Source: Eledone cirrhosa
Taxonomy: Eukaryota
Reading direction: 5' to 3'
Assembly (NCBI GenBank): GCA_964016885.1
Contig: OZ024743.1
Span: 86,056,001-86,120,000 of the forward strand
Length of the DNA stretch: 64,000 nucleotides
Part shown: piece after piece, positions 1 through 64,000 of the stretch
How the letters are laid out: every line of letters begins with the position of its first letter
Numbering within the stretch: position 1 is the first letter of the stretch
Made by a program: the position numbers and the translations under genes
Notes under the pieces: generated by a model
What the model was told of the DNA's origin: nothing
The model's database searches: none
What the model saw: the letters and a program-made list of their open reading frames with translations, nothing else

Positions 1-113
1 CCAGCCAGATCAGTTGGAAATGGTTGCTTCTGACAGGACCTGCTGGAAGGAGTGTTTGAGGACTCTTCCCCAACGACCCTCTCAGGAATAAGTGGGAAAA
101 GAAAAAAAAGAAG
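1..113 (+). mobile_element. RTE-clade LINE 3' end (family A)
   Basis: Matches the 3' end of the RT fragment at 36830-37560 (VASDRT.W...LPP..S.. followed by a gaa/aag tail). Confidence 0.75.
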
Positions 114-441
114 TTATATTTTACTAAATTCCTCCAAATTGTTTTTATTAATTAAAACATATTGGGAGTGTATTTCATTAGAAAGGATTAATCATCATCA
201 TCACCGTTTAACATCCATTTTTTCATTTTAGCATGGGTTAGATAAGTTGTCCTGTTGTGAGATAAGCCAGGTCAAATGACAATGTCCTGCTCATACAGAA
301 CTGATTAATGTTAATTATAACGCTTTAATTCTTTAACTTTAAAATGACTGAAAAAAGAATTATTTATTTTATTCTATCATAAGTTGTCGAACATCAAATA
401 GAATTCTTTGCTATGACTTTTCTTCTCTTCTTTAATTGCAG

Positions 442-557
442 CATGTGTTTGAGATGGTATCAAGGTTGCCACCTGATGAATTGCCAAAGTTTTGTTACAC
501 ACCTCCCCCACCTGTTGATCAAAGTATAGAACATGTTGTAAACAAGCGGTATTGTAG
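442..557 (+). CDS. NFRKB: NFRKB exon (HVFEMVSRLPP...VNKRYCR)
   Basis: ttgcag acceptor, AG|gtaggc donor, phase 0-2; joins the next exon to give RYCRILKEV. Confidence 0.85.
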
Positions 558-3500
558 GTAGGCTGATGTGGTTCTTTGTTGTTAAACTTTCACTGTACTT
601 CAGCAAAGGTGATGGTTTGTCAGATGGATTGTTAGAGCCTCAGTACTTCAGCAAGGGTGATGGTTTGTCAGATGGATTGTTACAGCCTCAGTGTTTCAGC
701 AAGGGTGATGGTTTGTCAGATGGATTGTTAGAGCCTCAGTGTTTCAGCAAGAGTGATAGTTTGTCAGATGGATTGTTAGAGCCTCGGTACATCAGCAAGG
801 GTGATGGTTTGTCAGATGGATTGTTAGAGCCTCAGTGTTTCAGCAAGAGTGATAGTTTGTCAGATGGATTGTTAGAGCCTCGGTACATCAGCAAGGGTGA
901 TGGTTTGTCAGATGGATTGTTAGAGCCTCAGTGTTTCAGCAAGGGTGTTGGTTTGTTAGATGGATTGTTAGAGCCTCAGTGTTTCAGCAAGGGTGATGGT
1001 TTGTTAGATGGATTGTTAGAGCCTCGGTACATCAGCAAGGGTGATGGTTTGTCAGATGGATTGTTAGAGCCTCAGTATATCAGCAAGGGTGATGGTTTGT
1101 CAGATGGATTGTTAGAGCCTCGGTACGTCAGCAAGGGTGATGGTTTGTCAGATGGATTGTTAGAGCCTCGGTACATCAACAAGGGTGATGGTTTGTCAGA
1201 TGGATTGTTAGAGCCTCGGTACATCAGCAAGGGTGATGGTTTGTCAGATGGATTGTTAGAGCCTTGGACAAAGTGATTTGTGGTATTCCTTCTGATTGTT
1301 TATGTTTTGTGTTCAAATCTTACCAAAGTCACACTGAATCTCCCTGAGAACTATATTAAGAGTGCATGTACCTGTGGAATGCTCAGTCACTTACATGTTA
1401 AATTCCCAAACAGGCTCTTCTGTTGATTGAATCAACTGGAGCACTTGTCGGAAACAACAAAGGTCCAATAACTAGTATACAATATATTATTTATTTCATA
1501 AAACAATATTTGAGTTTATCATCCAACATACTATGATCACAATGTCCACAGTATATCACTGGTATACATATTCAGTCCCTTAATTTGATACTAATGGATC
1601 TGTACTGTCAATAATGATGGTAATATCATTTAACATATTTAATTTTTGGACTCCAGGATTGGTATGCTATATATACCAGGATTACTGGATATATGGACAA
1701 TCATACAAACTGGGAAATTTACGTTTTTTTTGATAAATTAATGGTTTGCATAAAAGAAACCTATAGGTTTTGATACAGTGTTTAACCCTTTAGCATTTAC
1801 ATTACTCTATATTTACTATTATATTTTCATGGTGAAGGCATAATTATCTCACATAATATCAAATCTATGAGATTTTGATATTATTTATTTTGAGAACAAT
1901 GCCTTAACATCAGCATGAGTGTTCAGTTACGGCCGGTTTGAACAGAAAGAGGTGAGATAATTCTGGCTGGATACAGCCGGTTTAAATGCTAAAGGGTTAA
2001 AGATAAGAAGTATATTTTAATAATGTATTTCTAGGATATAATCTCATAAATATTCAGCATATATTTTACAAATGATATACAGGATTGAATGTATGAGTTA
2101 CTTTTGAGAAATACCTATTTACAGGGATAAATGTAGATAAATGTAGAACCCAGGACCTTGTGATTGAAAAATAAACTTCTTATAGTAGCAACAGCAATAT
2201 GACTGATATAGGAAATGCATTATGTATGTAAATTTTAAATAGTTACAGATGGATATATATGTATATATACATATGCATAATAATAATAATAATAATAATT
2301 AGGGAACAAAGAATCGGTGTTTCATCATCATCATCATCATCATCATTTTACGTCCACTTTTCCCTGCTTGCAAGGGTGGGACGGGAACTGATTCTGGCTT
2401 GATTTCTACAGCTGGATGCCCTTCCTAACACCAACCTCATTTACAGTGAGTGCTGGATGCTTTTTTTGCCGTGGCACCTCCACGTCCACTTTACAGTGTG
2501 GGCTGGGTGCTTTTTTGCCGTGGCACCTCCACAACCACATTGCAGTGGAATGATAGGGACCCCAGTCCCTATCATCTCATTTCTACAGCTGAGTAAACTG
2601 GAGCAATGTGAAATAAAGTGTCTTGCTCAAGGAAACAACACATCACCCGGTCTGAGAATTGAACTCACAACCTTTCGATTGCAAGCCCAATGCTCTAACC
2701 ACTAAGCCATGTGCCTCCATCATATACATATTTAATCACATATTACATGTTTCACTGCTGATCAGCTTGAGGAACGATCGATTATGCACCCTTACTACTT
2801 GAATATATATATTATTGTAATATGGGGCTAACTGACTAGGGATGTACAGACCACATTTTAATTGTTCAGCTGTGATGCAGATAAAACGAAGCGCTCAACA
2901 ACCTGTATAAAAGGTACAAGCCGGAACATTATATAGTATTAAAAAGAAGGCCATAAGCAGTTGATTTAGGTTAATTTAATTTCCGTGATACATATTTTGC
3001 TGAGGACTACCAATTTTGATAACCTGAGCTCTTCAGACAGCATAAAAAACTTCTTTAAAAAAATTTGAAAACTTTTTTGAGGAAGTGTGTAATATTTTCA
3101 AGTTTTTTAAAGGTTTATATGCTGTCTGAAGGGCTCAGGGTATCAAAATTGGTAGTCCTCAGCAAAATAGGCATCAAAGTGATTTAAATAAACCTAAATC
3201 AACTGCTTATCATCTCCAATCTTTTTAATACTATATATGTATATATATATATACAAACATATCTGGCATATTATTATGATTGATATGAAAAAATTACTTC
3301 GATATTTTTGGAAAGTTTCTGTTTTTCTCTTTCTTTCTCTTTTAAATCTTTATATTTTCTATTTATTTATTTATTTTCATTATTTTTTTCCCCTTACAAA
3401 ATCAATATTTGCTGATTTCCAGAATTCTGAAGGAAGTACAAGAAGAATGTAATGCAGAAGATTCTTCTTCAGATGAAGAGGTGGAAGATCCAAGTGAGTT

Positions 3501-6500
3501 TCATGAATAGTTTTGAGAAAGTCTTGTTAGAATTGAACGTTGTTTTTATGTCTTCTTTTCCATGTTAGCAGGGGTTGGATGAAACTTTTTCAAGGTTTCT
3601 TCTTCTTTGCCCACTTATTTAGGAGAAGATCGTAGGGGCATGGTCCTTAAACATTCCTTGTAGCGGGTCCTTTCAGACAGAAGCAACCATCTTGCTCTGG
3701 GTCTCCTGCTGGTTGGTTTTGCCTGTAAAATCTGTCCAGCGATTATTTCCTGGGACATTCTAACCACATGCCTATAGTACCGGAACTGTGATCTCTCAAT
3801 TTGGAGAAGTAGCGGCTCTACCTGGAGTGACTCTCTGATCTCCGAGGAATGCACTCTATCGAGTAACATTACTCAAACAACCCTTCAGAGGAACCCCATT
3901 TTGGCCACTTGTATTCGCGATCGTATTCTTTTGGTTGATAAAAAAAGTATGAGTCTAGTACTGGAGCCAATTCTTTCTCTGTGTCTCTTCCTCACTTCCA
4001 TTCTTTCACTCTTTATCTTTCTCAGGAAGAGAGTTTCTACCCCATCTGAGAGGTCACTAGATCTAATTAAGAGCTGACTTGGTCTATGACAACTCATCTA
4101 ACCCTTGCTAGCAGGAAAAACTGATGTTAAATGATGATTTGACGTTTTCATGACTGCATTTCTAATGAAATACACTCTATTTCAATTAATTAATGAAGAA
4201 TTTTGAGGGATTTACTAAAATTTGATATCCTGGTTGAAATTTAATCCAGTTCAATTCAAATTTTTTTCAGATGCTCAGAAAAACCGAAAGCATTTGCTGC
4301 ATACCCTATATCCACCTTCATCTCCTGAGCCAGCAGCTTCAACTGTAGTAGCTACTTACTCAACTAGGTCAATAGCAAATGGAGAAATAGTAGGTGAGTA
4401 TTGTTAAGTTGTAAAGAAATCAGTTAAAAGTGAAACCAGATGTGTAGTTGTGCCAATGTGCACACTCTAGGATTAAATATCTAACAGCTGTTGATTTGAT
4501 TTTCTCCTTAACTCTTTAACATTTACATGATATGTACTATTGTATTTTCATGGTAACGGCTTTATCTCACATAATATCAAATCTATGAGATTTTGATGAT
4601 GTTATAATTTATTTTGAGAACAATATCTTAACAATGGTATCAGTGGCCGGTTACGGCCAGTTTGAACAGAAAGAGGTGAGAGAATTTTGGCTGGATACGG
4701 CCAGTTTAAACGCTAAAGGGTTAAGGCACATTAACAACAAATTGGCAAAGTTGTTTGATGAGAATAATGATGATGACTATGAAGTAGTAGTAGTAGAAGT
4801 AGTATAGCCCGACATACACTTTTCCATGTTGGTATGATAAGACAGGACTTTTTAAAGTAATGTTTTACAGCTTGATGCCTTTCTTGACACATTCTTGTTG
4901 CTTCTTACGACACAGAGAGATACAGTGTCATCATCATCACTATTTAACATTCATTTTTTCACGCTAGCATGGGTTAGATGAGTTGTCCTGTTGTGAGACA
5001 AGCCAGGTCAGATGACCATGTCTTGCTCATACAGAACTGATTTCGGCTTTGTTTCTACAGCCAGATTTCCTTCCTAATGTTAACTCACTTAAAGTGTGTA
5101 CTGGGTGCTTTTTATCATGACACTTACGCGACCACTTTACAGTGTTGGCTGGACGCTGAGGATGGGAGAGGTAGATTTATGGATGGGGGAACTTATTGCG
5201 TGAGGTGTTAGGACGTGGGTGAAGGAGGTAGGAGAAAATGGTGCATATTGAATGTATGCTTCAGCTTGTACATATGGGAGGTATATGGAGGAGGTGGACA
5301 TGAAGGTGGTGCATGTTATATGTATGTTTCAGCCTCTGCTTATGGGAAGGCGAGTCTTCTGTATTACTGCACAATGCCAGAGATCTCGATCCTATGTCAT
5401 TATTTTGAGCGGTGCAAGGTCAGCCTTTATTGCCTCATCCCAAGTCTTCCTACTCCATAGCTACCATCAACTTTGAGCACCCTACACCTTTTTATTCAGC
5501 TGTTGTCCCTCATATGCATCACATATCCATACCAAGGCAATCTCCTTTAATAAGTGTACTTCTTCTACCAACCATAAGCATCATAATTTTTACTGCTGTC
5601 TTTCCATGCTGGAACATGATTGGGTGAAACTTTTTGAGGCAGTATTTTATAGTCAGATGCCTTTTCTGTTGCAGATAGCACTTTTTTTTTCTTTTAAGCA
5701 GTGTCAATATGAATTATGCATTCATACATACATGCATATAAGATGGTGAAACAGCAGAGTCGTTAGGATATCGGATAGAATGCTTTGCAGTATTTGTTTC
5801 AGCTTTCTGCTCTTTGAGTTTAAATCCTGTCGAGGTCAACTTTGTCTTTCTTCCATTCAAGGTTGATAAAAAAAAAGTACAATTCTAGATCTGGGGTCGA
5901 TTCTTTCTCTGTTTCTCTTCCTCACTTCCATTCTCTCACTCTATCCTTCACTGGAAGAAATCTGCTGTATTCAGCAGGTTTACAAATGCCCTAGAAACAC
6001 CATATGTCAATACGGCACCCCTACAACTCCCTCAGGTGTTACGAGACCATCCATCAATATATATTCATGCATGCCCACACGTTTGCAACACACACACATG
6101 GAAATAGAAGAGACCTCCTGTATCTGAGTATTCTACAGACACAGGTACACTTAATGTAATTCTCAGGGGAACTCAGCATGATACACTGAATGACTAGGCT
6201 GGTCTTTTGAATTACAGTTACAGTCTGGGCTGAAGGCTATGGTAAATAAAACTTACCTAGAATTAAAACTAATTTAAACTGGCCATATCTGGCCAGAATT
6301 CTCTCACCTCTTTCTGTTCAAACCAGCTATAACTGGCCACTCATACTGATGTTAAGGCATGGTTCTCAAAATAAATAATATCAAAATCTCACAGATTTGA
6401 TTTTATGTGAGATAAAGCCTTTACCATGAAAATACAATTGTAAATATGGAGTAATGTAAATGCAAGAGGGTTAAAAGAAACTTGGTCACTGACAGTATTT

Positions 6501-9500
6501 CTTGGTAATGAAGAATGGAACAACAATTTTTATTTTCTGTGATAAAACATTTTACTTATTCTATTGTTACTGTTTACAGAAGACAGCAATGGTCAAAGTA
6601 AAAATATTAGGCGTCCATTAAGCCCCGTAGAATTTTCTGATGAAGATTATAAAGCTATGTTAAGAGATTACAAACGACGGAAAACAGAAAATGGAGTAAG
6701 TATTACAACATTTATTTTTGGGTCTCAAATAATTACCCCCTCCCCTACCAGATGAGCACTAGGGCAATTTTCCATTGTCCCTGACCCATAGCAAAGAGGA
6801 TGGTAAGAAACCAATCAATATATATACTCTTGGGTCTCGAATAATGCCCCACACCTCCACCCACTGCTTATTAATTTTTGATTTTTTCCTCTGGCTTATT
6901 AAATGTTGCTAGTCTATCTCTGGCAACATTTTATTTTAAGTGGTAGCATTCCTGCGTCAATTAGTTTTCTTTATACATTATACATGTAAAAAAAAGTACA
7001 TTACTAGAAATCCCATAACTTATAAAATAAATTCTGTTTTTTTTTTTTAATCAATAGAGACAACCTAGAAAAATTACAGACCCCCCCCCCCCTCATTATT
7101 TGGGACCCAAGAGTACACAACTTTAGGAATTGTGGCAGGCCATTGATTTAAAAAGAACCTTTTTTTAAATATTTATTTGCTTTTGACAGAATTGTCAGAA
7201 CATCAGAAAAATGGTTTGCAGCATTTAATTATGGTGTTTTATGTCCCGAGTTTATATCCTGCCAAGATCAACTTAGTTTTTTGTCCTTCTGAGGTTGATA
7301 AAATAAAATACCGGTCACATACTGGCGTTGGTAGAATCAACTCTCCCTTTCCTTGAAATTGTTGGCCTTATGTCAAAATGAGTCATTAGACTGGACATGC
7401 TGGGGCACCACGTTGATAATAATTTTTTTTTTTTTCCTTTTCTTAACATCATTTTTTAAATTTTCTTTTTGAAGGAGCAGCCTGAACTGGATATCAGGTC
7501 AGTCACTCTTGCAGACATTTTGGCTCGGTGCCAGGCTGTTAGAAAACCAACTCCAAAGTCTCCTTCAGGTAAATCTATTTGCAATTTTTCATTGATCATT
7601 CATCATCATACGTCTGCTTTTTCTTGCTTGCAAGGGTGGGACAGGTTCTTTTCAGCACAACATCTCTCCATTCGTCACGGTCCTTTATCATCTCCTCTGT
7701 GAGCTTCAGCGATCTGAGGACAGCTCTTACCACCTCCACCCATGATTTTCGTGGTCTTCCTCTACTGCGTCTTCCTTCCACTGGGATTTCTTGACACTTC
7801 TTTACCCAGCGGTTATATTCTATGTGCATCACATGTCCATACCAACGCAGTCTTCTCTCCCCACACTACAGTTTATCCCTCTTATACACAGTTTCACTCT
7901 CAACTCGTCTATGTTTGGTCGTTCATGCACATTGACATTGCACATCCATCAGAGCATGCTTGCTTCATTTCTCTCATTATCAAAATTATCATAACAGTCA
8001 TCAATTCCATCATCTCATTACTACAGAGATCATCATTGTCATCATCAATACCAGAATAAACACTGCCCCACTACACCTTCACCATCACCACTTAGTAAAG
8101 AATATCCGAAGTTGGGACAGCTCTCAGTCAGTGGAATGTGTTGTGCTATAGTTATTTATTACACTAACTTTACAAAAATAAAGTCAATAAAGGCTGAAGA
8201 CCTGGGGCCTGCTTTAGTAAAAATCTGAAACAGACAGCTAGAGAAACAGTTGTACCTAAATGACTCCATAATTAGTATAATCTCTCTCTCTCTCTATATA
8301 TATATGCATTAAGTGTTTCTGTAGAAAAGGTAAAGGAAGGAAGAGTGCTCTATGTATTGTACAGAGCTATTTAATTACATAATAAACAATACAATATAAT
8401 TATTCCATTACCAAAGGTTTCAAGAAACTAGACGATTCTTACAGAAACGTCTAGCCTGTTCATCAGATGAAATAGTTGACCATTTAATGGAATAATTATA
8501 TTGTGTTGTTTATTATGTACATAAATATATATATATATTGGATATGAACAGGAGTTGTAGTGTTTCTTCATGCTTCTTACAAGGAAATTGAGAATGGAGT
8601 ACAGCTGAGAGTAAAATGTTTCTTGTATTCTTATGTATTCCATTGTTTTGTTTTTTGCCTTTTTTATTTTTTGCGTGTGTTTTACTTGTTTCTTTTACTT
8701 CTGTAGCCATTTCTGAAGAGACAACAGCATCAAGCCCGACAGTTATGAAAAAGGTGAAGAAAAAGGGTGAAAAATTAAAGAAGTTAAAAGCAAACCGAGT
8801 TGACAGCATTGCTAAGAAGGGCAATGTCGCTAATCAAGAAGATGTTAGTGGAATGGAAATACCAGAATTGCTTACGAGGGAAGAAGAATGTGTTCCTGAA
8901 TTCCCTCTTCAGGAGTAAGTAGATGTTTTGATACTTTGTTGGATATTTTCAAGAGTTACCTAGAGCACCTAGGGAGCCAGACCATTTGGTTAATACAGCT
9001 CTGATGACACCCATTTGTTTCTCCCAGAAATGTTCTCTTTTTTTTATTTAAAGTTTAGTTAATAGATTTGACATCATCATCACACGTCTATTTTCCACAC
9101 TTATATTGGCAGAGTCATTAAGACATTGGGTATAATGCTTTACAGCAAAGGTTCTCAACCCATTTCGGCCAAACACCCCCTTTTGCCCCTCGAAATCATG
9201 AAACGCTCCCCCTACCCGATTTTTCCATTTTTCAATATACTACTGATTTTGATATCTGATTTTGATACTGGGCCAAATCAAGTTATGTTAAAATCTTTAA
9301 AAAATACTCGTACGAATTAAATACAAAAAAGTTTCAGTCCAAAACAAAAGCAAGCTATTTCAAATTATATATTTTTGAAATAAAAAAAAAAAAGATTTGA
9401 TCTCAGTCGAAAAGCATTTTTTTTAAAATTCTATATTTCACTGTTAGCTGTTGTAATATTTTGAGTGTATAGACAATTGAAACTGTAAAGTCAAAATACA

Positions 9501-9985
9501 AAAGATGCAAAATATGAAGAATTTCTTACCTTTCTCTGAAATCACAAACTCAGGGAAAAAATAGTACCTTGCAAAAAATATACCTCATAGCAAAATAAAA
9601 TACATAGTAGCAAGGAATGAATTGAGAAGCTTGGTGACTGAGAAAACAATATCTGTATCCCTTATATATATACATAGAGAGATACACACATAAACACGCA
9701 CACACACACATAAATACACACAGAAACTTGGTTTTGGTACAGAAAGAATTTTGACTCCAGTTTTTATTGCCAGGTCAAAGGCCACTGCTCTTTTCAACAA
9801 CACCAAATAACAACGCCATATATATATATATATATAAATGGAGAGAGAAAGAGGTGGTGACAGAGAGAGTAAGAAATGTGTGTGTGTTTGGTAAACGTCT
9901 ATCTATCTATCTATTTATCTCCAACAGGGGGCTCAAACATGGTAGACCAGACTGAAAAAAGAAAATATATATATGTGTGTGTGTG

Positions 9986-10028
<43 letters not shown>

Positions 10029-11596
10029 TTCAAAATATTAACAAAAATAGAACTTCTTGTGATAAAGTATATTTTTTGTTAATCTTAATTTTTAAAATTA
10101 TAACTGTAATTATTTTATAAAATATATAATATGAATTATTTTCAATATAATATAAATAATTAAATATAATATAATAAAATTTAATAAGAATTACCTTCAT
10201 GAGGATGAAAATATGTCTTCTTTCTCATGTTTGCAAATAGTTTAAATATGATTTCATAAAATATGATTTTATAAATTAAATATGATAGTATACTTTAATA
10301 TTAATACAGATATTTATAAACTTTTATAGCCTGAAATATTATACACTTTGATTAATTCATTACTCTGAACTAACTTAAATGATTTGAAAGTTAACGGTCA
10401 ACCGGATACATTTGGATAGTATATATAACTAATTAACTAAGGACTGGAAATTAACCTTCATATAATTACACCCAGTTATATTTAAGATTTAGATTGATGA
10501 ATACTTCTAGATAATTTAATAATTCAAAGATTTGAGTTTACTCTTTCGCAAAGCTATGCCCAAATGTATAGTTCTGTATAAATATATATAATTCATCCCT
10601 CCCTATTTTTTTACACTATAAAAATTATTCCTCTTTGTCTCTCTTTCCTTGATCAATTCTCTTTTGCTCTCTATACTTCTACTAGCTATATTATCCCCTC
10701 ATCTGTTTTCTCTCTGTCTTTCTTTTTTTCTTTCCTTTTTCTTCAATAATTTAAATTATTTGTATCTCTAACAGTTATGTAAATTGCTGTTATGTATTTT
10801 TAAGCTTTCTCACATGCACCCTCTGTATTATATGTATTATATGTAATTTTATCCATGTCTCAATCTTAAGGTATATAAATATTGAGTTTTGTCATATCTT
10901 ACTCACTACCATGACTGGATCTTAACCATCTACTATGTCAGGGTATGTCATGCATCATCTTATTTTATCTGATGAGGACGTACTGTTGAAGTTAGCTCAG
11001 TACCTCTGAAATATATATAATAAAATATACTTGATCACAAGAAGTTCTATTTTTGTTAATATTTTGAATTAATATTAATAACTCCGGAAAACCATTACTG
11101 TTGAGTGCTTCCAATCTATTGTAAAACTCATTCTTTGATTTATTCATTGAACCTTGTTTAACCTTTAAATATATATATATATATATGTAAAAGTTTTATT
11201 AAAATTGTTGGGATACAACGAGCAAATATTTTTATAACTGATATAAAGCACTCAACAAATAATTGGAGTAAAAATACGATATTAACAAATGGAAACTATA
11301 TTTATAAAACCATATTTATTTCATTATACATATTTCAAGGACACCAAGTTAAATTATGGTGTGCTTTCGTCAGATAAAATATAATATAGAGCAGTTTTAT
11401 AAATAAATATTGACATACCGGGAGCTTCCAACAGTAATGGTTGCATTCTTTAAGGGTATGTCAATATTTATTTATAAAACTGGTCTATATTATATTTTAT
11501 CTGATGAAAGCACACCATAATTTAACTTGGTGTCCTTGAAATATGTATAATGAAATAAATATGGTTTTATAAATATAGTTTCCATTTGTTAATATC

Positions 11597-11679
<83 letters not shown>

Positions 11680-14600
11680 TCTTATACACTTAAATATAAA
11701 TGCATGTATATATACAAATGTATAAATGCATAGCTATATACATACGTAAATGTATGTATGTATGTAAATTTATATATGTATGTATGTATGTAGATATATA
11801 TATATGTGTGTGTGTATGTGTGTGTAGATTTATATATATATATATATGTATGTAGATATATATATATATATATATACATACATACATACATGCATACATA
11901 TATACATACATACATTTACGTACATAGCTATGCATTTATACATTTGTATATATACATGCATTTATATTTGTTTTGTCTTTTTTTGGTAAGGAGAAAATTC
12001 TGTCTTGAGATTTTATTACCTAGGGAGATTAAATACCACATCTCTGGCTGAAAGCTGACCAGGTTCTCAACCTCATCAAACACTAACGCAGGCCTGTGTG
12101 TGTATATATGTGTGTGTATGTATGTATGTATGTTCTTCTGGTTTTATAATTTCACAAATTTTTTCCCAATAGAGAGAGAGAGTCGGTTTCTAACATAGTT
12201 ACAAGACTCTCTCATTGGAATTTACACAACATCAACTAGGTAGATTATGTATACATGCATGCATGTGTAGATATGGATGTTATTGTATGTGTGGATGTGT
12301 ATGTTTTGAGTTGTATGTGTGCATGTGTATATGCTTTGTATCTGTACATGTGTATATGCAGTTATTAGATACAAAATGTTTGGAATATTTTACATATTTT
12401 TACTGTTCCATTAATGGATTGTACTTGTAATTTCCTAACTATGTATGTATGTATGTATGTATGTATGTATGTATGTATGTATGTATGTACGTATGCATGT
12501 GTGTGTATGTATATGTATACACCCACACCTTTCATCACCATTGCTTTTTGTTGTCATTTCTGTTGAAGTTCTTGTAACTGTTGTCAAAGTTGACATCCTT
12601 ATGTTTATTTTCTTTGATTTCTTTAATTTTTTTTTAATCTCCCTAGGGAATTCGTTGACAAGCTTCTTTTATTTATTTTCTTCGTTTTCTTCATTCAAAT
12701 GCATTCACACTGGCTGTCTAAGAGACGTACAAATATGACTTATAAAATTTACCAAACTAAAAAAGTAAAGGGGGTTCCCAGTGCTCCCCAAAGCTTCAAA
12801 CGCCCCACGGGGGAGCATATGCCCCCCATTGAGAACCTTTGCTTTACAGCATTCATCTCACCTCATTGCGATCTCTGAGTTCAAATCCTGCCGGGGTCAA
12901 CTTTGCCTTTCAGCTTTTCAAGGTCGATAAAAAAAGTACCAGTCCAGTACTGGGGTCGATTCTTCCTCTATAGAAAAAATCGGTTATGTTGAGACCTGGT
13001 GAGGGTTGGGCTCCGCCAGGTTTAAAAGTGCCCTAGACACACCATTTGACAGTGTCTCTACAACTCCACAAGGAGTTATGGGATAGAAGCTTGTTGGATT
13101 TGTTTTTTGGTTTCTACAGCTGGATGCCCTTCCTTAGAGAGAATATAAATTTCTATTAAAATATTGCTTACATGTGGCCCTATGATCTTTGCAATGTCTA
13201 ACTTACATGTTTATGTTCACTTTCAGGACTCTACCGCCTAAGTTACCATTTGGCCAGTATGAAAGTTTCTTCAGTCTGTTAAGAGATCTCATTTGTGAAT
13301 TTCCTGATGCTAAAGTTACAACAGCAAAGGTAAACATCTACCATTTTTTAATTCATTTGATACCAAACTGTCTTAGGTTCTATTGATTCAGAGCTGTTTT
13401 TTCTAAAGTGTTTATATTTATCTAAAAATCTTCCATCATAATTTCATATAATAACCTTTATGTTATGCTCAAAACACCAGCTTAATAATGAGAAAGTTAG
13501 TTATATTACTAACTTTTTCCAAACTTCATTATTTTCAAAATTATTTGAAAATCACAAGCAATGTCTTTCATTAAAAATATGGGATGGAAAGGGTTAAAAT
13601 GTGAAAGAAAAACAATATTCTTTTTTTATTTTGTAAGTTCACATATTAAATGTTTCACAAGGTTTATTCTGGTGTGGCCAAGTGGCTAGGGTGTTGTTCT
13701 CATAATCGCAAGGTTATATGTTAATTTTTGGACCAGGTGGCACATTGTGTTCTTGAGAAAGATACACCATTTCATATTGCTTTTCATGAGAGAACTCTTT
13801 CTCCTCCACCCATCACTATTAAAACAATATAAAAGATAAGAAAGTTAATTATTTTAATAAATCCTTCCAAATTATTGATCATTTTGAAATCATTGGCAGT
13901 ATATTTTATTAGAAATATGGTAATGAAAGAGTTTAAAAAATAATTTCTGTAGCTATCTAATTCATTTAAAAGCACAACATACGAGGGGGTGTTGAAAAGT
14001 TACTGGCTTTAAGAGTTTCACGAAAGAGTTGAGCTGTTACATTTACAGGGGAGGTAGGACTGTATGTGAATGTGAGAGGGGAATATGTTGAATAAAATCA
14101 TAATTTTGACAGATTTTATGGGCAAAACCAACTGACAGGAGACCCAAAGGCAGACCTCGAGCAAGATGGTTGGATAACATCCATGAGCTTGGCCGGTCAC
14201 ACTTGAAGATCCAGTCGGATCAGTTGGTGATGGTTGCTTCTGACAGGACCCACTGGAAGGGAGTGTTTCAGGACTTTGTCCCCATGACCCTCTCAGGAGC
14301 AAGTAGGCAAAGAAGAAAAGAAAACTGATCCTCCTGTATTTTCTTTTACCCAAAGCCAGGAACTTTTCAACATCCCCTCGTATATTTTTATATTTTTTCA
14401 GTTGGATGACAAAGTGAAAGAGTGGCAAGAATCACCCACAAGTTCTCTTAATCAGTGGATAAACCTACAAACTAACTGGGTTGAGAATGTTGTGTCTGCG
14501 CTAAAGTTTCTTTCAGGTGATGTTTATGGTAAGTGGCTGTTCCATTGTTAATTTCATCATCATCATATATCATCATTGTTTAACGTCCATTTTTCCATGC

Positions 14601-17600
14601 AAGCATGAGTTAGACGAATTGTCCCATTGTGAGACAAGTCAGATCAGGTGATCTCGTCTTGCTCATACAAAACTAGTTCTGGCTTGGTTTTTACGGCTGG
14701 AAACCCTTTCTAACACCAACCACATTTACAGTGTGTGCTGGGTGCTTTTTGTCGTGACACCTACATGACCACTTTACAATGTGTGCTGGATGCTTTTTGT
14801 CATGTCACCTACACACCACTTTACAGTGTGGGCTGGGTGCTTTTTGTTGTGACACCTACACAACTACTTTACAGCATGAGCTGGGTGCTTTTCAAAAATT
14901 CATTATCAGCTAATCACTTGCTGCTGCTATTGAGAAAGGGTTGTATACAACTGTTTATAAAAAGAGAAATAATATATATTGTGTATTCTCTGTATTTATT
15001 TCAGACTTCCAAATTGACAATTTTATTCCATTAATTGACTATAAAGAAAGAGCTCAGCAGTGGAGGTGGATTGGCAGTGGACGAGATGCTGATGATGAAC
15101 TTGGTCAGTTGTGTAAGTTTTGGTTACAGAAGAAAGATGGTAAATTAAATGAAAATACTGAAAATAATCAAGGAGCTACCCCCCCACCCAGAGTGTAAGT
15201 ATTGATGTTGTCTTTATCACAATTCAGTTCTGAAGTAGAATGATTCAGTTTCCTTTATTGGTGACTAATAACAACCATTGGTTTATTAAATCTTGAATCA
15301 TAGGGTTACAGTTTGTACTGTAGACCACCAAATTATGTGTCGGTCTCAAATAGAATCCAACATACTGCCATCTTCTGATCATTCTTTACACTAGTAGAAA
15401 AACCAACCTCCAGGTGGTTTTCTGCTAGCATGTGTAGTGTGCATATTGATATATGCAAATATATATGATACGTCAAATGAAAACTAAATTGACAATATGC
15501 ACAGAAATTGAAGAGAGACTGTGTTGCGCTCTCTTCTGTAATCAGTAAAGTAATCTGTGATAAATTTAGAAATGGGATGGAAATATAAACGTTATGATAT
15601 AACGATGAAAATATAGCATATGGCGAAGTCTTATGATATAACGGACGCTAATGGAAGTATTGACATTTGAAAATTTTAAAAGAAGTGAATCTTGAAATAA
15701 GCAATACATTATATATAAGCATATTTATGTTTAATCAAGAGCTAAGACATTTAGTAGATAAATTACATAATATTCATTCATGATTATTCAACTTATTTTA
15801 ATAACGTGTTCAGAAATAAAAAAAGTACACAGTCTCGCAGTTCTCCAATCATTATATTCTTTACATTGTTTTCTGCTGCATAGCTTGTTACTGTTGCACA
15901 GCTTCAGCTCAACTCTGTTAGAGTAATTCTATGGTGACACACCAATAATTGGCCAAGTTTGACTATGTTTGACTCGTATGTCTGTTGTCCCTGTTGAACT
16001 ATGCCCCTTTGTTTAGCTGAGAAACATTCTGCACACACCCTGGTATATAGAAATGTATTGTATGTGGTGTAGTATGACATTCTGTAGATACTGCACACTC
16101 CAACATTCAGTGCTATATTGTATATGGTACAGTGTGACTATCTGGACAGCTTACACTCACTCTACTGTCCTACAGATATTGGACACTCTGATATGTGGCA
16201 GTGTAGATACTGCACACTCCAACATTCAGTGCTATATTGTATATGGTACAGTGTGATTATCTGGACAGCTTACACTCACTCTACTGTCCTACAGATATTA
16301 GACACTCTGATATGTGGCAGTGTAGATACTGCACACTCCAACATTCAGTGCTATATTGTATATGGTACAGTGTGACTATTTGGACAGCTTACACTCACTC
16401 TACTGTCTTATAGATATTGGACACTCTGACATGTTGTGAGGAATTGCATGTAGTGTGACAGTTTGGACATGTTACACTTTCATTACTGTCCTACAAATAC
16501 TACACACTGATATATATGGTGGGGTAGTGTGATAGTGTAGACACATTACATTCTGTAGCTTCTGTACACTCCAACATGCAGTGATATATGTGGTAGAGTG
16601 TGACAATCTGGAGATGTTACACTTTCACTACAGTCAAGTCTCATCATAATTTCCATCATTTCATTTTACGTCCACTTTTCCCTGCTTGCAAGGGTGGGAC
16701 GGGAACTGATTCTGGCTTGATTTCTACAGCTGGATGCCCTTCCTAACACCAACCTCATTTACAGTGAGTGCTGGGTGCTTTTTTGCTGTGGCACCTCCAC
16801 GACCACTTTGCAGTGGAATGATAGGGACCCCAGTCCCTATCATCTCATTTCTACAGCTGAGTAAACTGGAGCAATGTGAAATAAAGTGTCTTGCTCAAGG
16901 AAACAACACATCACCCGTTGTGAAACACATCTATGTTGTGAAACCCACGACAGAAGAAGAACAAAGTTAATAGTTATATTATAATCATATTATTTTTCTT
17001 GATCATATATTTTATAATATTTCTTGTTTTGTTTTGTAGGAAAACCAATTATGTTGTGAAACCCACAACAGAAGAAGAAAAAAGTAGCTTTAAAGAACAG
17101 GTGTGTATTATTTGTATTTCATAATTCTGACTGTCAAGATGCATGACTTAGTGGGTAGGGTGTTGGACTTCACAGTGTCATGGGTTCAGTTCTTGGACCA
17201 GGTGGCATGTTGTGTCTTTAGCCATACTCTTCAGTCCACTCAGCTGAAAATAAGTAGCAGCAGTAGCTGGAGATTAACCATACAATGGACTGGCATCTTC
17301 TCCAGGGAAGTGGGGGAGGCGTCTTCTATTCTCAGCCACTTAACACTGATGCAACTGGCCTAATGAACCTCTGGGCTTGTGAAAAAAAAAAAGAAAAACA
17401 TTTTGAGTTGATTTTCAGGCGTTTTTTGTACTTGGATTATTTTTAATATTGTGAACTTTCCTGTTTTTTGCTTTCAGTTTCAGTTTTTGCCATTTCACTT
17501 CCCATACATTCTCTGTGACTATTTGTCTATCTCTACATCTGTTTCTTTTTGTGTGTATCTGTCTGTCTCTATCTATCTCTCTCTCGCTCTCTGTCTGTCT

Positions 17601-20494
17601 GTTTGTATCTCTATTTCTATCTGTCTCTTTATGTTGTTGACAGTTTACAGGTGGTTCAACAAGGAGTTGAACCTGCACCATAGACCTAGCTTGCTGGAGG
17701 TATACCACCACCACTACACACCACAGCCATCTCTGCCACTACTACCATCACCACAACACCACCACCCCACTACCCCCCCCCCCCCTCACTACCCCCCCCC
17801 CCCCCCCCCCACAACACCACTACCATCACCACAGCCCCCACTACACACCACCACCACCTCAACCACCACCACCACCTCAACCACCACCACCACCAAATTA
17901 TAGTATATAATCATCATAGTTAACGTTCTCCTTTTTATTTTTACTTTCAGGAAAGAAAAAGGTTTGAATATCCACACCTTGGCTTTACGTATCACATGCA
18001 TGGCTATGACTCTGTGGTTGGCCCGGTGAAAGGAGTCTACAGCAAGGATAACACAATGAATAAAGCAAGGGAGCATGCCCTGTTGGTGTCAGATCGACCA
18101 TCTTATGTAACTATTCTAACACTAGGTAAGCAGAGTTAGTTGGGAGGGTCTTTTCCTTTTTCTGTTAGCTGTGAATTAGTAGAGTTAGCAATAGAGTATT
18201 TGTTTTGGCTCCCTACATTCTCGAGTTCAAATTCCACTGGTGCCAACTTTGCCTTTCACCCTTTTGGGTCACTAAATAAAGTCCAGGAGCAGTGAATTAG
18301 TGGAATTGATAAAGAGTTGAACAAGATACTTAAAAGTATTTAAACCGGCTCTGTACATTCTGAGTTCAAATCCTACTGAAGTTAACTTTACCTTTCATCA
18401 TGAATTTTGATGGAGTTAGTAATACAATTAACTTTTGGAACATAACTTAACAAAGTTGCTAACATAAAATTATGATGGAAGGTTTTTAAATAAATATAAA
18501 TACTTTAATCAAGCAATTTTGTATCATAGAAGGCAGGACATTTTCAGGTAGTTTCTTATCAAAAGGTTTAAGGCACCAAAGAGCCAGGTGGTGGTGTTAA
18601 ACTGAACAATGAATCAAGTCTACCTCTGAAGTAGGCCAGAGCAGGTATTGAACTCAAAATTCAAAGAACTGGAACAAATACTACAAGACATATTGTCTGA
18701 TGTACTAACAATTATGCTAATCAACTGCTTTTGACCGGTACTTTATTTTATCAACCCCAAAAGTTAACCTCAGTGGAATTTGAACTCAAAGTGCAACATG
18801 CTGAAACAAATACTGCAAGGTATTTTGTCCTATGTTTTAAGAACTCAACCAATTAGTTGCTTCCAAAACTTAGATGTCTTGTCAAAAAGAAAATGAAAAT
18901 AATAAAAAATATGTTGTTTTTTAAAATCTCTTTGATAGTGCGTGATGCAGCTGCTCGTTTACCTAACGGTGAAGGAACTCGGGGGGACATTTGTGAATTG
19001 CTTAAGGATTCACAATTCCTGGCACCAGCCATTACAGATGCCCAGGTAAGCAAGTATATCATCATCACTATCATCATCATGTTCATTTTTCCATGCTAGC
19101 ATGGGTTAAACAAGATTTTTTTAAGGTATTTATTCTGATGTCCTTCCTAATGCCAATCCATACTGTATATATAACGATGGTATATCATCTTCATGTTCAT
19201 TTTACCATGCTATTATGGATTAAACAAGGCATTTTGAGTTTTTTTTTTCCTATATCTCAATCTCCCTCCTGATGTCAACCCATACTGAGTTTATAAGTAT
19301 AAACTGAGTTTAGGTATATACCAATCATCTTTGTTGAGCTGCTAAACTGCAGGACATAAATAAATGTCACAGCTTGCTTTAAAGCATTGTTGATATGAAA
19401 AGCCACATGGTAAACTGGCACACACACACACACACACACACAGTCATCATCATCATCATCATCATAACATCCGCTTTCCCTGTGTCCATAAATATACACA
19501 CTGACATTGTTATATTGATATATTGGTATAAAATTTATGGAATTGTTTCTTTTAGTATGGAAGTTAAAATATTCAGTTTTGTTTCCAGATCAATACCGTT
19601 GTTAGTGGTGCTTTAGATCGATTACATTACGAGAAAGATCCTTGTGTAAAGTATGATGTCAACAGAAAATTATGGATTTATTTACATCGAAGTCGAACTG
19701 AACAAGAATTTGGTAACTTTTTTTTAATGGTTTCTGTATGTTTTTTTGTTATGTGTTTGTTTTAAATTATAATAATAATAATAATAATAATAATGAAATT
19801 ATTGTGTAAAGTGCTCATCCTGTGAGGATTGAACTCAAACACCTAGTTTACAAGACTATTGTTCTGATCACTGAGCTATGAAAGCGAATTAGAAGAGTTG
19901 TTAGAGCATCAGATTATATGCTATGGTATTTTTTCTGACTGTAAGTTCATATCTCGTCGCAGTCAACTTTCGGGGGTCAATAAAATAAAGTACCAGCCAA
20001 GGAGTGATGGATTGATGTAATTGTTAAAGAGTTGGACAGGAATGTTCTGTGGTATCTCTTCTGGCTGTGTACATTCTGAGTTCAAATCTTGCTTCTTCTC
20101 ATCAGAAAAGCAATAATACTCCTGCCAGGAGTTACACATAGTATCAGCAATAGAAAGACCAATGGAAACCACTAAACCACATACTTTCACACTTATACTG
20201 CAAACAACGTGATCAGGAGGTAGCCATAATAACTTTTGTCAGCTGTACAGAAGTGGATATTCAGAGTTACAAAGTTACAAAGCCTTGTCTCAGAACAGCA
20301 ATTAATAGAAAAGTTTTTTTTTTATTTTGTTTATTCAAAAAGAACCTTTAAGTTAAAAGAAGGCAAAAAAAGAAGAAAAAAATCTTTTGATACCAGCCTG
20401 CTCAAAACTGGTTCTGGTTCTATAAAACAAAACCACCTATTTTAAAGGTTTCCTGTTGAAATTAAAATCTTCAACAAAATTGGATATAAGAACC

Positions 20495-20571
<77 letters not shown>

Positions 20572-23500
20572 TTTACGTCCGTTTTTCCCTGCTTGCAAGG
20601 GTGGGACGGGAACTGATTCTGGCTTGATTTCTACAGCTGGATGCCCTTCCTAACACCAACCTCATTTACAGTGAGTGCTGGATGCTTTTTTGCTGTGGCG
20701 CCTACACGACCACTCTGCAGTGGAATGATAGAGACCCCAGTCCCTATCATCTCATTTCTACAGCTGAGTAAACTGGAGCAATGTGAAATAAAGTGTCTTG
20801 CTCAAGGAAACAACACATCACTCGGTCTGAGAATTGAACTCACAACCTTTCGATTGCAAGGCCAATGCTCTAACCACTAGGCCATGTGCCTCCATTTGTT
20901 GTGTTAAAGAGTGTTTGGAGTAACATGTTGTGTTAAAGAGTGTTTGGAGTAACATAACTTGATAGGGTCCATAGCTCAAAGATAAATGAGTCACTTCAGA
21001 TAGAGCATCTACTTTTCTAAGTTGCGAGATCACAGCTCCAGTATTACAGACGTGGTTAGAATGTCTAAAGATAGAATCACTGGACAGATTTTACGAGTAA
21101 AACTAGCCGACAGGAGACCCAGAGGTATATTACAAGCAAAATGGAGATGGTTGCTTCTAATAAAATCTTCTGGAAGGTGTATCTTTAGGCTCTGCTAGCT
21201 TAACCCTCTTAGTGGGGAAGAAGAAGAAGAAAAAAAACATTGTAAATTATTTTTATTCTTGTATATATTTCATGTCTTTTTATTTTATATAATAATTTCA
21301 GAAAAGATTCACCAGGCTCAAGGAGCAGCAGTAAAAGCTAAGAAATCTCTACAAAAGCCAAAATCTAGCAAATCTGTAAGTATTTTACCTTGTTTTAACT
21401 AAATATTTGAACTTGTTTTAACTGTAAGAAGTTAAATAAAATTGTTTTATTATTGTCCTGCACTGTCCTTAATGTCTACTTTATGTAAACCCTTGTGGTT
21501 AATAAAGAAATCATTATTAATTGAAAGAAATTCAATTATGTATGTTTTATTAAACAAAGAATTTCCTTTAATACACACACACACACACTCATATAAATAT
21601 ATGTATTGAAAATATTGTCGCCACAATGCAGTTGATAACTAAATAATAATTGATAACTAAATAATAATTTATAGTTATCTGCATTGAGGTGACTATAAGT
21701 TCAAATTTCCCAATGTTTTGTAAGTTAACCAAATATATATGATTTTTTTTTTCTTTCTAGAAATCTAAAGAAATGGTTCCTACAAGCACAGCAATAACAA
21801 CAGTGTCATCATCAACTCTACAGAATTCAAAGTCGTCACCTTCCATTACAGTATCTACCTCAGACAGTACAGCACACTCTGAGGAACCTGTTGTTCCTAC
21901 AACTATACCAAATCTTGTGGTTCCAAGACCCCCCAAACCCACACAGACTGCACGTGTAGCCACAAGCACGACACGGGCATTACAAGGAAGTCCAAAATCT
22001 AACCTCAGCGCAGCTAAACCTGCAACGATTAATCTTAGTCTTGCTCAAGCGCCAAGCATTGGCAGCAGCAACTCGGTGACCAGTATTGGTAATAGCGGTA
22101 CCCTGACCACTATACCAATTTCTGAAATAACGAAAGCACAAACACAAGCTTCCGGGACGCATGTGCAAGGAACTATATCAGCATCTGCCTCGACTTTGTC
22201 GAAACCATTGACTTTTGCCATTGTGCCTTCTCAAGCCACAGGAACTAGTGGCACACCAGCCATTGCTAGCCAGGTACGAACTTCGACCGCTACTGCCAAG
22301 CCGGTCTCTTTGAATCTTTTGCCTGGTCAGATAGTGACCAAATCTGGTGGCGCAGTATCTGCCTCTTCCCTGCACCAAGCTACAGTTGTGATAACATCCA
22401 AGCCTGAATTACTACCTTACCAACAGCACAACGTAACATCGGCTGTTTGTGTAAATAGTAGTAAGTCTTTAATGACTGGCCAAACAATTCTCAGTACTGC
22501 CAATCGAACATCAGTATCAACTGCAACTACTGCTACACCTATGGTTGCGAGACTTGTCTCCGGTCCACAAATGGTTTCTGTTGGCAACTTACTCACCGGA
22601 GCTACTCAGAAAAGTAATCCCGGATCAACAGGTCCAACAACCATAAAAATCCAAGGTAACTCCAATGTTAACATCTTTGTTCCTTTTTACTTTTACATAT
22701 CCACGTACAGATTGTTGTTGGTGGTGGTGGTGGTAATGGTGATGTTGATGGTGGTAGTGATGTTGTTGGTTGTGGTGTTTGGTGGTAGTGATGTTGTTGG
22801 TGGTGGTAATGTTTGTTGTTGGTCGGGGTAATGTTGGTGGTGGTGGTACTGTTGTTTGTAGTGGTAGTGTTGTTGGTGGTGGTGGTGGTAGTGGTGTTAG
22901 TATTGTTGGTGGTAGTGGTTTTGTTGATAGTGGTGGTAGTGTTGTTGGTGGTAGTAGTGGTGGTGGTGTTGCTTCTGTTGGTAGCATTAACGTTGTTGTT
23001 CTTGTTGACATTAGTGTTGATGGTGGTGGTAGCATTGTTAGTGATGATAGTGTTGGTAGTGGTGATAGTATGGTTGTTGTTTGTTGTTGTTGGTCAACCA
23101 TTTTTATTTTTCAGGGATAGTAAACTGCATACCATATTAACTGTTTTGTTGTTGTTTGAGGGAAACTTAGCTACTATTTCTAGCAGGTCAAAGGACTATG
23201 TAAAGACTCCTTTGTTATCCTGAGAAAAATATAGAGTTATTGTTATTGTTTAGCTCAGGTCAATCCTGATTGAGTAGAACTGTGACCGTCCCATTTTTTT
23301 CCAGTCATAGTCTGACATATCTGGCCTCAGTATGTGACATGTCTAACCCATGCCAGGCTAAACATGTCAGATGGCTGTGTCTTGTTCATACAGTGACGGC
23401 AAGGGTAAGGAGGAGGAGGTAGTGGAGGATCTTTTGTGTCAAATTATGAAATGTTAAACAAAAAAGATACTAAAAGTTAAGTTTGGTTTTATATTCTCTC

Positions 23501-26500
23501 AGGTCCCTGAAAAATCAATGTGTGTGTGTGTGTGGGGGGGGGGGGGGGAGATTATTTGAGATCCAAGAGTAGCTTTCTGTGTGCGTATATGTATGCACAT
23601 GTATATATACATATGTGTGTGAGAGTATGTTTATTTATCATCACCATCATTACTACCGTTTTACATTTGTTTTCTAAGTTGGCATGGGCTGGACTGGTTG
23701 TCACATTCTGAGACTAGACAGAACACATGAGCATGCCTTGCTTATATGTACCAATTTGGCATAGCTTCTATGGGTGAATGCCGTTCCTAACACAAACCAC
23801 TTTACAGCATGTATTGGATGCATTTTATCATAACACCACTGCTATCACCCTTCAAACTGGACTGGGTGAATGTCGTGGCCTCCAGCACTACCACTTTACA
23901 GAGTGTACTGGGTGCGTTTTATCGTGACTTCCAGCCATAGAAATCATGCCAAATATGGAACATATGAGCAAGATGAGGCCTCTCTGACCCATTTAATTTC
24001 AGATTGTGACAACTCGTCCAACCTATGACAGTATGGAATGCAGATGTACAGTGATGGTGATGATGATAATCTCTCTCCCTCTTTCTCTCTCATATATATA
24101 TATATCATCATCATCACTGCTTAATGTCCACTTTTCATGCTAGCATGGGTTAGACGAGTTGTAACATTGTGAGACAAGCCAGGTCAGATGACCAAGTTTT
24201 CTCACACAGAACAGATTTGGGCTTGGTTTCTATGACTGGAAGCCCCTCCTAATGACTTACAATATGTATTGGATGCTTTTTGTTGTGACATCTACACCAG
24301 CATAAACGAATTGAGAGAGAGACTGAGCATAAGAGGAATCAAATGCTGTGTGCAGGAGAGGCGGTTGCATTGGTATGGACGTGATGCGTATGAAGGATGA
24401 CAGCTGCATAAAAAGGTGCAGAGCACTAGAAATCGATGGAAACCGCGGAGTGGGGAGACCCAAGAAGACCTGGGATGAGGTGATAAAAGCCGACCTTACC
24501 CAATTACACCTCTCAAAAGCGATGACACACGACCATGACCTCTGGTGTCACGCAGTAATACAGAAGACCCGACCCCCCACAGGTACAAGCCGAAGCTGAA
24601 GCATATAGACAACCCGTCTAACCCATGGTAACGTGGAATAATGGACGTAAAACGGTGATGGTGATGATGATGATGATTATATATATAATATATGCTCTCC
24701 TGGTGATCTTCTACAAAGTTTCCCTCTACCAAATTTCTCTTATAAGCATTGGTCAGTTCAAGGCTATAATAGAAGACACCTGCTCAAGGTGTCGTGCAGT
24801 GGGATCAAACCTAAAATCCTGTGTTTGCAATGCAAGTTTTTTAACTGGAGAACTATCATCATCATCATCATTTCATTTTACGTCCACTTTTCCCTGCTTG
24901 CAAGGGTGGGACGGGAACTGATTCTGGCTTGATTTCTACAGCTGGATGCCCTTCCTAACACCAACCTCATTTACAGTGAGTGCTGGGTGCTTTTTTGCCG
25001 TGGCACCTCCACGACCACTTTGCAGTGGAATGATAGGGACCCCAGTCCCTTTCATCTCATTTCTACAGCTGAGTAAACTGGAGCAATGTGAAATAAAATG
25101 TCTTGCTCAAGGAAACAACACATCACCCGGTCTGAGAATTGAACTCACAACCTTTTGATTGCAAGGCCAATGCTCTAACCACTATGCCATGTGCCTCCCT
25201 ATACCTGTGCTTATAATTAAATTATTTCTTTGTGTGTTTGTAGGTAGCAATATCTTGCAGCCAATGTCTGGTGGTAAACCTGTTCAGTTGACTGGAAAAG
25301 CTGTGCAGACAACCAAGGGAATTTTGCAGATTGATGGGAAATCCCGGCCCTCAGTGAATGTCATTCAAACTGCTCAGGGAACACTGCCGACAATAAACAT
25401 TATACCACAGGGTAGCAACACTCCTGTGGTCACTCTGACAGATTCTGCCCAAATGACCAGACCAACGAGTTCAACAGGTATGCTTTAGAAGTCATTATTT
25501 GAAAGGTTTAGTGCTGGGTGGATTAATGGATGGATGGCTGAATGAAAAAAATAAGGGGAAAAAAAAATTTAATTCAACCCTTTAGCATTTACATTACTCT
25601 ATATTTACTATATTATTTTCACATTTTCACAGTAAAGGCTTTATCTCACATAATATCAAATTTATGAGATTTTGATATTATTTTGAGAACAATACCTTAA
25701 TATTAGTATGAGTGGCTAGTTACGGCCGGTTTGAACAGAAAGAGGTGAGAGAATTCTGATCAGATACCGCCAGTTTAAATGCTAAAGGGTTAAAGCTCAC
25801 ACCTGTGCAGGTCTAGCTGGCTTCCTGCGTGTTTGCATCTCATAGGAGGTTTCTTTGGTGTTTTAATGAGAGGAGGCCTCCATTACTTTCATAAAAAGCA
25901 TCATGAAAAGAAGTGTCTTCCTTAAGAAGACAATGCCTCACCCAGTCCAGGAATTGAACCCACAGGCTTATGATCATGAGTTCAACACCTTAACCACTAG
26001 GGTGCTGAATCATCATTTCATCATCATTTCATTTTACGTCCGTTTTTCCCTGCTTGCAAGGGTGGGACAGGAACTGATTCTGGCTTGATTTCTACAGCTG
26101 GATGCCCTTCCTAACACCAACCTCATTTACAGTGAGTGCTGGGTGCTTTTTTGCTGTGGCACCTCCACGATCACTTTGCAGTGGAATGATAGGGACCCCA
26201 GTCCCTATCATCTCATTTCTACAGCTGAGTAAACTGGAGCAATGTGAAATAAAGTGTCTTGCTCAAGGAAACAACACATCACCCGGTCTGAGAATTGAAC
26301 TCACAACCTTTCGATTGCAAGGCCAATGCCCTAACCACTAAGCCATGTGCCTCCATGCAGGACTGATTTATCATTTTATTTCACATGAGGCTGGTGGATT
26401 GGCAGATTTGATGGAACATTGGAAAAATTGCTTTGCAGTATTTCTTCCAACTTTTTATGCTTTGTGTTCAACTCATGCTGAAGTCAACTTTGCCTTTCAT

Positions 26501-29477
26501 CCTTCGAGGGTCGATAAAATAAAGTACCAGTGAAGTACTGGAGTCGATATAATGAACTTTCTCTTCCCTAAAACTGCTGGCTTTGTGCCTAAATCAGGAG
26601 TCATTATTTTATCACTGACGTTTGTAGCTTGACAAAAGACACACAAACACATAAAAGTGTATGTGTGTTTCTCTATGTAATACAGTGACTGCAACCTGAT
26701 GACGTCCATTCCGCCTTACCAGTAATTGGAGTAGTTTGTTGTTTGGTTGAGAGGGCTGGGGTATGGTTTTGAAGGATGTGTTTGAATTTAATTTATAGCT
26801 GATGCGATATGGTTTTATGGATAGGGTTCATTGTAGGATAATGATTTACATTTGCTTGAATTCATAAATAGCATAAGATTGCTTTAGATTTGTTTATGTT
26901 CTAGTTGAGACATATATGATCTTAGTTCATCATCATTGTTTTTATGCCCACTTTTCCACACTTGTATGGTTTGGACGGGTTCTTCTTAACATGGCATCTC
27001 TCCACACGTCACGATTCTTTGTCATCGCCTCTGGGAATCTCAGTGATTTAAGGTCATTTCTCACAACCTCTGCCTAGGTCTTTCTTGGTCTTCCTTCCAT
27101 TGGCATTTCTTGGCACTTCTTCACCTAACGATCATTGTCCATGTGCATCACATGTCCTTAACAAGGCAGTCTTCTCTCCTGCACACTACCTCTGATTCTT
27201 CTTAAACCCAGCTTCTCCCTCAACTCATCCAAGCTCTGCCTCTCTCTCATACTTACATTACACATCCAACAGAGCATGTTTGCTTCATTTCTTTCCAGTC
27301 TATGCTTGTCCTCTGCAGTCATAAGTTATATAAAGCAACTTTTTAACCATTCAGCTGTGTCTGGTGGTAACTAGTCTAGTACCGGACTATATGTTTTACA
27401 AGGTTTTGATCAAACTGTTGTCTTTATTTGTATTTAAGGTAAAGAAATATTTTAAATCTTTTATCTTTAAAACTTGCCATTTTATGTTTGAAATCTTTTC
27501 TTTCAGTGACAGCCAATTCAGGAACCACTACAGTACTTAGCTCGGCATTGCAATCTGCAACTGTAATGTCCCAGCTGAAAACAGTTGCTGTTACAACCTC
27601 AGCAAACACTTTGCTCGGTCAGCAGCCTTTACAAGTTGTCAGTCAGCCGAAGGTTGTCTCCCCTGCTCAAGGGGGTATTGTAGTTACACATCTGGCCCCT
27701 GGAAACATCACACTCCGGCCAGGTAAGAAGCTCCACATCCTACTATTTTTAAGTAATAGCTTTTACTTTCATAGTTATCATAGTACTGTTTTGTACTTTG
27801 AAAAAATGTATTGCTAATGTAGATTCACGAGGTACAAAATTTAGCATTTACATTACTCTGTTGTATTTTTGCAGTAAAGGCTTTATTTCACATAATGTCG
27901 AAGCTATGAGATTTTGATATTATTTATTTTGAGAACATTACCGTAACATCAGTATGAGTGGCCAGTTACAGCCGATTTGAACAGAAAGAAGAGAGAGAAT
28001 TCTGGCCGGATACGGCGGGTTTAAATGCTAAAGGGTTAACTCTGAACATCTTGGCATGATTTAGCAGAAAATATCTAAAATTGTGTTTGTTACTTCACAT
28101 GTTTATAGTATCTTTACTAATGGAGAGGTTGTTGTGAATATTTAATATAATGCAATCATAGTGCTGTTTTAGTATTTTTCAAGAATGTTTGGCTAATGTT
28201 GTCTCATGCAGTACAGGATGTTAAAAGTTAAATTAGTGACTTAGGCTGAACTATGAGTTCAAACTTTGCCTCGGTTATTACAGTGTTCTGCTCGTAAATA
28301 GGTAAATTAATGATAATATATTTGATACATCATCATCATCATTTTTATATTTACTTTTCCATACTGGCATGGGTTGAATGAAACTTTTGAGGCAGTATTC
28401 TATCGCTGGGTGACCTTCTTGACACCAAACTATACTTTCTTATTTTTCCTAAGTGTAGTATATGCCATTCATTTTTGTTATTCCAGTTAGCTGTAGGACA
28501 CAAACAAATGTCACCGTTTATCCTAAACAGTGCCAATATGAGCATGCACACACACACACACACACAATGGGCTTGTTCAGTTTCCATGTACGAAATTCAC
28601 TCATAAGGTATTGGTCAGTTCAAGGCTCTAATAGAAAATAGAGGGTCTCCCCCAAAATTGACACCATTTAAGATGTGAATATCTGAGTAACTAACTACAT
28701 GTCCTAGACAAACGAAATTAAATAGGCTTCATGTTGAACAATACAAGATTTATTTATCAAAATTCGAACTTAAAATCCAGACGGATGTAGATGTTATAAC
28801 CGATTTCACAAAGCTTCACAAATGTTCAATATGTGCATCACCTGTGACACGACATATGTCAAGTCTGTAGTCCAGCTCCTGCCAAACACACTGTAGCATG
28901 TCTTACATAACAGTCTCCAGCGTATCAGTGATTGTTTGCTTGAGTTCCTCTAGTCTTGTAGGAATAGACGGGTATATAAACCAGTCCTTTAACATAGCCC
29001 CATAGAAAAAAATCACAATGTGTCATGTCAGGTGAACATGATGGCCATTTCAACAGCACACTGTCTTTATCACTGGCACACCTGGTCTGTCTCCCTATTA
29101 CGAAGGAAACCTTTAACATTAAGCTTGGTTAATTTTTACACATTTTGTTAAACTTTGTGATAATTTGAACTTGAATTGACTGTTATTAGACTTCGAAATG
29201 ATGTAAATTTTGAGAGCATGAGATCAAACATAAAATCATGTAGGTGTGAAGCAAACTTCCTAACCTCACAACTATACCTGCACCTATAAGTTGATGTTTA
29301 CATATCTAATATGAGGAGTTTTAAATAGTTGATTAGCAATTAACCCATTTTGTTTAATAAAATAATTAGCTTTTTCATTAAGCTGATGTTTGGAACATTA
29401 CTTAAAAGTTTCTTTGAAAAAGAATTTGATGGAACGCTTTAATATAAATATGAATTTTTCAAAATGAGATTTTGTGC

Positions 29478-29527
<50 letters not shown>

Positions 29528-31959
29528 CCAACCTATGCAAGCATGAAAAAGCAAATGTAAAAACAATCATCATGATGATGATACATATATAGCATGTACA
29601 TATTAAATGTTGAAAATATTCCCCTTCTTTTTAATATTTTTGTTCTTTGTCTGTTTTGAAGGATTATCTGGAGTTTCCCAAGCAAAAGTTGTGACAGCTG
29701 CTCAAGCTGGTTTACTCCCTGCCCAGTTTATACTACATCAGCCAGCAACTGGGACAAGTGTTAAAGTTGGTACTGCTGACACCACTGTGACACCTACAGT
29801 GAGTCAAGGTAAACTAAATAATCTTTTGCTTTATATAAATAGTGATTTCTTCTTCTTCTCGTATGATATATGCATTATAGTTAGAGAGACAGACTAAGGT
29901 GTGACAAAAGAGAGAGACAGACTAAGGTGTGACAAAAGAGAGAGACAGACTAAGGTGTCACAGTAGAGAGACAGACTAAGGTGTGACAATAGAGAGGCAG
30001 ACTAAGGTGTGACAATAGAGAGCCAGACTAAGGTGTCACAACAGAGAGACAGACTAAGGTGTCACAACAGAGAGACAGACTAAGGTGTCACAACAGAGAG
30101 ACAGACTAAGGTGTGACAATAGAGAGGGACAGACTAAGGTGTGATAATAGAGAGACAGACTAAGGTGTGACAATAGAGAGACAGACTAGGGTGTGACAAT
30201 AGAGAGACAGACTAGGGTGTGACAATAGAGAGGGACAGACTAAGGTGTGACAATATAGAGAGACAGACTAGGGTGTGACAATAGAGAGACAGACTAGGGT
30301 GTGACAATAGAGAGGGACAGACTAAGGTGTGACAATAGAGAGACAGACTAGGGTGTGACAATAGAGAGGGACAGACTAAGGTGTGACAATAGAGAGACAG
30401 ACTAGGGTGTCACAATAGAGAGTCAGACTAAGGTGTCACAATAGAGAGTCAGACTAAGGTGTCACAGTAGAGAGCCAGACTAAGGTGTGACAATAGAGAG
30501 GCAGACTAAGGCGTCACAATAGAGAGACAGACTAAGGTGTCACAATAGTGAGACAGACTGAGGTGTCACAATAGTGAGACAGACTAAGGTGCCACAATAG
30601 AGAGACAGACTGAGGTGTCACAACAGAGAGACACACTAAGGTGCCACAATAGAGACAGACTAAGGTGTGACAATAGAGAGACAGACTAAGGTGTGACAAT
30701 AGAGAGACAGACTAAGGTGTGACAATAGAGAGACAGACTATTCATCATTATGGATTGCCACTGGGCTGCAATCCCAAACAACATGCAGTACTGTCTGGTC
30801 AGGGTCCCCACAGTCAACTGCTGGGCTGTCTTTCATTTTCCTTAAATGGAAATGATAGGCATCCTGGTGTGTGTTATGTGGATCCAATTAAGGAACACCC
30901 ATTGCGGGAAGATCAAAGCCAGCTGGCTTAGATGTGGGGTCCTGGTTGAGGTCTTGGTTGGTAAATTTGGACTCATTCAATGATTTTCATCACATTCCTT
31001 CAGATCAAAGTTTTACTGATTTGTAATCTAGGCACAAGGCCTGCAATGTATGGGGAAGGGAAAGTCAATTATATTAACTCCAGTATTTTCTTTGGGTTTT
31101 TATATTAGTAATGACTTCTAATTTTGGCACAAAACCTGCAATTTGTGTGAAGGGAAAGTGACCCCAGTAATTGATTGATATTTTATTTTATCACTCTGGA
31201 AGGATGAAAGGCAAAGTTAACTTTGGTGGGATTTGAATTCAAAATATAAAGAGCCAGAACAAATATAGTTATGACATTTTATCCGATGCTCCACCCATTC
31301 TGTAGGCCACCACTTTAAAAATAATGATCCAGTAATTTCAGGGAGGCAAAGTTGATTATATCGATCCCTGTACTCAACTGGTACTTTATATTATTGATCT
31401 TGGAAGGATTTGAACTCAGAATGTAAAAAGCCAGAAAAAATATTGTAATGACATTGCTTGTTTTGATATTAATGGATTATCCCATGTATTATCTTATTCT
31501 CTTCTAGCTACACCTATAATTGTAAGCAGCAACAGTGGAAAGCCCACACAAAATATCCAGGTTGTAAGAACTGTACTTTCACAGCCATCCAGTGTAAAAG
31601 CAGGTCAAACAACAATCTTGATCTCACAGCCAGCTTTGCAACAGTCTGGTACGACAGTCTTATCTTCAGCGCAATTACTACAGACAGCTAAAGTTCAAGG
31701 AAAGTTTGCTGGCAAGGGGAAGCCACCTCCAGTCTATGCTCGGATCATAACTCCATCGGCCGGTATGAAACTAGCAACAGTGACACCAGGTCAGGCACTT
31801 CCTGCACAAGGGGTTAGTGTCATTCAGGCTGCCACAGCAGCAGCAGCTGCTAATAAACTGTCTTCTTCTGCAATTACAGCAACTGCTTCAGCACAGGCAG
31901 TTAAAAACCAAGAGCGCAACAGCAGCAATAACAGTGGTAACACAGGAGAATCAAAATGA
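442..31959 (+). CDS. NFRKB: Nuclear factor related to kappa-B-binding protein (INO80 subunit G), 3' 19 coding exons, 5'-partial
   Basis: Manual splicing of exons 442-557, 3423-3493, 4271-4393, 6580-6695, 7475-7568, 8707-8914, 13227-13329, 14402-14528, 15005-15194, 17040-17100, 17951-18125, 18939-19045, 19589-19712, 21302-21375, 21761-22655, 25244-25477, 27507-27722, 29662-29808, 31508-31959 gives one open frame of 3633 nt with GT-AG introns and matching phases. Recognised NFRKB motifs: RILKEVQEEC..SSDEE, WQESPTSSLNQW, YVVKPTTEEEK..FKEQE, MHGYDSVVGPVKGV, VRDAAARLPNGEGTR, VVSGALDRLHYEKDPCVKYD, IHQAQ. Confidence 0.95.
594..1268. repeat. 48-bp minisatellite, about 14 copies
   Basis: Unit cagcaagggtgatggtttgtcagatggattgttagagcctcrgtrymt; accounts for the 236-aa repetitive ORF. 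Confidence 0.95.
1786..1996 (+). mobile_element. piggyBac-type MITE family 1
   Basis: TTAA|CCCTTTAGCATTTA...TAAATGCTAAAGGG|TTAA: TIRs with CCC/GGG ends and TTAA TSD. Confidence 0.9.
2323..2719 (-). mobile_element. tRNA-derived CORE-type SINE with RTE-derived (ATG)n tail
   Basis: On the minus strand: A box tggcttagtgg, B box gttcaattc, CORE-like ccttgagcaagacact, 3' ...ggacgtaaaatgatgatg. Near-identical copies elsewhere in the window. Confidence 0.88.
2930..3237. mobile_element. Palindromic Penelope-pLTR-like element with degenerate hammerhead in both arms
   Basis: About 140-bp inverted arms; CTGAAGA-stem II-AAAA-TATGTA-TC on the minus strand at 2983-3041, mirrored at 3121-3180. Confidence 0.65.
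3423..3493 (+). CDS. NFRKB: NFRKB exon (ILKEVQEECNAEDSSSDEEVEDP)
   Basis: ttccag acceptor, gtgagt donor, phase 2-1; matches the NFRKB VLREVKEEC..SSDEE motif. Confidence 0.92.
3600..3935 (-). mobile_element. RTE LINE 3' fragment (family A)
   Basis: Degenerate translation RSRIQVAKMGFL...EIRESLQVEPLLLQIERSQFRYYRHVVRM. Confidence 0.85.
4271..4393 (+). CDS. NFRKB: NFRKB exon (AQKNRKHLLH...NGEIV)
   Basis: tttttcag acceptor, gtgagt donor, phase 1-1. Confidence 0.88.
4512..4720 (+). mobile_element. piggyBac-type MITE family 1
   Basis: Homologous to 1786-1996; TTAA flanks at 4508 and 4721. Confidence 0.85.
4928..5445 (-). mobile_element. RTE LINE 3' end with long 3' UTR (family B)
   Basis: (CAT)n tail; reverse complement matches the ORF end cgcagtaatacagaagac seen at 24550 and 59850. 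Confidence 0.7.
6273..6470 (-). mobile_element. piggyBac-type MITE family 1, inverted and truncated
   Basis: Reverse complement of 1786-1996; ends gggttaa. Confidence 0.85.
6580..6695 (+). CDS. NFRKB: NFRKB exon (DSNGQSK...DYKAMLRDYKRRKTENG)
   Basis: ttacag acceptor, gtaagt donor, phase 1-0. Confidence 0.9.
6827..7113. mobile_element. Tc1/mariner-type MITE
   Basis: TA|CTCTTGGGTCTCGAATAAT...ATTATTTGGGACCCAAGAG|TA; another terminus near 23548-23571. Confidence 0.75.
7475..7568 (+). CDS. NFRKB: NFRKB exon (EQPELDIRSVTLADILARCQ...)
   Basis: Polypyrimidine tract plus aag acceptor (tandem aag-gag-cag, so the start could be 7475, 7478 or 7481), gtaaat donor, phase 0-1. Confidence 0.88.
7600..7975 (-). 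mobile_element. RTE LINE 3' end
   Basis: EGRRSRGRPRKSW.EVV...DRDEWR C-terminus followed by cccacccttgcaagca...gacgtatgatgatg. Confidence 0.88.
8401..8474 (-). ncRNA. Type I hammerhead ribozyme motif
   Basis: Minus strand tatttcat-CUGAUGA-long stem II (ctagacg/cgtctag)-GAAA-cc ttt gg-UA^-atggaata; 8-bp stem I. Confidence 0.75.
8707..8914 (+). CDS. NFRKB: NFRKB exon, Lys-rich (NLS-like KKVKKKGEKLKKLK)
   Basis: ctgtag acceptor, gtaagt donor, phase 1-2. Confidence 0.9.
10961..11027 (+). ncRNA. Type I hammerhead ribozyme motif (Penelope pLTR-like)
   Basis: tattttat-CUGAUGA-ggacgtactg/cagtacctct-GAAA-tatata-UA^-ataaaata; perfect 8-bp stem I, 9/10 stem II, palindromic stem III. Confidence 0.85.
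11317..11381 (-). ncRNA. Type I hammerhead ribozyme motif (inverted copy of 11493-11557)
   Basis: CUGACGA core, otherwise identical to the + strand copy. Confidence 0.8.
11493..11557 (+). ncRNA. Type I hammerhead ribozyme motif
   Basis: tattttat-CUGAUGA-aagcacacca/tggtgtcctt-GAAA-tatgta-UA^-atgaaata. Confidence 0.82.
13227..13329 (+). CDS. NFRKB: NFRKB exon (TLPPKLPFGQYESFFSLLRDLIC..., start of winged-helix-like domain)
   Basis: tttcag acceptor, gtaaac donor, phase 2-0; SFFSLL motif. Confidence 0.92.
13982..14380. mobile_element. mariner-derived MITE containing an RTE 3' fragment (about 14110-14320)
   Basis: TA|CGAGGGGGTGTTGAAAAGTTACTGGCTTT...AAAGCCAGGAACTTTTCAACATCCCCTCG|TA; mariner-like GEYVE* remnant near 14080. 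Confidence 0.85.
14402..14528 (+). CDS. NFRKB: NFRKB exon (LDDKVKEWQESPTSSLNQW...ALKFLSG)
   Basis: ttttcag acceptor, gtaagt donor, phase 0-1. Confidence 0.93.
15005..15194 (+). CDS. NFRKB: NFRKB exon (FIPLIDYKERAQQWRWIGSGRDAD...PPPRV)
   Basis: tttcag acceptor, gtaagt donor, phase 1-2. Confidence 0.93.
15391..15700 (-). mobile_element. Helitron-like 3' portion
   Basis: Same palindromic CTAG end and internal repeats as 43230-43545, in opposite orientation. Confidence 0.55.
16083..16435. repeat. 119-bp tandem repeat, 3 copies plus degenerate copies to about 16630
   Basis: tgtagatactgcacactccaac recurs at 16083, 16202 and 16321. Confidence 0.93.
16655..16917 (-). mobile_element. CORE-type SINE lacking the tRNA head
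   Basis: Matches the family up to ...acatcacccg and then stops. Confidence 0.88.
17040..17100 (+). CDS. NFRKB: NFRKB exon (KTNYVVKPTTEEEKSSFKEQ)
   Basis: ttgtag acceptor, gtgtgt donor, phase 2-0. Confidence 0.92.
17700..17895. repeat. (CAC)n / poly-C low-complexity tract
   Basis: Directly visible. Confidence 0.9.
17951..18125 (+). CDS. NFRKB: NFRKB exon (ERKRFEYPHLGFTYHMHGYDSVVGPVKGV...YVTILTL)
   Basis: tttcag acceptor, gtaagc donor, phase 0-1; strongly conserved segment. Confidence 0.95.
18939..19045 (+). CDS. NFRKB: NFRKB exon (VRDAAARLPNGEGTRGDICELLKDSQFLAP)
   Basis: tgatag acceptor, gtaagc donor, phase 1-0; diagnostic motif. Confidence 0.96.
19589..19712 (+). CDS. NFRKB: NFRKB exon (INTVVSGALDRLHYEKDPCVKYDVNRKLWIYLHRSRTEQEF)
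   Basis: ttccag acceptor, gtaact donor, phase 0-1; diagnostic motif. Confidence 0.96.
19769..19885 (-). mobile_element. Minimal tRNA(Thr-TGT-like) plus CR1-tail SINE or chimeric retrocopy
   Basis: Minus strand gctttcatagctcagtgatcagaacaatagtcTTGTAAActaggtgtttgagttcaatcctcacagga fused to tgagcactttacacaataatttc(att)n, identical to the LINE tail at 46147-46184. Confidence 0.75.
20508..20894 (-). mobile_element. CORE-type SINE, full length, long (ATG)n tail
   Basis: Same family as 2323-2719. Confidence 0.9.
21302..21375 (+). CDS. NFRKB: NFRKB exon (KIHQAQGAAVKAKKSLQKPKSSKS)
   Basis: tttcag acceptor, gtaagt donor, phase 1-0. Confidence 0.92.
21761..22655 (+). CDS. NFRKB: NFRKB large Ser/Thr-rich low-complexity exon
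   Basis: ttctag acceptor, gtaact donor, phase 0-1; corresponds to ORF 21773-22831. Confidence 0.9.
22710..23092. repeat. (GTG/GTT/GTA)n low-complexity tract
   Basis: Directly visible; source of the Val-, Gly- and Thr-rich spurious ORFs. Confidence 0.9.
24300..24675 (+). mobile_element. RTE LINE 3' end (family B)
   Basis: VMRMKDDSCIKRCRALEIDGNRGVGRPKKTWDEVI...LWCHAV, then (ATG)n tail. Confidence 0.88.
24856..25198 (-). mobile_element. CORE-type SINE
   Basis: Same family; its head ends about 45 bp upstream of an NFRKB exon. Confidence 0.9.
25244..25477 (+). CDS. NFRKB: NFRKB C-terminal exon (SNILQPMSGGKPVQL...)
   Basis: ttgtag acceptor, gtatgc donor, phase 1-1. Confidence 0.88.
25578..25789 (+). 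mobile_element. piggyBac-type MITE family 1
   Basis: TIRs as at 1786-1996. Confidence 0.88.
26011..26355 (-). mobile_element. CORE-type SINE
   Basis: Same family. Confidence 0.9.
26927..27320 (-). mobile_element. RTE LINE 3' end
   Basis: Homologous to 7600-7975. Confidence 0.8.
27507..27722 (+). CDS. NFRKB: NFRKB C-terminal exon (TANSGTTTVLSS...ITLRP)
   Basis: tttcag acceptor, gtaaga donor, phase 1-1. Confidence 0.88.
27840..28035 (+). mobile_element. piggyBac-type MITE family 1, left end clipped
   Basis: Homologous to 1786-1996; right end gggttaa. Confidence 0.85.
28640..29215 (-). mobile_element. Tc1/mariner transposase relic
   Basis: WPSCSPDMTHCDFFLWGYVKGLVY resembles the WPPRSPDLxPxDFFLWGYxK motif around the third catalytic residue; frameshifted. 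Confidence 0.8.
29662..29808 (+). CDS. NFRKB: NFRKB C-terminal exon (LSGVSQAKVVTAAQ...)
   Basis: ttgaag acceptor, gtaaac donor, phase 1-1. Confidence 0.85.
29883..30739. repeat. 26-28-bp minisatellite, about 30 copies
   Basis: Unit agagagacagactaaggtgtgacaat. Confidence 0.95.
31508..31959 (+). CDS. NFRKB: NFRKB last coding exon (TPIIVSSNSGK...NTGESK*)
   Basis: ttctag acceptor, phase 1, TGA at 31957-31959. Confidence 0.88.
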
Positions 31960-32429
31960 CAACAGTGATAATAATAATGATGTATACATTAGTTTTATTA
32001 TCTCTCTCTCTCTCTCTTTTCTTTCCCTCTCTTCACTGGTCCTCAATACCCTTTCACGGACGGACACACACACACATTCACATAAATATATACGCACTTT
32101 CTAATTGGCCTATAAAATATTGTGATGCAATTATGCGAACATTGTTGGATTCTGTATTTTAGCTGAACTTATATAAAGTACACATCACAGATGGTGACAT
32201 ATTCCCTTAAGAAACCTGTAAATACACCTGACCTACTTCACCAATGTATACACTTTTGTTGTTAAACCTTATCTTTTTTTTTTCACCTATACTGTTCAAA
32301 GTCTTCATTACTTCTACTCACAGTTTCATCAGCAATTGCACTATTTATGATGTGGGTCTTTCAATCTGACTCATGGGTTGATAGGTGTGTTGTCATTTGT
32401 GTGTGTGTATCATCATCGTCATCATTTAA

Positions 32430-32648
32430 CCCTTTAGCATTTACATTACTCTATATTTACTATTGTATTTTCCTGGTAAAGGCTTTATCTCTCATAATTA
32501 TCTCACATAGTATCAAATCTATGAAATTTTGATATTATTTATTTTCAGAACAATACCTTAACGTCAGTGTGAGCAGCTGTTTGAACAGTTTGAACAGAAA
32601 GAGGTGAGAGAATTCTGTCTGGATACAGCTGGTTTAAATGCTAAAGGG
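32430..32648 (+). mobile_element. piggyBac-type MITE family 1 nested in a retroelement tail
   Basis: TTAA TSDs at 32426 and 32649; flanks rejoin to catcatttaatgtctatttttccc. Confidence 0.9.
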
Positions 32649-33387
32649 TTAATGTCTATTTTTCCCTACTAGCAAGAGTTGGGCAGGTCTTACAGACTGA
32701 GTCAGTAGTACTTAAGTTTACTGTACACTGGTGTCCATATGTACTGATATGTTAATTTTATATTCAATTACTTTGGGGTGAATAGAAATTGAATTTTGTT
32801 ACAAGGGGCTTATCAAGTAAAATGTTTGTGAAGCCCTGGTCTATATAAAGATAAAAAGAAAACCTCCAACCTTCTCTGAGCCAAAGGAGACCATAATCCA
32901 ATACTCAGCTCCAATCTCTGTTGTGTTAAGCAGATGTCAATTATTTAATCCCTTTTTTGAAAATAACTCTTAACTTATTACTTAATCATCATCATCACTG
33001 TTTTACGTCTATTTTCAATGCCAGCATGGGTTAGACAGGTTTGTTCCATTATAGGCAGGTGACCGTGTCTTTCTTATGTAGGACTGTTTCTGGCTAGATT
33101 CCTAACACCAACCACATTTACAGTGTCTGCTGGGTGCTTTTTGCCATGTCTCCTACACGACCACTTTACAGTGTGTACTGGGTGCTTTTAGTTGTGACAC
33201 CTACACGACCACTTTACAGCATGGGCTGGATGTTTTTCTGATATCAACATAACTTTATAGAGTAAGGATGGTGTGGGTGGAAGTGGGAGGTTGGTGTAGG
33301 GGCGTGGTGGTGTATGGTGGACTAGGAGGTGCCTACTGGGTGTATGTTTGAGTCTGTGCACAAGGGAAGGCAGGTCTTCTGTATTAA

Positions 33388-34000
33388 CCCTTTTGTTACC
33401 ATATTTCTAATGAAATACACCACCTATTATTTTCATATCATTTTGAGACTAATTTTCTATCTTAAAAAAGGTTCTTACATAAAATTATAATGGAATGTTT
33501 TCAGTTAGAAATGTGGGAGAAGGACAGAGTTGATGAAATCTATTGATTCTGGAAGAATGAAAGAAAAGGTTGACAAATACCGCAACATTTCATTCAACAC
33601 AATATCAATTCTGCCATTGTTGTTTTCAGATAAATATAAACACTTTAAAATACAGTTGTGTATCATAGAACCAGAGATAGTTTGATATCATAGAACCAGA
33701 AGTAGTTTGATATAGAACCAGAGGCAGTTTGATATCATAGAACCAGAGGCAGTTTGATATCATAGAACCAGAGGCAGTTTGATATCATAGAACCGGAGAT
33801 AGTTTGATATCATAGAACCAGAGGCAGTTTGATATAGAACCAGAGGTAGTTTGTTATCATAGAACCAGGGGTAGTTTGTTATCATAGAACCAGAGGTAGT
33901 TTGTTATCATAGAACCAGAGGTAGTTTGTTATCATAGAACCAGGGGTAGTTTGTTATCATAGAACCAGAGGTAGTTTCTGGCAGTTTAGTATCAAAAGGA
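33388..34000. mobile_element. piggyBac-type MITE family 2 with internal 23-bp tandem array (33661-33978)
   Basis: TTAA|CCCTTTTGTTAC...GTATCAAAAGGA|TTAA; unit tatcatagaaccagaggtagtttgt about 14 times. Confidence 0.8.
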
Positions 34001-35068
34001 TTAAAAGACTTCCTATAAGTATTCAATAAGTTTGGTAGCCATTTAACTTGTCACAGCTGACTTTTCCTGTAACAGAAATTGAACTCCAGTTTACAAATTA
34101 ATCAAAAATACTTCTTACTTCTGTAACATTGCTGCTTCTTCTTAAAGTAGAGAAATATACCACCTAGAGACAACAAAGGAGCCTCTACATGGATGCTCAT
34201 TTTACTACAAATAGTAGCCAAATCTCCTTCAAATCATACCCTTCTATGGTGATCATACTGGTACTACGACCAATCCACCCTGTAAGGGGATCATACTGGA
34301 CTGATACCACAATAAAAAGCACCTAATCTATCTTGTAAGGTGGTTGTACTAGTGCCATGATAAAAAGCCCCCAGTCCACCCAGTAAGTTGGTGGTGTTTG
34401 TGCCACAAAAAAAATCCAAGCCATAGAAACCAAGCCTCAAATGGATTATATGAGCAAGACATGGTTCCATGACCTGTCTAGTCATATAATATGACAACCC
34501 CTCAAATCCATGCAAACTTGGAAAATAGATGTTAAACAGTGATGAAGAACATTTTTTGAGTCAGAGAGGGAAGGCAGAAACTCTACATGGACACTCACCT
34601 TGCTGGAAATAGTAGCCAAAGTTCCTTCAAATCCTACCCTACCATTTTCTAAAAATAGGTAAAACATTTTTTATTAGTCAGGGTGGGATGAAGTTCCACA
34701 TATGTGGTCATTCTGCTGGAAATAGCAACCAAGTTTTCTTCAAATCATAACTTACTGTTTAATAAAAAATAAAAAAAGAAGTACATTTCTTTTAGTCAGG
34801 GAGAGAAGAAGGAAGGAAACTACCCTTAAACCAGGGGTCTAACCCTAATGCTTGCAACAGATTGGACTCCAATAAAAGTACCCAAGGATCTAGTGGTGAT
34901 TTTAAAATGGGTGAGGGATTAAATCTACCACCAAAGTAAACCACAGCAGCATTTGAACTTCAAATACAAAGAACTGGAACAAATATGGTAAGGCATCTCA
35001 TTGTCCACTTTAAGAATTCTGTCAGCCCACCACCCTGGATTGTTACTTTATTTTATCAACCTCTTTAA

Positions 35069-35270
35069 CCCATTAGCATTTAAATTGGCCAGAATTCTCT
35101 CACCTCTTTCTGTTCAAACCAGCTGTAACTGGCCACTCATAATAATGTTATGGTATGGTTCTCAAAATAAATAATATCAAAATCTCATAGATTTGATATT
35201 ATGTGAGGTAAAGCCTTTACCGTGAAAATAAATACAATAGTAAATACAGAGTAATGTAAATGCTAAAAGG
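35069..35270 (-). mobile_element. piggyBac-type MITE family 1, inverted
   Basis: TTAA flanks at 35065 and 35271. Confidence 0.85.
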
Positions 35271-35913
35271 TTAAAGCAGGAAAGTCAAAGCTAATTTGAT
35301 AATATAGTTTTAGATATACTTTCCTCCTCCTCATTTAATGTCTGTTTTACCTGTAGGCAAGGGTTGCACAGCTTGTTACCGACCAAGTCAGTACTTAATC
35401 AGCCACTATAATGGGCCAAGGTGTGGCATCTTGTTTACATATGTTCCCACATTTTACAGAGTGTACAGGGTGCATTTTATCATGGCATTAGGCGAGTTGC
35501 TGAGCACTGGTAGAGTGTAAGAATGAATATAAACAAGGTGCAGGTTCCTGGCCCTTCAGTGCAGTCAATGGGGACAATAGCTCTGCTTGAATACCAACTT
35601 AGTCTGCTGATGATCCACCCAACCCTTGCTAGCAAGGAAAGTAGACATTAAACAATGATGAAGGTCAATAAAACACAGGAAACTTACTTTTAGAAGATAT
35701 GCCATTTAATCAAGTTTTTTGTTTTTGGTTAGTGGACTGTGGCCATACTGGGGCAATGCCTTCAATATTTGACTGAAGTTTCTTTCATCTATGTCAGAAG
35801 GACGAAAAGTAAGCTGAATTGATGTGGGATTTGAACTTAGAATATGAAGAGATATAACCTGATACAACCAGATATTTAGTCTGACTTGCTACCATCCACT
35901 GTAATTGTTGATG

Positions 35914-36070
35914 CAATAAGAAACATCCACGTGGTTACTTGACCTGGTAGAAATAACAGTCAATAAGAAACCTCTACGTGGTTACTTGACCTGGTAAAAA
36001 CAACAGCCAATAAGAAACCTCTACGTAGTTATTTGACCTGGTAGAAATAACAGCCAAATTGCCTCAAATC
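35914..36070. repeat. About 47-bp tandem repeat x3 from a dispersed repeat family
   Basis: caataagaaacctctacgtggttacttgacctggtagaaataacagc; related single copies near 34180, 34580 and 34700. Confidence 0.8.
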
Positions 36071-36829
36071 AGTACACATTTGTTAATGTAATTGTAGAGA
36101 CAACAAACAAGAAGCATTTTAATGTTATTTTCCCTGCTAAAGCAGGCTCCATGAGGAGCTTCTCCATTTTCCTTTTTTATCAACTCTTTTGCTATGTCCT
36201 CTATTACCTTTCATATTCATCACTTCCCCCATTCACATGACCCAACCATCTCATTCCACTTCTGTTCACAACAATCATCATTGTCTCTTCCTATCACCCT
36301 GTCACTTTCATCCTTCCTCAACACATGACCCAACCATCTCATTCCACTTCTGTTCACAGCATTCATCATTGTCTCTATTCCTCTCACCAAATCACTTTCA
36401 TCCTTCCTCAACACATGACCCAACCATCTCATTTTATTTCTCTTCACAACATTCATTACTGACTCTATTCCCATCATCCTCTGCTATCCATTGTTTGTCT
36501 TTCACTTTCTCAGCAATAATCCACTCATCCACTGGACCATTCTTTCTGTTCTTTCCAGCTTTCTATGCTGTCTGAATATCTTAGAGAATGCCAAGATGTT
36601 ATAAATAACAGCCAAATTTCTCTCAAATCACAAACTTTACTCCTTCGTAAATGTTTTTCTGCAAAATTTCATTTTAAAATATACATAATCAATAAGTTTA
36701 CCATAATTTTTAAGCTTTAAACCGGGTGACTTTGATTTTTTAAATTAGAAGTAATGATATTTTATATATAATAAAGAAGTGCTTTTATAACCTATTTCTC
36801 AATCTTCCTGTTCCATGATGATAAACCCT

Positions 36830-37558
36830 TCATCTGGGATGCGACTTCCTGTTCCACGATGATAAACCCTTCATTTGAGATACATGCTGCAATGAAAATC
36901 AGTGCTGCGAAAACTGAGACACTCGTCCTCTCAAGGAAGCCTGCTCAGTGCACTCTACATGTGAATGGAGTTCCAGTGAAGCAAGTGGAGAAGTTCAAGT
37001 ATCTCGGGGCCTTGTTCACAAGTGATGGAAGGCAGGAGGCTGAATTAAGTGCAAGAATTGCAAAAGCTGGAGCAGTAATGTGCCAGCTCCAGCATTCAGT
37101 AATCAGAAGAAGGGAGTAGGTGTAAAAGCCAAACTCACTTGGTAGTCATGCCAACACATACCTATGGTCATGAATCTTGGGTAATGATTGAAAGAATATG
37201 ATTACGAATACAAGTGGCTGAAATAGGGTTCCTCTGAAGGGTCTTTGGTGTGTAGCTTGGAGATCAGAGAGTCACTCCAGGTGGAGCCACTACTTCTCTG
37301 AATTGGGAGATACTATGGGTGTGTGGTTAGAATGTTTCAGGAAAGAATTGCTGGACAGATTTTACAGGTGAAACCAACAGGTAGGAGATCAGGGGTAGAC
37401 CCCGATCAAGGTGGTTGGATAATATCCATGAGCTTGGTTTGGTCTTGCTTGGGGATCCAACCAAATCAGTTGGAGATGGTTGCTTCTGACAGGACCAACT
37501 GGAAGGAGTTTTTGAGGAGTCTGCCTCCACAACCCTCTTAGGAATAAGTGAGTGAAGA
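36830..37558 (+). mobile_element. RTE LINE RT/C-terminal fragment (family A), pseudogenised
   Basis: MKISAAKTETLV...VKQVEKFKYLGALFTSDGR...ARIAKA; internal stops. Confidence 0.9.
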
Positions 37559-37949
37559 ATATATATATAATATCACTTTGATAGGTTTCAGCCAGTAATG
37601 GCCCAGACAATGTCTAACTGAATAGCACCACCTGGCAAAGTGTTTCAAACCATGATTCACACCTCAGTCATGTTTGGACACCATGGCTCACCTAAGTAAA
37701 GAGTTATTATTTTCTGAGTTATATGCAGGTGTTGGAGGCTTATCCAGAATTTCTTGGAGGAATTTATCCAAAAACATTTTGAATTTTACGGGATCTGTTT
37801 CTGTTTTTATGTGTTTTGGTGTCATGTTAAAGAGAGCGGGAACAGTTAAAGTGAAATAATTGCGTAATGGTGTTATGAGATACGAGTTTGATTTTTGTTA
37901 TGGGCGGATAGCATGGGGTCCAAGCCTTAGATGTACTGTAAAGATGATG

Positions 37950-38445
37950 ATCACATCATTTGGGCAATGCTGATGGAATAGTTTCCACATCATGCAGAGG
38001 ATGTAGTGCTCATGACAGCATTAGAGAGAGTAGAGTTTGTGCTATTCTAGTCAACACCAATAGTCAGGGTCTGTCATGCCATCTATCTTTTTTGTAATTG
38101 ACCTTTGAGGTGCTTCAATTTTCATAATACTTTGTTTCGTGTGAGGAGACTACAGTGGACAACAGTATTCAAGTTGCGGTCAGGCAAATGTAGAGAAGAG
38201 AAGGATATCTCTTGACTGGAAAGTTCTGAGACCAGAAACACATCCTGCGGGCCAAGTCAACTTTGTTGTTTATATGAGTTGCTCTGCTTAGAGTCTTATC
38301 AACAATTACTCCCAGGTCTCTTATGTTGTTGGATGCCACAAGAGTTTCACTTGAGGGAAGAGAATATGACAGTTTCAGTGTATCCTCTTTTCCAAAGTGG
38401 ATTAGTTCAAATTTATCCTTGTTCAGTAGCATAGGTTTTTTTCCG
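37950..38445 (-). mobile_element. CR1/L2-group LINE fragment
   Basis: LNKDKFELIHFG...NIRDLGVIVDKTLS..HIN. Confidence 0.8.
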
Positions 38446-39029
38446 CTCATTGGATAACAGCAAGTAGATCTGATTGAAGGTTTAGTGGTGCTAGACCCAG
38501 TGAGTACCACCGGAATCTAACCACTAAATTTAATAAAGAAAAGAGGATAGGAGATTTTCCTACAAATTTGTATCTCGTGTGAGTCATCTCTCACTACAAA
38601 AGGTAATGATTAAAGCATAACAATTTCTCAACTGAATATCAAAGGTAACTTGATTTATTTGTAGTCCATATTACAAAAGTGTAGTAAACAAATGTCTACG
38701 TAGCATTTTGAGATATAGTCCAGAACCATGAGGTGTGATTCGAAGAATGTTATCATGCTTGTGCTTGATGCTGTCAGCTTGAGAAGAAACCGCCAGAAAG
38801 AGAGTATACCTTTGGCGTAACCATGCCTGGCCTTACTAAGCCAGGCTGCCAAGAGGTGAAAAGAGAGAAAGATAGCTTTGAGCTCCCTCTTTTATATTTC
38901 CCTGGACGGAAGTTACAAGGAAGGTTCTGGAATTTCAACGGGAAGTAACTCCAGCTACTTCCCTTGTCTAGAGAGCGCTACAAAGGCATGTCCCATTCCG
39001 TTGACGACCTTCTGGAGCTTCGAATTATT

Positions 39030-39720
39030 TGTGAAGATTCTTATGTTACTGTGCTTGATGACGTCAAAAATCTCATTGGTATAAATCATAAAGAGAGGTG
39101 GGCCTACAAGGTGCCTTGTGAACGCCACTACTGACTTTGGTTGAGCTTGATTGTATTCCTTTGACTACAACATGTTGGGCTCTCTTTGTCAGGAAACACT
39201 TGATCCATTGCAGTAACTTTCCAGGGACACCAATGTTGAATAGTTTTTTTCAACAGGATGTGAGCAACCCTGTCAACGGCCTTGCTGAAATCAGGGTATA
39301 TGACATCAGCTCTCCCAAAGCTCTTAAAATGTCATCAAAGTGATGCAGGAGCTGCGTTAGGCAGTCCTTCCCTTTACAGAATCCATATTGGTTGGAGTTC
39401 AGCAGATTGTTGCTTTCAAGAAAGTAAGTTATTCATGATCTCACCACTCTCTCAAATACCTAAATGAGATCGGACGATAATTCACTGCAAGGGACTTGTT
39501 TCCCTTTTTGAAAACTAGGACAGAAAGTTTTCAGGGATGTATCCAGCGTCCAATGAATTCCTCCACAGATTGGCTAAAAGAGATGCAAGTTACTGTCAAC
39601 ACACCTTCAGGACACAAGCAGGGAACCTATTGGGGCCTACTGTTGAGTTGTGTATAATTTAATTTATTGCTGCTAAGGCCTCAGGGGTGGCAAACGTTAT
39701 GTCAGATATAGTGTGTTGGG
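39030..39720 (-). mobile_element. CR1/L2-group LINE RT fragment
   Basis: Minus strand reads as a degenerate RT (VIYPDFSKAVDRV..., SGVxQG..LFMI). Confidence 0.7.
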
Positions 39721-39879
39721 GATTAACATCACTGATACAGCCTAGGTCACCCATCGTTTAGCATACATGCTTCATTTCTTTCCACTCTTTGTAGGTCCTT
39801 TGCACGCAGCACCCAGGTCCTACTAACATGCAGCATTGCTGTTTGTATGCATGCATCATACAGTCTGCCTTTCATTTCT

Positions 39880-40600
39880 GAATGTACTGGCCAAACATTC
39901 GCTGGAGGCTGGCTTACACATCAACATCTCCAAAACAACATGTATGACAACTGATGAAAACAATGCCAATCTCCAACTCACAATCTACAACCAGCAAATT
40001 GCTCAAGTTACGGAGTTTGTATATCTCGGTCACAAACTATCATCAAACAACAATGGAATGGTTGCTGTGCAGTATCACATTGCCCTAGGTTGGGCAGCTT
40101 TCAACAAGAACAAGGAAATTCTAACATCAAAACGAGTTTCCTATCATTTGAAGGCTAAGATCTTTCATACTTACATCCTACCAGTTGTGTTATATAGTCT
40201 TGACTGTGTTAATTGAAAGACAAGGTCACTTCAGAAGCTCTCTACATTCCAGAACCATATCATGAGACTTATGACTGGCAAGCGGCTCAGTGACCGTATC
40301 TGTATCAGTGAGCTGCTCAACACGACCAAACTTAGACCAATTACATCAATTGTCAAGTCAAGAGTACTCAAACTATACAGTCATATAAAAAGATCAACTC
40401 GTGGTGTGAGTAGGTTATACCTGGAAAGAAGGTTGGCTGGTAAGAGAAGCAGAGGCCAGAGGCCAAAACGATAGCTTGACAAAGTCAACTTATGGACTGG
40501 ACTTAATCTTTGCTCTTTGAACTCTGAGGAGAGTGATATCTTATGTTGATGTGCAGTCTGCAACTCGTGGAGTTTAGTGTCACAAGAAGTGTGTGATTGT
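39880..40600 (+). mobile_element. RTE-clade LINE fragment (family C)
   Basis: GLHINISKT...QVTEFVYLGH...ALGWAAF...ILPVVLYSLDC...GKRSRGQRPKR. Confidence 0.85.
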
Positions 40601-41165
40601 AAACACCTGACCATTTTCCTAACTTTAACACAGCCACTTAATGAAAATCCCGTGTTTGATTAGAATAAACGAACCTTGAAAATTAGGAGTGCCTGCATTT
40701 GTATCATTCTGTATCACTATGTATTTTTCTCTAAGTATAGTTTTTTCAAAGAATTCCCATTTTTGAAATCCATCAGCCAATGACCTCCACTCATCCAAAT
40801 CACCACCTTCCCCTACCACCAGAAAATGTATAAGCACCACCATAACACATTGACAATCGGCTTTCCTAATGATTTCCTTCGAATAAAACACCTCTAGTCT
40901 TGTAGAAGCCATTTCTACATTAAATATTTATACTCTGCTATGTATTGAGTACCTTATTGTGGTTACCCCTGATTGAACCCGGGATAAACACACACACACA
41001 CATACATTCATTATATATATATATATATAAACAATGAGTTACATGCTTGTTGATAAGTATTCAACAGAGTTATGTTCATAATGAAGCACTCTACAAATAA
41101 ATTTTATCTGGAGTATTATAATATTAACAATAGTAATAAATGTAAAATATCACTATAGCATCATA

Positions 41166-41224
41166 TTTATTTTATACATATTTCAAGGAAACTAAATTAT
41201 AGTATGCGTTCATCAGATAAGTTA
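41166..41224 (-). ncRNA. Degenerate hammerhead motif of the 11.5-kb family
   Basis: Minus strand ttat-CUGAUGA-acgcatacta/tagtttcctt-GAAA-tatgta-UA; gggtatgtca upstream as in the other copies. Confidence 0.6.
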
Positions 41225-41637
41225 CAATATTTGAAGTATAAGATAGTGACATACCCAAAATATAGACCTCAACTGTCAAATTACATTGGGTATGTGAATT
41301 AAAATCTCAAAATTTCTTAGGATGTAAATTAGTAGGGATATAGTAAACAAATAAAAATACTGTTATGATAGATGCTTGAAAGTAAAAAAAAAATAACGTA
41401 GTTATAATTGGTCATAAAAAGACTGTTAGAGGAGATATATCTCCTTATAATATATAACCAGCAATTTCTCTGTCTGTCTGTCTGTCCGACAGTGGAAACA
41501 CGTGCGTGCATGCTTGCGAATGTTTTTTGCGCATGCGTAGAGAGAGAGTGAAAGAAAGAGACAGACTACAAGAGGGGGATAGCGGGAGGGAGAGAGGGGG
41601 GGAATTGAGGAGTGCTACAGAAACATATATACATTTC

Positions 41638-41676
<39 letters not shown>

Positions 41677-41970
41677 TACACACACAGAAATGTATATATA
41701 TTTCTGTGTGTATATATATATTACACACACACAAATGTATATACATCCCTTAGCTACTGTACTGTATCTGTTGCTATCTCTCTCCAGCTATCCCTCTCTT
41801 TTAATCTGTCTGTTTCTCTCACTCTCACTCTTTCTCTTTGTAACACACTAACATTCCTCCCCTCTATCGCTGTGACGAATGGGGAGATGGAGGAGGAGAG
41901 AGTCACTTCGTCACTTCACCTCTGCCTTTCTTTCTCTCCCCTCTCACTCCCTCATTACGTACAGACATTA

Positions 41971-42160
41971 GGGCGGTAGATTGGCAGAATCTGTAGAGAG
42001 TCGGACACCATGCTTCATAGCATGGAGTTACATCCCTTTACGGTCTGAGTTCAAATACCGCCGAGGTTAACTTTGCCTTTCATCCTCACAGGGTCGATAA
42101 AATAAAGTACCAGTAATGTACTGAGTATTTGCTGGCCTTGTGCCAAAAGTAGAAACAATT
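41971..42160 (+). mobile_element. tRNA-derived SINE family 2 (central domain gcctttcatcct..gggtcgataaaataaagtaccag)
   Basis: B box gagttcaaat plus conserved central motif. Young copies at about 47395-47590, 47865-48055, 49850-49955, 55725-55840 and 56810-56990(-); many older copies (5745, 7190, 12850, 18200, 26390, 31000-31440). Confidence 0.8.
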
Positions 42161-42885
42161 ATTAGAAACATTGCTTCATTTTTACATATCTAAGCATTAG
42201 TAAAATAACTAATAATTTCAAAAGTAATTTTTCAATTCCAATTGTTATGAACAGCAAAACATTAATAATAATTTTGTTCTAAGAAATATATATACATTTC
42301 TGTGTGTGTAATATATATATATATACACACACAGAAATATATATATATATATACACATAGAAATATATATACATTTCTGTGTGTGTAATATATATATATA
42401 TATACACACACAGAAATATATATACATTTCTGTGTGAGTAATATATATATATATACACACACAGAAATATATGGGCATTTCTCTGTTTGTCTGTCTGTCC
42501 TTCCCTAAAACTCAAATGTAGGTGCTACAGAAATATTACCTTCCCCTTCCTTTCTCCACTTTGGTACTACCAAGAGAAACACTGTCGCTATAGAAACATT
42601 ACCTTCCCCTCTCCACTGACTTTGGTCACTGAGGCCGAGGGAATCGCTGGTTGCTATAGAGACACCTTGCACAAGCCAGAAGTAACCAGTTCAAGGCGGT
42701 TCTGACTTGACACTATGCCAAGTCTACTTATAATATATAATGGGCATTTCTCTGTTTGTTTGTCTGTCTGGCCGTCTGTAAAAAATGCCAAGGAAACAAA
42801 TAGACGCGGTTTCAAATCTTTATGCTTTTCAAATTCATTACATTAATCTTTATTTATACGTTTCGCTTTACGAGTGTTTCGGCTT

Positions 42886-43222
42886 ATCATCATCATCATT
42901 TTACGTCCGCTTTTCCCTGCTTGCAAAGGTGGGACGGGAACTGATTCTGGCTTGATTTCTACAGCTGGATGCCCTTCCTAACACCAACCTCATTTACAGT
43001 GAGTGCTGGGTGCTTTTTTGCCGTGGCACCTCCACGACCACTTTGCAGTGGAATGATAGGGACCCCAGTCGCTATCATCTCATTTCTACAGCTGAGTAAA
43101 CTGGAGCAATGTGAAATAAAGTGTCTTGCTCAAGGAAACAACACATCACCCGGTCTGAGAATTGAACTCACAACCTTTCGATTGCAAGGCCAATGCTCTA
43201 ACTACTAAGCTATGTGCCTCCA
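42886..43222 (-). mobile_element. CORE-type SINE
   Basis: Same family as 2323-2719. Confidence 0.9.
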
Positions 43223-43545
43223 TAAAGTTATCATATATAAACGTTTCTATTTCCATCGTTTTATCGTAAAGGTTTATATATTTCCATCGTTATATCATAA
43301 CGTTTATGTATCATAACATTTATATTTCCGTCACTAATCTCTTTTTCTCCTTTTTCGTTTTAACATATATTTATTTCAAAGATTTCACCGTATAGATAAC
43401 ATATATATTTATACATGCATAAAAGACACACCGAGAGACGGTGAACATGTGGTGCCGAAAACATTTCTCATCTAAATCTCAACAATATCAGTATATACAC
43501 TAGATTTGCTAGCAGAAAACCGCCCACCGGGTGGTTTTCTGCTAG

Positions 43546-44713
43546 TCTATATATATATAAAACTGTAGTTGTCTGTGTGTGTGTCCTCATTTTTGCAAAG
43601 TCTATACAAATCCATATTTCTACTCCGATTGACTTCAAACTTGCATTTATATATCCCTTGCGGTCTAAAGATATTAACTGCAGCTTTTATTTTTCAATTT
43701 TCTGTTGTTAAAGGGGTGTTAGGCGCGGGTTATCCATCTCCGTTATGCTCTTATAATATCTGTCTGTATGCCTAGCTGTCTGCATTACAACATTCTGACG
43801 AACAATGATGACGTATTATGTTCACTATTTTCTGTTCATTGCCAGGGAACGTCTTCACGAACCAAAGTATTGTCTTCCTGTTTTCCTTTGGTTACAACGT
43901 TTTTCGAAATACTTACTTCTGCATTCACAGATTGATTTTTTTAGTGTCAGAAGATCCCGTTAAGGGTGAAAGCAGTGATTCTTTGCTTAAACTTTAATCT
44001 GTTATTTTAATATATAATATAAGCGAGGCAAGTCAGCCCAGTTGCACTTCTTGCCAATAAACATTAACCCTTTGTGTGCCATTCATCTAACTGTAGACCA
44101 ACAAATACCAACTAAATGGAACATTGACAAGAACGATGGCGAATGAATCTTCGAGGAAGCAGTTTCCTCCCGAGCTGTTAGTTCACGTAGGATTCTCTGC
44201 TACACCTTTTTGTAATAATACCGAACAATGTACTGCTGGTCACTCCTTCCTCCAAAAGCCATACAAAGCGGACATGTGCATTGGGTAGATGGATCGGGTG
44301 CAAATCTACACCAGGCCTACGTGAGAAATTCGCAAGGAACTGCACCGAGAGGGATAGAGAGAAAGAGTAACTTAGTGGAAAGAGTGTGAATGAACTTTTG
44401 AGGTAATTAGCCTACGCCTTACTGCTATGACACTGGAACCTTCTGCCAACTTAACCTGTGACTTTCTCTTTCACATTTACTCCAAAAGGCCAAAACAGAA
44501 GAGTATAGAAAGAAGGGGCTCAACAATATTTCTATGAACAATGCATGTAGACAGCTAAACTGTACTTTCAACTTCTTAATTTTCTCCAAATAAAACAAGT
44601 TTCCTGTCAGTATATTTTCGTGAATTTTTAACAGGCACTCACAAATAAACGTTTCTCATTGGAGGTGCTATTACCAATGTTCTTACCCGTGCAACGCCGG
44701 GATACACTGCTAG
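43546..44713 (+). mobile_element. Non-autonomous Helitron
   Basis: 5' TCtatatatatataaaa; 3' hairpin cccgtgcaacgccggg about 10 nt before CTAG|T; no TSD. Confidence 0.82.
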
Positions 44714-45079
44714 TATATATATATAAATATCTACAACCATATCTGTGTATATAGAACAATACATATACACACGCACATCTTCTATTTTAATGTTAGGAAG
44801 AATATTTATAATTGGTTATATAAAAGATTGTTAGAGAGTAATATATTTAACTATATACGTATATATGGTTAAATATATGGATATATACCTATGTGTACAA
44901 CTTATAATCTAATTTTATGAAAAATATATGAACAATTATCCATGTACTAATAATTATTTTTATATAGAGCATATAAATAAATTTACAGTAGAATAACATA
45001 ACAAATATGTTTTAAATATATACATAAATGAAAGATATAAAAGCTTAATTTATTCACAATAATTGATTTAAATATATAT

Positions 45080-45715
45080 ATAAATAACATTACAAATGCT
45101 TAGATAACATTATAAATATAATATTAAAGAAAATGTAAAGGAAGGGGTGAACAACTGAGCCAACACCAGAGCAGAAGACAGCAATGTCACGAGGAGTATC
45201 GGGCAACCTCTCTAATGATTTTTGAGGCAAGCCAGCACACTCGCAGTGTTGCCTTGGGTGATGGCGAGGCTAATGCGCTGGAACAAACAAGCGCCCTCGC
45301 GAGATTTGCTAGTTACCTCTATTAGGCGAGCCACCAGTGAAGAGAGGAACCTTGCAGTCAGCGGCCCGACTCCCCCCAAACGTCTCGAAAGCCACAGGCT
45401 GAAAAATGTAGCTGGCCGACAGATCACAGTATTTGAGGGTCTTACTCCGCTCGACTGCAGAAGCTGTGGCTCTCGTCCTAACCGCAGCATCCAGGATGTG
45501 GGAAAGAGCAAAAGAGTCACTAACAGTGATGTCCCAGACAAGGCACCTGCCTCTTGACCAGTGGCACAGGGTAAGGCCGTCAGGTCTTTTGCCGTCACTT
45601 CTGGACAACCCAGATGGTTCCAAGATTGAGGGGATGTTCGCCTGGGCCAAAGCTCTCTTCAGAATGAGGTTTAGCTCCATGTGACGCGTGAAGCGACTGG
45701 CATTCAGGCAGCAAG
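45080..45715 (-). mobile_element. CRE-like non-LTR retrotransposon 3' end (restriction-like endonuclease domain)
   Basis: RH..LN..LKRAL..A.IPSILEPSGLSRSDGKRPDGLT..WSRGRCLVWDITVSD...KTLKY...FQPVAFETFGG. Confidence 0.82.
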
Positions 45716-47350
45716 AAATAACATTACAAATGGTTACTTAACATTATAAATTGCTCGCGATTCTTTGAGGCAAGCCAGTATACTCGCAGTGTTACCTCGG
45801 GTGATGGCGAGGCTAATGCGCTGGAACAAACAAGCGCCCTCACGAGATTCGCCAGTTACCTCTATTAGGCGAGCCACCAGTGAAGAGAGGAACCTCGCAG
45901 TCAGCGCCCCGACTCCCCCAAACGTCTCGAAAGCCACAGGCTGAAAAATATAGCTGGCTGACAGATCACAGTATTTGAGGGTCTTACTCCGCTCGGCTGC
46001 GGAAGCTGTGGTTCTCGTCCTAACCGCAGCATCCAGGATGTGGGAAAAAGCAAAAGAGTCACTAACAGGGGCACAGGGTAAGGCCGTCAGGTCTTTTGCC
46101 GTCACTTCTGGACATCCCAGATGGTTCTAAGATTGAGGGGATGTTAATAATAATAATAATGAAATTATTGTGTAAAGTGCTCAGGTGCACTACAACTCGT
46201 CAATATAGTACATAGAATAATACACAAATGCCAGGGAAGTACATGTTTGTATGTGTTAGCTGTAGTGTTGGCGGATCTCGGGAAGCATGGAGGCCTTAAA
46301 GGATGCAGTGTCTCAACAGCTAACAACTGATGCAGGTAGTTTGTTCCATGCTTCAGCAACTCTGAGCGTGAAAAAATGTTTCCGAAAGTCATGGGAACTG
46401 TGCTGTTTTCTTACTTTGTGGGCATGTCCATGTGTGTTAGACACATGGAAATCGAAAAGGCACTCAGGGTTGTTGTTGGCAACATGGTTAACAATTTTGT
46501 GGGTGTTTACCAAGTCAGTTGCCAGGCGTCGGAGCTTCAATGAATCCATGCCCAGGGAAGCAAGGCGCTCAGAGTATGGTAGATGCCTGATGGAGGGTAT
46601 TCGCTTGGTTGCACGTCTCTGAACAGTTTCCAGGCGGTCAATGTCCTGAGCAAGATAGGGGTTCCAGACTGGTGATGCAAATTCTAAGTGTGGTCGCACC
46701 ATAGCTGTATACAGCCTTAAATAGATATCTGGAGAGCGGCTGACAAAGGTCTTGCTGAGTGATGCTAAGACACCCTCGGCCCTCTTGACAATTTTAGAGA
46801 CGTGCCTCGTCGCCCAGGCCAAAGCTCTCTTCAGAATGAAGTTTAGCTCCAAGTGGCACACGAAGCGGCCGGCATGCAGGCGGCAAGAAAGATCGTTGAG
46901 GCCTGTGGAGTCAAAGAGTTTGCCGCATTGGCACCTAAAACCCATGCAGACGTCAGCTCCCACTCTGAGGTTGATGGAGACACGAAGTTCGTCCAGGCTG
47001 AGTAGGCCACTAACGTTGGCCATGGGTAGGGCATCAACCCAGTCGCCTGAATATTTGGCGCTGGCAGATAGTATGCGGCACCTTGCAAACTGATCTGACT
47101 GGACGAAAAGGGAGTCGAAAGTTGCCTTCGAACTTATGCTGTCCCAAGTTCTCTGACTTTGACTGTCCTCCACCACCTTCTCAGGAAGAGACAAGCCCAA
47201 CTCACTCCATTGCTGGAGAGCTTCACCCAACTCCCTGTTGGAACTAGTCCATGTTGGAGAGGAGAGGATGCTGCTCACCAGGGTGGAGCAAGTGTGGGTG
47301 GAGGAAAGGAAGCAGGGGAGAGAGAGGGGCGATTCACTTACGAAGTTCAT
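45716..47350 (-). mobile_element. CRE-like retrotransposon 3' third, interrupted by a CR1-group LINE
   Basis: SQRTWD...ARCRIL...SGDWVDALP...LRVGADVC..FRCQCGK....SC zinc knuckle, then the RLE domain. Confidence 0.82.
46147..46809 (-). mobile_element. CR1-group LINE 3' end with (ATT)n tail
   Basis: LYTAMVRPHLEFASPVWNPYLAQDIDRLETVQRRATK...FFTLRVAEAWNKLP. Confidence 0.92.
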
Positions 47351-48216
47351 GTACTATTTACGAGCATAAGTAAACAACAAAAGAGAAGTAACTCTTATGG
47401 ATTGGCAGTATCGGTAGAGGGATCGAACGCCATGCTTTGCAAGTAAAGAGTTACGGTCCTTTATGGTCCGTGTTCAAATCCCGCCGAGGTTAACTTTGCC
47501 TTTCATCCTAAACGGGGTCGATAAAATAAAGTACCAGTAATACACTGGAATAATTGCTGGCCTTGTGCCAAAAGTAGAAACAATTAATTAAAACGTTTTG
47601 TTTCTTTGAAATAAAAAAAAAATGTTCTAAAAGTGATTTTGATATACATGATACAGATAAAGGTACTTATATATATATATGCTTATATCTACAGGAGCCT
47701 ATAATTATATTCGTATATTGTTATATACATTCTATATATAATACAGATAGCTAATAATTTATCCATATATTTTATGAAAAGACTTGGAGATTTTGTGTAA
47801 ACAAGAGCTAAATACTTCATTCTAAATATGATGCTATAGTGATATTTTCCATTTATTATTATTGTTTGTGGATTGGCAGTATCGGTAGAGGGGTTGGACG
47901 CCATGCTTTCCAGCATAGTTACGTCCCTTTACGATCTGAGTTCAAATCCCGCCGAGGTTGACTTTGCCTTTCATCCTTACGGGGTCGATAAAATAAAGTA
48001 CCAGTAATGCACTGGGTGATTGCTGGCCTTGTGCCTAAAATAGAAACAACTATTGTTTATATATATATAGAGAGAGAAAGTGAGAGAATTAGGGATATAT
48101 GAAAAGTATATAAATAAACATTAACTTTTTTCTCAAATTACGTCCCTTACATCGGTTCGTTATTCTCTACGTTTACCTAACAAAGATCGCTGGTATAAAC
48201 ACGTTTTTAATATATA

Positions 48217-49265
48217 CTAGCAAAATGGCCCGACGTTGCTCGGGATTCTAAACATAGATTGGCATGTTTATCCCTCCTTTCTGAAACAGTACAGAGAAGT
48301 ACGGAATACCTCGGCTTCGGGATGGTGTCTACATTTTGTGCTTATGAAAAAATTCGTCGTAGATTACTTAATTGGGTGCCTGAGAGTAAAATGTTCAACC
48401 CACGAAAGCTAAGCATCAGCACTCCGACGACGTTGTCGTTGGTCTTCTGTCTCGGTAGCTCGTGCAGCAGAAGTTGATGTAGCATCAGCGGCTCAGTTGT
48501 ATGTTTACGTTCAGCATCTTGCGATCGTCGAATAGTAGATTCCACTGACGATTCGTTTGCCCGCCCTGTCCTTTTTCTTGCCACTTTCGCAGTATTTCGG
48601 CCAATGGAGTATCTCTTCCTTCGAGGCATGACCTAAAAGCAGGATGAAGTACACTAAGACTAACTGGTAGAGTAACGAGTAAACTCGTCAGTGATGCATG
48701 TGATTTCCGAACCGTTGACTATGCAATCGCCGGCATTGTTTGTTTATATTTTGTTTTTGTGTATGCACAAATATCTGTACACGAATATATATATTAAAAT
48801 AACAGATTAAAGTTTAAGCAAAGAATCGCTGCTTTCACTCTTAACGGGATCTTCTGAAACTAAAAAAATCAATCTGTGAACGCAGAAGTAAATATTTCGA
48901 AAAACGTTACACACACACACACTATATATATATATATATACACTATATATATACATATATACACACACATACAAATAGTGTCATAATGTCGTAATGCAGA
49001 CAGCCAGACATACAGACAGATATTATAAGGGCGCGACATTATAGCTATGTATCTATCTAAAAAGACAGACTAATAAAAGCGCGCTTTTTCGTCTAATGCG
49101 GTCCCTAGGGCATTGAAAATTTGAAATATGTTTTCCTCAAAACACTCACACATGTTTGAAATTTGAAATATCTTTTGCTCAAAACACTCACACATGTTTG
49201 AAAAAATTGGTTGGGTGGTTCTCGAGTTTTAGGGAGTCAGACATTCTCTGTTTTAGATATATAGA
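48217..49265 (-). mobile_element. Non-autonomous Helitron retaining a RepHel-like N-terminus
   Basis: Minus strand A|TCtatatatctaaaa start; 3' hairpin cccgagcaacgtcggg plus CTAG|T; ORF MPRRKRYSIGRNTAKVARKR..RANES; shares an internal block with 43910-43995. Confidence 0.8.
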
Positions 49266-49485
49266 TATGTGTGTATATATATATACATACGTACACATTT
49301 ATATGTGTATACGTGTGAGTGTATATATGTGGGTGTGTGTAACTGCTTATGTGTATAAATTAACGAATTTCATTGGTGATTTCCTTAAGAGGATGTAAAC
49401 AAATTGAAACGTACAAAATAGTAAAGTCCGGCTTATTTAGGGAACACACGGCCTGATGGTAAGTATATACATACATATCTATCTA

Positions 49486-49521
<36 letters not shown>

Positions 49522-50034
49522 CATAACTATTTATCTATATACATATAAGGAAAATTATTCTAGTCGTGATCATCCTTTTGTTTGTACTCTTGGTATAACC
49601 TGCCGTGGGGGTGCCTGAATGTTTCCACGCCTTAGTCTCGTATTCACCCGTGGTAATGTTGCGAGCGTGTTCCCAAAGTTGACCCTTATGGTGTAGGACC
49701 GATGGTCGGTGATGAATTGACAGTAGTTAATTTGTAATGTTATTTATACAATTGTGGATAAACTAATCTTCCTATTGTGTGATTTAAAGCGATCTGGCTA
49801 CTATTTTATGTAGTCGAGAGCCCACGTAGAATGATTTTCACTGATTATGCCAAGGTTAACTTTGCCTTTCATCCTTACGGGGTTGATAAAATAAAGTACC
49901 AGTAATTCACTGAAATAATTGCTGGCCTTGTGCCAAAAGTAGAAACAATTATTTTGTACGACAGTATGTGAAGACTAAAATCAAAAGAGGGTTCAATAAG
50001 GATAAATATATATATCAAATATGTGTGTGTGTAA

Positions 50035-50150
50035 GCGGGCCCTAGCTCGGATAAATATCCCCCTGTTCTGGAGCCGGTGGGATTATTCAGAAGTGACGGG
50101 AAGAGACTAGGTGACATCACCATTTGTTCGTGGATAAGAGGCAGATGTCT
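50035..50150 (+). mobile_element. CRE-like endonuclease fragment
   Basis: VLEPVGLFRSDGKRLGDITICSWIRGRCL; further 3' fragments at about 49600-49750 and 52095-52440. Confidence 0.75.
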
Positions 50151-50227
50151 ATCTTTGTTTATATTGAATAAGTTGTCATGCAACAGAATGAGCACTACTT
50201 TCTGTGATCTTTCATGTACGAATCTTT

Positions 50228-50266
<39 letters not shown>

Positions 50267-50321
50267 GCGGCGATGAATTAGTTTTGCGAGGTTTTTTATA
50301 TGAAATCGTGTGTCGAAACAG

Positions 50322-50548
50322 ATATTGTTATATTTGGGGAGGGTCATATTTGCGTAATATTGCCAGAATTAATAACAGAACACACTCACTGTTTGGTTGG
50401 TTTTCGCTTCTCGCTGTCTCAGATATATATAAAAGACAGCGATATATATATATATAAAAGACAGCGAGAAGCGAAAACAAACCAAACAGTGAGTGTGTTC
50501 TGTTATTAATTCTGGCAATATTACGCAAATATGACCCTCCCCAAATAT

Positions 50549-50556
<8 letters not shown>
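50322..50556. repeat. Inverted repeat with about 95-bp arms in a (TA)n context
   Basis: atattgttatatttggggagggtc...tcgctgtct versus agacagcgaga...ccccaaatataacaatat. Confidence 0.93.
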
Positions 50557-50585
<29 letters not shown>

Positions 50586-50969
50586 GAAAAGATTCAAGGT
50601 CCTGAATCTTTTCATATTATCCGCTCTACTACCCCAAGTATCGAGTACTCTGGTGGGTGATGGTCCACCTGGCATTTTACCACAACCTATCTGATATATA
50701 TATATACACATACATACTAGGATTGACCTGATTGTTGTTGGAGCAGGCTTGTTTTAGGTCACGTTTGTGCATTATATTTGGGAGGTTCCTAGCAATAATT
50801 AATTGTAGTTATTATGTTTTCATTCTGTAAGAATTATAAACAATTTGTAATGTTACTTATACTAACAGCCTTGTTTTAAATAACAGTTGTTTGCTCCACA
50901 TCAACACACACTGTTACGGTGTCAGTGAAATAACTAGGCGTGGACAACAGATAAACAAAAACAAATCGA

Positions 50970-51689
50970 GGCGATATCCAATTTTAGTGGACTAAATGCT
51001 GCTTACATGCTGTAGTTGCTGTTTACTTCAATGTATGAGGCTATTCCAACAAATTTACATTCCCTTTTTTTTAGCCGTTAAAAGAAATATAGATTTATTT
51101 ATTGTTTTTTTTTTGCGATTTATTTGCCACTGGGGCATAGATTTCTTTATTTGCCACGTTTTTGTTTGTTTGTTTGTTTGTTTTGCCGATCTGTGGGGAT
51201 ATGTCGCCGGCCAACAAACGGTCCTCTTCTTCCGATACCTCTTCGAAAGAAGGATCAAGGTGGAGAGAAAGGCACCCAGTCTCAGCCAATTCCATGAAAG
51301 ATGGGTGAAAGTAGCAATAATGGCCCGTGTAAGTGGGCCATCTCTCTATATCGGCTTGTACGGGTAAGAGAAGAAGGGAGCACCCGCCTCTCTCTGTGCT
51401 CCCTAGCAGAAAGGTCGCACACTTTCTACGGGGGTGTGTGTGACCCCAAAAGGCTGCCTCTCTATTGAGGACTTAAACAAACAAACAAACAAAAACGTGG
51501 CAAATAAAGAAATCTATGCCCCAGTGGCAAATAAATCGCAAAAAAAAACAATAAATAAATCTATATTTCTTTTAACGGCTAAAAAAAGGGGAGTGTAAAT
51601 TTGTTGGAATAGCCTCATACATTGAAGTAAACAGCAACTACAGCAGCATTTAGTCCACTAAAATTAGTCCACTAAAATTGGATATCGCC
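50970..51689. mobile_element. Long-TIR DNA transposon (Merlin- or MULE-like) with 8-bp TSD and internal LINE-like fragment
   Basis: About 210-bp TIRs starting GGCGATATCC; TSD caaatcga at 50962-50969 and 51690-51697. Confidence 0.85.
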
Positions 51690-53369
51690 CAAATCGAAAT
51701 AAACACCAAAGAAAAAAGAAGTCAAGTACACTACAGTCCGAGGCATTCGATTCTGTTACTTGTAATTGCATCGTTAAATCCGAAGTGATATTTTTATGGT
51801 GAACTGTGGACTCGGTATGTGCGAGTAGCTCGGCTCGCTTTAGTCAGAACTGTGGGTGTTGAAGTGCAACCGACTTTTTGTTACAATTGTTTTATTTGTT
51901 CTTTTGTTTTTCAGGCTCACCATTTATAGCGATAAGCAAAATAACAATAAACGGTGATTTGTTGAACTGTTATTTATTGTATAACAAACACTGATAAACG
52001 TAATAAAGAGCGATCTACCCCACAAAGTTTATGTCTCGTTACCCGCCTCACCGGAAGTCCCTTTTTTCTGACCTGTTGAATAAAAAACTTTTCTTGTCAT
52101 CACTGGTGGCTCGCCTTACTGAGGTACTCATGAGGATGCCTTGCCATCACCCATGGTAATGTTGCGAGCATGTTGGCTTGCCTCAAAATATTCCGTTGAC
52201 CCTTGTGATGGTCGTTTTTGCCCCCCCCCCCCCCACTTTCCTTTTCTTTTCTTTCGTTCGCTCTGGTCATATATTTTGGTGCGTTGTTTTTGTGAGGTTC
52301 TTAGCAATAGTTAATTGTATTTATTATATGTGTACCAGTAATGCACTGGGTTATTGCTGGCCTTGTGCCAAAAATAGAAACAATTATGTGTTTACATTTT
52401 CATTCTGAAAGAATTGTGAACAATTTGTAATGTTATTGAGGTGGGATGGGGGTGCACGTATAACAACTATAACGACATCGACAAAACAACAATGACAGTG
52501 TTGACAGCGTTATAACAACTGTGATCATAATCTTAACTTTTGAAAATTTATCTCTGCAAAATCTCATTAAAAATATAGATTACTAAGAGAGTCGTGATGG
52601 AATCTGTTGTAGTGACTATTGCCTGAGATACTGGAAAACCCAATTGTGGTTAAATTTCTGTTTCTGGGAAATGAGCAAGCAATTCAGGAAAATCTAAAAT
52701 TATTTCCGATAAGAACTTTAGAATAGATAGTGATATAACAGAAAATCAACGAATAGAGAGAAAGAGAGCTGTTTGTTAAAGCAGTAGAGAGAGAGAGAGA
52801 GAGAGAGCTGTTTCTTAAAGCAGTAGAGAGTGAGAGAGATGTTTGTTATGAAGTTGTAGACAGAGAAGGGGAGAGAGAGAAAAAGGTAGAGCTGCTATAA
52901 AGGAGTAAACAGAGAAAGGAAGAGGGAAAGGTAAGAGCTGCATATTATGGCAAACATTTATTTTGCTCTTCTTTTTTTAGGTCTATAGACAAGATCTCTG
53001 ACCTTATTCACACACTGAGTAGACCTGAACTTGTCAAATCGGATAAAGGAAACAATATATATATAAATCAGAGTTTTGTACCTTGTTTTAAGCATTGTTG
53101 AATAGGAAACACAAATTTAAATTTAAATAATTTTGAAAACCAACCAATGCATTAAGAAGAACATTAAATCGCCAAGATAACAAAAGAATCTTACCTTAGC
53201 AAATTTAATTGTCCCAAATATTTTCGGGTTTAAAAACCCATTATCAAGGAGAGTAACTCTATTAGAAACTTAAAAGATCAATTGGATTGACTTGCAAGTC
53301 AGTTATATATATATAAAATATATATAACTGATAGTATAGATAGGGGAAACTATAATATAGCGCTCTTTC

Positions 53370-54300
53370 CCTTGTATGACAACTACAGGAGAAGTACCTA
53401 GCTAAAAGTAAACGCCTCTACTTAGCTTTTGTTGACCGGGAGAAAGCCTTTGACAGAGTCCATTATGTGGTGGGCCCTTAGAAATCTAGATGTAGATGAA
53501 TGAGTTGTGAGAGCTATACAAGCCATGTATAAAGAAACAGTCAGCAAGGTTAGAATTAACCATGAATATAGTGAAGAATTTAGCGTAAAAGTTCGTTTTC
53601 GTCAAGACTCTGTCCTTAGCTCCCTCATGGAAACTTCTATATGCAGATGATCTAACTCTCATAGCTGAATCAATGGCTGAACTAGAGAAGAAATTCCAAA
53701 CCTGGAAGCATGGCCTAGAATCAAAAGGCCTTAAAGTTAACTTGTCTAAGACTAAAGTTCTAGTATGTAGAAAGGACAATAGAGCACAGGTGCTCTCTGG
53801 GAAATGGCCACGCTCAGTGTGTAGGAAAAGAGTAGGCATAAATTCCATTTTATGTCCGAAATGCAAACTATGGGTACATAAAAGATGTAGTGGGATCACA
53901 GGTAAGCTATCTAAGAACGTAGATTTTATATGTGGCTGATGCTCAGGTGCAATAAGTAGCAAGTGCCCACAGGATACTAGCTCCTTCTATTGCCCAGATG
54001 GTTCTATAGAAATAGTGGACACTTTCCGTTACCTGGGTGACAAAATCAGCAGTGGTGGAGGGTGCTCTGAAAGTACAGTAGCCAGAGTCAGAACGGGATG
54101 GAAAAAGTTCAGAGAGCTTATACTGCTGTTGGCCACCAAAGGTTTCTCTCTAAAATTGAAAGGCAGATTGTATGATGCTTGTATATGAACAGCAATGTTA
54201 CATGGCAGTGAGACATGGGCATTGTGTGCAGAGGACCTGCGCAGACTGGAAAGGAACGAAGCATGCATGCTCCGTTGATGTGTAATAGTAATATACATGA
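53370..54300 (+). mobile_element. RTE LINE RT fragment (family B) with Cys-rich insert
   Basis: AFVDREKAFDRV, LLYADDL, GLKVNLSKTKVL, CPKCKLWVHKRC, FRYLGD; several stops. Confidence 0.9.
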
Positions 54301-54435
54301 TGGAGGCACATGGCATTATATATATATATTATATTATATATATATTATATTATATATATATATTCATCATCATCATCATCATCATCACTGTTTTATGTCC
54401 GTGTTAATGATGATGATGAATATATATATATATAA

Positions 54436-56301
54436 CTAGCAGTAAAGCCCGGCGTTGCTCGGGGCTGCTCAGTAGCTGTGTTAAAGTTACAATGTTAAGT
54501 TCCTTTCTTGGCTTAAAAATTGTAGAGTCTACAGTGTAGACTTTCATGTGGTACTTTTGATTAATATTCCCTCAACCAACAGTATGCCTTATGAAATTTA
54601 GAAAACATAACCATAACTCGCCAGACAGTGCACGCTGTAATGTGGCCGTGTAGGCAACACGGTAAAAACCTCCCAGCCCCACAATGTACATGTGGTTGGT
54701 GTTAGGAAGGGCATCCAACTGTAGAAAACCCGCCAGACAGTCCTATGCGAGCAAGACAACCACTCTTGCCTCAAGTGGGAAAACTCCCGTCCAAACCCAT
54801 GCAAGCGTGGAACACGGACGCTAAACCTGATGATGATGATGATGATGATGAACTCGAATGTTAAAACAAAAGAGGATGCTGGAAATAAAAACTGAACTGG
54901 TAATCTATTAACAAAAATCGAAAATGTAAACACTGCAACCGTTGTCTCAGAGAAAAACATCAGCGTAACCAAACTATCAGTTATTTTGAAACAAAGAAAT
55001 TGGATGAACATGAAAAACAAAAAAAAAATGCAATTTCATCGCCTATCACCTCTCTGCACGACTGTCTGTCTGCACAACTTTATCGCCTATATCACTTCTC
55101 TGCACGACTGTCTGTCTGCGCAACTTTATCGCCTATATCACCTCTCTGCACGACTGTCTGTCTGCACAACTTTTTCGCCTATATCACCTCTCTGCACGAC
55201 TGTCTGTCTGCACAACTTTATCTCTTATATCACTTCTCTGCACGACTGTCTGTCTGCGCAACTTTATCGCCTATATCACCTCTCTGCATGACGGGGCTGC
55301 TCAATAGCTGTGTTAAAGTTACAACGTTAAGTTCCTTTCACATTCATCTGTAGAACAAACGTAGTCCATGTGTCAAGTTTTGTGAAAATCGGTTGCGAAC
55401 TCCAGAAGTTATGACGTTTTGTTGCATTGCACTGCAGTGTTTCAGTCGACTCCAACGAAGTGGTTGAAGGGGGTTATCTGCCGGGAGGCCCTTTAATCAA
55501 TATCTGGAAAAATGAAAGTGCCCATAACCATCCGGAGTACATAAGTAACCCATGTCTTAAGTTTGGTGAAAATACTGTAGAAATGCATAAGGTTTACACA
55601 CACATGCGCGTGTGTTTGTGTGTGTGTATGTATTTGTGTGTGCCTATGTATGTGTATGTCGGTCGGCGCGTACGTATGTACTGGCCTAAATCTTCACTAT
55701 TTACCTTTACTATTTTAAGGCAAAGTTAAAATCCTGTCGAGGTTAACTTTGCTTTCATCCTTACGGGGTTGATAAAATAAAGTACCAGTAATGTACTGGG
55801 AAATTGCTGGCCTTGTGCCAAAAGTAGAAACAACTATTTTAATAACCTCTGTCATTTTCGTTTACAATTTTATTTACATCATTCTTAAACTCTGGGGCTG
55901 GAAATCATTCGGTATTTTAAATAGAATATTAGTCTAACAACTCCATTTACACCATAAACTTGGTCTTGTCTTTGCATGAAATTGTTCTTCTCTGTCCACA
56001 TAACGACGTATTATCCTCGCTTTTTTTCCGTTCATTACCACGGAACGTCTTCACAAACCAAAATATCGTCTTCCTGTTTTCCTTCGGTTGCAACGTTTCT
56101 CGAAATATTTAATTCTGCGTTCACAGATTGAATTTTTTAGTTTAAGAAGATCCTGTTAATGTTGAAAGCAGCAATTCTTTGCTTAAACTTTCTTTATTTC
56201 TCAACCCCTCTCCCTTTTTTCTCATACCCTCTCTCTCTCTCACTCATACCCCCTCTCTCTCTCTTCCTGTACAGAATGGAGAACAATAAAGAATGCGCAG
56301 A

Positions 56302-56332
<31 letters not shown>

Positions 56333-56785
56333 GTCTTTATATATATGTGTTTGTGTGTGTGTGTGAACCAGCGTTCGTCGCCATTCTCTCTCTCTCTCTA
56401 TGTGATTATCTTGTACCTCTCTCTGTATAACGACCTATCTCACTCTATCTCTCTACATCTCCCTTTCTCTCTTTAGATGTATATGTGTGTGTGATATATA
56501 TATATAGAGAGAGTTGCAACATGTATGTAGTTTCATAGATTTTTTAGGGTAGTAGTGAGAGGAATTAAGCGTGTAAGAGAGAGGGTTACAGCTTGTATTT
56601 AGTTTTATCGATTTTTTTTCATAGAAGCAGGAAATTTTTGGCAAAGTTTATTACGCGTTGACCAGCCTTGGTAAATTTAGAGCACATTGGAAAAAAAGTC
56701 ATCAAAATCGGTAGAGAAATGTGGAAATGCATAAAAATCATACACACACACAGACAGACATCTTCCATTTTATATATATAGAGAT
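54436..56785 (-). mobile_element. Composite non-autonomous Helitron
   Basis: 3' end cccgagcaacgccggg...CTAG|T at 54436; 5'-type tctatatatataaaatggaagatgtctgtctg near 56785; nested repeats inside. Confidence 0.6.
55044..55292. repeat. 46-bp tandem repeat, about 5.5 copies
   Basis: tatcacctctctgcacgactgtctgtctgcacaactttatcgccta at 55044, 55090, 55136 and onward. Confidence 0.93.
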
Positions 56786-57102
56786 AGAGATATAATATAT
56801 ATATATATAATTGTTTCTACTTTTGGCACAAGGCCAGCAATTACCCAGTACATTACTGGTATTTTATTTTATCGACCCGTAAGGATGAAAGGCAAAGTTG
56901 ACCTCGGCGGGATTTGAACTCAGACTGGAAAGGGCCGTAACTCTATGTGTCAAAGCATGACGTCCGACCCTCTACTGATACTGCCAATCCACCACAATAT
57001 AATATATATATGTATGTAAAAGATAAACAGAAATAACAACACAATTGGTACAGTATATGGAATGGATATATTAGGTTAATGCTTGATATAGCAGGAAGAG
57101 GG

Positions 57103-57138
57103 TCTTAACGTTTCGGACGCTAGTCCTTCATCAGAAGA
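57103..57138 (-). ncRNA. Minimal Penelope-type hammerhead motif
   Basis: Minus strand tctt-CUGAUGA-a-ggac tagc gtcc-GAAA-cg-UU^-aaga. Confidence 0.7.
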
Positions 57139-57616
57139 AAGAATAAGAAATATGATAGCTTGAGGGGACGGGTGGGATGGAATTGGAAAAAATGTCTTTA
57201 GATAAAAATAACAGGTCCATTCATGTTGACATCTCTTGCAAAACTGTTGGTGCTGGCTATATATAATATATATATATATTATGAATGTATGTATAGTATA
57301 TATGGCAATATACTGTATCTTTAATTAAAAACATTTAGAAGACCATATGCTATCAGTTTTAAAGTAGTGACTATGTTACTTCTTTTCAGCGAAAGAAGAG
57401 AGAGAAGCTGACAGTCTGTTTCACGCTGGTTGGCATTCATCAGAGCCACGTACTCCCCTACTACTGCCGAAAATTATAGAAGCTGGATTCTTATAGAATT
57501 CCATTAATAATGAGGAGCTGATTATACAGAACGATTGCCGGTCCAGCACAAATTAGGTATTAGGATTGGTGCTCTGAAATAGCAATGTAAAATGATGATG
57601 ATGATATAATATATAT

Positions 57617-57968
57617 CATCATCACCATCATCATCTTCGTTTAACGTCCATTTTCCACGCTAGCATGGGTTAGACGGGAGTTGTCCCACTTGAGGCAAGG
57701 CTGGTCGGGTGACCGTGTCTCGCTCATATAGGACTATCTGGCAGGTTTTCTACGGCTGGATACCCTTCCTAACACGAACCACATTTACAGTGTGGAACTG
57801 GGAACTTTTTACCGTGTTACCTACACGGCCACATTACAGCGTGGACTGTGTATGTTTTTTGTCGTGACACCTACACGATCTCGATCTCATTTTCTCGTGC
57901 TGTTGGTGGGAGTGGGAGGATAGGGTAGGGGTAGTGGATTGGGGTGTATATTTGGTTAAGAGGTGCCT
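57617..57968 (-). mobile_element. RTE family B 3' UTR copy
   Basis: Inverted match to 59906-60277. Confidence 0.8.
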
Positions 57969-58057
57969 AATATATATATACATACACACATATGAAGGCA
58001 ATTTGCACACAGACAAATTAACAAAACCATCTATTTTCCTCATCAGCTACTTCTTGG

Positions 58058-58104
<47 letters not shown>

Positions 58105-59307
58105 TGAGCGAGCGGGCGGGTGGGTGAGTGAGCGAGGGAGAGGGTTGGTGGGTAGGCATGCGTGCGTGCATGTGTTGAACAATGAAAATAAAACAAAAGC
58201 TGAGGAGATGTGCTCAATTAATTTATTGTTTTACGACTGTTTCTGAGGAAAATGGTGAGATGGTTCTAAAATATCGAGATTAGTAATGCGTTGGCATAAC
58301 AACTATCAATTAGTCAATATATCATGATCAATCAACCTTCTGAAATGACCATAAAACTATGAACCAATTAAGCATCTATCTTCATCTTTTATCTTACTTT
58401 CATTGTTCAAAACATACATATATGACTTTGTAGCTCGTTTAGAATTTAGGAGAGATGGTCACCATTTTAGAAGGCTGCGTTGTTTTACGATTTAGAGGGG
58501 AGTTCGTTTTCCTAGCTTGGCTGCTAGTACATCTCTTCTATTTGTTGTTAGGTGTAGGTAAACAATTAAGCAAAAAGAACATACCTCGAGATTATATGTA
58601 CATGAGCATTTTAATCAGAGCAATAAACAAAACAGGTTATCATATCAGTTGCTCCTTGATTGGTAATTCGTAATTATCATTAAGTGGCGGTGTTCAAATA
58701 TCCCGTGACCGCATGGTGCAATATCGCTCTTTCGCCACAGTGAAACGCGTCTGGTCCCCTCAAGAGACAAAGTCGAAGAGTGTGTATTCAGCTACTGACG
58801 TCAGAACTAAGGGCAGTTAATCGACTGCCTCCAAAGTCAAAGCTAGGTGGCGTGATCTTCTACAAGAATCTATGGTGGAATTTTATATGATGAAAGCCCT
58901 ACTACAAAAACAATAACTTTCACCTCATGATCTTGTTGGAATTACCTCTTCAAGTTACATGTAGTTCTAAAAGCATTTTATTGGCTCTACCACAAACAGG
59001 TAGATACTAGTATATGCTTGTATGTGTGTGTGTGGATATATATATAACCTATAGGTGTTTATATGAATAAAATATGTGTAGTCAATACATATACAAGGAT
59101 GAAATATGTATAAAATGATATAATCTGCTATTGATAATACATCATAATTTGATGTTTTATATTGAGCTTAGATTAAGCAATAATCAAATTGTAAGCTTGA
59201 CCAATTTCTGAAATACTGTTTCTGTGACATCTGTTGATTGTTTGGCTTAAGTTAAGTATGAATGCTACATACTATCACTAACAGAGTGTAAAATATTTAA
59301 TATACAT

Positions 59308-60277
59308 CTATAGAAATAGAAGACACTTTCCGTTACCTGGGTGACGAAATCAGCAGTGGTGGAGGGTGTTCTGAAAGTACAGTAGCCAGAGTCAGAACGG
59401 AATGGAAAAAGTTCAGAGAGCTTATACCGCTGTTGGCCACAAAAGGTTTCTCTCTAAAAATGAAAGGCAGATTGTATGATGCTTGTATACGAACAGCAAT
59501 GTTACATGGCAGTGAGACATGGGCATTGCGTGTAGAGGACCTGTGTAGACTGGAAAGGAACGAAGCATGCATGCTCCGTTGGATGTGTAATAGTAATATA
59601 CGTGAACGGCAAAGCATAAATGAACTAAGTGAGAAATTAGGAATAAGAGGGATCAGAGAAGACTACGTTGGTATGGCCACGTGATGCGCATGAAAGACGA
59701 CAGCTGTATAAAAAAGTGCAGGACGATCAAAATTGATGGTAGTTACGGAGTAGGTAGACCCAGAAAAACCTGGGACGATCTGATAAATTCTGACCTTACA
59801 CACTTGCACCTCTCTAAGACAATGTCACTGGACCGAGATCTTTGGCGCTACGCAGTAATACAGAAGACCCGCCTTGCCTATGTACAAAGTGAAACCTACA
59901 GTCAGTAGGCACCTCTTAACCAAATATACACCCCAATCCACTACCCTCCCACTAACACCACCCTCTCTCTAAAGTTGGTACCACAACATCCAGTCCAAAT
60001 AAATGAGATAAGTGAGATCGAGATCGTGTAGGTGTCACGAGAAAAAAACACACAGTCACGCTGTAATGTGGCCGTGTAGGTAACACGGTAAAAAGTTCCC
60101 AGTTCCACACTGTAAATGTGGTTGGTTTTAGGAAGGGCTTCCAGCCGTAGAAAACCTGCCAGATAGTCCTATATGAGCGAGACCTGGTCACCCGACCAAC
60201 ATTGCCTCAAGTGGGACAACTACCGTCTAACGCATGCTAGCGTGGAAAATGGACGTTAAACGAAGATGATGATGATG
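59308..60277 (+). mobile_element. 5'-truncated RTE LINE (family B) with long 3' UTR and (ATG)n tail
   Basis: KGRLYDACIRTAMLHGSETW...GRPRKTWDD...LWRYAV; near-identical to 54006-54295 where they overlap. Confidence 0.92.
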
Positions 60278-61398
60278 ATATATATATATATATATATACA
60301 TAAAACTGAAACTAGTCATACAAACAGGGTACGGCACGGCCAAATGGGACCATCCAGTTCCACATTGTAAACATGTTTGGTGTTTAGGAAGGACATCGAA
60401 CAGCCCAAATGTGGTCCAGTATGAGCTAGGTACGGTGTAGCCAACTGGCCTGACTAGCCAAAGTGGGACCACCCAGTCCCACACAGTAAATGTGGTTGGT
60501 GTTATGAAGGGCTGTAGATGTGGTTGCTGATAAGAAGTACAACTAGCAGCCATAAGAACTCAGCAAAAGCACGGTCTCATAAGCAAGGTACAGCATGGCC
60601 AATTAACAAGACATGCTTCATAAGGGCAACCACCTACTCCCACACTGTAAATGTAGTTGGTGTTTAAGAAAGGCACCCAACAACCATAAAAATCCTCATC
60701 CGAAACACAGACCCTGCTATGAGGAATGTTCAACAGGGCCAACTGCCCAGACCTACCTCATTATAGGTCAACCTCAGTTCCCAAGTATGGATCCACATAT
60801 GAGCAGGGTACAGTGCAGCCAAACCCCTCTCATAACGGGACCACCGAGTCCCACACTGGCAACATGGTTGGTGTTGGGAATGGCATCCAGCTGTAAAAAA
60901 AAAAACTGGCCAAAATACAGTCCCGTTTGAGCAAAGTATGGCGCAGCCAAATGGCCAGACCCTCCTCATAATAGGACCACCCAGTTCCAAAAGTAAAAGT
61001 GGTTGGTGTTAGGAAGGACATCCAGTTTTAGAAAAAAATGGCCAAAATACAGTCCCATTTGAGCAAAGTACAGCACGGTTAAATGGCCAAACTTACCTCA
61101 TAACGTGGACAACCCGTCTGACCCATGCAAAGATGGAAAATAAGACATTAAACTGTGATGATGATATATATATATATATATAAGAAGGAATTTGTAGTTC
61201 ACTTGAAGCACTGTATATGGTATAAAGAATTTAAAGTTTGAAAGCCATGACAATATATTATATATATATGATATATATTATATATAATATATATAATCTA
61301 TATATATATATATATATTATATATATATAATGTATATATGTATATATATTATATATATATAATATATATATAATGTATATATATATATATTATATATT

Positions 61399-61789
61399 AT
61401 CATCATCAACACCATTTTACGCCCGTTCTTCCACGCTAGCATGGGTTAGACGGGTTGTCCTGTTGTGGGCAGTGTCTGGTCGGCTGACCATGCCTTGCTC
61501 ATACAGGAACTGATTCTGGCTTGATTTCTACAGCTGGATGCCCTTCCTAACACCAACCTCATTTACAGTGAGTGCTGGGTGCTTTTTTGCCGTGGCACCT
61601 TTACGCCCACTTTGCAGTGGAATGATATGGACCCCAGTCCTATCATCTCATTTTGACAGCTGAGTAAACTGGAGCAATGTGAAATAAAGTGTCTTGCTCA
61701 AGGAAACAACACATCACCCGGTTCGAGAATTGAACTCACAACCTTTCGATTGCAAGGCCAATGCTCTAACCACTAAGCCATGTGCCTTC
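61399..61789 (-). mobile_element. CORE-type SINE, longer-tail variant
   Basis: Same head and core; tail nearly identical to the RTE UTR at 61878-62155. Confidence 0.88.
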
Positions 61790-61843
61790 AAATATATAAT
61801 ATATATTATATATATATAATATATATATTATATATATAATATA

Positions 61844-62320
<477 letters not shown>

Positions 62321-62942
62321 GATATATTATATATATATATAATATATATATCGTGTGGACTATGTATTGATGAATGAATAAATATTCTAAACAGATTACG
62401 CAATAGTGATTGCCTAAACACGAGAAATTAATTCTTCACACGTTGTCCACACGTCTGGAAACACCTCTTATATAACTACAAAGCTCTTATATAACCAAAA
62501 GCATCCTAATTTTCTTATCAACTAGAAACTTTTGAACTTTCGCAGTTATCTCTCTTACACCTCTCGCACGCAATTTAGTATTGCCTGTGTGAAGTGATCA
62601 TTTCTGCACATGCGCGTTCGTACGGTTGTCCTTCCTGTTCCATATAACCATGTCCATTACGAGCTGAGGATCTGCTAAGGTGAAACAATTGTTCTCGGTA
62701 TGGTGAACTAACTGTTGTGTAACCACTTCTACCTAACTCGTCCCATGGACTGAGTGCTCTACCACTACGGATATTACTTTCCAGTGTTCTACCACTATAT
62801 ATATATATAATATGTTTTTCTTACCAATCTCTTTCACAAAACCACCGCTTCGGCTATCACTCCTTAAGTTTAGACCTGGTTGCTTTTCGATATGCTAGAT
62901 GGACTATAGAATTCTGGAGAGTCTGAAGAATCTGGACACTCA

Positions 62943-64000
62943 ATGACAATGTCAAAGATAAAGATAAATTATCATGTTGCCAGACGAGAATGCAAGGACT
63001 CCTCTTTATTTCGGCCGCGGATGGCTAACATAACCCCATCTTCCTCACCCCTCCCTGCGCTTCATCCTTCCCACCCACCAAACGCAATCCAAAACTTCAG
63101 AGTTGGTACCATGAATGTAGGCACTTTAAAAGGTTGCTCTAACGAGATTGTAGAGATGCTTGAACATAAGGAAGTTGATGTTTGCTGTATTCAAGAGACC
63201 AGGTGGAGGGGTGGGTCTGCTAGATTCATTGTGGGTAAAAAACGATGTTATAAACTTTTCTGGGTGGGAAATGACAATGGGCTGGTTGGAGTAGGAATCA
63301 TGTTAGCAGAAAAATGGGTAGATAAGGTAATAGACGTAAATAGAGTGAATGACAGAATAATCAAAATAAGACTTGTCCTAAATAGAACTACTGTGACAAT
63401 AATATCTGCGTATGCACCCTAATCCGGACTGCCTGGCGTTTTAAAGACAGATTCTATGAGTCGCTAATGCTCACTGCCTCCCAAATAACCAACAGTGACT
63501 ACATAATTATTGCTGGCGACCTAAATGATCATGTTGGACAACATTGTGACAGCTATGACGGAATCCATGGAGGCTATGGGTTTGGTACTAGAAATGAAGA
63601 AGGCTCTAGAATCCTGGAATTCTGTGACGCTAATAACCTAACTATCTGTAACACAAACTTAAAAAAATGAGATAATCACTTGATCACCTATAGATCAGGG
63701 GAACACGCCAGTCAGATAGATTATATCCTTACCAGAAGACGTGATAGAGTGTCTGTTGTAAACACTAAATCCCTCATGAAGAATGCACCTCCCAACATAG
63801 CCTCATAGTTAGCGACCTCATAGTCAGGACAAGACGTACTCGACAACAGAGGAGGACTACCCTAAGGAGAAGAATATGGAAGTTAAAGGACCCCACAGCT
63901 AGTAACGAATTTAAAAGCATATTACTTGATGCTTTTGACAGTAAGGAAGAGCAATTAGAGATGTACAATATAGAGGAACAGTGGGAATTCCTGAAAGTTA
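62943..64000 (+). mobile_element. RTE LINE 5' part, apurinic endonuclease domain, disrupted; runs off the window
   Basis: VGTMNVGTL, DVCCIQETRW, GVGIML, ISAYAP, IIAGDLNDHVG, RNEEGSRILEFC, QIDYIL; in-frame stops. Confidence 0.92.

Follow-up and report, generated by a model that had tools for sequence, protein, structure and literature searches.

The closest described relatives of the sequences considered here are Penelope-like elements (PLEs) of the Hydra clade (Craig et al. 2021, PMC8557442), a cephalopod member of which, Hydra-1_Obim, is listed in the supplement of that paper. As described there, the clade is diagnosed by RWK and DKT motifs, a CxCX5C linker, CxxC and CxH on either side of a conserved E and N, the lack of CCHH between GIY and YIG, and insertion into (TA)n targets, and its units are generally <3 kb. 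The same source describes PLE copies that are inverted and 5'-truncated, insertion at (TA)n and tails on one side, which for PLEs in general measure 30-40 bp. The minimal, palindromic hammerhead ribozymes of metazoan PLEs (Cervera and de la Pena 2014, PMC4209133) are reported as type I, with a stem I of 4-5 bp, a long stem II, a G-C pair at 10.1-11.1 and a weak palindromic stem III; truncated copies are many, pairs on opposite strands lie 100-700 bp apart, and activity is low, even as dimers. For the element Poseidon PAc of Anolis (Frangieh et al. 2024, PMC11167929), two reverse transcription start sites have been shown, and two 3' ends downstream of the hammerhead define the tail. The Poseidon ribozyme, as assayed in that work, did not cleave without the element protein, and in vivo its cut site yielded no RNA ends. 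True tandem retrozymes, in contrast, are described as showing efficient dimer cleavage and circles (PMC7229834; bioRxiv 10.64898/2026.07.22.740005), and in the axolotl retrozyme hammerheads dimer folding raises cleavage (PMC7229834).

The window, by which we mean the whole stretch of 64,000 nucleotides that was analysed, harbors two sense-strand hammerheads, HH1 and HH2, within a single intron, and these are the 3' ends (pLTRs) of two different high-copy Penelope-like families, A and B. We favor, at a probability of roughly 0.88, a neutral pile-up of two Hydra-clade fragments in which HH2 is locked in a 146-bp hairpin. A neutral pile-up of insertions had been the last alternative listed in the first-pass annotation, and it matches the genome picture of dispersed families A and B.

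The two elements share with the Hydra clade of PMC8557442 the frame motifs, a hammerhead in the pLTR, the (TA)n targets, the inverted 5'-truncated arm and a tail at one end. They differ from its description in a longer unit of about 4 kb, because the 3' untranslated part measures 1.5-2.2 kb, and in RWR instead of RWK; the tail of about 86-90 nt also departs from the length given for PLEs in general. Against the four Hydra rows of the supplement the hammerhead sequence is unlike, with a 9-pair stem II and a kept C.C mismatch, and families A and B seem to be absent from those rows and to be new members of a known clade. The ribozymes resemble the hammerheads of PMC4209133 in type, in a long stem II and a weak palindromic stem III, in the abundance of truncated copies and in closely spaced opposite-strand pairs; they differ in a stem I of at least 8 bp, a palindrome of 8 nt and a G.U or A-U pair at 10.1-11.1. 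Poseidon PAc (PMC11167929) is similar in the definition of its tail by two 3' ends and in its AT-rich targets, yet it belongs to another clade, and its cut site lies inside the frame start, against about 185 nt before the open frame here. The non-LTR retrozymes of PMC7229834 and bioRxiv 10.64898/2026.07.22.740005 are alike in the type I fold, the same-strand pair a few hundred bases apart, the AT-rich surroundings and a PLE-tied origin; unlike them, the locus has no head-to-tail unit, its ribozymes come from two families, and what lies between is a one-off join of A tail and B fold-back. The retrozyme comparison drawn in the first-pass annotation fails because the 530-nt stretch is no repeated unit and its halves derive from different families; no second copy of a 530-nt unit occurred among the scored matches.

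The host gene is NFRKB, as had been proposed: an exon near 15.0-15.2 kb gives a Pfam NFRKB_winged match (E 3.6e-13). The GT..AG intron is listed in Table 1. From left to right, the order is (TA)n, A inverted arm, A sense with HH1 and tail, (TA)n, B tail and inverted arm, B sense with HH2, and (TA)n. In run X4, a sequencing run of unrecorded kind, a 4670-nt contig spans both flanking exons at equal depth and skips the intron ends; it would represent spliced mRNA, and the animal sequenced need not carry insertions A or B. In run X6, from a related organism, the flanking exons are covered and A and B are almost uncovered at 85% likeness, which does not prove their absence. Directly behind element B there is also an inverted repeat rich in microsatellite (11692-11969; 114 nt, 82% complementary), a second possible hairpin within the intron. 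Elsewhere in the window a tRNA-like match at 2652-2709 on the minus strand, just over the Rfam cut-off, is probably a SINE head, and similar pieces lie near 12870-12930.

Table 1. Coordinates of the host intron, the two insertions and their ribozymes (window positions)
Feature	Positions	Strand	Details or basis
Host-gene intron containing both insertions	8915..13226	+	GT..AG, phase 2; flanking exons in frame
(TA)n run, left end of element A, target (inferred)	9987..10025	.	Sequence
Element A inverted arm	10022..10075	-	Ends at short (untailed) 3' end; pairs with 11022-11075
Element A, Hydra-type Penelope-like family	10076..11165	+	5'-truncated 3' untranslated part and pLTR
Element A tail	about 11076-11165	+	~90 nt
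Hammerhead 1 (HH1), type I, family A	10961..11027	+	Stem I 10961-10968/11020-11027; core CTGATGA 10969-10975; stem II 10976-11007; GAA 11008-11010; stem III segment 11011-11018; predicted cut after A11019
(TA)n between long ends of A and B	11169..11187	.	Left half of B target (inferred)
Element B inverted arm	11188..11419	-	Tail 11188-11273 (86 nt) and intact hammerhead 11317-11381
Element B sense arm	11420..11600	+	Ends at short 3' end; hairpin loop 11420-11454
Hammerhead 2 (HH2), type I, family B	11493..11557	+	Stem I 11493-11500/11550-11557; core 11501-11507; stem II 11508-11537; stem III segment 11541-11548; predicted cut after A11549; predicted wholly paired in hairpin
(TA)n run, right end of element B	11601..11634	.	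Sequence

Hammerheads were located by a structure-aware scan of the whole window, which reproduces both of the sense copies proposed earlier, with predicted cuts after 11019 and 11549, 530 nt apart. The minus-strand hammerhead within the inverted arm of B is likewise intact, with the core CTGACGA at 11373, and the cores of all three copies are preserved. In each copy CUGANGA, GAAA and NUH stand in type I order around three helices, with stem I open; stem I has 8 pairs, stem II has 3 + 6 pairs split by a C.C mismatch, stem III is an 8-nt near-palindrome, and the site is AUA, a legal NUH. The first pair of stem II (10.1-11.1) is G.U in HH1 and A-U in HH2, and the G10.1-C11.1 pair of fast hammerheads is absent. 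In an Rfam search no hammerhead model matched HH1 or HH2, even at E 10. Among 17 variants, chosen by hand from 80 distinct variants in the fetched loci, 6 of the 9 pairs of stem II change on both sides, as does 1 of the 8 pairs of stem I; stem III pairs hardly vary and carry little information. Pairing across the same 17 variants holds in 92.8% of cells and exceeds chance, shuffles giving 87.1% (0/500) and slid controls 38-56%. That stem II covaries between families argues that the ribozymes were under selection within the elements. The C.C mismatch itself (columns 23 and 49 of alignment A2) is kept across A, B and relatives while the neighbouring pairs covary, and it is possibly a tertiary or protein contact.

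The stem III segments of the two ribozymes are mutually complementary, as had been reported, ATATATAT of HH1 pairing with ATATGTAT of HH2 with one U.G. The HH2 segment is the usual one, found in 47 of 62 family A matches and 87 of 91 family B matches (duplicates included), and the HH1 segment is a rare variant. Since ATATGTAT is usual in both families, the complementarity is family-wide and no special feature of the locus. The accompanying claim, that hammerheads with a palindromic stem III cleave well as dimers, is borne out by the axolotl retrozymes (PMC7229834) and does not extend to the Penelope type as assayed (PMC4209133, PMC11167929).

Both families are abundant. For family A, a first look gave 3344 candidates with HH1 and its flanks and 1141 with the upstream stretch 10190-10620, which likewise belongs to this family; the 40 that were scored are 93-100% alike, and the best other copy of HH1 and its flanks is 97% alike. 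For family B, separate searches gave 143, 1487 and 1318 candidates dispersed on many contigs, and five other loci are 100% identical to HH2 and its flanks over 181 nt. A and B are alike only over 67 nt around the ribozyme, at 72%, and of the 29 other top-scoring A loci none carries an attached B. In one run the contig depth sums to 4-9 x 10^5 over B, compared with about 7 on the exon, which is no copy number and can be read only as very many B copies. Within the window, 41159-41228 on the minus strand holds an older, single-armed relative of family B (72-76% alike) whose hammerhead has a shortened stem II. At 11424-11443, about 110 nt upstream of the cut site, family B carries a 14-nt exact reverse complement of part of the A tail (11089-11104), which may reflect pairing between pLTR sides, or a relic. 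Six repeats of one B insertion beside a non-LTR reverse transcriptase frame, at ~40-70 kb spacing (loci L133-L135 and L139-L141, G000:C4, about 352.0-352.3 Mb), form a segmental array.

The window itself contains no frame, and the nature of the parent elements is seen in longer copies elsewhere, which join A and B to an upstream Hydra-type RT/GIY-YIG frame. Walking upstream in other copies, A runs on for more than 1.3 kb and B does likewise, and each leads into a frame that has YRDD, a cysteine linker and an end resembling GIY-YIG. The window A is 96% alike over 1096 nt to a copy (L152) that continues into the frame and that stays in step with two further loci, L153 (2678 nt, 93%) and L159 (2673 nt, 91%). 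For three B loci (L155, L157 and L144) the arms can be aligned without a break between frame and pLTR, over 2080-2526 nt. In two loci, L217 and L225, the frame is flanked by a pLTR on each side, and the hammerheads of the latter lie 3951 nt apart. The A and B frames are 56% identical.

From 150 scored matches, 10 long-frame B-type loci (562-753 codons) were fetched, in which DKT and YRDD are each present in 10/10 and RWR, not RWK, in 6/10; in 7/10 the hammerhead lies 1.5-2.2 kb behind the stop. Stop-free B-type frames of 743-753 codons exist. The linker is CNCRNKSNC in the B type, with CDLC..E and CRH, and CNCRNRPDC in A, with CNLC..E; only one Cys is found between VY and YVG/YIG, so that there is no CCHH between GIY and YIG. 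The N-terminal part of the A frame was not recovered, and the observations on RWK and DKT concern the B type. YRDD is invariant in 38 aligned relatives, 2 of which carry Pfam GIY-YIG, and atlas neighbours of the frame carry HTH_animal, GIY-YIG and RVT_1. A fold search with the frame gave weak matches, the top 50 all reverse transcriptases (best E 0.012), and direct comparison of the frame with Pfam, NCBIfam and solved-structure sequences gave no match naming it. TATATA lies within 14 nt of 46/49 B short ends and 12/12 A short ends. Together, the motifs and the (TA)n targets, with modest library support, suggest that A and B belong to the Hydra clade. The Neptune clade, a first guess, was dropped, the frame motifs being Hydra's, and B was likewise dropped as a 270-nt non-autonomous element, being the 5'-truncated end of a long one. 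The pLTRs of intact-frame copies are only 84-92% alike to the window B, so these copies are sister subfamilies of it; the source copy of this young B subfamily was not found among the fetched loci.

In element B, 11274-11419 and 11455-11600 form a 146-nt pairing in which 2 positions differ, one as G.G and the other as G.U. The first-pass annotation had described an almost exact inverted copy of the second ribozyme at 11275-11419; the near-exact pairing holds, and the extent does not, as the copy runs from 11188 to 11419 and includes the tail at 11188-11273. HH1 also has an inverted arm of its own, overlooked earlier: 10022-10075 matches 11022-11075 at 53/54 and covers 6 of the 8 bases of the 3' strand of HH1 stem I. 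Insertions of this kind usually carry an inverted 5'-truncated arm, and what had appeared as a built-in antisense copy is such an arm. The arm difference of 2/146 is within the range of other sampled arm pairs. The arms of one insertion share minor variants at 42/87 sites, or 48% against 10% for shuffled partners (0/2000 shuffles), far in excess of chance pairing, and an origin of the two arms from two RNA molecules is not supported. At window position 11483 (family B site 455) the two arms disagree at a C/G site in 7 of 11 informative insertions, with linked variants the same in both; this is likely an effect of locus choice, the loci having been picked for one allele there.

The two ends of an insertion are as a rule unequal. 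With duplicates removed, the tail is present at one end and missing at the other in 56 of 57 two-armed B insertions, whereas about half would be expected if two equally common ends combined at random. In the first set, one long and one short end were found in 33/34 outward-facing B pairs and 6/8 A pairs. A fresh set of 40 loci added 25 two-armed B insertions, all 25 with one tail, along with 12 single-armed loci and 3 without a call; 29 of the 40 had been chosen by tail match, and in these only the partner arm is the test. The one-sided tail is a known tendency of the elements described in PMC8557442 and is near-absolute in family B here. A fixed mechanism can be suggested tentatively, at somewhat less than even odds, in which a two-subunit complex nicks both (TA)n strands and primes at an inner and an outer RNA start site, 86-90 nt apart, one per strand. 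If so, the tendency would become a mechanism, every inverted insertion would arrive with its hammerhead bound by an antisense arm and unable to harm the host transcript, and family B would offer a young, very large family for the study of Penelope-like integration.

The juxtaposition of the two families recurs. The junction of A tail, (TA)n and B tail is present at 4 other loci (L113-L116) among 40 scored, with other A subfamilies and with B of other shapes and geometry, which argues for repeated independent landings, not one copied composite. After removal of 34 named duplicates or off-topic loci, 169 loci were kept, 130 of them with an intact motif; two same-strand hammerheads lie within 1 kb in 11 of these 130, and an antisense hammerhead lies between two sense ones in 5, the window included, with L116 repeating the layout at 554 nt. 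Since the loci are top matches, and L113-L116 were picked for the junction, these figures show recurrence, not genome rates. The long end of other A copies is followed by TAAA(TA)n, which suggests that B split the (TA)n run behind the A tail. Element A, whose closest copies are 96-97% alike, would have inserted first, and element B, with its five loci identical over 181 nt, later; no empty site came to light.

In the favored reading, two separate insertion events into a (TA)n run of the NFRKB intron are likely. Element A would have landed first as a fold-back with a 54-nt arm, and element B would have followed, splitting the (TA)n behind the A tail. From the literature, an endonuclease would nick the AT-rich DNA, and the reverse transcriptase would start at two internal RNA sites, giving tailed and untailed ends. 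In the pre-mRNA, the antisense arm of B is predicted to be made first and to zip HH2 into the 146-bp hairpin, HH1 to fold poorly alone, its 3' stem I strand being lost to the 54-nt arm, and the intron to be spliced out as usual. The hairpin would then be an ordinary double-stranded RNA editing substrate, like many others of the family, and the ribozymes would be kept for the element's own cycle, with the pLTR copy about 4 kb away as their natural partner.

Folding bears out the long hairpin, which the first-pass annotation had proposed as a fold silencing the second ribozyme, and speaks against its companion, a double hammerhead in the pre-mRNA. Equilibrium models, which leave out tertiary contacts, proteins and kinetics, predict the hairpin (146 bp; duplex -218 kcal/mol) with probability 1.0 in transcription snapshots once HH2 is complete, and cross helices at 1e-7 or less. 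Without its arm, HH2 would fold well (stem II 0.93-0.96, stem I 0.34); since the polymerase reaches the inverted arm ahead of HH2, HH2 would at no time be free. On paper the double hammerhead is a nested fold that needs no pseudoknot, with cross helices of 8 + 8 + 8 pairs including two U.G. It is predicted to lie above the best fold by +143.5 kcal/mol (10940-11610) and +177 kcal/mol (10000-11640), and still by +17 kcal/mol when the arms are barred from pairing. Against neutrality stand the two intact cores, the 8-bp stems I, the legal AUA site, the geometrically possible nested double fold, the small gap of 11-16 kcal/mol between HH1 and its monomer fold, and the distance of 950 nt from HH1 to its blocking arm upstream; each hammerhead is predicted to be blocked by its own inverted arm, so the locus is likely neutral.

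A first alternative is low-level cutting of pre-mRNAs by HH1 on its own, whether as a transient monomer, in trans with the copy of another transcript or aided by the element protein, before the 54-nt arm can reach it, which would slightly lower NFRKB output. HH1 is intact, its monomer fold lies 11-16 kcal/mol above the best fold, stem I is predicted at up to 0.07 just after synthesis, protein-assisted cleavage has been shown for the Poseidon element (PMC11167929), and the stop-free B-type frames could be counted in its favor. We nevertheless consider such cutting improbable: the upstream blocking arm drops stem I to 1e-7, the monomer stem III comprises two A-U pairs, the first stem II pair is G.U and not the usual G-C, and Penelope-type hammerheads assayed alone were weak or dead as described in PMC4209133 and PMC11167929.

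Still less credible is a mixed double hammerhead of HH1 and HH2 that excises a 530-nt RNA, ligatable to a circle, and so cuts the NFRKB intron. All three cross helices can form, stem II covaries across the families, and dimer folding aids cleavage in the axolotl retrozymes (PMC7229834), but the energetic cost relative to the hairpin is the one given above, with cross helices at 1e-7 or less in every snapshot. The partners, moreover, belong to different families and apparently to different dates, the stretch is no repeated unit, and any two A or B copies are complementary in stem III. Two joints in run X1, 11027-11557 and 11531-11007, were considered as a sign of a circle and rejected; they join similar hammerheads, through other copies or chimeric mapping, in what is apparently a DNA run.

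Long intronic duplexes are ADAR substrates. Co-option of the 146-bp hairpin by the host, as a double-stranded RNA that would regulate NFRKB through editing, as a small RNA source or as a splicing modulator, is equally hard to credit, for although the hairpin is predicted with certainty at -218 kcal/mol, 57 sampled B insertions are two-armed, many with short loops, and arms differing at 2/146, as expected of a young insertion, do not mark this copy out.

Read as a neutral pile-up, the locus explains away an apparent ribozyme switch as one of very many Penelope-like fragments. It also carries a warning for ribozyme scans, as elements that target (TA)n pile up and by default place hammerheads with complementary stems close together in pairs. 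Young, abundant and with open B-type frames, families A and B are good material for questions on inverted arms, one-sided tails and the cutting of host transcripts.

Other hammerheads were encountered in the same searches. At 57406-57447 on the minus strand the window contains a compact type I hammerhead with a GUC site, which belongs to a separate dispersed family (2403 candidates, best other copies 95% alike). An abundant PLE family (L012, L111; 57381 first-look candidates) was considered as a partner and rejected, no pLTR being shared with A or B. This third Hydra-type family has 784-codon open frames in head-to-tail arrays. Its hammerhead (L111:1179-1270, in a 3.5-kb tandem array on G000:C1) is of type I with a long stem II, a 6-pair stem III and a core in which U3/A8 replaces C3/G8, a change found in 10/10 pattern matches and of a type reported for a Schistosoma element in PMC4209133. 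A scan limited to C3/G8 would miss this hammerhead.
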